Shown here: positions 1 to 54,746 of the stretch, piece by piece
Numbering within the stretch: the first letter of the stretch is position 1
Layout: each line of letters begins with the position of its first letter
Source of the DNA: a virus
Taxonomy: Duplodnaviria; Caudoviricetes
Reading direction: 5' to 3' (one strand)
IMG/VR virus record: IMGVR_UViG_3300000117_000028
Span: 1-54,746 of that record
Length of the DNA: 54,746 bases
Notes under the pieces: generated by a model
Databases searched by the model: none
What the model was told of the DNA's origin: nothing
The model's input: the letters and a program-made list of their open reading frames with translations, nothing else
Program-made: the position numbers and the translations under genes

Positions 1-1
1 G

Positions 2-43
2 TGGGTGGCTACGATCCACACATCTGAAGTAACTTACGCCTAA
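2..43 (+). CDS. 3' end of tail fibre gene (probably the gene starting at 53610; contig opened inside it)
   Basis: Reads WVATIHTSEVTYA*, the same C-terminus as the paralogs ending at 52333 (WVATVNTSEVTYA) and 53610 (WVATVHTSEVTYA). Confidence 0.85.
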   Translation, partial: WVATIHTSEVTYA

Positions 44-55
44 AGGAGAAACTCA

Positions 56-361
56 ATGGCTATTCAAAACAACATCGCAGAAGGCAACAGCCAGTACGGC
101 ATCGCTTTCAACAACGCTTACTACCGCATCGTGACAGCGGCAATCAGCCGTCAACGTGGAACTGATCCAAAGTTCAGCGTGATGATTGACCTGTCAGCAT
201 ATGCGACAGCTACACCTGGTGACGACACTCGTGAGGTGGACTTCAAGCGGTACAACGCAAACCTAGATGACGTTCAGGCTGCATCAGGTGACGCATTCAT
301 AGACAAGTGCTATGCTTGGGTAATGGCTCAGGACGACATGGACGGGTCTACTGCCGTTTAA
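56..361 (+). CDS. Hypothetical protein, possibly tail-fibre associated or chaperone
   Basis: AGGAG SD at ~45-49; directly follows the fibre genes. Confidence 0.6.
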   Translation: MAIQNNIAEGNSQYGIAFNNAYYRIVTAAISRQRGTDPKFSVMIDLSAYATATPGDDTREVDFKRYNANLDDVQAASGDAFIDKCYAWVMAQDDMDGSTAV

Positions 362-371
362 GGAGTAACAC

Positions 372-2327
372 ATGCTTGGCTTTTCCCCATTAGCTGCTGC
401 CCCACTTGCAGATGATGGGGCCATTGGTGTTGCATACTCTATAGTTGCAGCCAATGGTAGCCTTGCATTTACGGGCCAAGACGCTAAATTAAACTCTGTA
501 CGTAGTGTAGATGTAGATCACGGTAGCTTTACACTTACTGGTATAACCCTAACTAACCTGTCTGTACAAGACAACTTTTTAGCTAACACAGGTGTTTTTA
601 CTACTACAGGTCAAGCAGTTGCATTTGACGTAGATCGTGTCTACACGTTTACAGTAGACAATGGCAACTTCAGTGTTTCAGGTCAAGTTTCTGACTTAGA
701 TAAGTCTGTTAAGGTTGTAGGAACTCAGGGTAGCTTCAGTCTAACTGGTCAAGAAACTACACCTAAAGTAGGCTATAATGTTACAGCTGACAGTGGTAGC
801 TTCAGTCTAACTGGTCAAGAAGTCGTACTTAAATTAGGTGAACAACTATCTGTAGATGCAGGTAACTTTAGTTTAACTGGTGTTGATGCTTCCTTAACTC
901 TACGAGATAACTTCATAGTTGATGACGGTGGCTTTAATGTCACAGGTCAAGACTCTGTACTTAACGTTGATAGTATACTGTCTGCAGATGCAGGTGTCTT
1001 TACTGCTACAGCACAGGCTGCAGATGATCTTATCAGAGGTCAAATACTTACAGCCGCTAATGGTACGTTTAGCCTTACAGGTCAAAACAGTGTAAGTAGC
1101 ATAGAGTACCCTGTCGATTTAAGTACACTTGCACTAGTTGGACAGGCTTCTGTATTTAGTATTACATTCCCTGCAGGTGTAGGTTCCTTTACTTCTACAC
1201 TACAAGATGCTACACCTAATTCTGTACGTAGTGTTTATGTAACTTCTGGTAGCTTTACCTTAGCTGGACAAGACGCTAGTGTATCTGCACAACTTAATGT
1301 AGTAGCAGACGCAGGTACATTTACTCTGACTGGAGTAGATGCAGATCCTAGAAAAGTACAGCTTCTTGTTGCAGACACAGGTACGTTTTCACTTACAGGT
1401 CAGGGTGTTAATGCTGACATTGTTGAGGTTGTAGAAAGCAATAGCTACTCTCTAACAGGACAAGATGTAAATCTAACTAAGTCTGTAGTAGAGAGTGTAA
1501 TAAGTGAATCGTTTGCTGTAACAGGACAAGACTCTAATCTAAATATTAACAGGGTCTTATCTTCAGATGCAGGTACATTCAGCCTAACAGGACAAGCTCT
1601 TGTAGTCGGTGTCACAGGTGTAGTACAAACAGGTGATTTTACTTATACAGGTCAAGCTGCAAACGTTAATGCACAGCTAAACGTAACTGCAGATCAGGGT
1701 AGCTTTACAAGTACAGGTCAAGAAGTTGATCTAATAAGAGCTATCGGTGCAGACACAGGCAGCTTCGCACTAACAGGTCAAGATACAAACTTTATTAAGT
1801 CACTTAACCTGTATGCAGAAGCTGGTGTATTTACTCTAGAAGGTCAAGAGATTGACAGAGGAATATCTGAGGCAGCGCAGGTTGGCTCCTTTGTTCTAAC
1901 GGGTCAAGCTGCTACACTAGAGTATCTACCCGGTATTATACCTGATGCAGTTACTTTCAGTACTACTGGACAAGCTGCTGTATTTAATATTAACAATACT
2001 GCAGATAATGGTACATATACTTACAGTGGTCAAAACATAGGTATAGGTACAGCTACACCTATCACAATAGATGGCTTGACAGCAAGTACAAATAACGTTA
2101 CAATAAGTGAAAACGTTAATAACTACAATGCGGATGACTTCTCTACGGGTAGAGTATTTTACCTAAGAGTACAAGACAACAGAGATAAAGTATACGTAAC
2201 TACAACAAACAGCACTGTATATATTATACCTGAAAATAATAATAACACAGTTCATATACAACCTGAATCACGCACAGTGACTATAGCACCTCAAGACAAC
2301 AGAACATCTGTTTATATAGCAGCGTAA
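372..2327 (+). CDS. Repetitive beta-strand virion structural protein
   Basis: 651 aa with many ~20-23 aa repeats of G[ST]Fx[LF]TGQ; AGGAG SD; lies in the tail module. Confidence 0.7.
   Translation: MLGFSPLAAAPLADDGAIGVAYSIVAANGSLAFTGQDAKLNSVRSVDVDHGSFTLTGITLTNLSVQDNFLANTGVFTTTGQAVAFDVDRVYTFTVDNGNFSVSGQVSDLDKSVKVVGTQGSFSLTGQETTPKVGYNVTADSGSFSLTGQEVVLKLGEQLSVDAGNFSLTGVDASLTLRDNFIVDDGGFNVTGQDSVLNVDSILSADAGVFTATAQAADDLIRGQILTAANGTFSLTGQNSVSSIEYPVDLSTLALVGQASVFSITFPAGVGSFTSTLQDATPNSVRSVYVTSGSFTLAGQDASVSAQLNVVADAGTFTLTGVDADPRKVQLLVADTGTFSLTGQGVNADIVEVVESNSYSLTGQDVNLTKSVVESVISESFAVTGQDSNLNINRVLSSDAGTFSLTGQALVVGVTGVVQTGDFTYTGQAANVNAQLNVTADQGSFTSTGQEVDLIRAIGADTGSFALTGQDTNFIKSLNLYAEAGVFTLEGQEIDRGISEAAQVGSFVLTGQAATLEYLPGIIPDAVTFSTTGQAAVFNINNTADNGTYTYSGQNIGIGTATPITIDGLTASTNNVTISENVNNYNADDFSTGRVFYLRVQDNRDKVYVTTTNSTVYIIPENNNNTVHIQPESRTVTIAPQDNRTSVYIAA
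729..821 (+). repeat. Exact 27-bp direct repeat GGTAGCTTCAGTCTAACTGGTCAAGAA (729-755, 795-821)
   Basis: Read directly; 66-nt offset equals one 22-aa repeat unit. Confidence 0.9.
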
Positions 2328-2336
2328 GGAATACTT

Positions 2337-2654
2337 ATGTCATACAAATGGCCCGACAAAGATAAGGATGAAGTGGTAGACTACAGCGTAGACTGGTCAC
2401 GCTTCTTAGGTACAGACACTATCTCTGCTGCTGTATGGTTTATCTATGATTCAGACGGTACTAAAGAAGAAGTATCAGACACTGAGACAGTGAATGGATT
2501 GCAGTTTGTTCAGGGTACTATTTCTAATCAAGTATCTACAGCAAGGTTTGGGTTAGGTACAAATAACACCCGCTACACTATTGGCTGTAAGATTACAACT
2601 GCTGATGGTCTTACGTATGAACGTTCTATCTTCCTACGTATTAAGGAGAAGTAA
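2337..2654 (+). CDS. Putative fibre-tail adaptor protein
   Basis: WPDKDxDEVVDYSVDW motif typical of small phage tail adaptors; position in tail module. Confidence 0.55.
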   Translation: MSYKWPDKDKDEVVDYSVDWSRFLGTDTISAAVWFIYDSDGTKEEVSDTETVNGLQFVQGTISNQVSTARFGLGTNNTRYTIGCKITTADGLTYERSIFLRIKEK

Positions 2655-2657
2655 GAC

Positions 2658-3347
2658 ATGGCGTATGATTATATCAGCCTAGTAAATGACATTAACCGTA
2701 GACTTAATGAAGTAGAACTTACTAGCTCTAACTTTATTACCGCCACAGGTTATTATAGCTTTGCTAAGGATGCAGTAAATGCTTCTATCCGTCACATTAA
2801 TCAAGAAGAATTTGAGTGGCCTTGGAATCATGTAGAGGAAACTGAGGTGCTTGTAGCTGGTGAAGTTCGCTACAGTATGCCATACGATGCTAAGACTGTT
2901 AATATGAATACGTTTCGTATTAAGCGCAACGCAGACTTAAACGTTGAAACTGTTAAGTTAAAGATATTGTCATATGAAGAATACCTTGACAAATACGCAG
3001 ATTCAGAGTATAACTCTAGTACGAACAATAGATCTACACCCACTCACGTAGTACGTACACCTAGCCGTGAACTTATCTTTTACCCTAATCCAGACAAAGC
3101 ATACGAAGTAGTGTATGAATACTACGCTTTAGGCTATGACTTAGAAAGTGCTACAGACGTACCTAACTTACCTGAGCAGTATCGTTATGTTATTATAGAT
3201 GGTGCTATGTACTACGTATATCAGTTCCGTGGTGACATGCAGGCAGCACAATTAGCACTACAAAAGTTTGAGCAAGGTATTAAACAATTACGTAGCTTAC
3301 ATATTAATCGCACAGAATACCTGCGAGATACACGAGTACATTTCTAA
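2658..3347 (+). CDS. Tail tubular protein A / head-tail adaptor
   Basis: 229 aa, INQEEFEWPW and FYPNPDKAY motifs; precedes the nozzle gene with TAATG coupling. Confidence 0.7.
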   Translation: MAYDYISLVNDINRRLNEVELTSSNFITATGYYSFAKDAVNASIRHINQEEFEWPWNHVEETEVLVAGEVRYSMPYDAKTVNMNTFRIKRNADLNVETVKLKILSYEEYLDKYADSEYNSSTNNRSTPTHVVRTPSRELIFYPNPDKAYEVVYEYYALGYDLESATDVPNLPEQYRYVIIDGAMYYVYQFRGDMQAAQLALQKFEQGIKQLRSLHINRTEYLRDTRVHF

Positions 3348-4951
3348 TGGCTACACAGTGGCAGACATTTCCTATTGAGTTTAGAGGTGGTCTCATCTCT
3401 AACATGTCACCACTACAGCATGGTACTAATGCTGTTGGCTCTGCTACAATTCTACAGAACTTTGAGCCTAACAAAGAAGGTGGCTACGCTAAGATCAAAG
3501 GCTTTGAGAAGTTTAGCACTACAGCTGTACCGGGGTCTGGCCCTATACTATCGCTCAAAGTAATAAGCTCTGGGCGTATTGTTGTAGCTAGGCAGAATGG
3601 TTCTAACGTAACAGAGTACTACTACGGCACAGGTACTACGTGGACATCCATGGGTGCAAGACCTTTGCTTGGTGGTAAGGCTAAGCACGTTCTATATAAC
3701 CTAGACGGTGATGATAAAGTTATCTTTGTAGATAGTAATAACTACCCTGCTACTTACAACACATCAGGCAATACTCTCACCCCTATTACAGGTAGCACAG
3801 ATGTACTAGGTGCAGAGAATGTAGCAGTGTTTAAGAATACAGCATTCTACGCTAAGGGTAACAACCTATACTTTACTGCACCCTTTACTGTAGATGACTT
3901 TAGTGCAGCTAATGGTGCAGGTAGTATTAATGTAGGTAATGATGTTACAGGTCTTGTAGTATTTCGTGATCAGCTAATCATTTTTACTACCAGCACTATT
4001 AAACGCTTGACGGGTAATACATCTGCTGACTTCCAAGTTTCACCTATTACAGATCGTATTGGCTGTGTTAATGGTGACACTATTCAGGAAGTTGGTGGTG
4101 ACATTATGTATCTAGCACCTGATGGTATTCGACTACTAAGTGCTACTGATCGTATTGGTGACTTTGGACTAGACATTGCATCGGATAGTATCTTTAAAGA
4201 TGCTAATACTTTTATCAATAACTCTTCTATCTTTTCATCTGTACTACTACGTGAGAAAGCCCAGTATCGTATCTTCTCATATGTAGCATCAGAGCAAGAT
4301 AGCACAGCTAAAGGTCTTATAGCTACTAAGTTTGTATCACAAGGTGCTGCAGGTATTTCTTGGGCTACAACTAAAGGCATCAAAGTCTACGTAGCTGATG
4401 GTAGTTACTCTGGGTCACAAGAGACAATAGCTTTTGCTAATGAAGATGGTTACATCTATGTGTTAGACACAGGTAGTGACTTTGATGGGCTACCTATTGA
4501 GGCTATCTACGAGTCACCCTATATGCCTCTGTCTGATCCTCAGGTGCGTAAGTCATTCTACAAGATGACACTCTATGCAGAACCTACTGGTAGTATGACT
4601 CTGGATTTTAATGTTAAGTATGATTTCGGTTCATCTACAAACACAGGTGTTATACAACCCGCTACACAGAACATTGCAAGTACGGGTGTTTCTGTATTCA
4701 TATTTGGGGAATCTAGTTCTAACTTTGGACAAGCAGACTCTAATGATGCAACACAGGTAGATACATCTTGGCCCCTTTACGATCCTACTAAATCCTATGC
4801 TACATACGGCGGTGAGTTAGACAAAATCTACAACACAAATATTGTTGGCTCAGGTAAGACTATAGCCCTTCGTATTGAAGACAATTCTACAAACCCTACA
4901 TTCACTCTAGACACAGCCTTGCTAGAGTTTAGACAAAACGATAGACAGTAA
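3347..4951 (+). CDS. Tail tubular protein B / nozzle (beta-propeller)
   Basis: 534 aa, N-terminal FRGGL, GCVNGDTIQEVGGDIMYLAPDGIR propeller motif; podovirus synteny. Confidence 0.7.
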   Translation: MATQWQTFPIEFRGGLISNMSPLQHGTNAVGSATILQNFEPNKEGGYAKIKGFEKFSTTAVPGSGPILSLKVISSGRIVVARQNGSNVTEYYYGTGTTWTSMGARPLLGGKAKHVLYNLDGDDKVIFVDSNNYPATYNTSGNTLTPITGSTDVLGAENVAVFKNTAFYAKGNNLYFTAPFTVDDFSAANGAGSINVGNDVTGLVVFRDQLIIFTTSTIKRLTGNTSADFQVSPITDRIGCVNGDTIQEVGGDIMYLAPDGIRLLSATDRIGDFGLDIASDSIFKDANTFINNSSIFSSVLLREKAQYRIFSYVASEQDSTAKGLIATKFVSQGAAGISWATTKGIKVYVADGSYSGSQETIAFANEDGYIYVLDTGSDFDGLPIEAIYESPYMPLSDPQVRKSFYKMTLYAEPTGSMTLDFNVKYDFGSSTNTGVIQPATQNIASTGVSVFIFGESSSNFGQADSNDATQVDTSWPLYDPTKSYATYGGELDKIYNTNIVGSGKTIALRIEDNSTNPTFTLDTALLEFRQNDRQ

Positions 4952-4961
4952 GGACTAAAAC

Positions 4962-6572
4962 ATGGCAGGTTATATACGTCAGGATACAGCAAACAAAATT
5001 GCTAACGGTAACGTTATTGATGCAGATGACTTTGATGCTGAGTACAATGCCATTGAGGCAGGGTTTAACGCATCTACTGGTCACGCTCATGATGGTACTG
5101 CAGGCGAGGGTGCTCCTATCACTAAGGTAGGCCCAGCGCAAGACCTTATTGTTTCAGGTACAGCCCTTACGCCTAAGACTACTAACACTCTGGACTTAGG
5201 TACAGCCTCTGTACAATATAAGAATGCTTGGTTTGATGGTACTGTAGACACAGATGCCTTGACTGTATCAGAGAATGCTACAGTAGGTGGTACTCTTGGT
5301 GTTACAGGTATTATAACAGCTACAGGCGGTGTTACTGGTAACGTCACGGGTAATGTAACAGGTACAGTATCTGACGTATCTAACCATGACACAGATGCCA
5401 TCAGTGAAGGATCAACTAACCAGTACTTTACTACTGCTCGTGCTAGATCTTCTCTGTCAGCTACAGGTAATCTCAGCTACAACTCAGATACAGGTGTTAT
5501 TAGTTTTACACAGGGTGATACAGACACTGTAGCAGAAGGCACGACTAACCTATACTACACAGATGCACGTGCTACTGCAGCTGCTAAGGCTGCTATATCT
5601 GTAACTGACTCTGGTGGTGACGGTAGCCTGACCTACTCTGCTGGTGCTATTACATACACTGGCCCTAGTGCAGCTGAAACACGTGCTCACTTTAGTGGTG
5701 GTACAGGCGTAAGCATTACAGATGGTGTTGTAGCTATAGGTCAGGCTGTAGGTACTACATCTGATGTTACGTTTAACGACACTATAGTTAATGGCAACCT
5801 AACAGTAAACGGGACTACTACCACCGTAAACACTGAGACACTCAACCTTGCAGATAACCAGATTGTTCTCAACTCTAATGAGACAGGCACACCCACACAG
5901 AATGGTGGCATTGAGATTGAGCGTGGTACAGCCGCTAACAAAACACTTGTATGGAATGAGGCAGACGATAAGTGGACTGTAGGCAGTGAGACATTTGTAG
6001 CTGGTACATTTGAGGGTAATCTTACAGGTAATGCCAGTACAGCCACTACACTACAAACAGCCCGTATTATTACCCTTACGGGTGACGTGTCAGGTTCTGT
6101 GTCTTTTAATGGTGGTTCTGACGTTAGCATCACGGCTACCGTAGCAGATGACAGTCACAACCATGTTATCAGCAATGTTGATGGACTACAAACAGCCTTA
6201 AATGGTAAAGAAGCTGTTAATGTAGAAATACTTAAAGCAGATACAGACGATAATCTTACTGCAGGATACACAGCTACAGCAGATGATGATGGAACTAAGT
6301 CAAGTGGTACGTATACTCCCGCCCCTGCAGGCGGTAACTTAAAGCGTATTATTAATGGTGGTGCTTTTACATTAGCTGCACCTACAGCAGCAGGTGATTA
6401 TACTTTAGTTATTCAAATGACAAACAATGCATCTGCAGGTATAATAACATTAAGTGGTTTTACTAGAACCATTGATGAAGGGTATCTAACTACGACAGAT
6501 GGACACGACTTCTTTTTATTCATTACAAAAATTAATGGCTTTACTTCTTTGACCATACAGGCACTGCAATAA
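4962..6572 (+). CDS. Tail fibre protein
   Basis: G/T-rich; GHAHDG, repeated EGxTNxYxTxARA, GNLTVNGTTTTVNT and DDSHNH fibre motifs. Confidence 0.75.
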   Translation: MAGYIRQDTANKIANGNVIDADDFDAEYNAIEAGFNASTGHAHDGTAGEGAPITKVGPAQDLIVSGTALTPKTTNTLDLGTASVQYKNAWFDGTVDTDALTVSENATVGGTLGVTGIITATGGVTGNVTGNVTGTVSDVSNHDTDAISEGSTNQYFTTARARSSLSATGNLSYNSDTGVISFTQGDTDTVAEGTTNLYYTDARATAAAKAAISVTDSGGDGSLTYSAGAITYTGPSAAETRAHFSGGTGVSITDGVVAIGQAVGTTSDVTFNDTIVNGNLTVNGTTTTVNTETLNLADNQIVLNSNETGTPTQNGGIEIERGTAANKTLVWNEADDKWTVGSETFVAGTFEGNLTGNASTATTLQTARIITLTGDVSGSVSFNGGSDVSITATVADDSHNHVISNVDGLQTALNGKEAVNVEILKADTDDNLTAGYTATADDDGTKSSGTYTPAPAGGNLKRIINGGAFTLAAPTAAGDYTLVIQMTNNASAGIITLSGFTRTIDEGYLTTTDGHDFFLFITKINGFTSLTIQALQ

Positions 6573-7453
6573 TGTTTCCTTTCCCAACCACGCCTAATAA
6601 AAAAGTATTTGATGCAAACTTTGGTAACAGTCAGAGGTATGATTCTGTATCTAAAGATTTCCAACCTGCAGGTATTGGGAGCGGCCCCCAGTGCACATAT
6701 TGGTCGCCAGACGGTACAAGGCTATATGCAGGATACAATAATTATATTTATCAGTATTCTATGTCTGTAGCCTGGGATATATCAACACTGGCGGTAGTTC
6801 AGGGTTTAAGTGTATCAAGTTCTACTTGGGGTATTTACTTTAAGCCAGATGGCACAGCGTTCTTTGTAGTAACTTCAAATAAGACCTTTTATAAGTACTC
6901 CTTAAGCACGGCATGGGATATAAGCACACTAACTGCAGATGGAGTTCTACTTTACGGTAACTATAGTTTTAGTTCTGCGATGTATGATAAGAGTGTCTCT
7001 GGCCTATTTATATCTTCAGATGGAACTAAAGTTTTTACTACAAATAGTGGTGGTAGCACTAATTATAATAAAATGTATCGTGTAGATTTATCTACTGCGT
7101 GGGATATCACTACAGGCAGCTATCACTCATTAGGAAACACGCAGCAAATTAATAACAGAGGTTTGTTTTTTAGCCCTGATGGTAGAAAGGTGTGGATCTC
7201 CAGTACTGCAAACGCTGGTAACGTAGAACAAAGAAGTTTAACAACGTCTTGGGATTTAAGTACTTCTTCTTTTGATATACAAAAGCCCAGTATTTCTATA
7301 AACTTGTCAGATCCAGAAACACACTTTATAAGTAGTAATCCGTTTTTTAGACCTGACGGTAGCAAAATGTACTTGCTTATGGAGGGGACAAATGCTGCTC
7401 CCGCACCAGATGATAAAATATTTCAGTTTTCTAGTGATGGCGCAGGTTCATGA
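6572..7453 (+). CDS. Beta-propeller protein, putative receptor-binding or fibre-tip component
   Basis: Repeated F(S/K/R)PDG and LSTAWDIST blades; TAATG-coupled to the fibre gene. Confidence 0.65.
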   Translation: MFPFPTTPNKKVFDANFGNSQRYDSVSKDFQPAGIGSGPQCTYWSPDGTRLYAGYNNYIYQYSMSVAWDISTLAVVQGLSVSSSTWGIYFKPDGTAFFVVTSNKTFYKYSLSTAWDISTLTADGVLLYGNYSFSSAMYDKSVSGLFISSDGTKVFTTNSGGSTNYNKMYRVDLSTAWDITTGSYHSLGNTQQINNRGLFFSPDGRKVWISSTANAGNVEQRSLTTSWDLSTSSFDIQKPSISINLSDPETHFISSNPFFRPDGSKMYLLMEGTNAAPAPDDKIFQFSSDGAGS

Positions 7454-7704
7454 CACATGTAACATTGACACCAGACGAGCTAGAAGCTATGCTAGACAGG
7501 GCTGCAAGACGTGGAGCTAAAGAAGCCCTGTCAGCTATAGGCTTGCATGATACTAATGCAGCCAAAGACATAAACGAAATGCGAGACCTACTAGAAGCGT
7601 GGAGAGATACCCGTAAAGGTATTTGGACTACGATAGTAAAAATAACAACGGTAGGTGTGCTAACATTTATAGCAGGTGCTGTCTGGATGACACTAAACAA
7701 ATAA
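7450..7704 (+). CDS. DUF6127-like small membrane protein
   Basis: AARRGAKEALxxIGL...EMRDLLEAWRD plus a C-terminal transmembrane helix. Confidence 0.6.
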   Translation: MTHVTLTPDELEAMLDRAARRGAKEALSAIGLHDTNAAKDINEMRDLLEAWRDTRKGIWTTIVKITTVGVLTFIAGAVWMTLNK

Positions 7705-7713
7705 GGCATAGAC

Positions 7714-10392
7714 ATGATTAATCAAATTAAAAATCCTACATTCGGTGGTTTTAAACCAGATGCTATGCAGCGTATTGCAGGTACACTGGGTTATACTGGT
7801 GACATGTCTGGCTTTCAACAGTACTTAGAACAGAACCCTGAAAAACTTACACAGATGGAACGGTTTAAACAAGCTGCTATGATGATGGCAAAGGGTGGTA
7901 GTGTACAAAAATTTCAGCCCGGTGGTATGCCGCAGACTATGCCTAACACTACTGGTGGTAGTACATCTCCAGATAGTTTGAATCAAGAAGAACAAATAAA
8001 TATGTTTAATCTAAAGATGTCTAATCAGCTACAAGAAAATAATGCTACACAACAACCTGCACAGATGGCTACACAAGTTACACCTGAACAGATAACAACA
8101 CAAAATCTTGAGCAGCAAAACAGTATGTTTAATCAGCAGAATGTTAATCAGCTACAAGGAAATACTGCTACACAACAACCTGCACAGGCTAATGGTGTTA
8201 TGCAAGGCCCAGAGCCTACAGAGCAACAAATAGCAATGCGAGATGCAAATAATGCGTTCATGAAATCTCCTGTTATTATGGCTGCTCAAGAAGCGTCAGA
8301 AGCTCTACAGAAACAAGCTATGCAGCAAGCAGGTCTTAGTGGCCCTCCTACTAATCAAGAAGAGGCAGACCGTTTTCGGGCTGCTTTTACCACTTTGGCA
8401 GAGAACAGCCCAGAGTTAAAAGCTGCACGTGATGCGCAGAATAAGTTTAATGCAGAGATGCAGAATAAATTTAAAAAAGCCGACAAAGAAGAAACTGGTG
8501 ACGTTAATAACATTGGGCAAGAAATTGAACAAGAATACACCAATGCACAAACAAACTACACACAACAAAGATTAGAACTACTACGTCTTCAACAAGAAGC
8601 TAAGGCAAATCCAGATGATACTAATTTGAAGGAACTTGTAGAAGCTAAAGGCAAAGAATTATCAGACACATACTCAAATCTTCAACAGCTTCAGCCACTA
8701 TATCAATCCACAAAAAAAACAATCAAAGATGTAATGACTGAACGTGCAGTTGATCCTACGTTGCCTGAAGGTACTAGTGTTACTGCAGAGCGTATTCAGA
8801 AAGAACCCGGACAGTTTATTGAGGCTGGTAGTGGTCAGGTGTCTGGTGAGTTTGGTGTAGATAAAGTTGCATTAGCTGATACATACCTTTCCCCAAACGT
8901 AGATCAGCCTGACACAGCTAAGTATGAAGCAGATATTGCCGCAGATAAAGTGGCTGCACAAACACAAGCACTACAGCCTGCACAAACAGATGAAGATGAT
9001 GCACGTGCTAAAGTAACTGCTGCTACGGCTACAGAAAGCATGGTTGGTGATCTTAATGCTGCACAGGGTACTGCTACTCTTATGAAGAATGAAGTACAAC
9101 GTGAGATACAAGACGGTGAGCTAGTATCTGGTGCTGCTGCAGATGCAACTAAGGCAGCTAAGTTTACTGAACAGATTGATGCAGCAACTGCTACACCATC
9201 AGAGAAAGCTACAGTACAGGGTCAACTTGTAGGACTGATGGAGCAGTTTGAAAGTGGTGAGCCGCCAGCGTGGGCTGCGGGTGCCATGCGTTTAGCTAAT
9301 CAGCAAATGGCTGCACGTGGTCTTGGCGCTTCCTCTATGGCAGGGCAGGCTGTTCTACAAGCAGCTATGGAAAGTGCTCTGCCTATTGCACAAGCTGACG
9401 CAGCTACAGTGGCAAAGTTTGAATCACAGAACTTGTCAAATCGTCAGCAACGTGCTATACTTGCAGCAGAACAACGTGCAAAATTTATGGGTCAAGAGTT
9501 TGACCAAGAGTTCCAGACACGTATACTAAATGCAAGTAAGATTAGCGACATTGCTAATATGAACTTTACTGCTGACCAACAGGTACAGCTAGAAAACGCT
9601 CGTTCAGTACAGACAATGAACTTAGAAAACTTGTCTAACCGTCAAGCTATGGTTCTTGCAGAGGCATCTGCACTAGCTAACCTAGACATGGCTAACTTGA
9701 ACAATCGTCAACAAACTGCTGTACAAAATGCTCAGAACTTCTTACAGCTTGATATGGCAAACCTGTCTAACGAACAACAGACAGAATTGTTTAAGTCGCA
9801 ACAAAATATTAACTCTATGCTTACTGACCAAGCTGCTGTTAATGCGTCACGTCAGTTTAATGCGCAGTCAGAGAACCAAGCTAATCAGTTCTACGACAAC
9901 TTAACCTCTACTATTAATATGCATAATAATGAACAACGGAATGCACAACAACGTTATAATTCAGGTCAAGTAAATGCTGCTAATCAGTTTAATGCTGAGA
10001 TAAAAAACAATCGTGAACAGTTTAATGCACAGAACCAGTTGATAGTTGATCAGAATAATGCAACATGGCGTAGAGAGATTTCGACTGCAGATACTGCTGC
10101 CATTAACCGTGCAAACGAATTGAATGCTATCAATACACTGGACATCTCTAACACTGCTTACAGTAATATGTGGCAACTATATGGTGATCAAATGGAGTGG
10201 GCATGGACAAGTGCAGAGAACCAACAAGATCGTTTAAATGAACTTGCGCAAGAACAGTTATCACTTGAAGAAAGGAAGATGATGATAGATGCAGAGTCTT
10301 CTAAATCTTTTGGTAGTCTTGTAAGTACTCTTTTGTTTACTGACATGTCTACGCTTGGCAAGACGTTTGGTGGAAGTATCTTAGGTTTTTAA
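7714..10392 (+). CDS. Internal virion / ejection protein (Q/N/A-rich coiled coil)
   Basis: 892 aa, RGLGASSMAG motif and NLxNxQQ repeats; position after tail genes. Confidence 0.6.
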   Translation: MINQIKNPTFGGFKPDAMQRIAGTLGYTGDMSGFQQYLEQNPEKLTQMERFKQAAMMMAKGGSVQKFQPGGMPQTMPNTTGGSTSPDSLNQEEQINMFNLKMSNQLQENNATQQPAQMATQVTPEQITTQNLEQQNSMFNQQNVNQLQGNTATQQPAQANGVMQGPEPTEQQIAMRDANNAFMKSPVIMAAQEASEALQKQAMQQAGLSGPPTNQEEADRFRAAFTTLAENSPELKAARDAQNKFNAEMQNKFKKADKEETGDVNNIGQEIEQEYTNAQTNYTQQRLELLRLQQEAKANPDDTNLKELVEAKGKELSDTYSNLQQLQPLYQSTKKTIKDVMTERAVDPTLPEGTSVTAERIQKEPGQFIEAGSGQVSGEFGVDKVALADTYLSPNVDQPDTAKYEADIAADKVAAQTQALQPAQTDEDDARAKVTAATATESMVGDLNAAQGTATLMKNEVQREIQDGELVSGAAADATKAAKFTEQIDAATATPSEKATVQGQLVGLMEQFESGEPPAWAAGAMRLANQQMAARGLGASSMAGQAVLQAAMESALPIAQADAATVAKFESQNLSNRQQRAILAAEQRAKFMGQEFDQEFQTRILNASKISDIANMNFTADQQVQLENARSVQTMNLENLSNRQAMVLAEASALANLDMANLNNRQQTAVQNAQNFLQLDMANLSNEQQTELFKSQQNINSMLTDQAAVNASRQFNAQSENQANQFYDNLTSTINMHNNEQRNAQQRYNSGQVNAANQFNAEIKNNREQFNAQNQLIVDQNNATWRREISTADTAAINRANELNAINTLDISNTAYSNMWQLYGDQMEWAWTSAENQQDRLNELAQEQLSLEERKMMIDAESSKSFGSLVSTLLFTDMSTLGKTFGGSILGF
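8002..8187 (+). repeat. Imperfect 63-bp internal duplication (8002-8064 / 8125-8187)
   Basis: Encodes MFNLKMSNQLQENNATQQPAQ versus MFNQQNVNQLQGNTATQQPAQ. Confidence 0.85.
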
Positions 10393-10404
10393 AGGAATAA
10401 TATA

Positions 10405-10620
10405 ATGAATTTATACACCGCTGCTGCAAAAAGTTATGCGAAAGCTGTACGTGATTTAGACAAGCGTAAGAAACCAACTATAGAACCACAGAAAACTGGT
10501 GGTCTACTTGGACGTAACATGGCACGTAAACCTAAGACGCAAGAGTCAAAAGAAAAAGAGCCATACGATATGGTTCTTGAGGCTATGGAACAAATTCGTG
10601 AGTATAGGAATAAAATATAA
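10405..10620 (+). CDS. Small basic hypothetical virion-associated protein
   Basis: AAGGA SD; TAATG-coupled to the next gene. Confidence 0.6.
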   Translation: MNLYTAAAKSYAKAVRDLDKRKKPTIEPQKTGGLLGRNMARKPKTQESKEKEPYDMVLEAMEQIREYRNKI

Positions 10621-11147
10621 TGGCACAAAATTATCGTAAGAGTTTTAATGCTCCTATCCCCGGACAAAGTTTAACTGCAGAGTTGGGTGCACGTCCTTGG
10701 CAACATACTCCTCAGTATGCCACAGTTGAAGAAGCTATGGATTTCTATGCACCACGTATCCTTGAGCCACAGTTCCGTGATAGTATAGTAGATGTAATGG
10801 AACTTGGTATTCCTTTAACTACTATAGCAAACTCTTTACAATCTGGTGGTGTGATGCAGGGTAAACACACTATTGATGTGGGTATCCTTATCATGCCTGT
10901 ACTAATTGAAATGCTATCTTACGTAGGTGACGAAGAAGGTGTTGACTACACTATCGGAACTGAGATGGAAGAAGAAGACAAGGATAAATTCCGTGACTCA
11001 ACCATTGCAAAAGCGATGCGTAACGTAAAGAAAGTAATGGAAGAGGCAGGAAGTAAACCCGTAGAGGAACTACCTGAGACTGGTGTTGAAGAAGAAAGTA
11101 TGGCTGAAGAACCTGCACCTGCAGGGTTAATGGCACGGAGGCAGTAA
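10620..11147 (+). CDS. Hypothetical virion-associated protein
   Basis: APIPGQSLT...PWQxxPQY motif; coupled on both sides. Confidence 0.6.
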   Translation: MAQNYRKSFNAPIPGQSLTAELGARPWQHTPQYATVEEAMDFYAPRILEPQFRDSIVDVMELGIPLTTIANSLQSGGVMQGKHTIDVGILIMPVLIEMLSYVGDEEGVDYTIGTEMEEEDKDKFRDSTIAKAMRNVKKVMEEAGSKPVEELPETGVEEESMAEEPAPAGLMARRQ

Positions 11148-12313
11148 TGGCATTTAATTTTGGGGCATTTCTTGGTGGGGCATCTGACAACTTGGTTGAT
11201 ATGATCAAGACTAAAGAAGCACAGTTGTATAAAGAAGAACAAGATGAAAAAGAACGTACACGTAAAGCTCGTGTAGCTGCAGCCAATCAGCGTAGGGCAG
11301 ATGAAAAAGAAGCTAAAGCACTAGCAGAAGGTCTAAGTCTATTCTATTCTGCCGATCAAGTAAAAGACATCATGAGTAAGGGTAAGACTGCAGGTAAGTA
11401 TGCAATATCTTACGCTGAGAACATGGCGAATAAAGGGTATGATGCTTCTGCAGGTTATGCTATGCCTAAGACTTCCATACAAAGTGAGTTTGCTTTTGAT
11501 ATAGACGATCCTCGTGGTTCACAGATTGACCCACAGATGGCTGAGATTGAAACGGGTAGAGTACAGGAGATGACAGAGGAAGTTGAAGCACAGCCCTTTG
11601 TATCTCGCTTTACACAGCCACCTAAAGATGCAGAGATGACTAAAGCAAAAACGTTTGAAGCACGTCTGGTTGAGCTAGACTTTCAGCGTACTAATGCTCC
11701 GACAGAAGCTCAACGTGAAGAGTTTAACTCTACTTATACTGAGACACTAAATGCCTACAAAAAATTTAAAGAACAGTTAGCTGATAAGGGAACGGATACG
11801 AGCAAGATTACTTTAAGTAATGCAGACCGTAGTAGGTATGTAAATAACGCCCTTGACCGAGCATTTCAAAATGTTTCTTGGGCTGAAAGAGATATATCAG
11901 GAAGGTTAAAACTATCTGTAACAGGAAATGAAGCCAACTCTTTTGATTTAAGAAAGAAAGCTGTAGTAGACTTGCGAGAATTAGCTGCTCAATATAATGA
12001 TCCTGCCTTTGATACTTTAATTAATGGCGTAGAGCGTGGTTACAAGGCGGATGTTGAAACTAAAAAACAAATCGTATATAGAGCATACTTAGGTGCACAA
12101 CGTGCTGCTACGGATAATGATGCTTCTATAGATTCGTATGACGCTAGTACAGCAAGAGCATTTAAGGCATTGCCCGAAAACGGAAGAACTAAAAAACAGT
12201 TAACGGAACAAGCCCAGCAAGGTTTTTACAAACAGAATGATGTTGTTGCATACACAGATGCAGAAGGCAATATGAAATTGGCTTTGATAAGTGATGGTGG
12301 GATATTCTATTAA
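11147..12313 (+). CDS. Putative internal virion / ejection protein
   Basis: MAFNFGAFLGG N-terminus, helical, coupled to the large internal protein gene. Confidence 0.55.
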   Translation: MAFNFGAFLGGASDNLVDMIKTKEAQLYKEEQDEKERTRKARVAAANQRRADEKEAKALAEGLSLFYSADQVKDIMSKGKTAGKYAISYAENMANKGYDASAGYAMPKTSIQSEFAFDIDDPRGSQIDPQMAEIETGRVQEMTEEVEAQPFVSRFTQPPKDAEMTKAKTFEARLVELDFQRTNAPTEAQREEFNSTYTETLNAYKKFKEQLADKGTDTSKITLSNADRSRYVNNALDRAFQNVSWAERDISGRLKLSVTGNEANSFDLRKKAVVDLRELAAQYNDPAFDTLINGVERGYKADVETKKQIVYRAYLGAQRAATDNDASIDSYDASTARAFKALPENGRTKKQLTEQAQQGFYKQNDVVAYTDAEGNMKLALISDGGIFY

Positions 12314-15300
12314 TGGAAGAAGATTACTTTGCATTTGATACTCCTTTAGTTTCAGACGAAGAAGAAGATAAAGAAGATTACTTTTCTTTTAGTACTCCTT
12401 TGCCTAAAACAGAACCTACAATAGATCAACCTCTGCCGCAGGAAGACTATACTACAGAGCAAAATACTACACCTGTAGTAGATATTGATGCACCTATTGC
12501 AGAACAACAGGTTTCTGAAGCTGAGATACAAACGAATGAGATACTTGATCAAGCAGAGGCAGACGAAAGTTATGTTGATCCACGCCTAGTTGCCGCTATT
12601 GAAAAAACACGTGTGCAGTATACAGAAGCCTATGGCGATGAATACATAAAAGCACAGAGTGGGATGGTATCTGACACGAACCAAAAGATTATAGAACGGC
12701 GTGATCAGTTAATAGATGCTATAAACAAAAGATATACAGATGAATCTGGTAATCTTTCAGAAGTAGGCCAACTTCAATTGGCTAAAGTAGAAGAACAATT
12801 CAAGACTACGGAGTTTACTCCTCGTAACTTTGAAGAAGACATACAGAAACAAGCAGATTATATATCTGAGTATATGTCTCAAACAGACAACCCAATCCAC
12901 CGTAAACTAATTGACGAAATGCTGGAACTAGGTTATGGAGTCAATAAAATATATGGTGTAATGACTGCTGCAGAGTTTAGTCCTATACTAGGTGGCGCTC
13001 TTTCCCTTGAAGAAACAGATGACAGATTGGAAGATGCAAAGGTTCTCTGGGAGCAGGGAGACTTAGCGAGTAGGGGGTTAGCTGGGGCAGTAGTAGCACT
13101 GCAAGGTTTAGAAGTAGGACTTGGCGCAGTAGTTGGTGGTAAGGTTGCTAAAAAAGGTGTTGAACTTCTTACTGGAACTAATGCCAAGAAGATGGCACGT
13201 GCTAGACTAAATGCCAAAGGTGCAGCTGCTGCTGAAACAGAGGTTGCCAAGGAAGCTGCTGCCGAAGCTAAGAAAGTTGCTGAAGCTAATAAAGAAATAC
13301 AACAAGCTTTAATTGATGCCTTTGAAACACGTACTGGTAAAACTATTTCTACAGGTGATGCAGGTAACAAGGTAATTGATCCAACACTTGTACGTCAAGC
13401 CGGTAAAGAAACGTCTGAAGAAATACTTAACTACAAAAACAAATCCGTTAAGGACACACTTGAAGAAAGTTTAGTTGATCAGACCGCACAGTTTGCACAC
13501 TTAACTGATTATCCAGATGTACTTGTGTCTCCACTATTGAAGCCAGAAAAGTTTGATGGCATTGTAGCTATTGCGGCTGACCTTAAAAAGGCTAACCCTT
13601 CTGCCTTTGGTAAGAATGAAACCATCATTGATGACTTATTTGAACTGACAGTCAATGAAGAACTACTTGCATCGGATGAACTGGCGACAATGCTGACGAA
13701 GTATAACATCTCTTTTGATGAATACGTCATGTCAGTTGTAGGCTCAGGTTCTGAGGCAGGTAAAATCCTAAACAAGCTGTCACAGATTGCTAAAGCAAGA
13801 CCCGCTAGTGCAGTTAATGCAGCTAAAGAGAAAGCTGCTAAAGAGGCCGCAGGGTCTATTCGTAAAACTATTATGAGGCTTGAGAATGTTCGCCGTGGTG
13901 GGTTGGTGTCACAGCTTGCTACTGCATCTCGTAACCTTACATCAGCGGTTATACGTGCTCCTCTGGAGAGCCTTGGTAACGTGATGGATGAATCCCTATA
14001 CAGACTGTCTAATGATGGTGTAGGGGCAGCTGCTGGTGCCCTATTCAACGGTGACGTATGGACAGATAGCTTCCGTCAAATGAAGTACATGTTCCGTAAT
14101 CCCATTGAGGCTAAACGATATACTGACCTGCTTCTAAAACGCCCAGAACTTGGGGATCAATTTGATCGTATGTTTAATAATATAAACGAAATACAAGCAC
14201 TGACAGGCCGGGGTAAAGGCGGTGTAGGTGACACTGTACTTACAGCACTTGAAGATGGTGTTGATTTACTAAACACACCTAACCGTTTACAGGAATATCT
14301 CATTCGCCGTGGTGCATTCTTTGGTGAGCTTGAGCGTTTGTCACGGCGTGAGTGGAACATAGACCTTATTGATACGCTAAACAAAGGTAAGATTCGTGAC
14401 CTACTTAACGATGCTTCTTCTGTACGTCCCGCAGGTACTCGTAGCTTTATGGACTTAGTAGATGACAGTGTAAATAAAGCACTAGATATTACATATGCCA
14501 AGCAACCTGACATCCCTGTGTTCCAAAGTACTGCAAGCTTTATTGTGCGTAATGGTTTAACTACTGTAATGCCTTTCCCAAGGTTTATGTTTAATAGCAT
14601 GGAATTGTTGGGGCAGTATGCTGGTGGTGCATCTATACCTATCGCACGTAAGATGGCAAGCATCGTAAGCAAAGGTCAGCGTGGCCCACTAACAGCTAAA
14701 GATCGTCAACGTATTCAACGTAACATCTTGGGTTGGTCTGCTATTGGTGCTGCCTATCAGTATCGCACAAGTGAAGATGCAAATGCAGACTATAAAATGG
14801 TCACTACTTCTGACGATGAGATGTTAGATACTACACCACAGTATCCACTGCGTCAGTTCTTGTATCTAGGTGAAGCAACTAAACGTGCTATGGATGGTAC
14901 ACTAGGTGATTGGTTTGACATTCGTGAGTTCCAAGATACATTCTTAGGTGTTAACTTCCGTACAGGTGTGGGCAATGTGTTCTTAGAAGAGGTTGCTGAT
15001 CTAGCAACTGGCCTTGATCTAACAGCTAAAGAAGCCACTGGTAAACTATTGGGTAGCGCACTGGGTCAATACCTATCTACATGGATGGTCCCATTTGGTC
15101 AGGTGATTGAGTCACAACGTGCGGCAGGTCTACGTGGAACTGCATACAAAGATGTACGGGAAGACCCTGATCTAGGGTTCTGGTCAACACTTGGTAATGA
15201 AGTCAAACGTCCGTTTGATCAGCGTGGATTTACCATGAGTGCGGAAGAAGAAGCTGCACTACCAGAGCGTGAGTTCTTATACTCTGAAGATGGAACTAAA

Positions 15301-15834
15301 GATCGTAAGAATGTACTGTCTCGTGTTATCTTTGGTCTTAACTTCCAAGAGAAAGATGCGAAGTACGGTGAGTACTTAAAGGGTAAAGGTATGCGGGAGT
15401 GGGAGCTTGGTAGTAAGTCTCGTGTTCCAAGTATTCAACGGACAGAAAATAAAGAACTGCGTAAATACATTCCTACTATTGTAGACATTGCACAGAACAT
15501 GGAAACATATGTACGTGAAGCTTACCAAACTAAGTCAGATGAATTTAAAGCAAAGGTATCTGAGAACCAGTATGTCAACTCTGAAATTATTCCTTTGATA
15601 AAGTCACAGGTAAATAATTTAAAGCGTGAGCTACGTGACGCAGGTATGCAGTACATGTCAGGTGATCCTTACTTGATTGCGCAAACTCAGTACAGGCGTA
15701 TGTCACCTGACTTCCGCAAGTATGCTACCGTTAAGTTCATAGAGAATAATGGTAGGTCACCAGACGGATCAAACACAGCTGACCTACAAGAGATGATCCA
15801 GCTAGGTAAGGCATACAAAGAAGCCATACGATAA
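12313..15834 (+). CDS. Large internal virion / ejection protein
   Basis: 1173 aa, last gene of the late arm; PFPRFMFN motif; podovirus synteny. Confidence 0.6.
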   Translation: MEEDYFAFDTPLVSDEEEDKEDYFSFSTPLPKTEPTIDQPLPQEDYTTEQNTTPVVDIDAPIAEQQVSEAEIQTNEILDQAEADESYVDPRLVAAIEKTRVQYTEAYGDEYIKAQSGMVSDTNQKIIERRDQLIDAINKRYTDESGNLSEVGQLQLAKVEEQFKTTEFTPRNFEEDIQKQADYISEYMSQTDNPIHRKLIDEMLELGYGVNKIYGVMTAAEFSPILGGALSLEETDDRLEDAKVLWEQGDLASRGLAGAVVALQGLEVGLGAVVGGKVAKKGVELLTGTNAKKMARARLNAKGAAAAETEVAKEAAAEAKKVAEANKEIQQALIDAFETRTGKTISTGDAGNKVIDPTLVRQAGKETSEEILNYKNKSVKDTLEESLVDQTAQFAHLTDYPDVLVSPLLKPEKFDGIVAIAADLKKANPSAFGKNETIIDDLFELTVNEELLASDELATMLTKYNISFDEYVMSVVGSGSEAGKILNKLSQIAKARPASAVNAAKEKAAKEAAGSIRKTIMRLENVRRGGLVSQLATASRNLTSAVIRAPLESLGNVMDESLYRLSNDGVGAAAGALFNGDVWTDSFRQMKYMFRNPIEAKRYTDLLLKRPELGDQFDRMFNNINEIQALTGRGKGGVGDTVLTALEDGVDLLNTPNRLQEYLIRRGAFFGELERLSRREWNIDLIDTLNKGKIRDLLNDASSVRPAGTRSFMDLVDDSVNKALDITYAKQPDIPVFQSTASFIVRNGLTTVMPFPRFMFNSMELLGQYAGGASIPIARKMASIVSKGQRGPLTAKDRQRIQRNILGWSAIGAAYQYRTSEDANADYKMVTTSDDEMLDTTPQYPLRQFLYLGEATKRAMDGTLGDWFDIREFQDTFLGVNFRTGVGNVFLEEVADLATGLDLTAKEATGKLLGSALGQYLSTWMVPFGQVIESQRAAGLRGTAYKDVREDPDLGFWSTLGNEVKRPFDQRGFTMSAEEEAALPEREFLYSEDGTKDRKNVLSRVIFGLNFQEKDAKYGEYLKGKGMREWELGSKSRVPSIQRTENKELRKYIPTIVDIAQNMETYVREAYQTKSDEFKAKVSENQYVNSEIIPLIKSQVNNLKRELRDAGMQYMSGDPYLIAQTQYRRMSPDFRKYATVKFIENNGRSPDGSNTADLQEMIQLGKAYKEAIR

Positions 15835-15835
15835 C

Positions 15836-15870
15836 AATAAAAAAGGGCGGCTTAATTGCCGCCCGATTTA
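15836..15870. terminator. Rho-independent terminator between the convergent arms
   Basis: GGGCGGC-TTAATT-GCCGCCC stem (15845-15864); upstream A-tract gives a U-tail on the minus strand, weak ATTTA tail on the plus strand. Confidence 0.8.
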
Positions 15871-15873
15871 TGT

Positions 15874-16239
15874 CTACCGTTTGTCTCCACTACCTTGGAG
15901 TACACCCCTAGCCTTTCGGTCATGTAGCTTACGTAAGTTATTCTTTGCAAGCTCTGTCATGTCTACGTTTAGATCACGGCATAGTGCTGCAATATACCAG
16001 AGGCAATCTCCTACTTCATCTGCAATTGCTTCACGATCAAACTTACCATCACGTAAAATCTTCTTCACCTTGTTGGCAACTTCACCCGCCTCTGCAGCCA
16101 ATCCTAGTGCAGGGTATAGTACCTGATGATCTATTTTATAGATAGCAGTTTCTGATGCCATGTCTTGGTACGACTTGAAGTTTATGTTTTCATATTTCTT
16201 TTCCATAAATTGTCTAGCCTCTTCCTGTAACTTGTTCAT
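15874..16239 (-). CDS. mazG: MazG-like nucleotide pyrophosphohydrolase
   Basis: LGLAAEAGEVANKVKK...EVGDCLWY...NLRKL..R..RG...GSGDKR. Confidence 0.9.
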   Translation of the reverse strand: MNKLQEEARQFMEKKYENINFKSYQDMASETAIYKIDHQVLYPALGLAAEAGEVANKVKKILRDGKFDREAIADEVGDCLWYIAALCRDLNVDMTELAKNNLRKLHDRKARGVLQGSGDKR

Positions 16240-16444
16240 GATCCCTTATCCGTCTTAACTGATCAAAGTAGGCTTTATTAAACCCACGTTCCCATTCCCT
16301 GTACTGCATTGTGTCACTTGGAAATGGGTTAGAAATACGTCCTTGCCTAAAATCTTTGTAGCCTCTCTCTTGTTGAAACTTTAACGGTGCATCGTACTTA
16401 CCAAGGCCACGTTGTTTGCGTGTCATTTGTTTTTGCATATGCAT
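16214..16444 (-). CDS. Small protein with a ribosome modulation factor (Rmf/CrpP)-like motif
   Basis: ERGY...GR..NPF......EWERGF resembles the RMF core QRGY..G..GR...CPY......WLGGW. Confidence 0.45.
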   Translation of the reverse strand: MHMQKQMTRKQRGLGKYDAPLKFQQERGYKDFRQGRISNPFPSDTMQYREWERGFNKAYFDQLRRIRDHEQVTGRG

Positions 16445-16450
16445 ATCTCC

Positions 16451-16900
16451 TTATACTACGTTGATTAATTCTGCTTCTGTGTACGGTATGTGATAAAACT
16501 GTTCACCCTTTAGGATGTTGCGTCCCTGTGCTTCACGTAACCGATCCTTAGTTAGGCTTGTATCTTTGATACGCCACGCTTGCTTCATGTCGTTACGAAA
16601 GATGTAGAAGTTTAGTACCCCATTCTCCCCCTCATATTTATCAAGTAATCTCCCTTTACGTTCTGGAATACGTATCTCTTTCCAGTGTGTGGGCCAATCA
16701 CTTTTCCAAGCTACCTTTACTTCTGCTTCATTGTAGTATGTATACTCTTCTTTCTTAGATACAATGTCTACGTAGTAGTTCTCTTCTGTGTTTTCAATGT
16801 CGTGACCAACACTCTCTAAGTATTGTACGAGTTTGTCTTTGGCTGGTGCATCATAACTTTTATAAAGCTTAGTGCTAAATTGTTTACGAGTAGGTTTCAT
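16451..16900 (-). CDS. Hypothetical protein, possible PD-(D/E)XK nuclease fold
   Basis: VDIV...EAEVK motif. Confidence 0.5.
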   Translation of the reverse strand: MKPTRKQFSTKLYKSYDAPAKDKLVQYLESVGHDIENTEENYYVDIVSKKEEYTYYNEAEVKVAWKSDWPTHWKEIRIPERKGRLLDKYEGENGVLNFYIFRNDMKQAWRIKDTSLTKDRLREAQGRNILKGEQFYHIPYTEAELINVV

Positions 16901-17120
16901 GTATATACTCCTTCAATTCTGTGTAACCACCTAAGTGAGTTCCATCTGGTTTAAATATCTGTGGTACTGTAGTTATACTTGATCTTTTTAATAAGGACAA
17001 TATCCATTTACTACTGTCTGATTGTATGTTGTACTCTGTGTAATCTAACCCTGCACCTTTCATGAGGGCTTTCGCAGCATCACAGAAGCTACATTGATTA
17101 CGTGTTATTATCACCCACAT
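16884..17120 (-). CDS. Glutaredoxin
   Basis: CSFC active site, TVPQIF and GGYTEL motifs; near the RNR gene. Confidence 0.9.
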   Translation of the reverse strand: MWVIITRNQCSFCDAAKALMKGAGLDYTEYNIQSDSSKWILSLLKRSSITTVPQIFKPDGTHLGGYTELKEYIHETYS

Positions 17121-17298
17121 TTAATTGTCTCCATTTTAATTGTTGTTTAAGTTTTTTTTGATCGTGTTCACTCATTATACTCCATTCACGAATCTCGTCA
17201 ATAGTTCTTTTGCACCCCGCACAATAACCGTGTTCAATACGACACACTTTTGTGCAGGGTGATGGTATGTTACCTACGTTAGGTCTACGATTTCGCAC
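17098..17298 (-). CDS. DUF1289 family Cys-rich protein
   Basis: SPCxxVC.....CxGCxRTxxEIxxW signature. Confidence 0.8.
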   Translation of the reverse strand: MRNRRPNVGNIPSPCTKVCRIEHGYCAGCKRTIDEIREWSIMSEHDQKKLKQQLKWRQLNVGDNNT

Positions 17299-19178
17299 GA
17301 GTCACCCGAGCAAGCCATCGTCTGCATACTTACTGTGTTGTCTTCATTCTCGTAGTTAGAAAGGTCTGACCAGTCAATGGATTCAGGCATTAGTGATAGC
17401 ATCTCTTCGTACTCTTCCTTAGTGCAATCCTGATATGGTGCCTGTTGGTAAGTATGATCTGAGTGTGGCAAGAATGACACACCTGACATCTCGTCAAAGT
17501 GCTCATATACAAATGCCCCCACAGCCATCCACTCAGCATCCCGTACTGAGATAGTCACAGATGGTTTGTGTTCACACCAGTGTCGCTGATAGGTGAGCCA
17601 CAACTCAAGCTGTTCTACAGCTGTCATATCATTACGTGTGACAGCCTGCTCAGGGGACTTGACAGGGAAGCTAAACACTACAGTAGAGTCAGGCTTCATA
17701 ACACAAGGCTCATTAGGAATGCCTTGGTCAATCATGAACTGTGTTAGTGGGTCTTTGTTATCACCACGCACAGTACGAATATAATAGGGGCTGTGACGAG
17801 CATGAATTCCACTAGCAGAATCAACCAGTTGTGATACCGTACCCGAAGGTTTAACACAGCTGATAGAAGTACTAGCAGGGATGCCAAGGCGTTCAGCCCA
17901 CTCAGCGTTAGTAGCCACAGCAATGGATCGTAAATGTTCAAGGGTCTTATCCAATCCGTTGTTAGATGATGTCATTAAAGGGTTGTCCATAATGCCTGTC
18001 ATAGACACACCAAGCAACCGTTCTTCTGCAGTATTGTTTTGCCACACCTTACGTAGGTAGGGGAACTTAATCAGTGTAGACTGTATTGTACCTAAAATAG
18101 TGGCAAGCTTAACCTTACGTTCCAAGTCTTTCAATGTATCCGTTGCACGTACCACGCACTCCGTTAGATTACAAAACTGATATGGGCGCAAGATGATTTC
18201 CGAACACGGGTTGGTCCCGAACTCATGGTTAGGATCACGCCTACCAAACTTAGCTGCTTGCTTCTTGGATGCCTCACGGTTGAAGATACCACGCTCACCA
18301 GACTTAGACTCAACCAGAGACAGCCACTCACGCATGAATGTTTCCATGTCTGGCTTCTCAGTGTATGAGACAGAGTTGTTAGCCAAGGCACGATGCCCAG
18401 CTGTTTCCCACCACTGCCCTGACTTAGCGTGACGCATACGATCATCACTAAGGTTAGACAGAGAGATCATAGCACTGCGGCGTACACCACCTACAACAAC
18501 GATCTGACCAATGAAGCACATCAAGTCGTGACACTCCATAGAGGATAGCTTACGTCCTTGTGCTGCCTTGAAAGTAGACACAGCAAAGTTAAATAGTTCT
18601 ACGAGTGGCGCTGGGCCTGATGCTCTACCGCCGAATGTTTTAAGCCTTGCACCTGCAGGGCGTACCTGTGATACATCCCACTTAGGAATCTCACCAGCCC
18701 AGAGGAGTGCAAGAACTTGACGGAACCCCTTAGCCCAACCTTCCTTACTATCCTTAACGACAACGACAGACTCACTCTGGAACAGCTCAGGCACTTCTGG
18801 AAGCTTGCTGACGAACTGGCGCTCAACGGAGAACCCGACACCAGTACCACAGAGGAGAATGTACATAGCCTCATCAAATGATTTAGGGTCATCTACGGGT
18901 AGGTAGCTACAGTTGTAGCCTGCTGTGTTGTCACGATCTAGGGCTGGTCCAGCTGTCATCATAGCTCTCATGGATGGCATGATCTCTTGGCCTACGATAG
19001 CTTGTTCAATATCCTTTATGTAGCTGTTGTCTATGCCACCAAGTGCCTTACGTACTACGTTATCCATATAACGTCCTACTGTTTCACTCCATGACTCACG
19101 GCCCTTGCCATCAAAGTACTTGGCGTAGCGTGACTTGTGGATAAACGATTGATAGTCTGTTGGTAAATAATTATTCAT
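17274..19178 (-). CDS. nrdJ: Class II (adenosylcobalamin-dependent) ribonucleotide reductase
   Basis: GGVRRSA, TNPCSE, VKPSGTVS motifs and C-terminal CSGDSC; no beta-subunit gene in the genome. Confidence 0.88.
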   Translation of the reverse strand: MNNYLPTDYQSFIHKSRYAKYFDGKGRESWSETVGRYMDNVVRKALGGIDNSYIKDIEQAIVGQEIMPSMRAMMTAGPALDRDNTAGYNCSYLPVDDPKSFDEAMYILLCGTGVGFSVERQFVSKLPEVPELFQSESVVVVKDSKEGWAKGFRQVLALLWAGEIPKWDVSQVRPAGARLKTFGGRASGPAPLVELFNFAVSTFKAAQGRKLSSMECHDLMCFIGQIVVVGGVRRSAMISLSNLSDDRMRHAKSGQWWETAGHRALANNSVSYTEKPDMETFMREWLSLVESKSGERGIFNREASKKQAAKFGRRDPNHEFGTNPCSEIILRPYQFCNLTECVVRATDTLKDLERKVKLATILGTIQSTLIKFPYLRKVWQNNTAEERLLGVSMTGIMDNPLMTSSNNGLDKTLEHLRSIAVATNAEWAERLGIPASTSISCVKPSGTVSQLVDSASGIHARHSPYYIRTVRGDNKDPLTQFMIDQGIPNEPCVMKPDSTVVFSFPVKSPEQAVTRNDMTAVEQLELWLTYQRHWCEHKPSVTISVRDAEWMAVGAFVYEHFDEMSGVSFLPHSDHTYQQAPYQDCTKEEYEEMLSLMPESIDWSDLSNYENEDNTVSMQTMACSGDSCEIVDLT

Positions 19179-19341
19179 TCTCACTCCTCGTTAGTATTTT
19201 AATATTTTTAATCGTCATACCATCCACATCGTGGATAAAATCCTGTAGCGTAATCTCAATCTCAGGATCAATGAATCCGTCTACAGGGACTTGGTATTCA
19301 TCTTCATCTACGTCTAGCGTTAAGAATACTTTAACTATCAC
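19171..19341 (-). CDS. Small acidic hypothetical protein (56 aa, not in ORF track)
   Basis: GTG start after AAGGAG; MIVKVFLTLDVDEDEYQVPVDG...; fills the gap and overlaps the nrdJ start. Confidence 0.6.
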   Translation of the reverse strand: MIVKVFLTLDVDEDEYQVPVDGFIDPEIEITLQDFIHDVDGMTIKNIKILTRSENE

Positions 19342-19356
19342 TTCATACTCTCCTTC

Positions 19357-19683
19357 CTAGAAGTTTACTGTTAGTACATTGCCATCACGTTTATCTACTC
19401 GTGGTTCAGGTTCGTCATCTCCGTATGTTTCATCAACTATCTTTAATAAGCTGTGACGAAACTCTGCATTACTTTCCATCAATGAAATAGCAGAAATCAA
19501 CATCTCTGTTAACATACGTAAATGTGCGTAGTCCTCTTTGTTTAAATTATTGTAGTCTGTTGTAAGCATACCTACGTCAATATCACCTGTCCACTCTCCG
19601 TCTTCTACGTAGGGTGAGACACGTATGATAAAGTCATTAGGATCAAACTTTATGAATGATGATAGGTCTCGTTCTTCTGTCAT
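19357..19683 (-). CDS. Hypothetical protein
   Basis: AGGAG SD before MTEERD; lies within the operon. Confidence 0.6.
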   Translation of the reverse strand: MTEERDLSSFIKFDPNDFIIRVSPYVEDGEWTGDIDVGMLTTDYNNLNKEDYAHLRMLTEMLISAISLMESNAEFRHSLLKIVDETYGDDEPEPRVDKRDGNVLTVNF

Positions 19684-19684
19684 G

Positions 19685-20137
19685 CTAACTCCTTTTAATT
19701 TTGTCATTAGGGAATACCACCAAGTCAGGGTGGTTGTCAATGCCTTTTTCTTTTAGCCAATTTTCTGGGACAATCCTATCTGCATACAGGAATTTATTCT
19801 TTTTACACCATGTACCATATGTACTCTTGGCACCCTTACTTAGCTTACGCTTGCTGCTTTCAAACACAAAGCGTATGTCTAGGTTAGGGTGTTGCTTTTT
19901 AATAGCAACATGTTTACGTCTGTCACTAGCTGTAAACAATCCCTTTACTTCTATGATTAATCCGTTAGGCAGTACAAAGTCAGGGGTATAGGTGCGGTAC
20001 ATCAAGTCTTCCCATTCAATTTTAATGGCTTCATACTTGAACTTTACTTTGTGTTCTTTCAAGTAATCTTTGACTTTGATTTCTAGTCCACTCCTATACC
20101 CATGCTTCATTGCGGCACGGAACTGCTTGCCATTCAT
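19685..20137 (-). CDS. Endonuclease I (T7 gp3-like Holliday junction resolvase)
   Basis: YRSGLE, YTPDF, IEVKG and LDIRFVF motifs. Confidence 0.9.
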   Translation of the reverse strand: MNGKQFRAAMKHGYRSGLEIKVKDYLKEHKVKFKYEAIKIEWEDLMYRTYTPDFVLPNGLIIEVKGLFTASDRRKHVAIKKQHPNLDIRFVFESSKRKLSKGAKSTYGTWCKKNKFLYADRIVPENWLKEKGIDNHPDLVVFPNDKIKRS

Positions 20138-20343
20138 TAGATTACCCAGCCGCCTCGCATGGTACGAATGCCAAGACTCTTTAGCTCTTCCATGATTGCT
20201 CCGTCTGCTGCCTTACGTGCTTCCATAGCGGTGCGTAAACCTGCGTAACGTTTCTCATGTAGCTCACGTTTACGTTCCCTTAGTTCTTCTTCCATTGCAG
20301 TAATCTCTTCCTGCATTTGTTTTACTTCGTCATCACCTAGCAT
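20137..20343 (-). CDS. Small coiled-coil hypothetical protein
   Basis: GAGGAG SD; coupled to the endonuclease gene. Confidence 0.6.
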   Translation of the reverse strand: MLGDDEVKQMQEEITAMEEELRERKRELHEKRYAGLRTAMEARKAADGAIMEELKSLGIRTMRGGWVI

Positions 20344-20346
20344 AAT

Positions 20347-21198
20347 TTACTCCTCTATATATGCCACAATCTTTGGGTCTTTTGCTTTTGACATACGGGC
20401 TGGTTCTTCTACCATGTTAGGCCAACACGCATGTCTATAATCACAGAATCTACAGCCATCGTTTAGTACCATATTTCCTGTTGGCTTACCCCGAAAGTGC
20501 TCAGGCACTGGGGAGAAGCAACGTTTGAATACGTTCTTGTTAACTGTCTCAACTGTATCTTTGATCTTGTCCAGTTCATTATCCATGTTAAGGTTATCAG
20601 CTGGTACGTACTTAAACTCACCATTGGCTTTGTTTACTACCCACCAACCACCAGCACGTTTGCCAGATGCTTTAGCATAACCTGCAAGCTGTCCTACGTA
20701 ACCAAAACTATCACCCTTTGCAAGCGTGTCAAAGGATTCAAACTTGTTACGGTAAGACCAGTCAGAGGCTGACTTCACATCATCAACAGCACCATCAACA
20801 ATGAGATCATAACTGCCGTGGACTTTAGTTCCTGCGGTGTCACCTACATCTAATGTAACATGGTCTGTGTCTTCAAACTTTACTCCTGCTTCTGTTAGTA
20901 GTCCTTTGAATACAGCCTCTACTATATCACCTAGCATCATGTTCATGATGAAGGTTGTCGGCTTGGGTAGTGCAGTCTCAGGTCTGTTCTTTTCAAACCA
21001 CAGTTGGCAAGTAGGACGCCCAACATTGGACATCCTTATTCTAAACTCACCACGAGACTTGCCACTACCAAACTGACGTTTCAATGCATCAGCAATTTCG
21101 GTAGCCACCTGCTGGATTGTTTCATCCCGCATGGTGGACTTACCGTTAACTGCGTCCGTCATATACTGGTGTAATGCCAGTTCGCCGGGATGGTTCAT
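20347..21198 (-). CDS. PD-(D/E)XK (Cas4-like) exonuclease
   Basis: RMSNVGRPxCQLW, GSYDL...DVKS, YxxQLxxY and C-terminal CxFCDY...C motifs. Confidence 0.8.
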   Translation of the reverse strand: MNHPGELALHQYMTDAVNGKSTMRDETIQQVATEIADALKRQFGSGKSRGEFRIRMSNVGRPTCQLWFEKNRPETALPKPTTFIMNMMLGDIVEAVFKGLLTEAGVKFEDTDHVTLDVGDTAGTKVHGSYDLIVDGAVDDVKSASDWSYRNKFESFDTLAKGDSFGYVGQLAGYAKASGKRAGGWWVVNKANGEFKYVPADNLNMDNELDKIKDTVETVNKNVFKRCFSPVPEHFRGKPTGNMVLNDGCRFCDYRHACWPNMVEEPARMSKAKDPKIVAYIEE

Positions 21199-22091
21199 TA
21201 CACGAAGTCCTCTTCGTCAATGTCCACAAATGCTTCAACAGTATCTGTATCTGTGTCATCATTCTTGTAGGCGTTTTCATCCCAAGCACCCTTGATGTAG
21301 TCGTTGTAGTTAGTAACCCATGCAAGGAAGTTTGCAAACGTTTCCTGCTCAGGGTCTGTAACATCAAGTGTCTCTTGTAGGTCAAGAGCTAAGGTAGGAA
21401 GATAGAATACACTACCATTTGGAAGTGCACGTTCTTCTGTCGCAGCTTTCATGTTGTGCTGTACAGGAAGTCGGCGCATCTTACTTAGCTTAGTAAAGAT
21501 AGTACCCGCAGTTTTAAATGCGTCACGGTTCTCAATCTCCCAGATGAATGCTTGAGGTTCCAAGTCCACAGGATTACCTTGTGCATCTGTTACATCGTGC
21601 ATCTCTACAGTACCAAACATAACACGAACACGTTTGATCTGACGGATCAGGTCTTGTGTTTTCTCTGGCAATGCTTTGAAGTCTTCAATCCATCCAGCAG
21701 GTTTACCACAGTTGAAACCACCGTCATTGTCTTTGAGATCACTGTTTAGATCGTTAGCCATAAGTGTCTTGACGTAACGATTAGGTGTAGTGTCACTACC
21801 TTTGATGAACCGCTTGTACATAAAGCGTTGTAGGTATGGGCGGATAGTAGCTGTGGGTGCATAGTAGGTAGGCCCATCTGGAATTTCCAGTTTGTATGTA
21901 CCACCTGATACAACTTCCATCTTTACTTTCTTACCGTTGATTGTGTCTTCACCCATGATAGCTGAGTGATTGATACGCAAACGTGCAAGTGTGCTTGCTT
22001 GTGATTTCTGTTTACCAGAATCCACAGACATGCCCATTGCCTCTGCCATTGCTGCGTAGTTACCTGTATTGATTGTTGCGATCTGTGTCAT
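21198..22091 (-). CDS. Putative single-stranded DNA-binding protein
   Basis: Between the polymerase and exonuclease genes; acidic tail ending DIDEEDFV; own promoter and AGGAG SD. Confidence 0.55.
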   Translation of the reverse strand: MTQIATINTGNYAAMAEAMGMSVDSGKQKSQASTLARLRINHSAIMGEDTINGKKVKMEVVSGGTYKLEIPDGPTYYAPTATIRPYLQRFMYKRFIKGSDTTPNRYVKTLMANDLNSDLKDNDGGFNCGKPAGWIEDFKALPEKTQDLIRQIKRVRVMFGTVEMHDVTDAQGNPVDLEPQAFIWEIENRDAFKTAGTIFTKLSKMRRLPVQHNMKAATEERALPNGSVFYLPTLALDLQETLDVTDPEQETFANFLAWVTNYNDYIKGAWDENAYKNDDTDTDTVEAFVDIDEEDFV

Positions 22092-22120
22092 AAACATTCT
22101 CCTTTTGTTTTAGCGAACCC

Positions 22121-22151
22121 TAGTTATATCATGCTACATCATTTGTGTCAA
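22121..22151 (-). promoter_or_regulatory. Sigma70-type promoter for the SSB/exonuclease/RNR genes
   Basis: TTGACA (22151-22146) - 17 nt - TATAAC (22128-22123). Confidence 0.7.
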
Positions 22152-24180
22152 GCCAGTTTGGACCAATCTTTGCCTCAAGAAGTAGTGGTACATTGAAGTC
22201 TAACCCCCACTTCTTGTTGACGATTGTTAGTAGCTTGTCATTGGCTGCACTTATGATACGTAATACTTTTTCCTCTTCTTCTGGATGCACATCAATCACG
22301 ATTGAATCGTGTACTGTATTGACTATGCATGATTGCATTTGATTTGCCTCTAATAACTTGTCAATGTATATCAGAGATATAGGTACAATGTCAGCCGTAG
22401 CAAACGATTGCACCGGAAAGTTTTTGATCTGTGTGAAAAATGTCACAGTACCATTAGCTCTACGTGTTACATCAGGGAAAGAGAACTCCCGACCTGATGG
22501 TGTCTTGATCTTGCCTGTAGCTAGAGCCTCACGTGCAAGATCCTTGTGCCACTTACCAATACCTGAGTACTTCTTAGTGAACTGCTCATAGTACGCTGCC
22601 TCTGCTGGGGTACGACCAAACCCACTAGCCCCATACAAAGGAGCAAATGTGTGTGCCTTGGCTTCCTGACGTGACATAGTTTGACCTGCATCACTGATCA
22701 CCTGTGCAGTGTATGAGTGTACATCAAACCCTGTAGTCACTTCATCAATGGCGGTCTTGTCCTGTGATAAGAATGCTGCCACACGAAACTCAAGCTGTGC
22801 AAAGTCAGCTTCCATAATCTGACCGCCAGTCCAACGTGATTTGAATACACGCTTCACTGGAAACGTACCACCACGTGGCATGTTCTGCATGTTAGGATCG
22901 GCACCAGATAAACGTCCCGTAGCTGTACGGTGTTGCAGTAGTCTGACGTGTAGAAGACCATCTTGTTTTACATGTGTTGATATGCCTTCCACAAAGCTTG
23001 ATAGATATGTATCAACGGCAGACAGACGGCGAACTCGTTGTAAGAACAACACTGCGTCCTGCATACCACGTTGTCTAGCGATACCTTCAAGGTACTCAAG
23101 TTTATCTTTGCTTGTTGCGAAACCGTTAGCTGAGGCCCATTTTGCTGTAGGTGCATTGAACTTTAACCCCGCAACAGACGAATGAATATCAATAAATATA
23201 TAACCTGAACTATCGCAGGTAGTACATTTATTTGTTCGTGCATAGAGTGTTCCATCTTTCTTTACCTTCCGTATCTGACCAGTGCCGTTGCATGTTGTGC
23301 ACTGCTTTGCTTTTTGTTTGTACAACGTCTTAGTATTCTGGCGTACTGTACTACGATAGTCCGTATCAGACATACGATACGAATCAAATAGGTCAGCCCA
23401 TACTTTTTTGTCATGGGGTTTCTTACTGTAGATAACCCAAGACAATTGCTCTGGACTATTGAGATTGATAGGACGATCACCCATCAACTCACTGATCTGT
23501 TCCTCAAGGTCACGTATCAACTGGTCACGTTCCTGTTGGAACTCTTGCCGCACACCCTCAAGTGCATCCATGTCTACACTGAACCCACGCTGATATACTT
23601 TAGCAAGGTGTATAGCTAACTGATTGGTCAGCCGTATAGTTCCGTCCAGTGAAGTGCATTCCTCGTATGATGTCTGCAAACGAAGATACAATTGCTGTGT
23701 GGCATGTAAGTCATGTGACAAGTACTCTGACAACTCTGCGTGTGGAATGTCACGTACTGAGTAGCCCTGCTTGAAATACTCCTTGAGTGTGTCTTGCTTC
23801 TGTGTGTCAAGGTTGTACCGTTCTGCACAAGCATCAAGTGATAGAGCTTCTTTCTGCCCACGCTGCAACACGTACTCACCTAGCATGGTGTCAAAGATAG
23901 GGCCATTGTATGTGAAGCCAGACTCCCAAAGCCAAAGCAAGTCGTGTGCAGCGTTGTGCATAATTAGAAGGGCGGTGTCATCCAGTTTCTGTTGGACAAT
24001 CAGCCGCCCCTCTGTGGTAGGTTGTTGCTCTGCGTGATCAAAAGTTACAATGTCTTGGTTTCCAAGATCATCTAGCATACCTACCATTACCAGTGTATTC
24101 TCTGGCTCAAACGGATCAAGGTGCATCTTACCATTCCGCTTTACCACAGTGTTTTCTACGTCAAGGGTAAGGTGTTTCAT
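22129..24180 (-). CDS. polA: Family A DNA polymerase with 3'-5' exonuclease and DnaJ-like Zn-finger insert
   Basis: LDVE exo motif, TATGRLS, DFAQLEFR, RQEAKAHTFAPLYG, VHDS; CTTCNGTG and CTTCDSSG insert. Confidence 0.95.
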   Translation of the reverse strand: MKHLTLDVENTVVKRNGKMHLDPFEPENTLVMVGMLDDLGNQDIVTFDHAEQQPTTEGRLIVQQKLDDTALLIMHNAAHDLLWLWESGFTYNGPIFDTMLGEYVLQRGQKEALSLDACAERYNLDTQKQDTLKEYFKQGYSVRDIPHAELSEYLSHDLHATQQLYLRLQTSYEECTSLDGTIRLTNQLAIHLAKVYQRGFSVDMDALEGVRQEFQQERDQLIRDLEEQISELMGDRPINLNSPEQLSWVIYSKKPHDKKVWADLFDSYRMSDTDYRSTVRQNTKTLYKQKAKQCTTCNGTGQIRKVKKDGTLYARTNKCTTCDSSGYIFIDIHSSVAGLKFNAPTAKWASANGFATSKDKLEYLEGIARQRGMQDAVLFLQRVRRLSAVDTYLSSFVEGISTHVKQDGLLHVRLLQHRTATGRLSGADPNMQNMPRGGTFPVKRVFKSRWTGGQIMEADFAQLEFRVAAFLSQDKTAIDEVTTGFDVHSYTAQVISDAGQTMSRQEAKAHTFAPLYGASGFGRTPAEAAYYEQFTKKYSGIGKWHKDLAREALATGKIKTPSGREFSFPDVTRRANGTVTFFTQIKNFPVQSFATADIVPISLIYIDKLLEANQMQSCIVNTVHDSIVIDVHPEEEEKVLRIISAANDKLLTIVNKKWGLDFNVPLLLEAKIGPNWLDTNDVA

Positions 24181-24188
24181 TGCGTCTC

Positions 24189-24386
24189 CTATATTGAATC
24201 GTTTGGATGCCAGTTATCCCATTCATCTTCTATTAATAGATCATTGCCATACACCTTGTCAAGTTCATTTTGAAACATTTTATCATTGGCGTACATCTGC
24301 ATTGCTTTCAATGCTTCTTTGCACGTCAAGTTTTGACGATGCATTTCTGATACAAGTGCTGCTGCATCTACTTCATCTTTGTTCAT
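24189..24386 (-). CDS. Hypothetical protein
   Basis: GGGGAG SD; lies within the operon. Confidence 0.55.
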   Translation of the reverse strand: MNKDEVDAAALVSEMHRQNLTCKEALKAMQMYANDKMFQNELDKVYGNDLLIEDEWDNWHPNDSI

Positions 24387-24389
24387 TTG

Positions 24390-24629
24390 TTATCTCCCCT
24401 TTACTAACCGTGAATAGAAGGCACCCTCTGGACTACGTAGTGCCGTGTTTAAATCTAGCAACTGTTGGTACGACATATACAATATCTGATACTCATTTAG
24501 TGTGTTATCAAACTGTCTCAAGTAAACAACATCGTCATCACCGACTACCATTTCCACATCATTGAAGCGGTCATTTTCATCTAGTGTTGTTATGACTGCT
24601 GCATCACTTTCAAACTCAACTGTGTACAT
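24390..24629 (-). CDS. Hypothetical protein
   Basis: In-operon ORF, MYTVEF start. Confidence 0.55.
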   Translation of the reverse strand: MYTVEFESDAAVITTLDENDRFNDVEMVVGDDDVVYLRQFDNTLNEYQILYMSYQQLLDLNTALRSPEGAFYSRLVKGR

Positions 24630-24744
24630 CTGGCTGCTCTGCTACAAGAATGTTAACGTGAGCTACGTTACCTTCCACACGGGTGATAACATACTCAAGC
24701 CCTGCCTTGGTGAGTAACAATCTTAGTTGACCTATAGGTATCAT
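24616..24744 (-). CDS. Small hypothetical protein (42 aa, not in ORF track)
   Basis: MIPIGQLRLLLTKAGLEYVITRVEGNVAHVNILVAEQPDVHS; ATGA overlap with the upstream stop; AAGGA SD. Confidence 0.5.
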   Translation of the reverse strand: MIPIGQLRLLLTKAGLEYVITRVEGNVAHVNILVAEQPDVHS

Positions 24745-25040
24745 GTCTTATCCTTTCCATCTAGATGTATCAGACGATCCAAGTACCACTGTGACTTGAG
24801 TAGATCCTCTTGCTTGTTCTTGTAACGCCAGCGGTGTAGGTACTTAGCTATGTTACCACGAAGGTAGCCTATGTATTCCTCTGTGGTGAGGAAGTCTTCT
24901 ATGTAGTCAATGCACTCAATGCTACCCTTACCATAGTGCGCTGGGTTGTTGACGTTATCTGGTGTATGCTCTGCCAATACGGTCTCCTTAAAGTCTTCCT
25001 GCTCTTTCATCAATCGTTTCCACTCACTGTTTATCATCAC
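24741..25040 (-). CDS. DUF3310 family protein (T7 gp1.7-like nucleotide kinase family)
   Basis: DNVNxPxHY...IECID...GNxxKYxxR...K...DLxKxxWY. Confidence 0.85.
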   Translation of the reverse strand: MMINSEWKRLMKEQEDFKETVLAEHTPDNVNNPAHYGKGSIECIDYIEDFLTTEEYIGYLRGNIAKYLHRWRYKNKQEDLLKSQWYLDRLIHLDGKDKT

Positions 25041-25071
25041 TCTTCCTCCAGACAGAAGCTACCCTCTGGTG

Positions 25072-25308
25072 TCATGGGTCTACCCCTCTCTCTTTCTGCG
25101 CCTTAATTACATCTTCATACTTGTTGAACAACTGCTCAAACTTCCACTGGTACACTTGCTGCATACCAAGCAGGGCGTTCATCAGTTCGTCTGGGGTAGG
25201 CTCACGCTCACCGTCACCTATCTGTTTGAAGATAGCCTTAAGGTCATCGCATACATGCCAGCAGTCCATTATCATTGGCTCTAAGTCATACAGTTTAGTC
25301 ATCTTCAT
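25072..25308 (-). CDS. Hypothetical protein
   Basis: [10 protein letters not shown] motif; GGGAGG SD. Confidence 0.55.
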
Positions 25309-25450
25309 CCTCCCATTGTAGGCCAGTTTTAATTAACGACACAAAGCCCACGTTAAATATGGCTGCAAATGTCTCTGGGTCACACTCTACCTGCAACGTA
25401 GCACTGCCATCCTCATGCTCAGTTATTTCAGTTATTTTGACTTCACTCAT
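25295..25450 (-). CDS. Small hypothetical protein (51 aa, not in ORF track)
   Basis: [23 protein letters not shown]...; AGGAG SD; fills the gap after thyX. Confidence 0.55.
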
Positions 25451-26093
25451 CGTCATCTCCTTGCATCAAAGCATCCCATGACACAGGAAATAACCTATCC
25501 ATGTGCCTATGGATATGCCATGCCACTAACCGTGTCTCGTACTGTGTGTCAGACTTACACCGTAGGTTACACATGTCAGCAAAGGCATCAAGGCTACCAG
25601 ACCAGTACCACTCAGTCATTGTAGACTGTGGCAGTACCATACGGGCTTGCTCCGGTGCTATACCTACCCGTAATAGCTCTTTGTATATATCCAGTTGGTT
25701 GTAGTTACCTAATGGCCCTTCATATTTTACTTCACCCTCACTACCTTGCTTCTTGTCAGCACTACGACCACGCCATACGTCAGGCACATAGAACTCAGGT
25801 TCATCATCTACGTAGCGCCTAGATATTTCGTTCCATCTCAAGAACTTATGCTTAACTAGCTGCCGTGCTACAAAGATTGGAGCCTTGACGTGGAAGGATG
25901 CGAAGCAATGCCCAAAGGGACTGATATGACGATGCTTGGCAAGGTAACGGATAAGCTTATCATCCTTAGCCTTGAGCTTAGGTGGACCCCAAGGATCGTC
26001 TTCCATCTCACTGGTCTTACCAAATGACACACGGGCAGCATTAGCTACGGTCAGGTCATTGCCCATGTGGTTTATGTATGTTGTTTTAATCAC
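25443..26093 (-). CDS. thyX: FAD-dependent thymidylate synthase
   Basis: AARVS, HxSPF, RQLVKH...NEISRRY, EQARMVLP, LRC...QxE motifs. Confidence 0.93.
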   Translation of the reverse strand: MIKTTYINHMGNDLTVANAARVSFGKTSEMEDDPWGPPKLKAKDDKLIRYLAKHRHISPFGHCFASFHVKAPIFVARQLVKHKFLRWNEISRRYVDDEPEFYVPDVWRGRSADKKQGSEGEVKYEGPLGNYNQLDIYKELLRVGIAPEQARMVLPQSTMTEWYWSGSLDAFADMCNLRCKSDTQYETRLVAWHIHRHMDRLFPVSWDALMQGDDDE

Positions 26094-26511
26094 GTGCTAT
26101 CTCCTCATGGTTTTGTAGGTACGCTAAGGCATTTCTAATTCTATTGATGTCATCTTTGAATGCACCAAGTCCTGTATTGCAATGATGACACAGCCAACCT
26201 CTATATGTTTCTGTATCATGGCAGTGATCAAGCACCCAATTCTGCAGTCTCTTCTGCCCCTTCTTGCCTATCTGATCAATGCTACGATCACATATAGGAC
26301 AAGTGTAATTGTCATCAGGATACGGATGCAACTTCTTTAGATAACTAACCAGATTGGATTGCTCCCTAGCGCAAGTACGGCACTTTCTTTTTATCTCACC
26401 TGATACCATGTGCTGAAAGTTATCAACTGGTTGTACAACACCACAGTTATTACATTCAAGTCCATCCTCGTAATGCTGTACAACCTTTTCAAATAGTTCT
26501 AGTTGGTTCAC
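26086..26511 (-). CDS. Endonuclease VII-family (HNH-type) nuclease
   Basis: CPIC...LDHCH....RGWLCHHCN motif plus an N-terminal pair of CxxC. Confidence 0.85.
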   Translation of the reverse strand: MNQLELFEKVVQHYEDGLECNNCGVVQPVDNFQHMVSGEIKRKCRTCAREQSNLVSYLKKLHPYPDDNYTCPICDRSIDQIGKKGQKRLQNWVLDHCHDTETYRGWLCHHCNTGLGAFKDDINRIRNALAYLQNHEEIARD

Positions 26512-27731
26512 ACTGTATACCTCGCAGTCTTGTACTCTAGGTCACAATGTACAACACCATGCCAACCAGATAGTTTGTTCTTCACAACATTCAAGTGACG
26601 CTGTGTGTCTTCTTCCTCTTGCCCATCAACCACAGGGTTCTTGGCAATCAATACCATAAGGTCAGCTTCCGCTGCCTTACCAGTACGTGAGCCTTCCATC
26701 ATGCTCTGGTTCAGTAGAACCTTACCCTCTGCATCAGCTGATAGCTGAGACATGTAGAAGATAGCACAGTTGTGTGACTTGGCAATCTGACGGGCATAGA
26801 TAGCGTTAGCTTTCAGTGCTTCATCAGGACGTGAGAAGCCACCAGTACGGGCGAACTTATCACCCATGTCTAGGATTACAATGTCAGGCTTGTATGACTT
26901 ACACACAGACTCAACCCATGACATGTCACGATCACTTGCATCTTTGATCTTGATGTTGTCTGCAACAACTGAGTATGCATCACGGGCACGGGCTGGGTTA
27001 TCCTTCACCTCTTGCATAGTCATACCAGTAGCCGCAGTCAGATACCGTGCACCAACACGGTGTGATGCTTCTTCATTACATAAGATAACACACTTGGCAC
27101 CTTGATGTGCAAAGCCACCCGGTGCTGCAATGAGAGAGGCGTGAAAGGATGTCTTGCCTGTGTTGGGACGTGCACCCACTTCAATCAAGTGACCTGCATT
27201 GACGCCCTCTACCTTACGTGTAAGGGTAGGTATGTTGAATGACCATTGCGATTCAAGATCATTCTTTTCTAGCAGTGTGTCAACGTCAATGTCATCCCAC
27301 TCAATACGTAGGTCAGGGGTGAAGTCATCTGAGTAACGCTCAAGTATATCACGCAATGGCTCAAGGCTACCCTTCGTACCGTTTACGTAGTCAAACCCAA
27401 GGTTGGCAACGTCTTCTCCTACGACCTGCTGGAACAGCTTAGACAACACTTCCTGTGCTATGTCGCTGCCCATAGGGGCTTCCTTCTTGATCTGATTAAA
27501 CAGTGAACTGTAAGCGCCCTTCTGCGCTGTGGTGAGGGTTGGATTGTTGGACATAAACAATGCCTCAATTTCATCCGGTGTAATTGTACGCTCATAGCGA
27601 TCCATAGCTGTGTCGATTGCTTGCTTGATCTTACGCACATCTTTGCTGAACAGTCTATCAGGACACTTAGCACCACGATGATCATCGTAGAACTCTTTAT
27701 CCATAAGGCTGCGTATTAGTGATAGTTCCAT
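26508..27731 (-). CDS. DnaB-like (SF4) replicative helicase
   Basis: Walker A GARPNTGKT, IVILD, SQL, EADL, VVKNK. Confidence 0.9.
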   Translation of the reverse strand: MELSLIRSLMDKEFYDDHRGAKCPDRLFSKDVRKIKQAIDTAMDRYERTITPDEIEALFMSNNPTLTTAQKGAYSSLFNQIKKEAPMGSDIAQEVLSKLFQQVVGEDVANLGFDYVNGTKGSLEPLRDILERYSDDFTPDLRIEWDDIDVDTLLEKNDLESQWSFNIPTLTRKVEGVNAGHLIEVGARPNTGKTSFHASLIAAPGGFAHQGAKCVILCNEEASHRVGARYLTAATGMTMQEVKDNPARARDAYSVVADNIKIKDASDRDMSWVESVCKSYKPDIVILDMGDKFARTGGFSRPDEALKANAIYARQIAKSHNCAIFYMSQLSADAEGKVLLNQSMMEGSRTGKAAEADLMVLIAKNPVVDGQEEEDTQRHLNVVKNKLSGWHGVVHCDLEYKTARYTV

Positions 27732-28525
27732 TATACTTCTCCAAGTGTTGTTAGATTTTCTATGTCGGTAGGGTTTCGGTATTTCAGGTCATCTGTTAGT
27801 CGGAGTACCTTCACATCGTGAACATACCCTCGTAATTCTTTTGCGAATTGCAGTGTCTTTGGTAGGGCGTCAGGGTCTAGTGCAATTATAACCGTTGAGA
27901 ATTGTGAGAGATACTGCTTATGTACCTCAGAAAGTGAGGTGCCCAACACTGCTACCCCGACATACACTCCACCTTCTGAGCATCCAGATACATTAGTCTC
28001 ACCCACAATGGCAGCACTAACACAATCCTCAACGACTACTCCCGTTGTACCATAGCCACATGCATAGGGCAAGGGATTTTTACCATACCTTTTCCATTTA
28101 GGTATCTTTTTTCCTAGTGCTCTACCTGTCGCATCCACCATGATGTTGTTGTGCACCACAGGAAATACGACACGGTGTTCACGAACATCATACAACAAAC
28201 CGAGGTCACGAGCATCCAGTTCCCATGTGTCACAGAAGTCTCGCACAGCATCATAGTCTTTCACAAGCCACTCAGGTTTATGAAAGGATACTGCCTCAGT
28301 CTCTTCTGCTACAGAGCCTAGAGATTTACGAATGTCATCACTGGTAAGTGCGGTACGAGTACCACCAGACACACTACACCCTGCTTTGTAACAGTTCCAC
28401 ATAAGCTGACCCATGTTATTAGTTGCTGTAAATGTTTTAACTCCCCCACATACGGGACAGTTAGTACGTTTACTTTCACCATTCACTAAGTCCATATCAC
28501 TTATATGTTCTTGTATACTATTCAT
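27731..28525 (-). CDS. DNA primase (Zn finger + Toprim)
   Basis: CPVC...CYKAGC Zn finger; VVVED, LGT and ALDPD Toprim motifs; adjacent to the helicase gene. Confidence 0.85.
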   Translation of the reverse strand: MNSIQEHISDMDLVNGESKRTNCPVCGGVKTFTATNNMGQLMWNCYKAGCSVSGGTRTALTSDDIRKSLGSVAEETEAVSFHKPEWLVKDYDAVRDFCDTWELDARDLGLLYDVREHRVVFPVVHNNIMVDATGRALGKKIPKWKRYGKNPLPYACGYGTTGVVVEDCVSAAIVGETNVSGCSEGGVYVGVAVLGTSLSEVHKQYLSQFSTVIIALDPDALPKTLQFAKELRGYVHDVKVLRLTDDLKYRNPTDIENLTTLGEV

Positions 28526-29645
28526 GTATATCACTTTCAATGTTATTCGCTACACTCAATTGTACATGTACGTTTCTTTGTGTCAAGGCATTATTTGCAC
28601 TTTCGTATGTATGCTTCATGTATGGTTTCACAGATGCAACATGTGTGTGACCTGTTACTGCCATGATTTGTGGTAGTGGAACGCCCCTGTCTACCATCTG
28701 TGTCACACCAGTTCTGCGTAAGTCCATCAGCCTTAGCTCTTCATTTAACTTTGCTAACCTCATGATGCGGCGTCCAACCTTGGACAGTCTTTCCATTGCA
28801 TACGGTTTAAACCTACCATCACGTGGCTGTGGATGTGGTGCCACCCATTCTTGAAAACCAAAGTCTGCTTTCTGCTCAAGCAACATAGCATTTAGATTGT
28901 CACTGATAGGTAGGAACACCTCTGCCCTACGCTTGCTCTGCTCTAATCGTAGCTGCTGTTTCTTTAGGTCAACATTCTCCCAGCGTAGCATACGCATGTC
29001 ACCTAATCGTTGGCACCATTCGTATGCCATCTGTACAATGAGACCAATGTTACGGTACTCAAAGTCGCTGTAAGCTACATCAAGAAACTTGACAACATCA
29101 CGATGCTCCCACACATTCTTGCGCTGCTGGGTTGCCTTACGTTTGATCTTTGCGAAAGGGTTTTGCTCTGCATGTTCCATTTGTATGGCGTAGTTATATA
29201 CCCTACTAGCACAGGTTGCCGCATGGTTAGCGAAGCTAATGCCACGCTTCACCCAATCCTCATATGCACGTTTTGCAATCTTAGGTGTGACATCTTTATA
29301 CTTGCGACACCCAATTGTCTGGTGAACAACGGTCAAGAAATACCTGTAGTCTACCTTAGTTGAGTCACGTAACATACTGAAATCGTTTGACAAGTAGTAG
29401 AAGTTAATGAGGTCAGTGACCTTGCTGCTAGGCTTTAGTTCTACAACTTGAGCTTGCTTGTCACGATATGCATCAATGTCTTTGTTGTACTCACGGGCAA
29501 TCCTTCTCGCAACCTTTATATCTCCACTAAGTTCCTCACGTTCTACTACTCCTGCATTCACCAGTGGCTGTGGTGGATTGAAACGGAATGAGATGTCACC
29601 AGAAGGTGACACTCGTTTCTGTACATATCGTGGTAGTTTAGGCAT
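28518..29645 (-). CDS. int: Tyrosine recombinase / integrase
   Basis: QRLGD, QSK, DLRRT, TGH and Y (VKPY) catalytic arrangement. Confidence 0.88.
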   Translation of the reverse strand: MPKLPRYVQKRVSPSGDISFRFNPPQPLVNAGVVEREELSGDIKVARRIAREYNKDIDAYRDKQAQVVELKPSSKVTDLINFYYLSNDFSMLRDSTKVDYRYFLTVVHQTIGCRKYKDVTPKIAKRAYEDWVKRGISFANHAATCASRVYNYAIQMEHAEQNPFAKIKRKATQQRKNVWEHRDVVKFLDVAYSDFEYRNIGLIVQMAYEWCQRLGDMRMLRWENVDLKKQQLRLEQSKRRAEVFLPISDNLNAMLLEQKADFGFQEWVAPHPQPRDGRFKPYAMERLSKVGRRIMRLAKLNEELRLMDLRRTGVTQMVDRGVPLPQIMAVTGHTHVASVKPYMKHTYESANNALTQRNVHVQLSVANNIESDIHE

Positions 29646-29778
29646 ATACTCTCCTTAGTTCTACTATAAAGTAGTCCTTCAGTATTTGTGTTACATGATC
29701 TTTGGAATAGGCATACAAGTAAACCTCTTGTGTCTCTCCAGACAACCCCTTGCGTAAGTCTGCTACGTACCTGTTCAT
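29638..29778 (-). CDS. Small hypothetical protein (46 aa, not in ORF track)
   Basis: MNRYVADLRKGLSGETQEVYLYAYSKDHVTQILKDYFIVELRRVYA; TAATG-coupled, GGAGG SD, overlaps the int start. Confidence 0.55.
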   Translation of the reverse strand: MNRYVADLRKGLSGETQEVYLYAYSKDHVTQILKDYFIVELRRVYA

Positions 29779-30608
29779 TATGCTGCCTCCAACAAACGGA
29801 ACTTGTCATCACTGACCCACTTACTTACCTCTTGCTCACGTGACCACATGCTGATTGCCTGTGTGTCATTACCTGTGTTACGTAGGTTGAACCCATTACG
29901 TTCATCAGCATACGATGCGTAGTTGGTGAAGGCAGAGTACAATGCCCACTTGTTATGACCACGTGTTGCAGCCTCTTGCAGGTATAGCATGTACATCTTT
30001 TCTGCTTTACGTTCAGACGAAATCATTTCATCAAGCAGCATCTTGATGTCTACATACTTAGTGGAAGTCTGTGCCCACACCTGCATCTTGCTGGCTTCTG
30101 TGTAGAAATCAGTACGAGCACGGGCTAATTCATATATGAAACTTTCCATAGAGAAGTTGGCAGTATTCTTCTTACGAATTTTGTCATACTCACCACGTAT
30201 TTGACCATTGGTGCAGAAGAAATCAATCGCACCAAAGAACACTTGGTTGCTGCACGAACCATCAATGCCATGAAGGCTGATGATACGGTTGCCAATGGTA
30301 GTTTGGTGCTTCTCTGTTGTGATCTCTACCTTCATGTCAGGCAGTTGAATGTCCAGCATAGACCACGCACCATTACGTGCAGTCTGCCAGTTGTATTTGG
30401 CATTAGTCAGTTCAGATGGATCAAGTTCTTCTGTCACTGTGTTCATAACGCCACGATAAAAGTCACCATGTGATGCACACTTGAATGACTTGCCGACAAT
30501 ACCAAGGTATTCGCCAGTGTCATTGTTGATGACGTACTTTTTGTCATTAACCTTCGTTGGTTCAAAGGATACGTCAAAGTCTAGGTAAGTTGGGATGTCA
30601 AACGGCAT
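29778..30608 (-). CDS. DUF932/DUF945-family protein
   Basis: LGIVG..F, HGIDGS, FFCTNG, WALYSAFTNYASY. Confidence 0.8.
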   Translation of the reverse strand: MPFDIPTYLDFDVSFEPTKVNDKKYVINNDTGEYLGIVGKSFKCASHGDFYRGVMNTVTEELDPSELTNAKYNWQTARNGAWSMLDIQLPDMKVEITTEKHQTTIGNRIISLHGIDGSCSNQVFFGAIDFFCTNGQIRGEYDKIRKKNTANFSMESFIYELARARTDFYTEASKMQVWAQTSTKYVDIKMLLDEMISSERKAEKMYMLYLQEAATRGHNKWALYSAFTNYASYADERNGFNLRNTGNDTQAISMWSREQEVSKWVSDDKFRLLEAA

Positions 30609-30670
30609 ATTAATCTCCTATCAGTTGTTTGTATGGCAACTGTGCCATAGTTATGTAGGTGTGTCAACAC

Positions 30671-31063
30671 TTACTTATAAAATATGTGTGAACCAAATGA
30701 TACAGTCGGAGTAAGTGACTTAGCCCAGTACGGTTTCACATATTTTGCATGGTAGTGTGTCGCCCCCTTAGTTATATCAGGTATGTACCCCATCATAACG
30801 TCATTAGCAACCAACACAGACCTAGCCCAAGCCACCGTGTCTGTTGGTGTGTCGGGTTTACCATCACAGAACCATGAAAACTGACAGTTTGACTTGCCTT
30901 TGACATACCCCTGCTTAACTACAGAGCACACATCATTAGGCCATCTGTCACTGGCGACCCTATTTAGGGTGACATTTGCTACAGCAACCTGCCCCCTCAT
31001 TTCCTCACTACGTGATTCGTGGTATATGTTTAATGCCATACACATTAACGCTGCACTAATCAT
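30671..31063 (-). CDS. SleB-like cell wall hydrolase (Hydrolase_2)
   Basis: CMALNIYHESR...GQxAVAxVxLNRV...CxVVxQ...QFSW...GATHYHA..V.P.W...HIFY. Confidence 0.9.
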   Translation of the reverse strand: MISAALMCMALNIYHESRSEEMRGQVAVANVTLNRVASDRWPNDVCSVVKQGYVKGKSNCQFSWFCDGKPDTPTDTVAWARSVLVANDVMMGYIPDITKGATHYHAKYVKPYWAKSLTPTVSFGSHIFYK

Positions 31064-31135
31064 TTGTTATCATCCTTCTGTGGTTTAGGGATTGGATGAC
31101 CCGACCAATCGTCACATGGGTCATCCTCTTTGCCA

Positions 31136-31372
31136 TCACTGTAGCACCATAGGTGCATCGTGTATGTAGCCATATTTTGTGTACTCCTCATGTATATATT
31201 CGGCACAATCAATGAACTCAATTGTTGTGCCGGGGTGATCATGAAGAGCCATGTGGATTGCAAAATCTGTCGCAGTATTCCAACAACTCACAGCGGGGTA
31301 TGTGTCATCAAGTTTTACAACAGATTTTACACCATCAATCTCAAGCGTTATATCATAAGCCATTGTAACCAT
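31136..31372 (-). CDS. Hypothetical early protein
   Basis: In-operon ORF with GAGG SD. Confidence 0.5.
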   Translation of the reverse strand: MVTMAYDITLEIDGVKSVVKLDDTYPAVSCWNTATDFAIHMALHDHPGTTIEFIDCAEYIHEEYTKYGYIHDAPMVLQ

Positions 31373-31385
31373 GCTTAGTCAACCT

Positions 31386-31610
31386 CTATCCTGCAAAGTG
31401 CGCTAGTTTACGTGGCTTCACACCATTACCAAACAGGTACACGGTACGCTTGCCAAAGTGGTACGCCACGGATGTCTCCATCCGCTGACGTTTGAACCAA
31501 CCCCGTGAGGTTGATTTACGTTTACGAAGTAAACCCTTTTTGCCAAACAGGTTGAACCGAAAGCCTTGTGATCCATCGTCCAAGGGTTTTGTTGCTACAA
31601 TTACAAACAT
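31386..31610 (-). CDS. Small basic hypothetical early protein
   Basis: AAGGAG SD; lies within the operon. Confidence 0.55.
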   Translation of the reverse strand: MFVIVATKPLDDGSQGFRFNLFGKKGLLRKRKSTSRGWFKRQRMETSVAYHFGKRTVYLFGNGVKPRKLAHFAG

Positions 31611-31952
31611 TTATGCTACTCCTTCTAGTCTTGCATCTAATTCTTTTAGTTGTGTGATCAAGTACTTACGAGTACGCAGCAGCTTACCACGCTCCATATT
31701 GTTTTTACCTTCAATCACACCAGCTTCTTTGAGCAGTTCAACACGGTACACGACACGATTGAAATACTCATTTGTGTCTGATGCAATTTGCTTGAGGGTT
31801 TTGTCGCCCCAATTAGCTGCGATGTAATCATCCAACATAGAGTAGTTGTATGTGTATTTACGTGCCTTCTGCAGGTGGAATGTGTGTTCTACATACAACT
31901 CAGGGTTAGTTGTTTTAACTACAGGACGGGTGGTTTGTGTTGTGTTAGTCAT
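31611..31952 (-). CDS. Hypothetical early protein, possible helix-turn-helix
   Basis: TLKQIASDTNE..NRVVYRV..L...GVI resembles an HTH; AGGAG SD. Confidence 0.45.
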   Translation of the reverse strand: MTNTTQTTRPVVKTTNPELYVEHTFHLQKARKYTYNYSMLDDYIAANWGDKTLKQIASDTNEYFNRVVYRVELLKEAGVIEGKNNMERGKLLRTRKYLITQLKELDARLEGVA

Positions 31953-31965
31953 GGTATAGCTCCTT

Positions 31966-32358
31966 TTAAGCTGTTGTAAGATCAAGTGTTAGGTCAAGGC
32001 TATGCCAGCCTATTGGCATACATACATGAGCATAGCCATTTGTCAAGTCCATGAGTATATCTCCTACGGACATACTGGGACGGTCACGGATATTGGCTGT
32101 CTTGATAGTACCATCACCATATCCATTGCCTTCATCAAAGATGGCCTCAAATGGGGTACGTTCTCGTGCCTCTACATCATGCATGATCATGGTAGGTTCA
32201 TACATATTGTGATGCAAACCATCATGCACGGCATCCTCTACATTCTCTCGTGTTGGCATACCAAGTGCAAAGTATGCTTTGGCATATACAGATGTTGGCA
32301 TACTGTTGATGCGCTCACTGTCTACATTTGTACGTTGGTAAATCATATATACTGACAT
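31966..32358 (-). CDS. Hypothetical early protein with a YodL-like motif
   Basis: RPSMSVGDI motif. Confidence 0.5.
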   Translation of the reverse strand: MSVYMIYQRTNVDSERINSMPTSVYAKAYFALGMPTRENVEDAVHDGLHHNMYEPTMIMHDVEARERTPFEAIFDEGNGYGDGTIKTANIRDRPSMSVGDILMDLTNGYAHVCMPIGWHSLDLTLDLTTA

Positions 32359-32360
32359 GG

Positions 32361-32528
32361 TTAGGCTACCTTGTTGCTGCGGTAATTGGTTATACTATTA
32401 CGTAACGTCTGTTTACGCTGCCGTGCTTTGTCACGATCACGTTTCCAATCATCATTGAACTTGGACTGTCCAACGTTGGACGCTTTTCGTTTAGTCGTTT
32501 TGATGAAATTTTTCATCTCGTATTGCAT
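32361..32528 (-). CDS. Small basic protein (55 aa, not in ORF track)
   Basis: MQYEMKNFIKTTKRKASNVGQSKFNDDWKRDRDKARQRKQ...; AGGAG SD. Confidence 0.55.
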   Translation of the reverse strand: MQYEMKNFIKTTKRKASNVGQSKFNDDWKRDRDKARQRKQTLRNSITNYRSNKVA

Positions 32529-32661
32529 CGTACTTCTCCTGTTTGCGGTTACGTTTAGCTTTGCTACCTTTCTTAGGTGGCACTACCTGTGGGGCTTTGC
32601 GCACTTGCAGCATAGCCTTTGCCACAGGATTTACAATCCCCACAGATACTTTTTTAGCCAT
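32491..32661 (-). CDS. Small basic protein, weakly ArfA-like
   Basis: NPVAKAML....QVVPPKKG.....RK pattern. Confidence 0.45.
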   Translation of the reverse strand: MAKKVSVGIVNPVAKAMLQVRKAPQVVPPKKGSKAKRNRKQEKYDAIRDEKFHQND

Positions 32662-33283
32662 GTTCAAATCCATATGTTACACACTCTACATGATACCGTG
32701 ACACTACATCACCAGTATCCAAGGCACGGTTGGCACGATTACCAGCGACATACTCACACCATGAGTTCCACCAGTACTCGCTGCCCTCAACTTGGGTCAG
32801 TTCAACATACTGTTCAACCTTCTTGCGTACAGTGGCAGGTTTCATGGCGGCAGGTGGTGACTTCACAAGGTTAGGTGAGATACCCAAACGCTTGATGTTG
32901 TGACTGTCAATACAGGCTACGTTGAACCCAAGGCATTGGGCAAGGAAGGCAGCTTTGACCATGCCAAGGTTAGGTACAGCCATGAACAGTTGTATGACAT
33001 CTGCACAAGCCTCAACACTTTCGTAACCTTTGGTATCTGCTATGTGATACAGCTTGCCGTATAGGTACTCTGCATTGTCTACAAGGTACTTGTAACCTTC
33101 AGCCTTTTTGCCCCATAGGCAATCCGCATCATAGCCATCACGTTCTACTTTGACCATGCTACCACGGACAGTGGATAGGCCAGCTTGTATCGTAAGCAAC
33201 ACGAACAGGCCGTTATTTACCAAGGCATCTGGGCCACGCCATTTTACGAAGGCTTTGATTTCATTTACATCACGTTGATACAT
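32654..33283 (-). CDS. Helix-hairpin-helix DNA glycosylase-like protein (Ogg-like)
   Basis: VPNLGMVKAAF...LGFNVACIDSH resembles the HhH-GPD/Ogg2 catalytic K...D-x-H region. Confidence 0.55.
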   Translation of the reverse strand: MYQRDVNEIKAFVKWRGPDALVNNGLFVLLTIQAGLSTVRGSMVKVERDGYDADCLWGKKAEGYKYLVDNAEYLYGKLYHIADTKGYESVEACADVIQLFMAVPNLGMVKAAFLAQCLGFNVACIDSHNIKRLGISPNLVKSPPAAMKPATVRKKVEQYVELTQVEGSEYWWNSWCEYVAGNRANRALDTGDVVSRYHVECVTYGFEHG

Positions 33284-33319
33284 TTTGTATCCTTTCAAAA
33301 GTGTCCAACATTGGACGGT

Positions 33320-33547
33320 TTAAAGTGTTTCCCATTCGTCAGGTGTTATACCTGTCATCAAGAACTCACGTTCTTCTGGAGACAATTGTGGCATAGCATC
33401 CTGTATACATTTACCACCATTCTTCCAGTTGTCATACTGGCGATGTGTGAAAAACATGAGGCGGCAATTTTCTTCGCCTGACATGGTTGATTTTCTTGTT
33501 ACGAAAACAACATTGCCATCGTAGCCTTTGGGATAAAGCAATTGCAT
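33320..33547 (-). CDS. Conserved-looking phage hypothetical early protein
   Basis: IQDAMPQLSPEEREFLMTGITPDEW; AAGGA SD. Confidence 0.7.
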   Translation of the reverse strand: MQLLYPKGYDGNVVFVTRKSTMSGEENCRLMFFTHRQYDNWKNGGKCIQDAMPQLSPEEREFLMTGITPDEWETL

Positions 33548-33595
33548 TTTAGCATCCTTTTAAAGTGTCCAACATTGGACGGTTTGTTTCAGTGT

Positions 33596-33670
33596 TAGTA
33601 TTAAACATATGTTATATAACACTTTCACTAAAGTATCAGTGTTATATAACTATGTAATACTACTTGTCAA
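33596..33670 (-). promoter_or_regulatory. Early promoter overlapped by a long inverted repeat
   Basis: TTGACA (33670-33665) with TATAAC at an 18-nt spacer (33646-33641); inverted repeat 33596-33662. Confidence 0.55.
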
Positions 33671-33821
33671 TAGATGAAATGTGATAGCCACCAACATCTG
33701 GAATGTATATTCCATAGCCATCATCTTGAATGTATCCAAAGGATACCAGCAACAGATAGGCCAGAGCTACGCCGCAACCTACATAGGCAGCTATGACAAT
33801 ACGAATTTCAGCATAGGTCAT
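33660..33821 (-). CDS. Small single-pass membrane protein (53 aa, not in ORF track)
   Basis: MTYAEIRIVIAAYVGCGVALAYLLLVSFGY...; GGAG SD. Confidence 0.55.
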   Translation of the reverse strand: MTYAEIRIVIAAYVGCGVALAYLLLVSFGYIQDDGYGIYIPDVGGYHISSIDK

Positions 33822-33881
33822 TATAATCTCCGATTATACAGTTAACATAGTCAGACAGTCTCAGAGAGACTGCCCAAGATA

Positions 33882-34472
33882 TTAACCTTGTTGTTGACGT
33901 TTAGTCAACTCAGACATCAAGTCTTCAATGATCTCTTCAAGATCAAGTTTGTTGATAGCAGCTTGAGCCAATATGGTATTAACCATAACTTTTCTTGTGA
34001 TTGGGCCAACAGTCATAGACTGCTTAGACTGTTCAACCAGCTTAGGCTGGTCATCAGACTGTCCAACATTGGACGGTTTACCTTCGGTAGTTTCATCATC
34101 TGCTTTAGCAGCTTTCCGCATTGCAGCTTGTAAAGCTGTTAGAGAGCTAAAACCTTTCTTGCTGTTAGCAATAAAGTCACGACACTCAACTTCGTTTTCA
34201 ACGAACCACAAAGCTTCAGAACGACGACGACGATCAATTACATTGATACCATACATCGTCAAAGTTTGACGACTAATCTGGCCGGAATCCAAAGTGGATT
34301 GAGCTTTCAACTCTTGCAAGAGTTTCCCAAGCCTAGTGTCGAAGCCAGAGGCTTTGATGGTATGTTTCAGACTGTTAGTCTGTTTCCAGATTGATGCCAA
34401 GGCTTTGCCTTCCTTAACGAGAGCTGAGATTGTAGTACCTTCGGTAGTTTTTGTTGTTGCTGAATTTGTCAT
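33882..34472 (-). CDS. First early gene, hypothetical protein
   Basis: 196 aa, AAGGGA SD, first ORF of the leftward arm. Confidence 0.7.
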   Translation of the reverse strand: MTNSATTKTTEGTTISALVKEGKALASIWKQTNSLKHTIKASGFDTRLGKLLQELKAQSTLDSGQISRQTLTMYGINVIDRRRRSEALWFVENEVECRDFIANSKKGFSSLTALQAAMRKAAKADDETTEGKPSNVGQSDDQPKLVEQSKQSMTVGPITRKVMVNTILAQAAINKLDLEEIIEDLMSELTKRQQQG

Positions 34473-34489
34473 TTCGGTAGTCCCTTTAT

Positions 34490-34584
34490 CTATACTCTGT
34501 TTATATGAGAGAACCTATATCTCTCACAAATAGTGAGATATAGTTCTCTTTATAAACTAGTAGAGTATAGTATAAGTTTGTCAA
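34490..34584 (-). promoter_or_regulatory. Probable first early promoter overlapped by an ~80-bp inverted repeat
   Basis: TTGACA (34584-34579); -10 element ambiguous; inverted repeat 34490-34570. Confidence 0.5.
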
Positions 34585-35168
34585 GTCGGTTCTCATGACG
34601 TGATCCTCTGCGCCTGTCGTTTCACGCATGACTGCAGTAATTACAAGTAATTACGAAGTTGGTGCGCTAAACTCACGTGAGGCTTCAGTTCATGCTGCAT
34701 CACCAATTGTGTTGCATAAATGTCATATACTTCGTATATGGTAAAGTGTCCAACGTTGGACGGTGATTTCAATTGGCAGAGCAGCATGTGGCTTGTAGGA
34801 TCGTGCAGTGACCATCACAGATGGTGGGTAGGGTATTTTGTACATCGGCACTGCAACACACCTTCGGTGTGATAATGTAACAGTTTCATACACTCTAAAG
34901 AGTGGCAACTGATTCCATAACAGTTGTCGTAGACAAGTAAGTAGTTGATATTGCTTATACCTTCGGTATGTTGGTGAACTGAGGCATGATTTCTGTCCTC
35001 ACCTATGCCATGACGTTGCATTATGCAGGCAATTCCACATGAGAGGAGGGGGACGGGCAGGGGCCATGGGGGGTAGCGTGGTATATGTATACACATATCT
35101 ACACAGATCAGGAAATATGACTGTTAACCACATTACATACATAGTGGTTTACACATTAATTGGGTAAG

Positions 35169-35211
35169 TTTGTGATCACAAAAGGAGGGTTACATACTAT
35201 GTGATCACATA
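35169..35211. repeat. Two 14-bp palindromes with core TGTGATCACA
   Basis: TTTGTGATCACAAA 35169-35182 and TATGTGATCACATA 35198-35211. Confidence 0.85.
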
Positions 35212-35271
35212 TTTAATGTATCACGTATTGTTACAGTGAGTCACATTATGTTACAGTAATACGATTAGGGG

Positions 35272-35300
35272 TTGACATGCTGTGTTTTTTGTGTAAAACT
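35272..35300 (+). promoter_or_regulatory. Rightward sigma70-type promoter
   Basis: TTGACA (35272-35277) - 16 nt - TAAAACT. Confidence 0.6.
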
Positions 35301-35489
35301 ACAATAGTAGAAACTAAGATGACACTTTAAGTGATTCACTTAGAATGATACACTTAAATGTATATATAGTTAGTTATAATTATACTTAACTAATATAACA
35401 GTTAAATGATACACTTTAAATGTAGGGTTATTAGATACAAGTACGTAACAAAGTTACGGACGGGAATTTGTATATTATTATAAAGGTAC

Positions 35490-35518
35490 TTGACAATGGA
35501 TAAAAAATCAGTAAAACT
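35490..35518 (+). promoter_or_regulatory. Second rightward sigma70-type promoter
   Basis: TTGACA (35490-35495) - 16 nt - TAAAACT; same architecture as the 35272 promoter. Confidence 0.55.
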
Positions 35519-35699
35519 ATATACTGACAATGTTCTTGTTGAGTTTTATAATCACGTACTCAATGGAACTATAGATAAATTACATATACCCCATAGTGAT
35601 GTATTCTATGTACGAGAAGCTGTACAGAACTACTATGGGAAGCCTTTTACGTTGGAGCACGTAGAGTGGGCTATGCGTGAAGAAGGATGGACTGACTGA
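35496..35699 (+). CDS. Hypothetical protein, first gene of the rightward arm
   Basis: AAGG SD; LHIPHSDVFYVR motif. Confidence 0.6.
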   Translation: MDKKSVKLYTDNVLVEFYNHVLNGTIDKLHIPHSDVFYVREAVQNYYGKPFTLEHVEWAMREEGWTD

Positions 35700-35700
35700 C

Positions 35701-35979
35701 ATGACGGTTGAATACAGAGGTGAAACCTTTAGTGGTTACAATAAACCCAAGCGTACTCCCAAGCATCCCACTAAGTCACACGTAGTACTTGCTAAGGAAG
35801 GTACTACCATTAAGATGATACGCTTTGGTGAGCAGGGCGCAAGTACTGCAGGTAAACCTAAAGCAGGTGAATCAGATAAGATGAAGAAGAAACGTGCATC
35901 ATTTAAAGCACGTCATGCAAAGAACATTAAGCGTGGTAAGTTGAGTGCAGCGTACTGGGCTGATAAAGTTAAATGGTAA
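35701..35979 (+). CDS. Basic conserved viral hypothetical protein (DUF6321/DUF5754-like)
   Basis: IRFGxQG...SFKARH...SAAYWA...W. Confidence 0.55.
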   Translation: MTVEYRGETFSGYNKPKRTPKHPTKSHVVLAKEGTTIKMIRFGEQGASTAGKPKAGESDKMKKKRASFKARHAKNIKRGKLSAAYWADKVKW

Positions 35980-35991
35980 AGGATTAACCCT

Positions 35992-36591
35992 ATGGGTATT
36001 GCAGGTAGGTTAGCTAAACGTGTAGCTAAGAATAAATTAAAAGACTTAGAAGTAGATGATCTAGTAGCACAGCAAAAAGCTAAACTTAAAAAAGCTAGAG
36101 CAAAAAATGCAGAGCCAAAAGACTCTGGTGACATTAGTGAAGTACTGATGCCAGAAGATCGTCCTTCTACTGATGCGGTAAAACAAACTAGTAAAGAACG
36201 ATTGATTAATGCTACAGGTGCTATATCAGCTTTGCTTACTAAAGCTGGACCTAAGCCTTTATCTATGGATAAGTATCGTTCTTTGCCTACGGCAGCACGT
36301 AATGCTTTTGCACGTCAGGCTAAGAAAGACTTTGACAATAAAGTTATTACGAAGCAACAATATGAAACTATTATTAAACGTATTGAGTCTGCAGAAGTAG
36401 ACAAGAATGTTCGTTCTATGGAACAAGGCATTGCTAATAAAAAAGCTAAACCTGTTACGATAGACAAGAGTATGGGCATAGATGAAAAAGACATGCCACG
36501 TAAACCAACTAAATTAAGTAAGGGTGGTATGCCTACAGGCAAGCCACGTGCAGGACATATGGACTATCGTAAAAAAGGATTATTTAAATAA
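35992..36591 (+). CDS. Lys-rich hypothetical late protein
   Basis: AAGGA SD; N-terminus duplicated in the next gene; C-terminal SKGG...DYRKKGLF. Confidence 0.65.
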   Translation: MGIAGRLAKRVAKNKLKDLEVDDLVAQQKAKLKKARAKNAEPKDSGDISEVLMPEDRPSTDAVKQTSKERLINATGAISALLTKAGPKPLSMDKYRSLPTAARNAFARQAKKDFDNKVITKQQYETIIKRIESAEVDKNVRSMEQGIANKKAKPVTIDKSMGIDEKDMPRKPTKLSKGGMPTGKPRAGHMDYRKKGLFK

Positions 36592-37022
36592 TGGGTATCG
36601 CAGGTAAACTAGCTAAACGTGTAGCTAAAGCAGCAACTAAACAAAACCCCCGTCAAGCACAGAGTGAAATGGGGACTAAGGGACAACGTGTGTATGCCCG
36701 TGGTCAGATTAAAGGTGGGGCAGCAGGTGCAGGTGCAGCGGGATTAACTGCGGCAGTTGTAGGTAAGATGTCGCTAGATGAAATGCGTCAACGTTTAAAG
36801 ACTGCAAAGGATGAAAAAGATCGTGCACTTCTTCGTGAGGCAATTACAAAGGCTGTAGCTGAAGCAAAGGACTACGTAGAAACTAAACCTACAACGTCGC
36901 CTCGTCCAAGATCACGCCCAATGGGAATGGCTAAGGGTGGCTATGCTAACTGTGGTGCCTCTATGCAAGCTACACAGAGTTCAACAAAAATGGCATACGG
37001 TGGTATGGCTAAAAAGAAGTAG
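36591..37022 (+). CDS. Basic hypothetical late protein
   Basis: TAATG-coupled; MGIAGKLAKRVAK N-terminus; MAKGG and MAYGG motifs. Confidence 0.65.
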   Translation: MGIAGKLAKRVAKAATKQNPRQAQSEMGTKGQRVYARGQIKGGAAGAGAAGLTAAVVGKMSLDEMRQRLKTAKDEKDRALLREAITKAVAEAKDYVETKPTTSPRPRSRPMGMAKGGYANCGASMQATQSSTKMAYGGMAKKK

Positions 37023-37026
37023 TGCT

Positions 37027-37215
37027 GTGTGGTTAGGTTTATTGTTAGCGTGTCTTAATCCTTCTGCAACTTCTTGTACCATTATGGCGAAAACAGATCA
37101 ACTGTTTTATAGTGAACAAGAGTGTGTGGCTGAAGGAACTGAGGTTGCTAACAATTTACGTAATAAAAATGTATACGCTATTCCAATGTGTGTAAAAATA
37201 GGAGATAACGCATGA
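37027..37215 (+). CDS. Small secreted or membrane Cys-rich protein
   Basis: GTG start; hydrophobic N-terminus MWLGLLLAC; 4 Cys. Confidence 0.5.
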   Translation: MWLGLLLACLNPSATSCTIMAKTDQLFYSEQECVAEGTEVANNLRNKNVYAIPMCVKIGDNA

Positions 37216-37298
37216 CTACTTGTAAAGGTTGTGAAACACGAGGTAACTGCTTGGCTGCAGATAAATGTTTAAAAAGAAGCTTGGGTAGTAAAGAATAA
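37212..37298 (+). CDS. 28-aa Cys-rich mini-protein (not in ORF track)
   Basis: AGGAG SD, ATGA overlap; MTTCKGCETRGNCLAADKCLKRSLGSKE. Confidence 0.5.
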   Translation: MTTCKGCETRGNCLAADKCLKRSLGSKE

Positions 37299-37301
37299 GT
37301 A

Positions 37302-37667
37302 ATGGTTGCATCTCGTGATTATAACACTGCAACAAAAGGAATAATAGTTACCGCCACAACAGGCGGTGCTACTTCTAATGTTGTGTATACGTGTCCAGCT
37401 AACTTTGATGCAGAGATAGACTTCTTGCATATTACTAATGGTGACTCGGCTAATCACAATATAAGTATACAGTGGTATCACGCAGATACAGATACGTATC
37501 ATCATATTCTAAATGATAAAGCTATCACAGGTAAAGATGTGTATAATATTATAACGTCAGACAGGATATACTTACACGCAAATGATAAGATAACAGCCTT
37601 TAATGGTTCAAGTGGTAACTTGGAGGTGTTCCTATCCGCTAAAGAGTTTTTTAACCCTAACAGATAG
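37302..37667 (+). CDS. Hypothetical beta-rich protein
   Basis: VYTCPAN...LHITN motif; in-operon ORF. Confidence 0.6.
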   Translation: MVASRDYNTATKGIIVTATTGGATSNVVYTCPANFDAEIDFLHITNGDSANHNISIQWYHADTDTYHHILNDKAITGKDVYNIITSDRIYLHANDKITAFNGSSGNLEVFLSAKEFFNPNR

Positions 37668-37679
37668 CACATAGCGGGG

Positions 37680-37710
37680 TTGCATTATTGTCTGTAGTAT
37701 GGTATAACTA
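37680..37710 (+). promoter_or_regulatory. Promoter for the DUF1127 gene
   Basis: TTGCAT (37680-37685) - 17 nt - TATAAC (37703-37708), preceded by TG-n extended -10. Confidence 0.6.
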
Positions 37711-37717
37711 AATATGG

Positions 37718-37774
37718 TATAACTCCTGTGTATACAAACGTGTATACATGATGTTCATGGAACAAGGAGTTATA
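37718..37774 (+). promoter_or_regulatory. Structured 5' UTR (three-way junction) sequestering the Shine-Dalgarno
   Basis: TATAACTCCT (37718-27) pairs perfectly with AGGAGTTATA (37765-74), enclosing hairpins TGTATACA-AACG-TGTATACA and TGTTC-ATG-GAACA. Confidence 0.7.
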
Positions 37775-37777
37775 AAC

Positions 37778-37927
37778 ATGAAATGGTTAATTAATTGGTT
37801 TGAAGCAGTAGCAGTAGCACAACAACGCCGTGCAGATTATTGGTTGCTTCGTAATATGTCAGATAAAGAATTAAAAGATATAGGAATTTCTCGTGGCGAA
37901 ATCTCCCAAAAAGTCTTCAACGGTTAA
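37778..37927 (+). CDS. DUF1127 (YjiS-like) small protein, 49 aa (not in ORF track)
   Basis: MKWLINWFEAVAVAQQRRADYWLLRNMSDKELKDIGISRGEISQKVFNG contains the LxxxSDxxLxDIGxxRxxI signature; AGGAG SD. Confidence 0.88.
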   Translation: MKWLINWFEAVAVAQQRRADYWLLRNMSDKELKDIGISRGEISQKVFNG

Positions 37928-38081
37928 TGCGGCTGGTAATTATACTAAGCCTGCTATGCGTAAGCGTCTTGTCGCCTCCGTTAAAGCTGGTGGCAAAGGT
38001 GGAAAGCCCGGACAGTGGAGCGCACGTAAGGCACAAATGGTTGCAAAGCAATATAAAGCAAAAGGTGGGGGCTATAAGTAA
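37893..38081 (+). CDS. DUF5872-like protein, N-terminal half
   Basis: YTKPxMRxRL...KAGxKGGKPGQWSARKAQ...YK..GGGY. Confidence 0.7.
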   Translation: MAKSPKKSSTVNAAGNYTKPAMRKRLVASVKAGGKGGKPGQWSARKAQMVAKQYKAKGGGYK

Positions 38082-38338
38082 TGGCCCTCGCCAAATCTCA
38101 AAAGAGTCTTAACAAATGGACAAAGCAGGATTGGAGAACTAAAAGTGGTAAACCTTCTACGCAAGGCCCAAAAGCTACTGGTGAACGCTATCTCCCGGCT
38201 AAAGCTATTAAAGCTATGTCTAGTGGAGAGTATGCAGCTAGTACTGCTAAAAAAAGAAAAGACACTCAAGCTGGTAAACAATTTTCTAAACAACCTAAAG
38301 CTGCAGCTGAAAAAGCTAAACGTTTTAGGCGCACGTAA
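38081..38338 (+). CDS. DUF5872-like protein, C-terminal half
   Basis: SQKSLxKWTxQDWRTK...RYLP.KA...GKQF; TAATG-coupled. Confidence 0.7.
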   Translation: MALAKSQKSLNKWTKQDWRTKSGKPSTQGPKATGERYLPAKAIKAMSSGEYAASTAKKRKDTQAGKQFSKQPKAAAEKAKRFRRT

Positions 38339-38371
38339 ATAAAAACAAGTAAGACTATTGGAGAAATAAAT

Positions 38372-38545
38372 TTGTTGTGTGTGTTGGCCTTTGTTTCATT
38401 CGGTCACGCATGGACTGTAAGTGGTAACATTTTGTTTCAATATTGTTACTACGACTGTGGGTTGCCTAAAAACGGTTTGTTTTACGATAGGGTATATAGA
38501 GTAAGCTACAACTATGTATGCCCTATAGAGGTTAAGTTCAAATGA
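38372..38545 (+). CDS. Small Cys/Tyr-rich protein (57 aa, not in ORF track)
   Basis: TTG start after GGAG; MLCVLAFVSFGHAW...CYYDCG...CP; ATGA overlap with the next gene. Confidence 0.5.
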   Translation: MLCVLAFVSFGHAWTVSGNILFQYCYYDCGLPKNGLFYDRVYRVSYNYVCPIEVKFK

Positions 38546-39018
38546 TTGATCCCTTCACAGCCTTTGCTGCAGCACAGACAGCTGTATCTGCCATTAAGAA
38601 GGGTATTCAGTTAGGCAAGGACATTGGAGGTATCTCTAATGACTTAGCTAAGTTTGCTGGTGCTGTCTCTGATCTTAGCTTTGCACACAAGCAGTCAGAG
38701 AATCCACCTTGGTATGCTGTACTATTCGGTGGTAGTGGCCCTAGTGCGATGGACATCTTCGCTAAGAAGAAACAAGCGGAGGCTCTACGTGCTGAGATTA
38801 AACAGTATATTCAGTTTGCTTACGGGCAGAGTGCTTGGGAAGAGCTTCTCCACATTGAAGCGAAGGTACGTAAAGACCGTCAGAAAACTATGTATCGCAA
38901 GGCTGAGATTAAACAGGCTATTGTGGAGTGGAGCCTTGGTATATTGGTTGTTCTATCAGGAATTGGTGTTCTTGGCGTGGGGATTTATTTCCTCGGCAAA
39001 AAACAAGGAAAGTGGTAA
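38542..39018 (+). CDS. Membrane-anchored hypothetical protein
   Basis: MIDP N-terminus; C-terminal transmembrane helix. Confidence 0.65.
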   Translation: MIDPFTAFAAAQTAVSAIKKGIQLGKDIGGISNDLAKFAGAVSDLSFAHKQSENPPWYAVLFGGSGPSAMDIFAKKKQAEALRAEIKQYIQFAYGQSAWEELLHIEAKVRKDRQKTMYRKAEIKQAIVEWSLGILVVLSGIGVLGVGIYFLGKKQGKW

Positions 39019-39263
39019 TGGCAACGACTGTACTAGATGATTGGAAAGTACTCCCAAGGCTAATGATGCTGGCAGTTACTGTACTCACGTATCAAGCAGT
39101 ACATTGGTTCATGTCCTTGCCTGACCCTAGCGTAGCGCAGTCTGGCCTTGTATCGGTCTGTATGGGTGCTCTCACAGGATGTTTCGGCATTTGGATGGGT
39201 AAAGAGTCTAAGACTAATGTAACACCCACACGTGTAGTGCATGAAGAAAGTTATAACAAATGA
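39018..39263 (+). CDS. Two-TM holin-like membrane protein
   Basis: Probable true start at TAATG 39018; LDxWxVxPR plus two hydrophobic helices; lysis cassette. Confidence 0.55.
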   Translation: MATTVLDDWKVLPRLMMLAVTVLTYQAVHWFMSLPDPSVAQSGLVSVCMGALTGCFGIWMGKESKTNVTPTRVVHEESYNK

Positions 39264-39616
39264 TAGGTCAGATTATAGGTGCAGTAGGTGGACTTGCTTC
39301 GTCTTACCTTGACGGTAAGGTAGCAATACAGAAAGCCAATGCAGAGATAAGAGTTAAGCAAGCAACAGGTGAGCTTGACTGGGACATTGCTGCAATGAAC
39401 AGCACCCAGAACTCTTGGAAGGACGAGTGGATTACTTTGTTATTTAGTATTCCTCTTATCCTAGCCTTCTGTGGTGACTGGGGTAACCAAATTGTACAGG
39501 CTGGTTTTGCATCCCTTGAGTCTATGCCTACATGGTATCAGTATTCACTGGGCGGTATTGTAAGTGCAAGCATTGGCATGAGATCAGTATCTAAGTTCTT
39601 TACAGGTAAAAAATAA
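39260..39616 (+). CDS. Holin (GTA-type 3-TM-like)
   Basis: SWKDEW...PxWY...SxGxR; directly upstream of the endolysin. Confidence 0.65.
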   Translation: MIGQIIGAVGGLASSYLDGKVAIQKANAEIRVKQATGELDWDIAAMNSTQNSWKDEWITLLFSIPLILAFCGDWGNQIVQAGFASLESMPTWYQYSLGGIVSASIGMRSVSKFFTGKK

Positions 39617-39617
39617 T

Positions 39618-40070
39618 ATGACATTTAAACTATCTAACCGTAGCCTCGCTAAAATGGAAGGCGTAGATGAAAGACTAGTCGCAGTAGTCAAACGTGCTAT
39701 TGAGCTTACTAAGGTAGACTTCGGAGTTATTTATGGTCTACGCACAGTAGAAGAGCAAGAGAAGCTTGTAGCTGCAGGTAAGTCCCAGACTATGAAGTCC
39801 AAACACCTAGAGGGACGTGCAGTAGACCTCATGGCTTATGTGGATGGTAAGGGCGTATGGGAACTCAATGTTTACGATGATCTCTGTGACGCAATGAAAG
39901 AGGCAGCACGAGAACTTGGTGTAGCAATCAAGTGGGGTGCTGCTTGGTCTGAAGGTGATATCCGTACATACGAAGGTACAGCTGAAGACGCAATGATGGC
40001 ATATGTAGACTTACGCCGCAGTCAGGGGCGCAGACCGTTTATTGATGGCCCTCATTTTGAATTAATGTAA
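39618..40070 (+). CDS. Endolysin, M15-family L-Ala-D-Glu peptidase
   Basis: GxRTxEEQ, SKHxxGxAVD and DGPHFEL zinc-peptidase motifs. Confidence 0.9.
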   Translation: MTFKLSNRSLAKMEGVDERLVAVVKRAIELTKVDFGVIYGLRTVEEQEKLVAAGKSQTMKSKHLEGRAVDLMAYVDGKGVWELNVYDDLCDAMKEAARELGVAIKWGAAWSEGDIRTYEGTAEDAMMAYVDLRRSQGRRPFIDGPHFELM

Positions 40071-40116
40071 TAGGTAGCAAACTTTATACTTGCAATACCT
40101 GAAAGAAAGAGTTATT

Positions 40117-40488
40117 ATGGCACGAGCACTAACAGAAAAACAAAAGAAACTACTTGAAGTCTTATTTGATGAGGCGGGTGGGGACATTGTTACTGCAAAA
40201 AAACTTGCAGGTTATTCCGATGCTACTTCATCTACTGAAGTTATTAACTCTCTTAAAGAAGAAATACTAGATGCCACATCTACTTATATGGCACGTAACG
40301 CACCTAAAGCTGCTATGGCTATGGTGGGTGCTTTGTATGATCCTACTGAGCTTGGTATTCGTGATAAAATGTCAGCGGCTAAAGAACTGTTAGATCGTAC
40401 TGGGTTAGTTAAAACAGAAAAAATGCAAGTAGAAGCTAGGGGTGGAGTAATGTTAATGCCACCAAAGCAAACGGAAGAAGATGACTAA
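40117..40488 (+). CDS. Putative terminase small subunit
   Basis: LTEKQ..AGYS HTH N-terminus; AAKELLDRxG; upstream of TerL. Confidence 0.65.
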   Translation: MARALTEKQKKLLEVLFDEAGGDIVTAKKLAGYSDATSSTEVINSLKEEILDATSTYMARNAPKAAMAMVGALYDPTELGIRDKMSAAKELLDRTGLVKTEKMQVEARGGVMLMPPKQTEEDD

Positions 40489-40927
40489 AACATTAAAGCA
40501 ATGGAAGTTACCCCAACCGACTGACATAAAAGAAGACAATGAATGGGTTCCTATTCCCCGTATATCTAGGACCGTTCCATTTGGTTATGAGATAGACTCA
40601 GATGATCCTGATGTGCTTTTACCTATTGAGCACGAACTTGATATGCTTCAGCAAGCACAAAAGTATCTTAAACAATATTCATATCGTGAAGTAGCTAATT
40701 GGCTAACACGGAATACAGGTAGAGATATATCCCATGTAGGTTTACGTAAACGGTTGGAAAATGAACGACAGCGAAAAAACAAAGCTAGAAGCCTACGCAG
40801 ATGGGCAGACTATGCGAAAAAGGCAATCGCCAAAGCGGAAGAAATTGAACGTACAAGACTCGGAGCAAAAGTCAACGAAGGCGAAGACTACTACGAGGAA
40901 ACGGAGTCGGGCCAAATTAAAGCCTGA
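40481..40927 (+). CDS. Putative DNA-binding protein (PFGY + HTH)
   Basis: RTVPFGY...SYREVANWL...ISHVGL. Confidence 0.6.
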   Translation: MTKTLKQWKLPQPTDIKEDNEWVPIPRISRTVPFGYEIDSDDPDVLLPIEHELDMLQQAQKYLKQYSYREVANWLTRNTGRDISHVGLRKRLENERQRKNKARSLRRWADYAKKAIAKAEEIERTRLGAKVNEGEDYYEETESGQIKA

Positions 40928-42362
40928 ACCCGCAAAGATTGTTGAAGAGGTTCCTATTGAGGAACAGCATAACATAATCTTTAAACCTAATGAAGGACCA
41001 CAAACAGAGTTCCTTGCAGCGGGTGAGCGTGAAGTACTTTATGGTGGCAGCGCCGGAGGAGGAAAATCCTACGCCATGCTTGCCGATCCTCTACGGTACA
41101 TGGGACATCCTAGCTTTTCAGGATTGCTACTACGGCATACTACAGAAGAGTTACGGGAACTTATCTTTAAATCTCAAGAGATGTATCCCAAAATCTGGCC
41201 CGGTATTAAGTGGTCAGAACGCAAGATGCAGTGGACTGCGCCCTCTGGTGCAAGATTATGGATGTCCTACCTAGACAGGGAAGATGACGTTCTCCGCTAC
41301 CAAGGTCTGGCATTTAGCTGGATAGGCTTTGACGAGTTGACACAATGGGCTTCCCCATTTGCATGGAACTATATGCGATCTCGTCTCCGGTCCACTGCAC
41401 CTGACTTGCCTATCTTTATGAGAGCAACTACTAACCCCGGCGGCAGGGGACATCACTGGGTTAAGAAAATGTTTATTGACCCAGCACCAGCAGGGAAAGC
41501 CTTTAATGCAACTGATATTGAATCTGGTGAAGACCTTAAATATCCTGCAGGACACGAGAAGGCAGGAAAGTCTCTGTTCAAACGTAGGTTTATACCTGCA
41601 CGTCTTTCAGACAATCCTTATTTAAGTAAACAAGGTGACTATGAAGCAATGCTTCTGTCGTTACCTGAACAACAACGTAGACAGTTGCTTGAGGGCGACT
41701 GGGACATCAAAGAAGGCGCAGCCTTTACAGAGTTTGATAGAAACATCCACGTCATTGAACCTTTTAAAATACCACACAATTGGGTTAAGTTTAGAGCATG
41801 TGACTATGGATACGGCAGTAAATCCGGAGTTGTTTGGTTTGCAGTTTCTCCTGATGAACAGTTAATTGTGTATAGAGAATTATACGTAAGTAAGGTTCTT
41901 GCTACTGATCTAGCCGACATGGTACTAGATTTAGAAGCGGAAGATGGAAACATTAAGTACGGTGTACTTGACTCTTCTTTGTGGCATAAACGTGGAGATA
42001 CTGGTCCTAGTCTTGCTGAACAAATGATTATGAAGGGTTGTCGTTGGAGACCGTCAGATCGTTCTAAAGGTTCTCGTGTAGCAGGTAAGAACGAAATACA
42101 TAGGCGTTTACAGGTAGATGAGTTTACAGAAAATCCTAGAATGGTATTCTTTAATACTTGCACAAATATAGTGTCACAATTGCCAGCTATACCTTTGGAT
42201 AAAAAGAACCCAGAAGATATTGATACACATTCTGAAGATCACTTGTATGATGCCTTGCGCTATGGTATAATGTCCCGACCACGATTTAGTGTATTTGATT
42301 ACGATCCACACGGAAGACCTTCAATAGGTATGCGTGTAGCAGACGCAACGTTTGGTTACTAA
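40761..42362 (+). CDS. terL: Terminase large subunit (start uncertain: 40761 or 40812)
   Basis: YGGSAGGGKS Walker A, FDELT Walker B, TTNPGG, DYG and DHLYDALRY nuclease motifs. Confidence 0.93.
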   Translation: MNDSEKTKLEAYADGQTMRKRQSPKRKKLNVQDSEQKSTKAKTTTRKRSRAKLKPEPAKIVEEVPIEEQHNIIFKPNEGPQTEFLAAGEREVLYGGSAGGGKSYAMLADPLRYMGHPSFSGLLLRHTTEELRELIFKSQEMYPKIWPGIKWSERKMQWTAPSGARLWMSYLDREDDVLRYQGLAFSWIGFDELTQWASPFAWNYMRSRLRSTAPDLPIFMRATTNPGGRGHHWVKKMFIDPAPAGKAFNATDIESGEDLKYPAGHEKAGKSLFKRRFIPARLSDNPYLSKQGDYEAMLLSLPEQQRRQLLEGDWDIKEGAAFTEFDRNIHVIEPFKIPHNWVKFRACDYGYGSKSGVVWFAVSPDEQLIVYRELYVSKVLATDLADMVLDLEAEDGNIKYGVLDSSLWHKRGDTGPSLAEQMIMKGCRWRPSDRSKGSRVAGKNEIHRRLQVDEFTENPRMVFFNTCTNIVSQLPAIPLDKKNPEDIDTHSEDHLYDALRYGIMSRPRFSVFDYDPHGRPSIGMRVADATFGY

Positions 42363-42372
42363 GGAAAAATAA

Positions 42373-44514
42373 ATGGCAGAAGAAAATGACATCTTTATTG
42401 AAGACAATTCAATTGCATTAGAGGATACAGATAACTCTACTGAATTTGATGCAGATACTTCAAAGATTATTCCATATGTAATGGAACGCTACAACCGTTC
42501 AGAAGACTATCGGCGTCAAGATGAAGAACGTTGGCTACGCTCATATCGTAACTATCGTGGTATCTATGGACCAGACGTACAGTTTACGGATGCAGAAAAG
42601 TCTCGTGTATTTATTAAAGTTACTAAGACAAAAACCTTAGCTGCGTATGGGCAGATTGTAGATGTATTGTTTGCTAACAATCGTTTTCCTTTGTCCATTG
42701 AACCTACAGAACTTCCAGAAGGTGTAGTCGCAGACGTACACTTTGATCCAGCTGAACCCGAACAAATGCGTGAAAATGGGTTGGATAAAGAAATTAACCC
42801 TTACGGTTTTAAGGGTGATGGTAAAGAGTTTCCTGCAGGAGCAACTCTTAAAACATTAAATGATATGCTTGGTCCTATCAAAGATAAGTTTGAGGGGGTT
42901 GATAATGTACAAGCTGGTGTAGGTAAAACTCCTACATCTGTTACATTTAGTCCTGCGATGATTGCAGCTAAAAAGATGCAAAAGCAAATACAAGATCAAT
43001 TGGAAGAATCATCTGCATCTAAACACTTACGTAGTACCGCTTTTGAAATGGCCTTGTTTGGTACTGGTGTAATGAAGGGTCCATTTGCTATAGACAAAGA
43101 GTATCCTAATTGGGATGAAGAAGGTAACTACGATCCCGTGTTTAAAACTATACCACAGGTATCTCATGTATCTGTGTGGAACTTTTATCCTGATCCAGAT
43201 GCTAATAGCATGGACGACGCTCAGTATATAATTGAACGTCATAAACTGTCTCGTACCCAAATGAGAGGGTTAAAGAAAAGACCTTACTTCCGTAGTACAG
43301 TTATTGATGAAGCAATTTCTTTGGGTGAAAACTATGATAAACAATACTGGGAAGATGATCTTTCAGACTACGCACCTGAGCATGGCATTGAACGTTATGA
43401 AGTCCTAGAGTACTGGGGCATGGTAGACGTTGAGATGTTGGAAGAACAGGGCGTAGATATTCCAGATGAACTTACAGCATTTGATGAGTTACAGGCAAAT
43501 GTATGGATTTGTAACAATAAATTAATTCGTATGGTGCTTAATCCATTTAAGCCTGCACGTATTCCTTATCAAGCTGTGCCTTATGAATTGAACCCTTATT
43601 CATTCTTTGGTGTTGGTATTGCTGAAAATATGGATGATACTCAAACACTTATGAATGGTTTCATGCGTATGGCAGTGGATAATGCAGTACTGTCGGGTAA
43701 TCTTCTTATTGAAGTAGATGAAACCAACCTAGTACCCGGTCAGGATTTATCTGTGTATCCCGGTAAAGTGTTTCGTAGGCAAGGCGGGGCACCCGGACAG
43801 GCTATCTTTGGTACTAAGTTTCCTAACGTTGCTGGTGAAAATCTACAGTTGTTTGACAAGGCACGTGTACTTGCGGATGAATCAACAGGCTTCCCATCTT
43901 TTGCACACGGACAAACTGGTGTATCTGGTGTAGGCCGTACAGCAAGTGGTATTAGTATGTTGATGGGTGCTGCTAGTGGCGGTATTAAGAACGTAATTAA
44001 AAACATTGATGATTATCTACTGCGCCCAATGGGTGAAGGTTTATTCCGCTTTAACATGCAGTTTAACTTTGACCCAGAGATGCGTGGTGACTTAGAAGTT
44101 AAAGCACGTGGTACTGAATCTCTTATGGCTAACGAAGTACGTAGTCAACGTTTAATGCAATTCTTGCAAGTATCCTCCAACCCAGCACTTGCACCATTTG
44201 CTAAGTTTCAATACATTATTCGTGAGATTGCAAAATCTCTTGAACTTGACCCTGACAAAGTAACCAACAATATGGACGAGGCTGCATTGCAAGCAGAACT
44301 TATGAAAGGTATGCAAGCACAACAGCCAGCACCAGAAGGTGGACCTGCACCCGTAGGAGCAAACCCAATGGACACATCAGGAGCAGGTGGTGGTAATATA
44401 GGCGTAGGTCAAGCACCAGTACCGGGAGAACAAGGATTTAGTGGTAATGCACAAGGACAAGGAGCACCTCAGCAAGCTCAAGGCAATGGTCAGCAACCAA
44501 GCCCAATGGTCTAA
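42373..44514 (+). CDS. Portal protein
   Basis: 713 aa directly after TerL; FGTGVMK, FYPDP, RTASGxSML. Confidence 0.85.
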   Translation: MAEENDIFIEDNSIALEDTDNSTEFDADTSKIIPYVMERYNRSEDYRRQDEERWLRSYRNYRGIYGPDVQFTDAEKSRVFIKVTKTKTLAAYGQIVDVLFANNRFPLSIEPTELPEGVVADVHFDPAEPEQMRENGLDKEINPYGFKGDGKEFPAGATLKTLNDMLGPIKDKFEGVDNVQAGVGKTPTSVTFSPAMIAAKKMQKQIQDQLEESSASKHLRSTAFEMALFGTGVMKGPFAIDKEYPNWDEEGNYDPVFKTIPQVSHVSVWNFYPDPDANSMDDAQYIIERHKLSRTQMRGLKKRPYFRSTVIDEAISLGENYDKQYWEDDLSDYAPEHGIERYEVLEYWGMVDVEMLEEQGVDIPDELTAFDELQANVWICNNKLIRMVLNPFKPARIPYQAVPYELNPYSFFGVGIAENMDDTQTLMNGFMRMAVDNAVLSGNLLIEVDETNLVPGQDLSVYPGKVFRRQGGAPGQAIFGTKFPNVAGENLQLFDKARVLADESTGFPSFAHGQTGVSGVGRTASGISMLMGAASGGIKNVIKNIDDYLLRPMGEGLFRFNMQFNFDPEMRGDLEVKARGTESLMANEVRSQRLMQFLQVSSNPALAPFAKFQYIIREIAKSLELDPDKVTNNMDEAALQAELMKGMQAQQPAPEGGPAPVGANPMDTSGAGGGNIGVGQAPVPGEQGFSGNAQGQGAPQQAQGNGQQPSPMV

Positions 44515-44665
44515 GTTTGAAGAATACTTAGATACTTTAATAAACCAACAACACCGCACTATGGAACAAACTAATGAATCTGTTGCGGTGTATAGATCAC
44601 AAGGCGCAATATATCAGTTACGTAGATTAAAACTATTAAGAGATGAAGTATTAAAGAATGGCTGA
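44441..44665 (+). CDS. Small conserved protein after the portal
   Basis: YRSQGAI..L..LK.LRDEV; overlaps the portal 3' end. Confidence 0.6.
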   Translation: MVMHKDKEHLSKLKAMVSNQAQWSKFEEYLDTLINQQHRTMEQTNESVAVYRSQGAIYQLRRLKLLRDEVLKNG

Positions 44666-46970
44666 AGTAGGAAAGAAAACAGGTAAGCAAACACAAGCAG
44701 GTCGTGATGTATACGAAACACCTGAAGGTGAAATGGTATCCGAAAAATCTACAACTATTGAGTATAAAGGCAAGTGGATTAATGTTCCTACTATACACGG
44801 CGGTAAACAATATTCTGAAGATGAATTAATGGAAATGCTAGATAAGGGTTTAATAAAGCCTACTAGCGCACACGACAAATTAGAAGAAGCTATTCAGGCG
44901 GCACAAAGCCGTAGTGATTCTCTTGAATTTAATAAAGGCGGTACTCCTATGTTAGAAAAACAAATGGAACTCTTTGAAGATGGTGGCCTTCGTGATGAAG
45001 GTGGCATGGTAGATAAGGTATCTGGTAATGATGTACCAGTAGGTAGTACTCGTAAAGAAGTACGAGATGATATTCCTGCTATGCTGAGTGAGGGTGAGTT
45101 TGTTTTTCCAGCCGATGTAGTTCGTTATATTGGTTTAGAAAACTTAATGCGTATAAGACAAGATGCCAAGCAAGGCTTAAAACAAATGGATGCTATGGGT
45201 CAGATGGGTAATGGTGATGAAGCTGTGCTACCTGATGATATGCCGTTTGGTGTAATGGATTTAATTATTGTTGATGGTGAAGAAGAACCACAAGAGAAAG
45301 CACATGGTGGTGTTATTCACGCTAACCAAGGTACGTTTGTAACTCCTATGTTTAATCCATCAGATCAAGATGTACGTGAGTATAAAAACGATAAAGGTGA
45401 TAGCTTGTTTATACCATTCTTAGGTGGTGAACCAGTATACCCAATTCCAACAGGCTACTTTCCAGCAGGACAAGCACCAGCACCAGCAGAAACAGAAACA
45501 GAACAGGCTATTCCTGTAAGGGATAATAATGATCCACCACCTCCCCCACCACAATCAGAGTTCCAGAAAGCTGGCGGCTTTGGTATGGACACTTCTGCTA
45601 CAGACGGTAAAGTTTTAGATATGTGGATTAAAGAAGCGGAAAAAGTAGGTACTGTTGGCAATGTAGTTGCAGGCATTGCTACTGCTATTAACCCACTAAT
45701 GGGTGTTGCTATAGCTCTTGCAAACAAAAAACAAAAGAAAGACATTGTAGCAATGCTTGACGAAAAAATTGCTCAAGCAAAAAAGACCCCTATTGCAGGG
45801 CAAGTTAAAGCTTTACGTGATTTAAAAACTCGTTTGACAACAACCGAAGGTAAGGGTATACTGTCTAAAGTAGTTAGCGGAATTATGGATACTGTTTCTA
45901 ACGCACTAGGTTTTGGTGAGGAAGAAAAAGCAAAGGCAAAAGCTGTATCAGGTACAGTTGCTGGACAAGACCCAAATGAGCCTGATGCCGCAACCGAACA
46001 AGCTGTTGAGAAAAGTTTACGTCCACAACCTCGTCCTGATGGACTAAAAACAACAGCAGAAAATATAGCAGAAAGAGAAGCAAGAGAAGCAGAAATAGCT
46101 AAACTAGGACAAGAATCAGCAATCGCAATGGCAGAGGATCAGGATTTTATACAAAAAACCCTAGCGGAAAAAGCAGCAGCTAAATTTAATGCAGATGAAG
46201 AAGCCGTTATGAATCAGTCTGTTGATTTAGAAGCTACTGACGGACCTACTACACCAGAACTTCCTCGTGTGCGTGAGCTTCAAAGCTATTTAACCAAACT
46301 TGATACTGGAGAAGTTGAAGATAAAACATTATTTCAGCCTGATCGCAATAGCAGGTTTGGATTTGGAGGAAATGAAAATAGAATAGACGAGCCACCAATT
46401 ATAGCTATGCCAGAAGAACCTACTGTTTCAGTACCTTCGTTAACTGAACCAGATACATTACCTATACGCACTTCTTTAATGCAAGATAAAGCTAGGGCTA
46501 CAATAGCCGCTAATGCACCTGCTACTGTTACAACTGCTGTAGATGATCTTCGTAAAAGTATATCTGATTTGCTTGGCGCTGAAAGCGGAGCTACGGCTAT
46601 GTCCTCATTATCGGGCTTTGGTGAAAATGCATCAAGTCAAGCTATTAAATCGTATCTTGAAAAAGCTATGAATAACGTAGATACAATTATAAAAGGTCAG
46701 GATGCACCCACTGTTACACCTACTGCTGCAGCACCCGCACCAAGTGGTGGAAATGACGATGATGGTCCGAGCTTCACGGCTGCACCTACACCTACATCTA
46801 ATGTGGGCAATCTTCAGGGGATGTCTACAGCAGAAAAAACAGCAGCCGTGGCAAGAAAAACAGACAACCTATCATCTACAGAAAGAACAGGTGGTGCAAA
46901 ATTGGATAGTGCGCTAGGAATAAGTGGACTAAACAAAGGTGGCTTTGCTAAAAGAAAAAATAAAAAGTAA
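44658..46970 (+). CDS. Large head-associated / internal virion protein
   Basis: DDIPAMLSEGEFVFPADVV motif, low-complexity C-terminus; between portal and scaffold. Confidence 0.6.
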   Translation: MAEVGKKTGKQTQAGRDVYETPEGEMVSEKSTTIEYKGKWINVPTIHGGKQYSEDELMEMLDKGLIKPTSAHDKLEEAIQAAQSRSDSLEFNKGGTPMLEKQMELFEDGGLRDEGGMVDKVSGNDVPVGSTRKEVRDDIPAMLSEGEFVFPADVVRYIGLENLMRIRQDAKQGLKQMDAMGQMGNGDEAVLPDDMPFGVMDLIIVDGEEEPQEKAHGGVIHANQGTFVTPMFNPSDQDVREYKNDKGDSLFIPFLGGEPVYPIPTGYFPAGQAPAPAETETEQAIPVRDNNDPPPPPPQSEFQKAGGFGMDTSATDGKVLDMWIKEAEKVGTVGNVVAGIATAINPLMGVAIALANKKQKKDIVAMLDEKIAQAKKTPIAGQVKALRDLKTRLTTTEGKGILSKVVSGIMDTVSNALGFGEEEKAKAKAVSGTVAGQDPNEPDAATEQAVEKSLRPQPRPDGLKTTAENIAEREAREAEIAKLGQESAIAMAEDQDFIQKTLAEKAAAKFNADEEAVMNQSVDLEATDGPTTPELPRVRELQSYLTKLDTGEVEDKTLFQPDRNSRFGFGGNENRIDEPPIIAMPEEPTVSVPSLTEPDTLPIRTSLMQDKARATIAANAPATVTTAVDDLRKSISDLLGAESGATAMSSLSGFGENASSQAIKSYLEKAMNNVDTIIKGQDAPTVTPTAAAPAPSGGNDDDGPSFTAAPTPTSNVGNLQGMSTAEKTAAVARKTDNLSSTERTGGAKLDSALGISGLNKGGFAKRKNKK

Positions 46971-46982
46971 GCACCTAATATG

Positions 46983-47027
46983 ACTGGCCTACCCATCCCC
47001 CTCCAACAAGGCTACGGTGGCCCCAGT
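46983..47027 (+). promoter_or_regulatory. Hairpin adjacent to the scaffold RBS
   Basis: ACTGG-CC-TACC...GGTG-GCC-CCAGT directly before SD AAGGAAG. Confidence 0.45.
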
Positions 47028-47039
47028 AAGGAAGACTAA

Positions 47040-47915
47040 ATGTCAGAAAATATGGAAGTAATGGCTTCAACTATGGAAGCCCCCAAGAAAGTAGCATTTG
47101 CTAATAAAAAGTATTCAAACGAAGATAGACTTAAACGAGATGAAGAAGAACTAGAACGTTTGATTTCTGAACAAAAAGGTGAAGCGGTAGAGGAAAGTGA
47201 ACCTCAAGAAGTTGAACCAGCAAATGCAGAAGAACGCAGTTTTAAAAAACGGTATGGTGATCTCCGGCGACACCAGCAAGCTAAAGAAAAAGAATACGAA
47301 GATCGTATTGCAACACTTGAGAAACAATTAAACGAGTCAACTAAACAAGAGATTAAGCTGCCAAAGTCAGATGAAGACATTGAAGCTTGGTCTAAACGTT
47401 ATCCTGATGTTTCCGCCATTGTTGAAACAATTGCAATTAAAAAAGCAAAAGAGCAATCTGCCCAGTTAGAAGAGCGTGTACGGGCAGTAGACGAAATGCG
47501 TGAAAGTGCAGTACGTGAAAAAGCCGAAGTTGAATTACTTAAATTGCATCCAGACTTTAATGACATTCGTGATAACGATGACTTTCATGAGTGGGCAGAT
47601 GAACAACCTAAATGGGTGCAGGATGCATTATACGAAAATGATAACGATGCTCGTTCTGCCGCTCGTGCAATTGATCTTTATAAATCGGATCGTGGGATCA
47701 CCACTAAAAAGAAATCTACTTCAAAGGACGCCGCTCGTTCTGTAAACACACGAAGTGAGCGCAGCAATATTCAGGCTAATGGTAGCGGTAGTGCTATTCG
47801 TGAGTCTGAAGTACAAAAGATGTCTGCAATAGAATACGAAAAAAATGCTGACGAGATCATGGAAGCTATTCGTACAGGCAACTTTATTTACGATTTATCT
47901 GGTTCCGCCCGATAA
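47040..47915 (+). CDS. Capsid scaffolding protein
   Basis: Acidic coiled coil, FKKRYGDLRR and HPDF motifs; immediately upstream of the capsid gene. Confidence 0.75.
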   Translation: MSENMEVMASTMEAPKKVAFANKKYSNEDRLKRDEEELERLISEQKGEAVEESEPQEVEPANAEERSFKKRYGDLRRHQQAKEKEYEDRIATLEKQLNESTKQEIKLPKSDEDIEAWSKRYPDVSAIVETIAIKKAKEQSAQLEERVRAVDEMRESAVREKAEVELLKLHPDFNDIRDNDDFHEWADEQPKWVQDALYENDNDARSAARAIDLYKSDRGITTKKKSTSKDAARSVNTRSERSNIQANGSGSAIRESEVQKMSAIEYEKNADEIMEAIRTGNFIYDLSGSAR

Positions 47916-47921
47916 ATAGTA

Positions 47922-47951
47922 TTGACATATAGATTATTTATGATATAACTA
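47922..47951 (+). promoter_or_regulatory. Major capsid promoter
   Basis: TTGACA (47922-47927) - 16 nt - TATAACTA. Confidence 0.7.
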
Positions 47952-48189
47952 TATGTGAATAAGTGTAATAGTATGGCCCCGCTAGGTATTAACTACGGTT
48001 ACCCATACTATAAACACTAACATAGCAAACAATATAACTTTTCGGATTACCTAAAAACGTATGGCCCATTTAAACTAAAGTATGACTGATCATCATAGTT
48101 TAGATATTAAGTGCACCCATAAACGATTAGCCTCTATAATAAGTAATACATAGTTTGCATCTGTAAAACTAATGCTAAGGAGAATTACG

Positions 48190-49260
48190 ATGGCATTCGG
48201 TTCCGCAGGGGGTTATACCAACCTCCCCAATGGTAACTTTTCCCCAGTTATCTATTCCAAACAGGTGCAACTTGCATTCCGCAAAGCATCTATTACTGAA
48301 GCAATCACTAACAATGATTATTTCGGAGAAATCGCCAACATGGGCGATACAGTAAAAATCATCAAAGAACCCGAAATTTCCGTGTCGGCATATCTACGTG
48401 GTACAACAATCGCACCACAAGATTTGGCTGATGCTGATTTCTCGTTAGTTGTTGATAAAGCTAACTATTTTGCTTTCAAAGTAGACGATATTGAAGAGGC
48501 TCATAGCCACATCAATTTCCAAACTCTTGCATCTGATCGTGCCGCCTTCCGTTTGGCTGACCAACATGACCAAGAAGTTCTTGGCTATTTGGCTGGTTAC
48601 AAACAGGCTGCATTACACGCAAATGCAGGCGTAGTAAACAATGTAGTCAATGGTACTAAAGCTAATGCAGCTGCAGGTACTGACGAACTCCTAGCAGCTA
48701 ACAAGCTGAATAAAGTTTCGTTTGGCAACATTACTACTGCTTCAGCTGCGGATCACTCTATCCCAGTTGCTGCACGTCTTCCCGGTGCAACGGCACTTCC
48801 AACTGCTTATGTCTCACCTGCAATGCTTGTTGCACGTATGGCACGTCTGTTGGATGCGCAAAACATACCTACACAGGGACGGTGGATCGTAATTGACCCG
48901 GTAATGATGGAAGTACTTCGTGACGAAGATTCACGTCTTTTGAACGCAGACTTCGGTGGTGCTGGTCTACAGAATGGTCTGGTGTTAAACAACTTCCACG
49001 GTTTCCGTGTACATGTTTCAAACAACCTTCCTTCCGTAGGAACTGGTCCATCGACAACAGGTACAGCTAACCAGAACACTAACTATGGTGTGATTGTTGC
49101 TGGACACGATTCATCTGTTGCAACTGCAGAGCAGATCAACAAGACGGAAACATACCGTGACCCAGACAGCTTTGCTGACATTGTTCGTGGTATGCATCTC
49201 TATGGGCGCAAAATCTTGCGTCCTGAAGGTCTTGTTACAGCTAAGTATAACTTGGCTTAA
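48190..49260 (+). CDS. Major capsid protein
   Basis: AAGGAG SD; FSPVIYSK, GDTVKI, YFAFKVDDIE, DIVRGMHLYGRKILRPE; followed by a terminator. Confidence 0.9.
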   Translation: MAFGSAGGYTNLPNGNFSPVIYSKQVQLAFRKASITEAITNNDYFGEIANMGDTVKIIKEPEISVSAYLRGTTIAPQDLADADFSLVVDKANYFAFKVDDIEEAHSHINFQTLASDRAAFRLADQHDQEVLGYLAGYKQAALHANAGVVNNVVNGTKANAAAGTDELLAANKLNKVSFGNITTASAADHSIPVAARLPGATALPTAYVSPAMLVARMARLLDAQNIPTQGRWIVIDPVMMEVLRDEDSRLLNADFGGAGLQNGLVLNNFHGFRVHVSNNLPSVGTGPSTTGTANQNTNYGVIVAGHDSSVATAEQINKTETYRDPDSFADIVRGMHLYGRKILRPEGLVTAKYNLA

Positions 49261-49270
49261 AACAATTGCT

Positions 49271-49298
49271 GGGGGCTGGCTTCGGCTGGCCCCTTTGT
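49271..49298 (+). terminator. Rho-independent terminator after the capsid gene (probably leaky)
   Basis: GGGGCTGGC-TTCG-GCTGGCCCC stem with a cUUCGg loop and a short TTTGT tail. Confidence 0.8.
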
Positions 49299-49320
49299 GC
49301 TTACTATAAAGGTTCTACTA

Positions 49321-49758
49321 ATGTCAATCACTACAGCAGTATGTAACAGCTTTAAGCAGGAACTGCTTGGTGGTGTGCATGACTTAGATACCGACACAAT
49401 AAAAGTTGCACTAATTAAAGTATCGCCAACTGGTACTTATAATTCAAGTACAACAAACTACGCAGACGTTACAAACAATTCAGATGAAGCTTTAGGTGTA
49501 GGTTATACTGCTGGTGGAAACACACTAACAGGTGCAACTATTGCTTTAGACAGTTCTACTGCTACAGTCGATTATGACAATACCACATGGTCATCCGTAA
49601 CTGTTTCTGCTGATGGGTGTATCATTTATAACTCATCTAAGTCCAACAGAGCTATTGCTGTAGTTTCTTTTGGTTCAACTAAGAAGTCTATCAATGGGGA
49701 TTTTACAGTTCAATTTCCCGCAGCAGACGCATCTAACGCCATAATACGTATTGCATAA
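49321..49758 (+). CDS. Virion structural protein
   Basis: CNSFKQELL...KVAL...GYTAGG...GDFTVQFP; paralog of the next gene. Confidence 0.65.
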   Translation: MSITTAVCNSFKQELLGGVHDLDTDTIKVALIKVSPTGTYNSSTTNYADVTNNSDEALGVGYTAGGNTLTGATIALDSSTATVDYDNTTWSSVTVSADGCIIYNSSKSNRAIAVVSFGSTKKSINGDFTVQFPAADASNAIIRIA

Positions 49759-49769
49759 GGAGTAAACAA

Positions 49770-50207
49770 ATGGCATCTTTTAATAAGGTTAATGACTTCG
49801 TTAAAAACGCAGTCCACAATATGGACTTGGAATCAGACCAGTTCGTAGTTGCACTATCAAACACAGCACCAGCATCTGAATCTTCAAATCCAGAATCAGA
49901 TGGTAATGGTATTATTGGTAATGTAACAGAGATAGCATATACAAATCTATCTTCTCGTAACATTACAACTACTTCATCTGCACAGTCAGGTGGTACATAT
50001 AAGTTGGTTCTTTCAGACATTACACTAACATCTACGGGTGGTTCAACTGGCCCATTCCGCTACATCTATATCTATGATGATACAGTAACAACACCTGCTG
50101 ATCCTATTGTTGGTTACTATGATTATGGTTCATCCTTAACTCTGAACGATGGTGATAGCTTTACTGTAGACTTTAATGCTGCTAACGGTGTAATTCAACT
50201 TACGTAA
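49770..50207 (+). CDS. Virion structural protein
   Basis: AAGGAG SD; GPFRYIYIYDD...GDSFTVDF; same fold pattern as the previous gene. Confidence 0.65.
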   Translation: MASFNKVNDFVKNAVHNMDLESDQFVVALSNTAPASESSNPESDGNGIIGNVTEIAYTNLSSRNITTTSSAQSGGTYKLVLSDITLTSTGGSTGPFRYIYIYDDTVTTPADPIVGYYDYGSSLTLNDGDSFTVDFNAANGVIQLT

Positions 50208-50219
50208 GGTTAAAGATCA

Positions 50220-50594
50220 ATGGTCACTCTTGTAAATAGAGCAAAGATGTCCACTAGTACGATAGGTACAGGGACAATAACTTTGGGTAGTGCCGAAAGC
50301 GGCTACCAGAGCTTTGCTGATGCAGGGGTGACTGATGGTGACACAGTAAGATATACTATTGAAGATGGCACAGCCTTTGAGATTGGCTCTGGTGTATATA
50401 CAGCCACAGGTACTACCTTGAGTAGGACAGTATCTGAAAGCTCTAACTTAGGTTCAGCTATCAGCTTGTCTGGTTCTGCAACTGTATTTGTTACAGCTAC
50501 TGCAAGAGATATTAATATATACGATGTAGATGGTGGTAATGCTTCGTCTGTTTATGATGCAAGTCTACAAGCTCTTGATGGGGGTTCTGCCTAA
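50220..50594 (+). CDS. Tail-fibre attachment-type structural protein
   Basis: NRAKxxTxTxGTGTITLG...FEIGxGxY...LSR motif seen in fibre N-termini. Confidence 0.6.
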   Translation: MVTLVNRAKMSTSTIGTGTITLGSAESGYQSFADAGVTDGDTVRYTIEDGTAFEIGSGVYTATGTTLSRTVSESSNLGSAISLSGSATVFVTATARDINIYDVDGGNASSVYDASLQALDGGSA

Positions 50595-52333
50595 TGGCAA
50601 ATAAGATACAAATACGTAGAGATGTTGCTGCTAACTGGACTAGCAGTAACCCTACTTTGTCACAAGGTGAGCAAGGCTACGAGACAGACACAGGCAAGAT
50701 AAAGATCGGTGATGGCTCTACAGCTTGGACTAGCTTAGGTTATTCTTTTGAGGGTAGTACTGTAGGTGGTGCTACAGGCACAGACTACGATGATGATGTA
50801 AAGGTTCGTTTCGGTACTGGTAATGACTTAGAGATTTACCACGATGGTACGACAAATAATTCTTACATCAAAGAGACTAACGCTTCTGGTCACTTAATTA
50901 TCCAAGGCCAAGAAATACAATTTGATAATGCCGCTGGAACAAGTTTAATGAACTTGAGTGGTTCTCAAATTGAACTGTTGCATGGTGGCAGCACAAAGCT
51001 AGAAACCACGTCATCTGGCATTCAAACCACGGGTACAGTCAATGTAAACGGAGCCTACACTCTACCCACATCAGACGGTACTAACGGACAAGTGCTTACC
51101 ACAGATGGCTCAGGTGCTGTTACGTTTGCAGATGCTGGCGGCGGTGGGGCTGCTTTAGAGTTATACGCTGAGAACCCTAGTTCACCTACAGCGCCTAGTG
51201 CTACTGGCACAAATGCTGTTGCAATAGGTAGCGGTTCAAGTGCTACAGGAACAAAAGCAATTTCTATTGGTGACACTGGTTCTATTGCAGCGCAAGAAGC
51301 TGTAGGTATAGGTGATGCTGCTATTGTCTATAGTAGTGCTACACAAGGTGTTGCAGTCGGTAAGGATACTCAGGTAGGTGGTGCTTATTCGGCAGCCCTT
51401 GGTACAAAGGCAAATGTTTCAAGCGGTCAATATGCAACGGCAATTGGTTGTAATAGTGCTGCAGCTGGTGCAACAGTAGCTGGCAATGGCGCAATCGCAA
51501 TTGGTGCTTCCTACGCCTCTGGCACAGACAGCTTTGCTGCAGCTATAGATTTAAATTCGTCAAGCTATGGTGCACTTAGCAGTAATAGTGTTGCAATAGG
51601 TAAATATGCCAAGTCTAATAGTAGTAACGGAGTTGCAATAGGTAATGGATCATTAGCTTCAGGTTTAAGTGCTGTTACATTAGGTATAAGTTCATTAGCA
51701 AGTGGAACTTTTTCTACAGCAATAGGCTATGGGTCTTATGCATCGGCAGGTAACTCTGTATCTGTTGGTAGGTCGTCTAATGCATCTGGGAGCCAGTCTT
51801 TAGCATTAGGTTATCAATCAAGTGCTTCAGGTACACACTCTGCTGCTATTGGTAGAAACGCAAAAGCAGAGTTATATGGTAAATTAGCTTATACTGCACA
51901 TGACTTTGGTGCTAGTAGCATCTATAGCCAAGCAGGTACTTATGTACTTATGTCCGACACAACCGATGCTACAGCAGAGGCTCTGACAACAAACAACAGC
52001 ACTGCTGGCGCCACCAACCAAATCATCCTCCCCAACAACGGTGCCTACAGCTTCTCAGGCACAATCATAGCAAGGGAAGATGCAACAGATGGCAGTGACT
52101 ACGCAAGTTGGGAAATCAAGGGTGCATTGTTGCGTGACGCCAATGCTGCATCGACTGTGCTTGGCAACGGCATCAAGAATAAGCTGTATGCCTCTGCTGG
52201 TGCCTCTGCGTGGGACATTGCACTTACTGCTGACACAACCAACGGCGGCTTGAAGATAGAGGTCACTGGCGCAGCAAGCACAAACATTAGGTGGGTTGCC
52301 ACGGTCAACACAAGCGAGGTTACATACGCATAA
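50594..52333 (+). CDS. Tail fibre 1: Mtd/hyaluronidase-type N-terminus plus YadA-like beta-roll repeats
   Basis: IQIRRD.AANW...NP.L..GE.GYETDT.K.KIGDG; 14-aa AxAIG repeats; conserved C-terminal domain. Confidence 0.85.
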   Translation: MANKIQIRRDVAANWTSSNPTLSQGEQGYETDTGKIKIGDGSTAWTSLGYSFEGSTVGGATGTDYDDDVKVRFGTGNDLEIYHDGTTNNSYIKETNASGHLIIQGQEIQFDNAAGTSLMNLSGSQIELLHGGSTKLETTSSGIQTTGTVNVNGAYTLPTSDGTNGQVLTTDGSGAVTFADAGGGGAALELYAENPSSPTAPSATGTNAVAIGSGSSATGTKAISIGDTGSIAAQEAVGIGDAAIVYSSATQGVAVGKDTQVGGAYSAALGTKANVSSGQYATAIGCNSAAAGATVAGNGAIAIGASYASGTDSFAAAIDLNSSSYGALSSNSVAIGKYAKSNSSNGVAIGNGSLASGLSAVTLGISSLASGTFSTAIGYGSYASAGNSVSVGRSSNASGSQSLALGYQSSASGTHSAAIGRNAKAELYGKLAYTAHDFGASSIYSQAGTYVLMSDTTDATAEALTTNNSTAGATNQIILPNNGAYSFSGTIIAREDATDGSDYASWEIKGALLRDANAASTVLGNGIKNKLYASAGASAWDIALTADTTNGGLKIEVTGAASTNIRWVATVNTSEVTYA

Positions 52334-53610
52334 TGGGTAAAATTGAATTAGATCACACAGGCTCAGGCAGCGGCGTTACACTTAGCTCTGACGGTACTGA
52401 CCTGCTCTTAGATGGAGCAGCTATTGGTGGTGGCGGTGCAGCACTTGAGTTGTATGCTGAGAACCCTAGTAGTGCTACAGCGCCAACAACGGCTGGTGCT
52501 AATGATATTGCTATAGGTAGTGGTGCTGATACTCTATTAACTTCTACTGATAAGTTGGCGATTGGAACTAGCACAACAGCGCAAGGCAACTACGCAACAG
52601 CAGTAGGTGCTTACGCTCGTGCTGACGGCAATAACTCATCCGCTGCTTTTGGATATGCAACCGATGCAGGAGGTCAAGGTGCTTTAGCTTTAGGGTATTT
52701 AGCTAGCGCTCAAGGCTCACAAGCTACTGCCATAAATTATTCTTACGCCTCTGGTGCAAGCAGCTTTGCAGCAGCTATAACCAACAACACGGCTAGCTAT
52801 GGTGCTACGGGGGCTAACTCTGTGGCTATTGGGTATCAGGCGAAAGCAACTCAAAGCTACGCATTTGCAGTTGGTTATCAGGCACAGGCAACAAACAACA
52901 CATCTATTTCAATGGGCTTTCAATCAGTATCTTCAGGCAGTCAAAGTATTGCTTTGGGATATAAAGGTCAGGCAACTGGAATTAAATCCTTTGGTGTTCA
53001 TAACAATACTAACGGTGGTGCAACAGGAACTAATTCAGTTGCAATTGGTGATAGCTGTTTGGCAAGTTCAGTTAATTCTATAGCTATTGGACAAAATGCA
53101 AAAGCTGATGCTAATACATCGGTTGCTATCGGTAAATACGTTGACACAAAAGGTATTTTTGGCAAGTTTGTATTTAGTGCTGCTTCTCTGTCAGGAAACG
53201 CCGATGGGTCTTCACAGTCAGGCAAGCAAGTTCTTATGTGTGACACTACAGATGCCACCGCAGAGGCTTTAAATGCTCATAATGGTACAGCATCTGCAAC
53301 CAACCAAGTCATCCTACCCAACAACTCAGCCTATTTCTTCAGCGGAACCTGCGTAGCTCGTGAGAGTGCCACCGATGGTACAGACATGGGTGCATGGGAG
53401 TTTAAGGGTTGCATACGCCGTGAAGCCAACGCTGGCACAACAACACTTGTTAGCTCAACTATTGACGAGTTCTCAGCACCTACGGGTTGGTCTATTGCAT
53501 TAAGTGCAGACACGACAAACGGTGGATTAGCTGTTACAGTGACAGGTGCGGCATCTACTAACATTAGGTGGGTTGCTACCGTACATACATCGGAGGTTAC
53601 ATACGCATAA
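52333..53610 (+). CDS. Tail fibre 2 (paralog) with YadA-like repeats
   Basis: Probable true start at TAATG 52333 (MGKIELDH); same repeats and C-terminal domain as fibre 1. Confidence 0.85.
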   Translation: MGKIELDHTGSGSGVTLSSDGTDLLLDGAAIGGGGAALELYAENPSSATAPTTAGANDIAIGSGADTLLTSTDKLAIGTSTTAQGNYATAVGAYARADGNNSSAAFGYATDAGGQGALALGYLASAQGSQATAINYSYASGASSFAAAITNNTASYGATGANSVAIGYQAKATQSYAFAVGYQAQATNNTSISMGFQSVSSGSQSIALGYKGQATGIKSFGVHNNTNGGATGTNSVAIGDSCLASSVNSIAIGQNAKADANTSVAIGKYVDTKGIFGKFVFSAASLSGNADGSSQSGKQVLMCDTTDATAEALNAHNGTASATNQVILPNNSAYFFSGTCVARESATDGTDMGAWEFKGCIRREANAGTTTLVSSTIDEFSAPTGWSIALSADTTNGGLAVTVTGAASTNIRWVATVHTSEVTYA

Positions 53611-54746
53611 TGGGTGCTATTAATTTAAAACATAATGGTAGCGGTTCTGACATAACACTCTCTAGTGACGGCACTGACCTACTCTTAGACGGTACAGCTA
53701 TTGGTGGAGGTGGTGGTTCACCTGATCTGTTTGCTGATAATTGGAACGGTACATCCACACAACCAAGTGCAACGGGTGAAAACGCAGTCGCACTTGGATA
53801 TGGCTCTGTATCTAGTGGCATCCAAGGGATGGCACTCGGCACACGAGCAGTAGCTTATGGGTCTGGTAATACTACTTGGGGCATGGTTGCCTTCACGGAC
53901 TCATATGCTTCAGGCAGACATTCCTTAGCAGGTGCAATTGCATCAGGCATTTCTAGTTATGGCGCTACTGGTCAAGGCTCAGTAGCCTTTGGTCAGCAGT
54001 CCAAAGCTACAAGCAGTTATGCGACTGCCATTGGTATGACATGTACTGCATCAGGTAGCTATTCTACTGCAATAGGCGATAACGCTGTAGCATCACACGC
54101 AAATGGTATTGCCATAGGTGACGCCGCAACTACTTCAGCAACAAACCAAATTGCTCTTGGTGGTACAGCTGATACCGTAAAGATCAGCGGAACTTACACC
54201 CTACCCACCTCAGATGGTACTAACGGACAGGTTCTAACCACAGACGGTTCAGGGGCAGTTACCTTTGCTGATGCTGGTGGCGGTGGGGGTGCTGATCTGT
54301 ACGCTGCTGAGACTACAGGGTCTACTGACCCGACTGCTACAGGCACACTTTCTTTAGCCATAGGTTCTAGTGCAAACGGCTCTGGCACTAATGCAGTTGC
54401 TATTGGCAATGGGGCTGCAGCAGGGACTTACTCTGTTGGAATAGGTTGGAACGCAGGAAACACTGGGTCAAATAACACTATTATTGGTCGCACTGGCTCA
54501 ACAGCGGGTACGTCTGGCGCAACTGTTATTGGTTATAATGCTGATGTTGCTGACTACACGTCGAATCAGACTGCATTAGGGTATCAGGCAAAAACTAGCA
54601 GCGGTGCGCAAGCTACAGCTTTAACTCAGTCCTATGCTTCTGGTGGAAACAGCTTTGCAGCCGCTATAGCCAACAACTCATCTAGCTACGGCGCTACTGG
54701 TGCGAATAGCATTGCGATGGGATCGCTGGCAAAGGCTACTGGATCT
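53610..54746 (+). CDS. Tail fibre 3 (paralog, runs off the window end; not in ORF track)
   Basis: TAATG start, MGAINLKHNGSGSDITLSSDGTDLLLDG matches the fibre 2 N-terminus; open to the end of the window. Confidence 0.85.
   Translation, partial: MGAINLKHNGSGSDITLSSDGTDLLLDGTAIGGGGGSPDLFADNWNGTSTQPSATGENAVALGYGSVSSGIQGMALGTRAVAYGSGNTTWGMVAFTDSYASGRHSLAGAIASGISSYGATGQGSVAFGQQSKATSSYATAIGMTCTASGSYSTAIGDNAVASHANGIAIGDAATTSATNQIALGGTADTVKISGTYTLPTSDGTNGQVLTTDGSGAVTFADAGGGGGADLYAAETTGSTDPTATGTLSLAIGSSANGSGTNAVAIGNGAAAGTYSVGIGWNAGNTGSNNTIIGRTGSTAGTSGATVIGYNADVADYTSNQTALGYQAKTSSGAQATALTQSYASGGNSFAAAIANNSSSYGATGANSIAMGSLAKATGS

What the first reader, a model, noticed from the sequence alone, without database searches (positions are those of the whole stretch)
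37680..37927. Phage DUF1127 gene with its own promoter and an SD-sequestering three-way-junction leader
Seen: a 49-aa ORF below the ORF-track cutoff carries the DUF1127/YjiS signature (LRNMSDKELKDIGISRGEI). It has a dedicated promoter (TTGCAT-17-TATAAC; predicted start ~37715). Nearly the whole leader folds: a perfect 10-bp closing stem TATAACTCCT/AGGAGTTATA buries the AGGAG SD and encloses an 8-bp hairpin (TGTATACA-AACG-TGTATACA) and a 5-bp hairpin (TGTTC-ATG-GAACA). Known: alphaproteobacterial DUF1127 proteins (e.g. CcaF1 of Rhodobacter sphaeroides) bind RNA and affect sRNA/mRNA turnover, and Agrobacterium DUF1127 proteins affect phosphate uptake. Inference: a self-contained, translationally gated cassette (thermometer, protein-responsive or ligand-responsive switch) that lets the phage or prophage tune host RNA or phosphate physiology.
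Basis: partly seen in the sequence, partly recalled or inferred. Interest (0 to 1): 0.82.

Follow-up and report, generated by a model that had tools for sequence, protein, structure and literature searches.

The report
Masked-start DUF1127 gene in roseophage
A tiny phage gene of the DUF1127 family sits behind a conserved promoter and an RNA hairpin that hides its ribosome-binding site, a unit shared by many marine Roseobacter phages; the hairpin is real, but what opens it is still unknown.

Summary
The 49-aa ORF 37778-37927 is a DUF1127 protein (Pfam E 5.3e-8, above cut-off). The leader folds exactly as described (-22.2 kcal/mol, z -3.99). The window is a near-complete HMO-2011-type Roseobacter podophage.

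The unit recurs in at least 172 places in viral contigs and in CRP roseophages (88 unique upstream regions). The helix between the anti-SD and the SD is kept through many compensatory variants: 27 distinct arm pairs, own arms 9.1 bp against foreign arms 6.7 bp, 0 of 10,000 permutations.

The "three-way junction" is not conserved. The inner part carries 0-2 hairpins, and hairpin 2 occurs in only 3-4 of 20 close relatives. The computed SD occlusion does not change from 10 to 45 C. A ligand switch or a thermometer is therefore unlikely.

The promoter belongs to a class enriched in this phage (TTGACA-N16-18-TAWAAC: 6 found, 0.11 expected). The unit is not self-contained. It has no terminator, the ORF overlaps the next gene, and it heads the lysis and packaging block.

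What the second -10-like hexamer does is unresolved (inner promoter as in T4 gene e, sigma-dependent pause site, or RNA motif). No transcription start data could be obtained.

The parts
37670..37679 (+). conserved upstream motif CATARCGGGG, 3 nt after the stop of ORF 37302-37667
   Evidence: Consensus over 71 anchored unique cassettes. It is kept even in types that lack the TTGCA -35. Its function was not tested.
37680..37685 (+). -35 element TTGCAT of promoter P1
   Evidence: TTGCA lies within 260 nt upstream in 66 of 80 loci found through the protein. The 16-mer around it occurs once in the window, allowing up to 3 mismatches.
37700..37708 (+). TGn + -10 hexamer TATAAC of P1, 17-nt spacer
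   Evidence: First hexamer is TATAAC in 54 of 71 and TG is present in 59 of 71. TTGACA-N16-18-TAWAAC is enriched in the window: 6 found, 0.11 expected, 0 of 100 shuffles.
37714..37716 (+). predicted P1 transcription start (inferred, not measured)
   Evidence: Lies 6-8 nt after the -10, by the standard spacing rule. No TSS data: RNA-library contigs cannot show starts.
37715..37723 (+). second TGGTATAAC (-10-like hexamer 37718-37723); role unresolved (inner promoter, sigma-dependent pause element or RNA motif)
   Evidence: TAWAAC at this offset in 71 of 71 anchored cassettes, TGn in 46 of 71. In types L193-L201 a perfect TGGTATAAT sits in the loop between anti-SD and SD.
37718..37727 (+). 5' arm of the closing helix (anti-SD, TATAACTCCT)
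37728..37749 (+). inner hairpin 1 (8 Watson-Crick pairs + 1 G-U, loop AACG)
   Evidence: Predicted in 20 of 20 unique leaders of the window's subfamily with differing stem sequences. Absent or different in other subfamilies.
37752..37764 (+). inner hairpin 2 (5 bp), not conserved
   Evidence: Predicted in full in 3 of 20 subfamily leaders (window, L091, L134) and as 3 bp in one more (L095).
37765..37774 (+). 3' arm of the closing helix; contains SD AGGAG 37765-37769, 8 nt before the ATG
   Evidence: Positions 0-7 from the SD are paired in 84-98% of 44 leaders. Positions -1 and 4-8 covary.
37778..37927 (+). DUF1127 small-protein gene (49 aa + stop)
   Evidence: Pfam, genome-wide family search, homologues.
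37893..38081 (+). next ORF (62 aa, phrog_17747), overlaps the DUF1127 ORF by 35 nt
   Evidence: Follows the DUF1127 gene in many related loci.

Best explanation
This is a conserved expression unit of HMO-2011-type Roseobacter phages. A host-sigma70-type promoter, P1 (TTGCAT-17-TGgTATAAC, start about 37715), is followed within a few nucleotides by an anti-SD segment. That segment pairs with the Shine-Dalgarno region of a phage DUF1127 small-protein gene.

On every RNA that contains the 5' arm, the ribosome-binding site is locked in a stable helix. Such RNAs are P1 transcripts and read-through from the upstream + strand genes. DUF1127 translation from them is therefore held very low, while the same RNA runs on into the lysis and packaging genes. 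The helix lies at or near the 5' end, so it probably also protects that end.

Shown: the protein family, the fold, family-wide covariation of the helix, the promoter class, and the gene context.

Inferred: the start site, that the helix blocks translation, and how it is opened. My split for how it is opened:
- about 35%: no dedicated switch, that is, constitutive damping plus 5' protection;
- about 25-30%: transcripts that start inside the hairpin at the second TGGTATAAC, as in T4 gene e;
- about 25%: a trans-acting factor, including the DUF1127 protein itself;
- under 10%: temperature or a ligand.

By analogy with bacterial DUF1127 proteins, the protein most likely acts on host PhoR signalling or on RNA turnover. 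That was not tested here.
For: Protein: PF06568 at E 5.3e-8; 15 of 15 diverse phage homologues hit PF06568.

Fold: z -3.99, 0 of 200 shuffles as good. The SD is the most occluded of 35 SD-bearing ORFs in the window.

Recurrence: 94 of 110 viral-contig hits to the 16-mer carry the unit, as do CRP-1 and CRP-13, and all 97 have a DUF1127-like ORF. All 80 of 80 loci found through the protein also show the DUF1127 motif.

Covariation: 44 unique leaders give 27 distinct arm pairs with helices of 6-13 bp. Own arms pair over 9.08 bp and -14.65 kcal/mol, foreign arms over 6.69 bp and -9.79 kcal/mol, with 0 of 10,000 permutations reaching the observed value. Positions -1 and +4 to +8 relative to the SD switch among AU, UA, GC and CG, with 0-1 of 1000 shuffles as paired. 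In MFE folds at least 3 of 4 SD bases pair with the segment just after the second hexamer in 44 of 49, and at least 2 of 4 in 49 of 49.

Promoter: TTGACA-N16-18-TAWAAC occurs 6 times against 0.11 expected. -35, TG and -10 are conserved at fixed spacing.

Context: no + strand terminator nearby; downstream lie endolysin, terS, terL and portal; no phage RNA polymerase was found among 67 ORFs.
Against: No transcription start, translation or stability measurement exists. The four RNA libraries that were laid are assemblies and cannot show starts.

The generic sigma-70 scan does not call P1.

Column-based covariation on MAFFT and CM alignments is weak: 58.9% of cells paired, covariation score 0.191 against 0.160. 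Indels shift the register of the 5' arm, so my stronger counts rest on a register chosen per sequence, which leans towards pairing. The permutation control was optimised in the same way.

Only 10 of 26 representative 5' arms have no foreign 3' arm that pairs over a longer stretch.

Pairing of the bases upstream of the second hexamer is not significant family-wide (4.57 against 4.32 bp; 789 of 10,000). The helix therefore does not by itself prove a start at 37715.

Within the window's own subfamily the closing stem is invariant, so it gives no covariation there.

A strong SD kept together with a strong anti-SD suggests a conditional switch rather than simple damping.
Confidence: 0.62

Rival explanations
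1. Two-start switch of the T4 gene e / soc / 49 / I-TevI kind. RNAs from P1 or from upstream genes carry the 5' arm and are translationally silent. RNA polymerase starting at the second TGGTATAAC (start about 37730) makes an RNA without the anti-SD, and DUF1127 is translated from it.
For: A TAWAAC hexamer lies at this offset in 71 of 71 anchored cassettes. The anti-SD always lies within 8 nt after it, that is, upstream of its expected start. In two other subfamilies (L193-198, L199-201) the TTGCA -35 is lost and a perfect extended -10, TGGTATAAT, sits in the loop between an 8-bp anti-SD and the SD. Computed SD accessibility rises from a mean of 0.047 to 0.658 when the RNA starts 7 nt after the second hexamer, and is higher in 44 of 44 leaders. 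No terminator separates the upstream genes, and two consensus promoters lie upstream at 35272 and 35490. The T4 precedent was read in passages of PMC3014915.
Against: The second hexamer has no -35, and TGn is present in only 46 of 71, so in about a third of cassettes it would be a poor promoter by the usual rules. It is unclear why a dedicated P1 would sit 15 bp upstream only to make silent RNA. There are no TSS data.
Confidence: 0.27
2. The repeated -10-like hexamer is a sigma-dependent promoter-proximal pause element of a late promoter, as at lambdoid PR'. The conserved spacer or the upstream motif would be the docking site of an unknown antiterminator or activator. The hairpin would be a separate translational feature.
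For: An identical TGGTATAACT lies 15 bp after the P1 -10, in the initially transcribed region. The promoter spacer (..TTGT.TGTAGT..) and the CATARCGGGG motif are unusually conserved. The promoter is unique in the genome and heads the lysis, packaging and structural genes. No phage RNA polymerase was found. The concept of a Q-binding element plus a sigma-dependent pause element was taken from abstracts in the search listing.
Against: No Q-like or other transcription factor was recognised among 67 ORFs. No terminator was found downstream in 36500-39000. Pausing cannot be tested here.
Confidence: 0.18
3. Protein-responsive switch: the DUF1127 protein or another RNA-binding factor, helicase, sRNA or RNase binds the leader and opens or closes it (autoregulation).
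For: A strong SD and a strong anti-SD are both kept, which suggests conditional opening. CcaF1, a Rhodobacter DUF1127 protein, is described as RNA-binding in the title and abstract listing of PMC8034643. The hexamer is conserved even where it is unpaired.
Against: No conserved single-stranded motif stands out apart from the hexamer. Loops and inner hairpins vary freely. Salmonella YjiS showed no RNA association (passages of PMC11707872). Agrobacterium DUF1127 proteins act through PhoR (abstract of PMC12501420).
Confidence: 0.15
4. RNA thermometer: the helix melts with rising temperature and frees the SD.
For: The SD lies in an AU-rich helix.
Against: The helices are perfect over 6-13 bp. The computed P(SD unpaired) stays at 0.04-0.05 (median about 0) from 10 to 45 C across 44 leaders. 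No match to ROSE or any other Rfam family. The hosts are cold-water roseobacters (host ecology is recalled, not from a call).
Confidence: 0.04
5. Ligand-binding three-way-junction riboswitch.
For: The window's own leader can be drawn as a three-way junction.
Against: The junction is not conserved: 0-2 inner hairpins across subfamilies, hairpin 2 in 3-4 of 20 close relatives, and no conserved junction or loop bases. No Rfam match.
Confidence: 0.02

Closest known systems
Masked translation-initiation regions of phage T4 genes e, soc, 49 and I-TevI (review PMC3014915, passages read)
   Same: The SD and/or the AUG lie in a helix on the longer transcripts. A -10-type promoter element lies in the DNA that encodes the 5' strand, or in some relatives the loop. 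The gene sits just before or among lysis functions.
   Different: The hexamer here is the host-type -10 (TAWAAC), not the T4 late TATAAATA. A second, complete promoter lies 15 bp upstream. Neither start site has been mapped. The gene regulated is a DUF1127 small protein.
Bacterial small DUF1127 proteins: Agrobacterium SDPs and E. coli YjiS acting on PhoR (PMC12501420, abstract and section 31 read); Rhodobacter CcaF1, RNA-binding (PMC8034643, listing only)
   Same: Pfam family, size (about 46-60 aa), arginine-rich stretch followed by the ..L.DIGI.R..I motif.
   Different: Phage-encoded. The closest relatives are all from metagenomic or viral contigs. Only distant relatives (63% identity or less, over part of the protein) were found in 14 loci of species-representative bacterial genomes. 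Partner and activity are untested.
Sinorhizobium meliloti duf1127-1 leader: uORF-dependent, Rho-linked transcription attenuation (PMC12218461, abstract and discussion read)
   Same: A DUF1127 gene controlled post-transcriptionally by its 5' leader, with pairing that involves a ribosome-binding site.
   Different: No conserved uORF here. The leader is only about 64 nt. The pairing masks the DUF1127 gene's own SD. No attenuation element is evident.
Lambdoid late promoter PR' with sigma-dependent pause element and Q loading (abstracts in the listing)
   Same: A unique promoter ahead of the lysis and morphogenesis genes, with a -10-like repeat in the initially transcribed region and a conserved spacer.
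   Different: No Q homologue and no downstream terminator were found. Pausing was not tested.

Membership tests
Pfam DUF1127 (PF06568) | HMM score above the curated gathering cut-off | tested here: met
   32.9 bits against 23.3, E 5.3e-8. 15 of 15 diverse phage homologues match. 31.9 bits in the genome-wide search.
Pfam DUF1127 (PF06568) | Small protein with an arginine-rich stretch and a conserved DIG[IL] motif (the motif is described in PMC11707872, passages) | tested here: met
   49 aa with QQRRAD...DIGISRGEI. D, G and R of the motif are invariant in 15 aligned homologues.
Pfam DUF1127 (PF06568) | Binding to PhoR or to RNA | not testable with these tools
   Known only from the literature for bacterial members.
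cis-acting SD-sequestering leader hairpin | Anti-SD segment complementary to the gene's own SD | tested here: met
   10 bp in the window. At least 2 of 4 SD bases are paired to the 5' segment in 49 of 49, and at least 3 of 4 in 44 of 49.
cis-acting SD-sequestering leader hairpin | Pairing maintained by compensatory change | tested here: met
   27 distinct arm pairs. Own against foreign arms: 0 of 10,000 permutations. Positions -1 and +4 to +8 covary. The column-based count on MAFFT/CM alignments is weak because of register shifts.
cis-acting SD-sequestering leader hairpin | Reduces translation | not testable with these tools
   Only computed accessibility is available.
RNA thermometer (ROSE, fourU) | Match to a known thermometer family | tested here: not met
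   No Rfam hit on the leader at E up to 10, and none in 15 related loci.
RNA thermometer (ROSE, fourU) | Helix that opens within the physiological temperature range | tested here: not met
   Computed P(SD unpaired) is 0.041 at 10 C and 0.049 at 45 C, mean of 44 leaders. In silico only.
Riboswitch / ligand aptamer | Conserved junction architecture and conserved unpaired nucleotides | tested here: not met
   The inner part varies from none to two hairpins. Hairpin 2 occurs in 3-4 of 20 close relatives.
T4 gene e-type masked TIR with inner promoter | Promoter inside the hairpin that gives a shorter, translatable RNA | tested here: inconclusive
   -10-like hexamer in 71 of 71, TGn in 46 of 71, a perfect TGGTATAAT in the loop in two subfamilies. 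Promoter activity and start site are unknown.
T4 gene e-type masked TIR with inner promoter | Longer transcripts from upstream that run through the hairpin | tested here: inconclusive
   No terminator upstream. Consensus promoters at 35272 and 35490. RNA-library contigs bridge an upstream gene into the ORF in relatives, but they may derive from DNA.
Lambdoid Q-dependent late promoter | -10-like pause element in the initially transcribed region | tested here: inconclusive
   The sequence element is present. Pausing was not tested.
Lambdoid Q-dependent late promoter | Q-family antiterminator gene and a downstream terminator | tested here: not met
   No such Pfam family among 67 ORFs. No + strand terminator in 36500-39000. 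Many ORFs remain unassigned.
S. meliloti duf1127-1 uORF/Rho attenuator | Translated uORF with its own RBS in the leader | tested here: not met
   The leader is about 64 nt. The short ATG-started frames at its 5' end are not conserved, as seen on inspection of the 49 leaders.

The most novel reading that the evidence does not exclude
The unit is a promoter-choice switch. Read-through and P1 RNAs are silent for DUF1127, and only RNAs begun at the inner -10 translate it. The switch times a phage-made DUF1127 protein that locks the host PhoR/PhoB phosphate response, or remodels RNA decay, in RCA roseobacters. That would make it a small-protein host-takeover module of one of the ocean's most abundant phage groups.
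Probability: 0.12. Interest if true: 0.75.

Novelty: new member of a known kind. Interest (0 to 1): 0.52.

Why it matters
DUF1127 small proteins have recently been tied to PhoR-dependent control of phosphate uptake (abstract of PMC12501420) and to RNA turnover (listing of PMC8034643).

Phage-encoded DUF1127 is not discussed in the papers I could search. 'DUF1127' together with 'phage' returned 10 papers, none about a phage gene judging by title or abstract. The three RCA/HMO-2011 phage papers in the listing hold the word 0 times. One GenBank record, CRP-603, does carry the DUF1127 annotation.

The gene is unannotated in CRP-13. In CRP-1 it is called as a 92-aa ORF.

A conserved, covarying leader in front of it gives marine virologists a defined target that can be mutated. 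With it they can ask whether and when roseophages interfere with host phosphate signalling or RNA decay. The phage-wide promoter motif found on the way is also useful for annotating transcription units in this phage group.

Tried and rejected
(1) Column-based covariation. The MAFFT alignment A1, the covariance model R1 and its alignment A2 did not bring the 5' arms into register: 58.9% of cells paired, slide controls 36-51%. I used register-anchored counts and arm-swap permutations instead.

(2) RNAalifold on the window's subfamily found only the invariant closing stem, with 0 compensatory pairs. MAFFT misaligned hairpin 1, so I checked it by single-sequence folds.

(3) The search for related loci with the protein alignment failed because no stretch was conserved enough. 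I repeated it with single proteins.

(4) An outer helix between the bases upstream of the second hexamer and the start codon is not significant family-wide.

(5) Sequencing runs. All 23 listed runs are assemblies with small shares of the words (0.23 or less). The four that were laid give no starts or ends (table 6: none). Parts of the stretch without cover say nothing. Contigs that bridge the promoter into the ORF in relatives may be DNA.

(6) Bacterial genomes. Only 14 distant relatives in high-GC genomes, none with the promoter motif.

(7) PDB sequence search: nothing meaningful, best E 0.032 to ribosomal protein L19.

(9) A leaderless mini-ORF (ATG GTA TAA at 37714) was considered as an opener and dropped, because the ATG is missing in several subfamilies.

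(10) The sigma-54 reading of GGGG-TTGCA was rejected by eye: there is no GG at -24.

(11) No complex prediction with PhoR was sent, because no host PhoR sequence was in hand.

Full report
What the window is. The window is a complete or near-complete virus record of 54,746 bases (CheckV 99%). Its nearest cultured relatives are the RCA roseophages CRP-13 and CRP-1, of the HMO-2011 type. Replication genes lie on the - strand from about 15.9 to 34.5 kb: family A DNA polymerase, DnaB-like helicase, RNR, ThyX and an integrase. Structural, lysis and packaging genes lie on the + strand. No phage RNA polymerase or recognisable transcription factor was found among 67 ORFs scanned against Pfam.

The observation.
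- ORF 37778-37927 encodes 49 aa and matches Pfam DUF1127 above the curated cut-off (E 5.3e-8, 32.9 against 23.3 bits).
- TTGCAT (37680-85) is followed after 17 nt by TATAAC (37703-08), preceded by TG.
- TGGTATAACT is repeated exactly, 15 bp later.
- RNAfold of 37715-37790 returns the 10-bp closing stem (37718-27 with 37765-74, covering AGGAG) around an 8+1-bp hairpin and a 5-bp hairpin. MFE is -22.2 kcal/mol, z -3.99, and 0 of 200 shuffles fold as well.
- Among 35 ORFs of the window that have an SD-like motif, this SD is the most occluded (0.000 against a median of 0.50).
- Rfam has nothing on the leader.

The unit recurs widely. An exact scan of IMG/VR with the 16-mer at 37676-91 gave 110 loci. 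Of these, 94 show the same layout, as do CRP-1, CRP-13 and the window itself: upstream motif, TTGCA, -10, second hexamer, a variable leader, an SD and a DUF1127-like ORF. The other 16 are unrelated chance matches.

Because that set is selected on the promoter, I also collected loci through the protein. Of 127 relatives, 80 were kept. All 80 carry the DUF1127 motif and 66 have TTGCA upstream. A further 31 loci came from a divergent member. In all there are 172 sites with at least 200 nt upstream, giving 88 unique upstream regions.

Fifteen of 15 diverse members hit PF06568. In the cultured-phage collection the protein is found in 8 records, all RCA roseophages, one of them annotated as DUF1127. 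The 53 closest database proteins all come from metagenomic sources.

The helix is under selection. The 44 unique leaders carry 27 different pairs of arms, and each still forms 6-13 uninterrupted pairs (mean 9.3). I took one representative for each of 26 distinct 5' arms:
- own arms pair over 9.08 bp and -14.65 kcal/mol;
- foreign arms pair over 6.69 bp and -9.79 kcal/mol;
- none of 10,000 permutations reached the observed means;
- on the other hand, only 10 of 26 have no foreign partner that pairs over a longer stretch, because many arms share the constant CUCC/GGAG core.

With the register fixed per sequence, the SD and the four bases after it are paired in 84-98% of leaders. Positions -1 and +4 to +8 switch among AU, UA, GC and CG far more coherently than shuffled columns do (0-1 of 1000).

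The ordinary column-based route failed. MAFFT and a covariance model did not absorb the 1-6-nt indels between the hexamer and the anti-SD, and gave only 58.9% paired cells. My register-anchored counts lean towards pairing, and the arm-swap control was optimised in the same way.

What is not conserved. The inner part of the leader ranges from an unstructured 11-20-nt loop to one or two hairpins. In the window's own subfamily (20 unique leaders) the closing stem is invariant. Hairpin 1 is present in 20 of 20 with at least six different stem sequences. Hairpin 2 is predicted in 3 leaders, with a 3-bp version in one more. The three-way junction is therefore a local detail and not the functional core, and no conserved junction or loop bases exist that could form a ligand pocket. 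The computed SD accessibility of the 44 leaders is 0.041, 0.042, 0.045, 0.047 and 0.049 at 10, 20, 30, 37 and 45 C, which argues against a thermometer. This is an in silico result only.

The promoter. The generic scan misses P1 because it demands T at the last -10 position. In this phage, however, TTGACA-N16-18-TAWAAC occurs 6 times against 0.11 expected (0 of 100 shuffles). Several copies are in intergenic places, for example 35272, 35490 and 47922 before the major capsid gene. TAWAAC is thus the working -10 of this phage-host pair, and P1 is a member of the class with a weaker -35. Over 71 anchored unique cassettes the first hexamer is TATAAC in 54 and TG precedes it in 59. The spacer and the upstream CATARCGGGG motif are also conserved. 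By the usual spacing the start is 37714-37716. This is an inference.

The second hexamer. TAWAAC is present 15 (or 14) bp after the first in 71 of 71 anchored cassettes, whether or not it is part of the helix. TGn precedes it in 46 of 71. In two subfamilies without the TTGCA -35, a perfect TGGTATAAT sits in the loop between an anti-SD and the SD. Three readings fit.
- (a) An inner promoter, giving an RNA without the anti-SD. This is the arrangement documented for T4 genes e, soc, 49 and I-TevI (PMC3014915, passages). Computed SD accessibility then rises from 0.047 to 0.658.
- (b) A sigma-dependent pause element of a late promoter, as at lambdoid PR' (abstracts).
- (c) An RNA-level motif.

Pairing of the four bases upstream of the hexamer with the start-codon region is strong in some subfamilies (7 bp) but not significant overall (789 of 10,000). 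The covarying part of the helix does lie upstream of the start expected for an inner promoter, so RNAs begun at P1 or further upstream must exist and must matter.

Context. The unit is not self-contained.
- No + strand terminator is predicted between 36500 and 39000.
- The ORF overlaps the next one by 35 nt.
- Downstream follow two small conserved ORFs, membrane-protein-like ORFs, endolysin, terS, terL and portal.
- In 110 related loci the unit most often follows the homologue of ORF 37302-37667. It precedes a variable set of small genes that leads to terS, and in some it stands directly before terS.

What the protein may do. Abstracts and one discussion section state that small DUF1127 proteins of Agrobacterium and E. 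coli bind PhoR and restrain phosphate uptake (PMC12501420). Rhodobacter CcaF1 is described as RNA-binding (PMC8034643, listing). Salmonella YjiS did not associate with RNA (PMC11707872, passages). A Sinorhizobium DUF1127 gene is controlled by a quite different, uORF-dependent leader (PMC12218461). None of this was tested for the phage protein.

Verdict. The SD-masking helix is a real, selected feature of a widespread roseophage unit. The thermometer, ligand and self-contained-cassette readings are not supported. What opens the helix and what the second hexamer does remain open, and 5'-end mapping would decide both. The RNA libraries available here are assemblies and cannot show starts.

Noticed in passing
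window 47922-48190: Near-consensus promoter TTGACA-16-TGaTATAAC in the gap before the major capsid gene. It is followed by a leader of about 220 nt with a 9-bp inverted repeat (about 47970 and 48003).
   Followed up: partly
window 2986, 22123(-), 33641(-), 35272, 35490, 47922: The phage-wide promoter motif TTGACA-N16-18-TAWAAC occurs 6 times against 0.11 expected. The generic sigma-70 scan misses the class because the -10 ends in C. It is useful for mapping transcription units in HMO-2011-type roseophages.
   Followed up: partly
L001 (CRP-13) 5447-5710; L002 (CRP-1) 1513-1883: CRP-13 has the whole unit in the 247-bp 'intergenic' gap between gp61 and terS, and the DUF1127 gene is not annotated there. 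CRP-1 annotates a 92-aa ORF that runs on over the start of the next gene.
   Followed up: partly
L193-L198 and L199-L201 (viral contigs): Variant architecture: the TTGCA -35 is lost and a perfect TGGTATAAT lies in the loop between an 8-bp anti-SD (or a helix of about 13 bp) and the SD. The proteins are 61 aa, with an N-terminal extension. There are too few variants to test covariation.
   Followed up: partly
L234 (Bradyrhizobium) and L236, upstream of 1501: Bacterial DUF1127 genes whose SD also lies in a predicted hairpin (for example an 8-bp stem ending in GGAGA). SD masking may be commoner in this gene family.
   Followed up: no
window 35992-36591 and 36591-37022: Two adjacent ORFs (199 and 143 aa) share the N-terminus MGIAG(R/K)LAKRVAK and look like paralogues. 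They have no family hit.
   Followed up: no
window 28521-29645 (-), 30674-31063 (-), 39618-40070 (+): A tyrosine integrase sits in a podophage of a group usually treated as lytic. There is also a second cell-wall hydrolase (Hydrolase_2) besides the endolysin.
   Followed up: no
window 37668-37858 in RNA-library contigs of runs X1 and X4: Contigs of 1075 and 732 nt from relatives run from a different upstream gene across the promoter into the DUF1127 ORF. This is compatible with read-through RNA, but DNA carry-over cannot be excluded.
   Followed up: partly
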